Shown: positions 1 through 9,635 of the stretch, in pieces
Position numbering within the stretch: the first letter of the stretch is position 1
How the letters are laid out: each line of letters begins with the position of its first letter
Assembly: GCA_016840425.1 (NCBI GenBank)
Contig: JAEOSI010000071.1
Span: 1 to 9,635, forward strand
DNA length: 9,635 nucleotides
Direction: 5' to 3'
Origin: Candidatus Wukongarchaeum yapensis
Lineage (GTDB): Archaea; Asgardarchaeota; Wukongarchaeia; Wukongarchaeales; Wukongarchaeaceae
Translations under genes and position numbers: made by a program
Notes under the pieces: generated by a model
What the model was told of the DNA's origin: nothing
Database searches by the model: none
The model's input: the letters and a program-made list of their open reading frames with translations, nothing else

Positions 1-54
1 TATTCTCCTTTAACTTACATGTTTTCAAGTGTCTAATATTATTTCGGTTCATTT

Positions 55-1974
55 TTATTCCTTTTTGAAGTATAGTATCGCCGCACCGATTCCTGCCACT
101 GCGAGTACTATGCCGACACCTAGCCAGAGCCACGGGAATCCTTCCTCTTCTTCTGGTGCTTCTGTAACCGTTACAATCACGGTGTCGCTAGCACTGTTAC
201 CAGAAGTGTCGTTAACACTACAGATAAAGATGTATGTTCCAACGATAAGATCAAGGTCAATCGTGATAGCTCCACCACCCCAATCACCAAACGCTATGAG
301 AGTGCCGTTCATCGTAATATTATACATGTGAGGATTAGCATCTCTCGGTTTCCAAGTAATACTGTAACCAGTTTCACCTTCCTCATAAGTTATATCAGCT
401 GGCTCATCGATGATCGGAGGAGTAATGTCTGGAGTAACTGTCACAGTAACACTGTCGCTAGCACTAAAGCCCACTGTGTCGTTAACGGTGCAAGTAAAGA
501 TGTAAGTTCCAACAGAAAGACCGTCAACATTAACCATGATATCTCCACCATCCCAAGAACTACTATTCAAAAGGGTGTCGTTCCGAGTAACATTAAACAT
601 GTGAGGATTAACAGGATCCCTAGGATGCCACGTGATATTATATCCCGTAGAACCCTCCTCATAAACTATATCGTCAGGCTGATCAATAACCGGAACATCA
701 TGAAAAACCTTAACCAACCAAAAATCATAACCTCTACCATCGAAAGAATTTGTACCGCCTGCTATTATGTATCCTCCGTCACTGGTCTGCTCAACACAAT
801 AACCCCAATCTTCATCTGTTGCTCCGTAGGTTTGGTTCCACTTCTCATTGCCACTTGCATCAGTTTTAATCAACCAAACATCACCCTCTATATCACCGAA
901 AGATGTTGTACCACCTGTTATTATGTATCCTCCGTCACTGGTCTGCACAACAAAAAAACCCATATCCACATCTGTTCCTCCGTAGGTTTGGTTCCACTCC
1001 TCAGCACCGCTTGCATCAGTTTTAATCAACCAAACATCACCATCTGGATCACCGAAAGAGCCTGTATCGCCTGTTATTATGTATCCTCCATCACTCGTCT
1101 GCCTAACACAATAAGCATAATCAGCGCCTGCTCCTCCGTAGGTTCGGTTCCACTCCTCAGCACCGTCTGGATAGGTTTTAATCAACCAAACTTCATCTCC
1201 ACCACCGAAAGATGTTGTGCTACCTGTTATTATGTATCCTCCGTCAGTGGTCTGCACAACACAACGACCCCGATCAATGCCTGCTCTTCCGTAGGTTTGA
1301 TTCCACTCCTCAGCGCCACTTGCGTTAGTTTTAACCAACCAAACTTCAGATCCACCACCGAAAGAGTATGTCCAGCCTGTGATTATGTATCCTCCGTCAG
1401 GACTGGTCTGCTTAACACAAAAACCCCAATCAGCGCCTGCTCCTCCGTAGGTTCGGTTCCACTCCTCAATGCCGTTTTCATCAGTTTTAATCAACCAAAC
1501 TTCAGATCCACCACCGAAAGAGTCTGTTGCACCTGCTATTATGTATCCTCCGTCAGGACTGGTCTGCTTAACACAAAAACCCCCATCAGGGTCTGCTCTT
1601 CCATAGGTTTGGTTCCACTCCTCAATGCCGTTTTCATCAGTTTTAATCAACCAAACATCTTCTTGACCAGCACCGAAAGAGCCTGTAAAGCCTGTTATTA
1701 TGTATCCTCCATCACTGGTCTGTGCAACACTATAACCCTCATCAAAGTCTGTTCCTCCGTAGGTTTGGTTCCATTCCGTTGCCCCCTCGTTGCTGTTACT
1801 GTTTCGCCCTTCTACCATAATTGTTGTTTGTGTAAGTAGGTTTGGAGGAGTTGCTGTTTTTGGTTTTTTTGTGATTGTTGATGGCACTGCTAAAACTATT
1901 GAAACTGTAAAGAGCAGCAATATCCCTGTTAGTATTATTTGTTTAGCCTTCTTTCCACGGTTTAAAACCATCAT
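55..1974 (-). CDS. Membrane-anchored cell-surface glycoprotein: signal peptide, 7-bladed beta-propeller, two Ig/PKD-like domains, C-terminal TM anchor (639 aa)
   Basis: N-terminus is basic then hydrophobic ([24 protein letters not shown]). Seven ~51-52-aa repeats of WNxTYG..D.G..V.QTxDGGYIIxG.T.SFG....VWLxKTD..G.EE. Two ~90-aa beta-rich repeats (P.IDxPxDIxYEEG.TGY.ITW.PRD...VNDT.G.SASDxVxVTVT). Acidic linker, then TM segment [24 protein letters not shown] and KKE tail. About 16 N-x-S/T sequons by hand count. SD-like GAGGGA just upstream on the minus strand. Confidence 0.92.
160..696 (-). repeat. Two tandem Ig/PKD-like domain repeats (stalk)
   Basis: [23 protein letters not shown]...[26 protein letters not shown] aligns with [23 protein letters not shown]...[26 protein letters not shown]. 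The fold assignment is inference. Confidence 0.8.
697..1773 (-). repeat. Seven tandem ~153-156-nt coding repeats (beta-propeller blades)
   Basis: Repeats visible in both protein and DNA. 1382-1427 is identical to 1538-1583, and 1455-1500 is identical to 1611-1656 (46 nt each, 156-nt offset). Confidence 0.95.
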
Positions 1975-2000
1975 TTATCCCTCAATAAAATCCTAAAAAA

Positions 2001-2018
2001 TCCCTAAGAGTTTAGGGA
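2001..2018. promoter_or_regulatory. 7-bp inverted repeat upstream of the surface-protein gene (operator or 5'-UTR hairpin)
   Basis: TCCCTAA-GAGT-TTAGGGA, 27 nt upstream of the ATG at 1974. Confidence 0.4.
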
Positions 2019-2264
2019 CTGTGGCACAAAAATTCGGAAAAAGGAATTTGTAAAGTATGGTTATCGTTTCCGATCTTCCCTAGAACATTTTACACCCGAT
2101 ATATTTCCGCTAAAACGGTTAAACAAGACAATATTACTCCATTACACCTTATTTCGTATAATAGGACATCGATTGTGCCAAAAAGCATTTAAAAAAACCG
2201 TTTAAAAAGTTTTGGGAGCATTAATAGTCTTTCTGAAGGATCGTGATTGAAAAGATAATGAAAA

Positions 2265-2290
2265 TGTCGTGAAAGGTTCATTTCACGACA
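2265..2290. repeat. Perfect 10-bp inverted repeat with 6-bp spacer
   Basis: TGTCGTGAAA-GGTTCA-TTTCACGACA. The repeat is seen directly; its function is unknown. Confidence 0.85.
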
Positions 2291-2471
2291 AAAAACAGAA
2301 TAACAAAAATCGTAAACGCTTTATGAAAAATGAACTATTTAACCCATTCCGAAATACGAAAAATGCTACTTGTTAAACTATTCTAAAACTTATCTATTTC
2401 AGGGTTTTTGACCTCTTTTTTGGGCTTTTTTTGTTTTTTAACTTCTGATACACAACGACGGTAATAAGGTA

Positions 2472-2547
2472 GGCTTGACTTGGGTTGAGGCGCGTTTCTT
2501 TCATGGGCTGATTGGGAGCCACATGGTGACCACCACCCCTTCTAGCC
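2472..2547. ncRNA. Candidate 76-nt structured RNA or cis-element of unknown class
   Basis: G+C-rich island in AT-rich intergenic DNA. Terminal stem GGCTTGA/TCTAGCC (6 of 7 bp). Internal hairpins ATGGGCT-GATTGGG-AGCC(A)CAT and GGTG-ACCAC-CACC. Not a canonical tRNA. Confidence 0.3.
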
Positions 2548-2671
2548 AAAAACCTTTGAAACCTTTCACATAACTATAAAAAGATTATAATAACCCCTTC
2601 TTTCCTTAATGTATTAAAGATTTCAAAAATTTCTGAATTTTTTTCATCGTATAACAGTGTATGTTTTTAGG

Positions 2672-2688
2672 AATAAAGGCTTTATATC
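2672..2688 (+). promoter_or_regulatory. Putative archaeal BRE-TATA promoter
   Basis: AATAAAGGC-TTTATATC predicts a start site near 2712, upstream of GAGGAG (2722-2727) and ATG 2740. Confidence 0.55.
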
Positions 2689-2739
2689 TTCATAATGAGG
2701 AGCTTTTATTTTGTTAAAAATGAGGAGAGTGGCTGTAAA

Positions 2740-3096
2740 ATGGATGAAAAACCAAGAAAAGCAGTTCCCGTGGAACTTGAAAATTTTAAAGACTTTATAC
2801 GAATGATTGCGTCAACTGGTAGGGGATTCACAGAGAATGTTGCCCACATTTTAGTCTATAAGGACGGAGAAGATTACATTTTTAGCACGTTAACCATCTT
2901 ACCTGCTTATTATCATCTTAGAGGACTGCCTATCCTAATTTATGCGCGTACAAAAGAAGAACCAAAAGGGTCTTTTGTTAAAATTCGTGCAACGCCAAAA
3001 GAAGAGGTAGGGTTTAGTTCAGACACCACAGACACAACTTTTACCTATATCCCGCTTATACATGTCAAAAAATTACCAGACTTTCTCAAAATATAA
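2740..3096 (+). CDS. Small archaeal hypothetical protein (118 aa), resembles the uncharacterised 'cren protein' family
   Basis: ORF track gives 2695..3096; start moved to ATG 2740 because of the SD and TATA positions. Motifs VPVELENFKDFxR, YYHLRGLPILIY and IPLIHVKKLPDFL recall that family (from memory, not searched). Confidence 0.8.
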   Translation: MDEKPRKAVPVELENFKDFIRMIASTGRGFTENVAHILVYKDGEDYIFSTLTILPAYYHLRGLPILIYARTKEEPKGSFVKIRATPKEEVGFSSDTTDTTFTYIPLIHVKKLPDFLKI

Positions 3097-3119
3097 AAAA
3101 AAGGAAAAAACCCTTTTTT
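3095..3119. terminator. Bidirectional oligo-T terminator between convergent genes
   Basis: AAAAAAAAGG-AAAAAA-CCCTTTTTT between stop codons at 3096 (+) and 3121 (-). It gives a T-run on each strand. Confidence 0.6.
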
Positions 3120-3120
3120 A

Positions 3121-4287
3121 TCATTCTTTCTCTAAGTCTTTTTGGCTTTTTATGGGTAGAAGGTGAATGTTTCCAACTTTCACCCTGTTTAGATATTTTT
3201 TGGCCGTTTGATAGCATTTTTTCACCTGTTCGAGGGGCGTGATACCCATATCAAGGAAAAACAGTTGAGGATGAAAAACAAGGAAGCTGTAAGGTATGTC
3301 TGGGTTTAAATCTGCTATAAATTTCACTATATTCTCCACCTCTCTTTCATCAACGTAACCTGGAACAAGGAGGGTGACCCCCGTAAGAACAGGCACATCC
3401 TTCCTCTCCTCATAGAACTCTTCGTAAACCATGCGGAAATTCTCATAAGTTTGAGAATTATCAGCACCGCTTAACACATAAGAAAGGTTTGGGTCAAAAC
3501 ATTTCAAATCAAATTTAATGTTCCCCCCACTAACAAAGCAGAGCTCTGCTGCCCTTTTCACAAGACTAGAGTTACCCGTCCCGTTTGTCTCATAACATAT
3601 TTTAAGCTTTCTATCAGGACATTTCTCAAGACTCAACCTAGAAGCTTTAAGGGTAAAAGGCAGTTGCGGGGTCGGATCCCCCCCAAAATAGCAAATACAA
3701 CTAATCTTTTTATTTTGACGTATCGTTTCACTAAACTCCTCCACCGTTACCGGAGAAATACCCTCCAACCTCTTATGGCTTGGATTTTGACAATACAAAC
3801 AGTTAAAATTACAACCAAACATGAAAACCGCATAGTTAAAATAACCCCTATCACCCCTTTCAGGTGAAAAACAATAATCTGGATATCCCACCCCCGTTCC
3901 AGCGGGGCAAAACCACGTAGAACAACAGTTCGTAGGATGCGGATCCAAATAAGCATGAAGAAGACCCTCATTAGACCCTCTTGTATAAACGTCCACCAAT
4001 TTCCCATCTTTTACAGTTTTTAACCCGCAAAATCCCCTCTCTCCTTCCCCGATTTTACAAGCATTACTACATATGCCACACAACTTACCATCAGGCGACC
4101 TTGGGGGTCTCTCAGGTAAACCGTATTGAATCCTTGATTCAGCGTGAGTTTGTAAAGCTATCTCTTTCGCCTTCTCAGGCTCAGAACGAACACAATCAAC
4201 GCAAACTTGCAACGCCTTCGCTATCAACACGCTTGAACGCCCACAAATAACACAAATAGAACTCTTCGAATAATCATCCACCGCCAT
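3121..4287 (-). CDS. Radical SAM protein, COG1180 / PflA-like (AmmeMemoRadiSam-like N-terminal Cys cluster), 388 aa
   Basis: CxxxCxxC motif (GCNFNCLYCQN), FGGDPTP (GGE-like motif), ETNG, IKFDLK and LLVPGY. Twelve additional N-terminal Cys. Confidence 0.92.
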   Translation of the reverse strand: MAVDDYSKSSICVICGRSSVLIAKALQVCVDCVRSEPEKAKEIALQTHAESRIQYGLPERPPRSPDGKLCGICSNACKIGEGERGFCGLKTVKDGKLVDVYTRGSNEGLLHAYLDPHPTNCCSTWFCPAGTGVGYPDYCFSPERGDRGYFNYAVFMFGCNFNCLYCQNPSHKRLEGISPVTVEEFSETIRQNKKISCICYFGGDPTPQLPFTLKASRLSLEKCPDRKLKICYETNGTGNSSLVKRAAELCFVSGGNIKFDLKCFDPNLSYVLSGADNSQTYENFRMVYEEFYEERKDVPVLTGVTLLVPGYVDEREVENIVKFIADLNPDIPYSFLVFHPQLFFLDMGITPLEQVKKCYQTAKKYLNRVKVGNIHLLPIKSQKDLEKE

Positions 4288-4425
4288 AAAAAATGCACCA
4301 CGATAAAAAAAGTATTATGAGGATTTTTATAATCTTTCTTTTAACCGTTTTTGAAAAGAAGTCTCCAAAAATCAGTTACTCCCCACGTCTCAAGGATCAG
4401 CTACCCCTCAAGGTTAAATATTTTT

Positions 4426-4441
4426 GAAAACAAGTTATAAA
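4426..4441 (+). promoter_or_regulatory. Putative BRE-TATA promoter for the membrane-protein gene
   Basis: GAAAACAAG-TTATAAA lies inside the track's 4424 start region, which argues for a later start codon. Confidence 0.45.
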
Positions 4442-4528
4442 CATGTAAGTGTTTCTTTTAACCTTTCTTTAAAACCTGTTGAGGCTTTAAACTATCGGAA
4501 AGAAGAGAAAGGAGGAGTTGATTTTTTT

Positions 4529-5503
4529 TTGTCAGAAAGAATAATGCTTTCAAGACTTATAGTTCTAATACAAATTATAGTGATCCCTGTATATTTCTTT
4601 GCTTTTGTATGGATTTATATGCCTGACGTTTCCATTCCCGCTTTAAGCGATGGAGCTTCACGTTTCTTGGTGGATGGTCTTGCCCCCATATTTTTCTCCC
4701 TTCCATGGCTTTATGGGACGTTTATATACCGTTATAAGTTTGCTGATGCTTATTCTAAAATGGGCGAGGCTGTAGGCCAGTTACCGTTAACTTTCCGTAT
4801 TTTCTACACTTTCAATCTTTTTTTAGTGCTCATATACTTCGTTTTCCCCATATTTTCGCCTCTTCTTGCCATAATAAGCGTGATACTAGTTTCATCTTTG
4901 GTTAGTAGATTGGTTTCTAAGGATGAAGAGCAGCCCAATAAGTCCGTTCGTTATCTTATTTTAATCCTGTTATTGCCCTTGATAGTGTTAATAACAATCG
5001 GTTTTTACAACGAACTACCCGAAATATGGGAAGTTTTAGGAGACAGCTGGTTCGACAATTTGGACACATTTTTCGGAGCAGGCCTAATACTAGCTGACTC
5101 CATAGCCATCGGCAGTTTACTCTACCTACTCTACGAAGGAGCATCCCAAGTAGACCCCACAATAAAAATACCAGAAATCAGAATCTCCTTCATAGTAGCA
5201 ATCATATTCACCATTGCAAGTTACCTATACTGGTATACCGACATCAACGTAGACCCCCTCCACATAGTCGGCCTAACACTCGCCTCCTTCATCTTTCTTG
5301 TACGATGGAAAAAAGGCCTAAAAAAAGAAACAACGAAAACAACCATGTCCATAATAGGCCTCCTCACAATGCCCTTATTCATAGGCGCAGAATTCCTACG
5401 CCGGTACAGCGACGTCGCCCGTACCTCAGTAATCGCTTTTGCAAGCATCATGTACTTCATAATCTTCCTCATAGCATGGAAAAAAGCACAAAACATCCCC
5501 TAA
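4529..5503 (+). CDS. Uncharacterised polytopic membrane protein (~10 TM helices, ~320 aa)
   Basis: ORF track gives 4424..5503. Probable start is TTG 4529 after AGGAGGAG (4510-4517), or ATG 4544. About ten hydrophobic segments with basic loops. No family motif recognised. Confidence 0.85.
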   Translation: MSERIMLSRLIVLIQIIVIPVYFFAFVWIYMPDVSIPALSDGASRFLVDGLAPIFFSLPWLYGTFIYRYKFADAYSKMGEAVGQLPLTFRIFYTFNLFLVLIYFVFPIFSPLLAIISVILVSSLVSRLVSKDEEQPNKSVRYLILILLLPLIVLITIGFYNELPEIWEVLGDSWFDNLDTFFGAGLILADSIAIGSLLYLLYEGASQVDPTIKIPEIRISFIVAIIFTIASYLYWYTDINVDPLHIVGLTLASFIFLVRWKKGLKKETTKTTMSIIGLLTMPLFIGAEFLRRYSDVARTSVIAFASIMYFIIFLIAWKKAQNIP

Positions 5504-5593
5504 AAAACCATAAAAAAACACTAAAAAAAATAACAAAAAATGGTGAGGCTGTCTTTTCTCCCCATATATCCCTATTTTAAATTCTCTTCAGCA

Positions 5594-5610
5594 TTTTTTT
5601 CCTTCTTTTT
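5594..5610 (+). terminator. Oligo-T terminator-like tract
   Basis: TTTTTTTCCTTCTTTTT about 90 nt after the stop at 5503. Confidence 0.4.
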
Positions 5611-5636
5611 CCATGAAAATTATATTGTCTATAGGT

Positions 5637-5650
5637 GAAAAGCTTATAAT
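5637..5650 (+). promoter_or_regulatory. Putative BRE-TATA promoter
   Basis: GAAAAG-CTTATAAT, about 50 nt upstream of ATG 5700. Confidence 0.5.
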
Positions 5651-5699
5651 GTAAAACCTAACATTTTTTAAACATCAAAGAAGGACAAGAGGCAAAAAG

Positions 5700-6449
5700 A
5701 TGTTAGAAAACGTAGATAGTGCTAAAATAACAACAATCGTCGACAACGATACAACACAACCCATGCTAAAAACTTCTTGGGGTTTATCTTTTTTCGTAGA
5801 ACTTTTCTCCAATGAACCTCCGCAAAAAAACGTGGTTTTAGCTGATACAAGCGGTTCCTTCAAAACCTTCGCTGAGAACACTTCCGAACTTAACGTTGAC
5901 CTCTCCCAAGTAGAGGCTATTTTGATCACTCATTGGCATAAAGACCATTATGGCGCCCTTACCAAAGTATTAGAACTAATCCCTCAAGGAATACCTGTTT
6001 ACACTCCTCTAGAAAACCCTGGAGAAGAAAAAGCTATTAAAAAAGCAGGAGGAACCCCAATACCCTCAGAAAACCCTACAAACATCGTTAAAGGTTGCAT
6101 AACTACAGGAAGAATAAAAAACGAAAAAACCATCGCAGAACACAGCCTGGCAATAAACATAAAAAATAAAGGCTTAATGATCCTTGTAGGATGTTCTCAC
6201 CCAGGAGTATGCAAAATCGTTCAACAAGCACAAAAAATAACCGAAAACAAACCCGTATACGGGGTGGCGGGAGGTTTCCACATTTCAAGCAAAGAAGAAG
6301 GAATAAAAACAAGTGAATGTCTAAAAAAAGCAAACCTCAGACTGATCTCGCCATGCCATTGCACGGGAGAAACCGCTAAAAAAACAATGAAAGAAATAAT
6401 GAGAAAAGAATACATGGAAAACGGCTCAGGAACAATAATAACAATCTAA
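5700..6449 (+). CDS. MBL-fold metallo-hydrolase, COG1237 family (often annotated 7,8-dihydropterin-6-yl-methyl-4-(beta-D-ribofuranosyl)aminobenzene 5'-phosphate synthase)
   Basis: ITTIVDN, WGLSFFVE, HxHxDH (THWHKDHYG), EHSL, GCSHPG, GGFH and PCHCTG motifs. Confidence 0.9.
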   Translation: MLENVDSAKITTIVDNDTTQPMLKTSWGLSFFVELFSNEPPQKNVVLADTSGSFKTFAENTSELNVDLSQVEAILITHWHKDHYGALTKVLELIPQGIPVYTPLENPGEEKAIKKAGGTPIPSENPTNIVKGCITTGRIKNEKTIAEHSLAINIKNKGLMILVGCSHPGVCKIVQQAQKITENKPVYGVAGGFHISSKEEGIKTSECLKKANLRLISPCHCTGETAKKTMKEIMRKEYMENGSGTIITI

Positions 6450-6512
6450 AAACAAAAAATCAAATAGGGTTTCTTCCTTAAAAGATCTCTTCTTCGGGTT
6501 TTTCGTTTGTTT

Positions 6513-6530
6513 AATAAACCTTTTATAAAT
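6513..6530 (+). promoter_or_regulatory. Putative BRE-TATA promoter
   Basis: AATAAACC-TTTTATAAAT, about 45 nt upstream of ATG 6575. Confidence 0.55.
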
Positions 6531-6574
6531 CCTTCATAATCATATTACAAAAATGGTGTTTTTCTGGGTTAGAT

Positions 6575-7453
6575 ATGAATAGCTTGGTTAAAGTTTTTAT
6601 TACAACGCCTTTAAAGGCTTCAAGCGAGCTTGCTGCCCAAGCTATAAGAAGCGAGAAGTATGATGCACTTTTTTTAACTTTTCATAAAGATATCGAGTAC
6701 TATCTTTATGACTTGGCTGAAGGAGAGCCACTCGAAACAATTGTAGAGAAAATTTTGAAAAAGAATTTAATTGCCGAGCCTTCTGCTGCCTGGATATATT
6801 GGGCTGAACCCGTGCTAAAAGCCCTGGAAGGCCTTTTTAAAATCAACCCTAGCGTGGAAATTTTATGCGTAGAAGAATCTTATGAACATGAGTATGCAAC
6901 TACTTGCAAGGTAGATCTTGCCGTTTTAGAGTTCAAAGGAATACTGGGCAGGGTCGATATTGAACAATGGAGGAAACTTTTACACGAGTATATTCTTTTT
7001 TCCCTACACTCTTCTCAGAAAAAAGTGGATTTCATAGCAGAAGAAGCAAAAAAACACAGGGAGAGTTTATGTATCAGTTTTAATAGCGGAAGCATCAAAC
7101 GTCTCTTTAAAATACTAGGAATCAAAGTTCAGCTTAAATACACCATGAAACCCTACTTCTTTTTACCCCCCCAAGTCTTACAAAGGGTTATAAGAAAAGA
7201 GATGATTTGCGGAGAAGCTGTGCCTGATAACGTATTAGAAGAGCTAATAGAACAGGATATTGACTTTATAAGCAACTACTTGCAATCCTCTAAAAACATT
7301 GATGAAGCATATGAAAAATGGATAAAAGTTAAAAGACCAAAAAAACCGTTAAAAAAAAAGAGGTTTAGAGCTGTTAGGGCAGGGACTGTCCGAATTTACG
7401 CCTGCGGAGACAGAGCCTCTACCGAGAGAGATCTCGGCAAGTTCAGTCGTTGA
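6575..7453 (+). CDS. Hypothetical protein (292 aa); last ~33 codons overlap an IS200/IS605 remnant
   Basis: Long ORF with its own promoter-like signal and globular composition up to about EAYEKW. The tail (RAVRAGTVRIYACGD...) is read from tnpB-tail-like DNA. Confidence 0.8.
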   Translation: MNSLVKVFITTPLKASSELAAQAIRSEKYDALFLTFHKDIEYYLYDLAEGEPLETIVEKILKKNLIAEPSAAWIYWAEPVLKALEGLFKINPSVEILCVEESYEHEYATTCKVDLAVLEFKGILGRVDIEQWRKLLHEYILFSLHSSQKKVDFIAEEAKKHRESLCISFNSGSIKRLFKILGIKVQLKYTMKPYFFLPPQVLQRVIRKEMICGEAVPDNVLEELIEQDIDFISNYLQSSKNIDEAYEKWIKVKRPKKPLKKKRFRAVRAGTVRIYACGDRASTERDLGKFSR

Positions 7454-7490
7454 AACAGGAATCTCCCTACGATAGCTGGGAGTAGTTCAC
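7353..7490 (+). mobile_element. IS200/IS605-family (IS1341/tnpB) 3' remnant with right end
   Basis: A shifted frame (7353-7475) reads KKRGLELLGQGLSEFTPAETEPLPREISASSVVETGISLR*, matching the typical TnpB C-terminal tail (G.G..E.TP.E...ASS.VE.G). Subterminal hairpin CTCCC...GGGAG followed by TAGTTCAC, ending in the TCAC right-end tetranucleotide. No RuvC, zinc-finger, tnpA or left end is visible. Confidence 0.75.
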
Positions 7491-7506
7491 AAAGTTATAA
7501 ATATCA
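7376..7506 (+). ncRNA. Putative orphan TnpB omegaRNA (reRNA) scaffold plus ~16-nt 3' guide
   Basis: Hairpin GGGCAG-GGA-CTGTCC. ACGCCTGCGGAGA motif, with CCTG (7401-7404) able to pair with CAGG (7456-7459) and GGAGA (7406-7410) with TCTCC (7462-7466). GNRA hairpin CCGAGA-GAGA-TCTCGG (7422-7437). Guide position 7491-7506 = AAAGTTATAAATATCA. Confidence 0.6.
7491..7503 (+). promoter_or_regulatory. BRE-TATA-like element immediately 3' of the IS right end
   Basis: AAAG-TTATAAATA. A second candidate TATA, TTTATTAA (7540-7547), lies closer to sufC. Confidence 0.45.
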
Positions 7507-7581
7507 CAAATGAAAGAATATAAAGTCCAAGAGAACCAGTTTATTAAGTATAGATATTCTGGAAGTAAAACGGGGATAAAA

Positions 7582-8331
7582 ATGTTGGAAGTTAGAGATC
7601 TTAGCATTGAAGTGGGAGGAAAAGATCTTTTACATGATATTAACATAAATATTCCAGAAGGGGAAACACACGTCTTATTTGGTCCTAATGGATCAGGTAA
7701 AACATCTATTATAATGGCAATTTTGGGATTTAAAGAATACAAAATTACCAAAGGTAGTATAATTTTTAAAGGTAAAGATATTACACAATTACCTACACAC
7801 GAACGAGCGAAAATGGGAATAGGTATCTCTTTTCAAAGGCCTCCTTCGATACCTGGGTTAAAAACCCGTAAAGTTGTTGAAATATGTGCTAAAAATAGTA
7901 ATGGGGATGTTAACGTATCCGAATTAGCAAAAATGCTAAACTTAGAAAAATTCTTAGACAGAGATCTAAATATCGGGTTTTCAGGCGGAGAAATAAAACG
8001 ATCTGAAATATTGCAATTGTTAGCGCAAGATCCTGATTTGGTTTTATTAGATGAACCGGAATCAGGAGTTGATTTAGATAATATTTCACTGTTAGGTAAT
8101 ATGATAAATCATCTTTTGCTTAAAGATAAACCATGTTATGAACGAAAAAAGCTAGAATTTAAAAAGTCTGGTTTAATTATTACTCATACAGGTCATATTT
8201 TGGATTATGTTAGATCAGACAAAGGGTATGTTTTATGCGAAGGAACGATTCAATGTCAAGGTAATCCAAGAGAACTATTGGAAAATATTAGAAAAGTAGG
8301 ATATGAAAAGTGTTTCGAATGTCCAATTTAG
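7582..8331 (+). CDS. sufC: Fe-S cluster assembly ABC ATPase SufC (SMS-type SmsC)
   Basis: Walker A GPNGSGKT, signature FSGGE, Walker B LLDEPESG, H-loop IITHTG, C-terminal C-x18-C-x2-C. Start moved from 7510 to ATG 7582 (GGGGA SD; MLEVRDLSIEV is a typical N-terminus). Confidence 0.96.
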   Translation: MLEVRDLSIEVGGKDLLHDININIPEGETHVLFGPNGSGKTSIIMAILGFKEYKITKGSIIFKGKDITQLPTHERAKMGIGISFQRPPSIPGLKTRKVVEICAKNSNGDVNVSELAKMLNLEKFLDRDLNIGFSGGEIKRSEILQLLAQDPDLVLLDEPESGVDLDNISLLGNMINHLLLKDKPCYERKKLEFKKSGLIITHTGHILDYVRSDKGYVLCEGTIQCQGNPRELLENIRKVGYEKCFECPI

Positions 8332-9542
8332 ATGATTTTAATTTAAAGGCAAAAAAAGCAAAATCTAAGGAAGGTTTATCGGTGGACTCTATATCTATTA
8401 AAGCTTATAAAGCTAAAACAGAAGAGAGAGCGTATATTGATGATCTTGATAGCTTACCATATGATGAAAAACAAACCATGCTTGAAGCAGGCATAGATAC
8501 AACTCAAAAGCAAAGATCCGGCACGTTTGTACAAATGGATCATTCTGTTATCCATGCTTCCACGTTAGAGAAAGGATTAGAAGTCATGAGTATTAAAGAT
8601 GCATTAGCTAAGTACGATTGGTTAAAGGACTATTGGTGGAAAACTATTGCTGTAGATAATGATAAATATACGTCACAAGCAGAATTAGAATTACATAACG
8701 GGTATTTTCTGCGAGCATTGCCGGGTACTAAAGAGATATTTCCCGTTCAAGCATGTTTGTATTTAAGCATTGAGGATCTTAAACAAAATGTCCATAATAT
8801 TGTCATGGTGGAAGAAGATGCTGAATTACATGTTATTACAGGATGTTCCGTAGGGTCTCATGTTAAAAGTGGTCTTCATATTGGTGTTTCTGAATTCTAC
8901 GTTAAAAAAAACGCTAAGTTAAGCTTTACCATGATCCATAACTGGGCAGAGAACGTTAAAGTGAGACCAAGAAGTTACGGAATAGTCGAGGAAAATGGTA
9001 TGTTTTTATCAAATTATATATCTTTGAAACCAGTATCTGATTTACAAATGTATCCTACTGTGAAATTAGTTGGTAAAAATGCAATAGCTAGGTTAAATTC
9101 TATTCTTGTAGCCCAAAAAGGATCTAATCTAGATGTAGGTTCGAGAATAATATTAGACGCTGAAAATTCAAAAGGTGAAGTTATTTCAAGAACGATAAGT
9201 AAAGGTGGAAATATTTGGGCGAGAGGGCACCTGATAGGTAAAGCCAAAGGCATAACAGCACATCTCGAATGTAACGGTCTTATACTTGATGAAGAAGGAT
9301 CTATTAGGGCTATTCCAGAATTAGAAGCTCATTTACCCGATTTAAGAATGTCTCACGAGGCTGCAGTAGGTAAAATAGCCCAAGATCAGATAGAATATCT
9401 CATGGCAAGAGGATTATCTGAGGATGAAGCCACAGCTACTATTGTTCGGGGATTTTTGGATGTAGATATCAAAGGCTTGCCACCTCAATTAAATAAACAA
9501 ATTAAGAAAATAATTGACATTGAAGGTGAAAAGTTCTTATAA
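8319..9542 (+). CDS. sufB: Fe-S cluster assembly scaffold SufB/SufD-family protein (SMS-type SmsB)
   Basis: SufBD beta-helix motifs: HNIVMVEEDAELHVITGC, HIGVSEFYV, MIHNW, HLECNGLIL, IPELE, SHEAAVGKI, YLMARGLSEDEA, IVRGFL. Overlaps the sufC stop by 13 nt, consistent with an operon. Confidence 0.95.
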   Translation: MSNLDDFNLKAKKAKSKEGLSVDSISIKAYKAKTEERAYIDDLDSLPYDEKQTMLEAGIDTTQKQRSGTFVQMDHSVIHASTLEKGLEVMSIKDALAKYDWLKDYWWKTIAVDNDKYTSQAELELHNGYFLRALPGTKEIFPVQACLYLSIEDLKQNVHNIVMVEEDAELHVITGCSVGSHVKSGLHIGVSEFYVKKNAKLSFTMIHNWAENVKVRPRSYGIVEENGMFLSNYISLKPVSDLQMYPTVKLVGKNAIARLNSILVAQKGSNLDVGSRIILDAENSKGEVISRTISKGGNIWARGHLIGKAKGITAHLECNGLILDEEGSIRAIPELEAHLPDLRMSHEAAVGKIAQDQIEYLMARGLSEDEATATIVRGFLDVDIKGLPPQLNKQIKKIIDIEGEKFL

Positions 9543-9635
9543 TTTAAAAAAGGCCCATGATAAAGTTATTTTTTGTAAGTTTTGTTTAGAATTCCCCAAA
9601 AATAATATTTAAGTTCTTAAATCCCCCTATTTTTT

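Follow-up and report, generated by a model that had tools for sequence, protein, structure and literature searches.

A probable recent scar of an ISDra2-like transposon, retaining the omegaRNA scaffold, at the 3′ end of an unrelated gene upstream of sufCB in an Asgard-type archaeon

The stretch of DNA analyzed here, referred to as the window, comprises 9,635 nucleotides of Candidatus Wukongarchaeum yapensis, whose 2.16-Mb genome is assembled in 277 contigs. On its plus strand lie an open reading frame for a 292-aa protein (P0001, positions 6575 to 7453), sufC (7582 to 8331), which encodes an ABC ATPase, and, 3′ of sufC, sufB/D (8310 to 9542). The first of these reading frames is chimeric. Residues 1 to ~260 are native, and the last ~31 residues (..KKKRFRAVRAGTVRIYACGDRASTERDLGKFSR, then the stop codon at 7453) derive from a transposon remnant and replace the native tail LPHPPNQRNSLNEYYKNNTIF. 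The native orthologs, which are present in a congener (G001) and in a sister MAG of 97 to 99% identity (L090), are 281 aa long and end in ..LKLPHPPNQRNSLNEYYKNNTIF. Sequence searches with the 292-aa protein recovered its own cluster and one relative of 85% identity only, and Pfam assigned it no family, including none with a nucleic-acid-binding function. The distance from this gene to sufC is now 128 nt. The longest reading frame for sufC opens at 7510, but the ATG at 7582 yields the usual MLEVRDL start and is the likely initiation site.

Homology to an IS family extends in the window from position 7356 to position 7490, with a 3′ limit that falls exactly at ..TAGTTCAC, and this segment has a G+C content of ~50% versus ~33% for its background. 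Positions 7356 to 7475 on the plus strand correspond to codons 358 to 397 of a tnpB gene plus its stop codon. Indeed, a tblastn search with an intact TnpB protein encoded elsewhere in the genome (contig C59) matches the window at aa 358 to 397 with 85% identity, which is the tnpB-tail match that the original prediction had proposed to look for. No stop codon interrupts the tnpB frame of the remnant (KRGLELLGQGLSEF...ISLR, then stop), which starts just past the third RuvC Asp motif (ERDYN). It is +1 relative to the frame of the host ORF, in which the remnant is thus not read as tnpB. The right end finishes at 7486 to 7490 with the bases TTCAC. These matches indicate that the segment combines the final 40 codons of an ISDra2-like tnpB gene with the transposon right end, and so amounts to a complete omegaRNA scaffold.

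The deletion junction resides in a run of nine A nucleotides (7351 to 7359). Homology to the host DNA of relatives stops at 7354, as seen in both the congener and the sister MAG, and IS homology starts at 7356; the junction cannot be placed to a single base because it sits in this run. The DNA 5′ of 7354 is the host gene, collinear with its relatives. No tnpB codons 1 to 357, tnpA gene, or left end are present in the window, where none of the three left-end types of the genome gave a match. Because a left end is missing, the remnant is immobile. The right-end flank, or would-be 16-nt guide (AAAGTTATAAATATCA), occupies positions 7491 to 7506 on the plus strand. Thus, the core of the original prediction, a TnpB 3′-end and right-end (omegaRNA) module fused to an unrelated gene with the nuclease gene, tnpA, and left end absent, is borne out by the tblastn match and by ~26 related copies found by blastn. 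Its proposed span of 7353 to 7506 holds for the remnant plus the 16-nt flank, with the IS homology proper confined to 7356 to 7490.

The ~26 strong copies lie in the genome’s own contigs, with E values down to 1e-56, and all share a sharp right-end terminus, ..(T/C)AGTTCAC, beyond which their flanks diverge. Eleven immediately follow a TnpB zinc-ribbon domain (PF07282), and in these the tnpB frame crosses the repeat (..VVLKRGLEELLGQGLSEFTP..VVE.GS..R, then stop) and terminates 15 nt before its end. The repeat therefore represents the last ~40 tnpB codons plus the right end. Two copies, on contigs C59 and C137, follow full-length TnpB genes (397 aa each) with intact RuvC residues, wherein the motifs GIDVG or GIDMG, AVEKL, and RDYN retain the D/E/D triad; this residue-level check covers the TnpBs that carry the window-type scaffold. 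The C59 protein aligns over residues 7 to 370 with the ISDra2 TnpB structures 8H1J, 8BF8, and 8EXA (E ~1e-43), and the equivalents of D191, E278, and D361 are conserved in it and also kept in the C137 protein. The roles of D191 and E278 in ISDra2 TnpB have been described (PMC8612924). Only one good Y1 tnpA gene is found in the genome. For the intact tnpB on C59 (C59:5600–6012, L010), none of the three left-end types is recognizable, and the DNA upstream of the gene is unique in the genome.

The same genome harbors about 10 to 12 protein-free mini-elements of ~211 nt, one example being L023:1399–1603 (contig C77:2983–3187). Others reside on C77, C253, C201, C168, C144, C88, C177, C147, and C160, and hybrids are present on C175 and C268. 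Each is laid out as a left-end hairpin, an AT-rich spacer, a shortened scaffold, and the right end, where the central GAGA hairpin of the scaffold has been swapped for a shorter GGAU/AUCC stem. An empty site for one mini-element in the congener (L057, about 1884 to 1934) places the insertion immediately 3′ of TTTAA and defines the element ends as CTTCTTCGG.. to ..GTAGTTCAC, with no target duplication. The left-end flanks of at least 10 copies concur on the same motif. Judging from this empty site and these flanks, the TAM of the IS family is TTTAA.

In several respects the family resembles ISDra2 of Deinococcus radiodurans, wherein the RNA scaffold likewise overlaps the last ~40 tnpB codons and the right end, the guide is taken from the flank, and the element inserts 3′ of a 5-nt motif and duplicates no target sequence. 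The homology of the intact TnpBs to the three ISDra2 structures, with equivalents of all three catalytic residues, adds to this likeness. The differences are that the family uses TTTAA in place of the ISDra2 TAM TTGAT, closes its right end with TTCAC, and resides in an archaeon, and that the window copy is devoid of tnpB codons 1 to 357 and of the left end.

A structural model for the scaffold was derived from two alignments. The first (A1) contains 29 copies from the window’s genome and the congener, and was used to build a covariance model (R1). The second (A2) contains 31 copies from 13 genomes. The scaffold core spans positions 7377 to 7490 on the plus strand, a stretch that is also kept in the protein-free mini-elements, and comprises five helices. 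Helix 1 is a 5′ hairpin (7377–7391), helix 2 pairs CCTG (7401–7404) with CAGG (7456–7459), helix 3 joins 7405–7416 to 7441–7452, helix 4 is a hairpin with a GAGA loop (7422–7437), and helix 5, whose arms covary, is the right-end terminal hairpin (7463–7482). In A2, an alignment fitted to the model, which favors structure yet leaves a large margin, 92.2% of cells in the five nested helices are paired compared to 69.9% for shuffles and 34 to 45% for slid partners, compensatory changes occur in 23 of the 31 pairs, and the covariation score is 0.554 versus 0.183.

Four pairings of the original prediction, namely the 5′ hairpin, CCTG/CAGG, the GAGA-loop hairpin, and the terminal hairpin, are retained in this covarying model. 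Its CCTG/CAGG pairing had been proposed to be pseudoknot-like and turns out to be an ordinary nested helix, and its GGAGA/TCTCC pairing was rejected, given that it is paired in 58% of cases, which is the level of shuffles, and exhibits no compensatory changes. Another possible pseudoknot, between GAAUU (7392–7396) and AGUUC (7484–7488), is 83.6% paired at positions that are nearly invariant. The single-sequence folding energy of the scaffold is unremarkable (z = −1.2). Comparison with curated RNA models, another check suggested with the original prediction, matched no Rfam 15 family anywhere in the window at E ≤ 1. R1 finds 41 matches in the window’s genome, where the window copy scores 158 bits by construction. 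Of the 41 genomes sampled from the phylum, 18 gave matches to R1, the richest of them 57.

The history of the locus can be read by comparison with the sister MAG, which carries an IS-free allele. There the order is the gene (281 aa), a 1.07-kb AT-rich spacer, TTTAA at 7851 to 7855, the flank, and sufC. Directly after this TTTAA stands AAAGTTATAAATACCA.., which is the right-end flank of the window with 15 of 16 bases identical; the sole mismatch is at guide position 14. The family TAM in the IS-free allele thereby occupies exactly the position where an insertion would put the present right end of the window.

We propose that the ancestral locus consisted of the 281-aa gene, the spacer, TTTAA, AAAGTTATAAATA.., and sufC, and that an IS of the genome-filling family inserted 3′ of that TTTAA, a site indicated by the fact that the IS-free allele has TTTAA directly before the window’s flank. 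A single deletion of ~2.2 kb would then have removed the last 20 codons of the gene, the spacer, the TAM, the left end, and tnpB codons 1 to 357. This amounts to ~1.07 kb of host DNA and ~1.16 kb of IS DNA (left end to codon 357, as measured on C137), and would have joined codon ~261 of the gene to tnpB codon 358. Insertion followed by deletion is the most parsimonious reading of the allele comparison. Pattern scans for a full-IS intermediate upstream of sufC gave no hit in genome contigs or in a first scan of metagenome contigs, and a scan with a shorter pattern returned 36 loci, none related to the window; the collection scanned may lack records close to the window’s genome.

The MAG is fragmented and rich in this IS repeat, features that could give rise to a chimeric contig joined inside the repeat. 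However, the left junction is at the edge of the repeat and has only a few A nucleotides in common with it. Furthermore, the left junction is bridged by independent marsh metagenome contigs (X3 record 20, 7034–7413) and the right junction in four runs, with junction-bridging metagenome contigs coming from at least three studies, and another MAG (L091) shows the same sequence at both junctions. The samples in which the locus occurs (X1 to X5) are from marine sediment and marsh. The bridging contigs and the identical junctions rule out an assembly artefact, to which we assign a negligible probability.

The scar appears to be young. It is absent at this locus from both the congener and the sister MAG, and the protein cluster contains seven 292-aa scar alleles that are 99 to 100% identical alongside five native alleles of 281 aa; one cluster member bears the label Candidatus Hodarchaeota. 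Among the scar alleles, the single change inside the scar is G270E, which at the RNA level converts G28 in the helix 1 triloop to A. Because the scar alleles have diverged by at most 1%, an intact 135-nt scaffold is expected even without selection. We infer that the scaffold is intact since the event is recent and has left too little time for decay. Scar and IS-free alleles coexist in public assemblies. On the strength of these allele comparisons, we consider it probable that the window segment is a recent scar of a tnpB-only IS200/IS605 element related to ISDra2 and serves no host function.

Five remnants in the genome, located on contigs C239, C54, C164, C125, and C45 (the window), are 5′-truncated, sit in unique DNA, and have no left end. 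Four of them break at tnpB aa 251, 311, 342, and 358, the fifth is a decayed copy (C125), and the window carries the shortest of the five. Taken together they read as successive stages of decay, not as a cut made precisely around the RNA module. All five left-end-less remnants keep their right end and scaffold, and no remnant inside a contig retains the 5′ part only, a 5:0 bias that comes from few cases and an incomplete left-end census. This asymmetry, for which neutral decay alone offers no account, hints at a preference for keeping the RNA module.

The original prediction had gone further by proposing that the RNA module was selectively retained as a stand-alone or domesticated guide RNA, which might work with a TnpB-family protein encoded elsewhere, or else with the 292-aa protein. 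Cognate TnpB genes with matching scaffolds, and further orphan copies, are indeed found in the genome, as it had suggested looking for. In a TldR-like version of this reading, a nuclease-dead TnpB relative would use the guide to regulate sufCB or another promoter. TldR systems do exist (Wiegand et al., PMC10705468), and the window resembles them in that an intact TnpB-type scaffold lies outside a functional transposon and adjoins the promoter region of sufCB. However, linkage of scaffold and gene is limited to the very young clade of 99 to 100% identical alleles and does not extend to the congener or even to the 97 to 99% identical sister MAG; this and the series of breakpoints leave selective retention unsupported. 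A nuclease-dead partner of the TldR kind is not seen among the cognate TnpBs of the window scaffold, which keep all three catalytic residues, and the guide has no TAM-flanked target in the host, neither in situ nor at other matches. A partnership with the 292-aa protein finds no footing in a polypeptide that belongs to no nucleic-acid-binding family and merely reads the remnant in the wrong frame. Domestication is therefore a highly improbable explanation.

The promoter assigned by the original prediction to positions 6513 to 6530 was a bacterial-type guess for an archaeon. A sigma-70 promoter and terminator scan, which applies a bacterial model to an archaeal genome, gave three promoter-like sites versus 3.1 expected. 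The genome encodes two TBP domains, which are otherwise common only to archaeal control genomes. The scaffold is on the sense strand of the gene’s mRNA and no oligo-T stretch precedes sufC; therefore, read-through transcription is plausible. By this arrangement, the scaffold is probably transcribed.

If so, the RNA could be excised and loaded in trans by the intact TnpBs from C59 and C137, by analogy with PATEs. TnpB excises its omegaRNA from mRNA (PMC10278001), and the omegaRNAs of protein-free elements are thought to serve TnpB in trans (PMC10055086). Trans-usable omegaRNAs on protein-free elements are therefore already described in that work. The window copy shares with PATEs (Meers et al. 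2023) a scaffold without a nuclease gene of its own, usable only by a TnpB from elsewhere, and the genome contains about 10 to 12 true PATEs of ~211 nt with both ends and no ORF. Unlike these, the window copy has no left end, cannot be mobilized, and stems from a deletion that also took host DNA.

What such an RNA could target is constrained by the genome sequence. The only exact match to the 16-nt guide is its own flank, and because this is preceded by GTTCAC rather than TTTAA, a complex of TnpB with the scar RNA has no target in its own genome. Matches in trans within the window’s genome do not exceed chance level: the next-best one carries a single mismatch and is not in register with TTTAA, and roughly one match of that quality is expected at random. 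The IS-free allele found in sister strains is the only sequence such a complex would match, a situation common to all IS200/IS605 insertions.

This predicted match is central to a different view of the remnant, in which the scar is an active selfish module whose omegaRNA is loaded in trans and which homes without TnpA or a left end. An intact TnpB would cut the IS-free allele, which has TTTAA and a 15/16 guide match, on other chromosome copies or on incoming DNA, and repair from the scar allele would copy both deletion and scar. The scaffold is complete and in the sense orientation of an expressed-looking gene, the cognate TnpBs are intact, the IS-free allele offers TAM and target, and scar and IS-free alleles are found side by side in public assemblies. 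Moreover, homing by TnpB and the trans use of omegaRNAs are established (PMC10055086; PMC8612924). Retention of right end plus scaffold in five of five left-end-less remnants, and of the 5′ part in none, also fits, although this bias rests on few cases with an incomplete left-end census, and guide position 14 is mismatched against the single IS-free allele seen. On balance we regard an active selfish module as unlikely. The specific proposal that a left-end-less remnant still targets the IS-free allele, so that the scar and its linked 2.2-kb deletion could spread in the absence of TnpA through cleavage followed by gene conversion, we hold to be slightly more doubtful still. If true, it would also explain why the scaffold is retained in all five left-end-less remnants, and truncated IS ends would count as active selfish elements.

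The preferred reading remains that of an ordinary IS200/IS605 (ISDra2-like) scar of recent origin, with a reconstructable history and perhaps a continuing role as a trans source of omegaRNA for TnpB. The main value of this result is negative: an orphan TnpB scaffold beside a promoter resembles a domesticated regulator, and the alleles point to recent insertion and deletion. The locus also provides a clean worked example, since one can still recover the IS-free allele with its TAM, the flank of the right end, and the breakpoints of the deletion. In addition, it is a record of a large family of ISDra2-like TnpB proteins and omegaRNAs, protein-free mini-elements included, in Asgard-type archaea.

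Several further observations concern the DNA around the scar. The 1.07-kb spacer that is lost in the window lineage (L090:6847–7850) is 93% conserved between the sister MAG and the congener, which is the level of coding DNA, and contains two G+C-richer islands. A weak match to the C/D-box snoRNA family RF00328 is located on the minus strand at L090:7024–7111 (26.5 bits against a gathering score of 45). Deletion of the spacer, as judged from these sequence features, may have removed a small RNA or a small gene. In the sufC leader (window 7517–7561 versus L090 ~7882–7889), net indels amount to ~35 nt, and the sequences are otherwise 99% identical.

The sufCB genes are present at this locus in the window lineage and in the sister MAG (L090:7830–10097), and absent from the congener (L044) and from the 85%-identical relatives (L087 to L089). 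Where they are missing, a gene for a ~630-aa protein with a metallo-beta-lactamase fold directly follows the host gene. The best match to sufC in the congener, whose locus has no sufCB, is only 45% identical. These locus comparisons show that an Fe-S assembly operon, sufCB, is polymorphic for presence at this site. The metallo-beta-lactamase gene lies downstream of sufCB in both L090 and L091, and its homolog in the window’s genome is on a separate contig (C94:7417–7695) whose end is 280 nt upstream of the gene. The window contig ends after sufB/D, and the separation of the ~630-aa gene is therefore an assembly break rather than a rearrangement.
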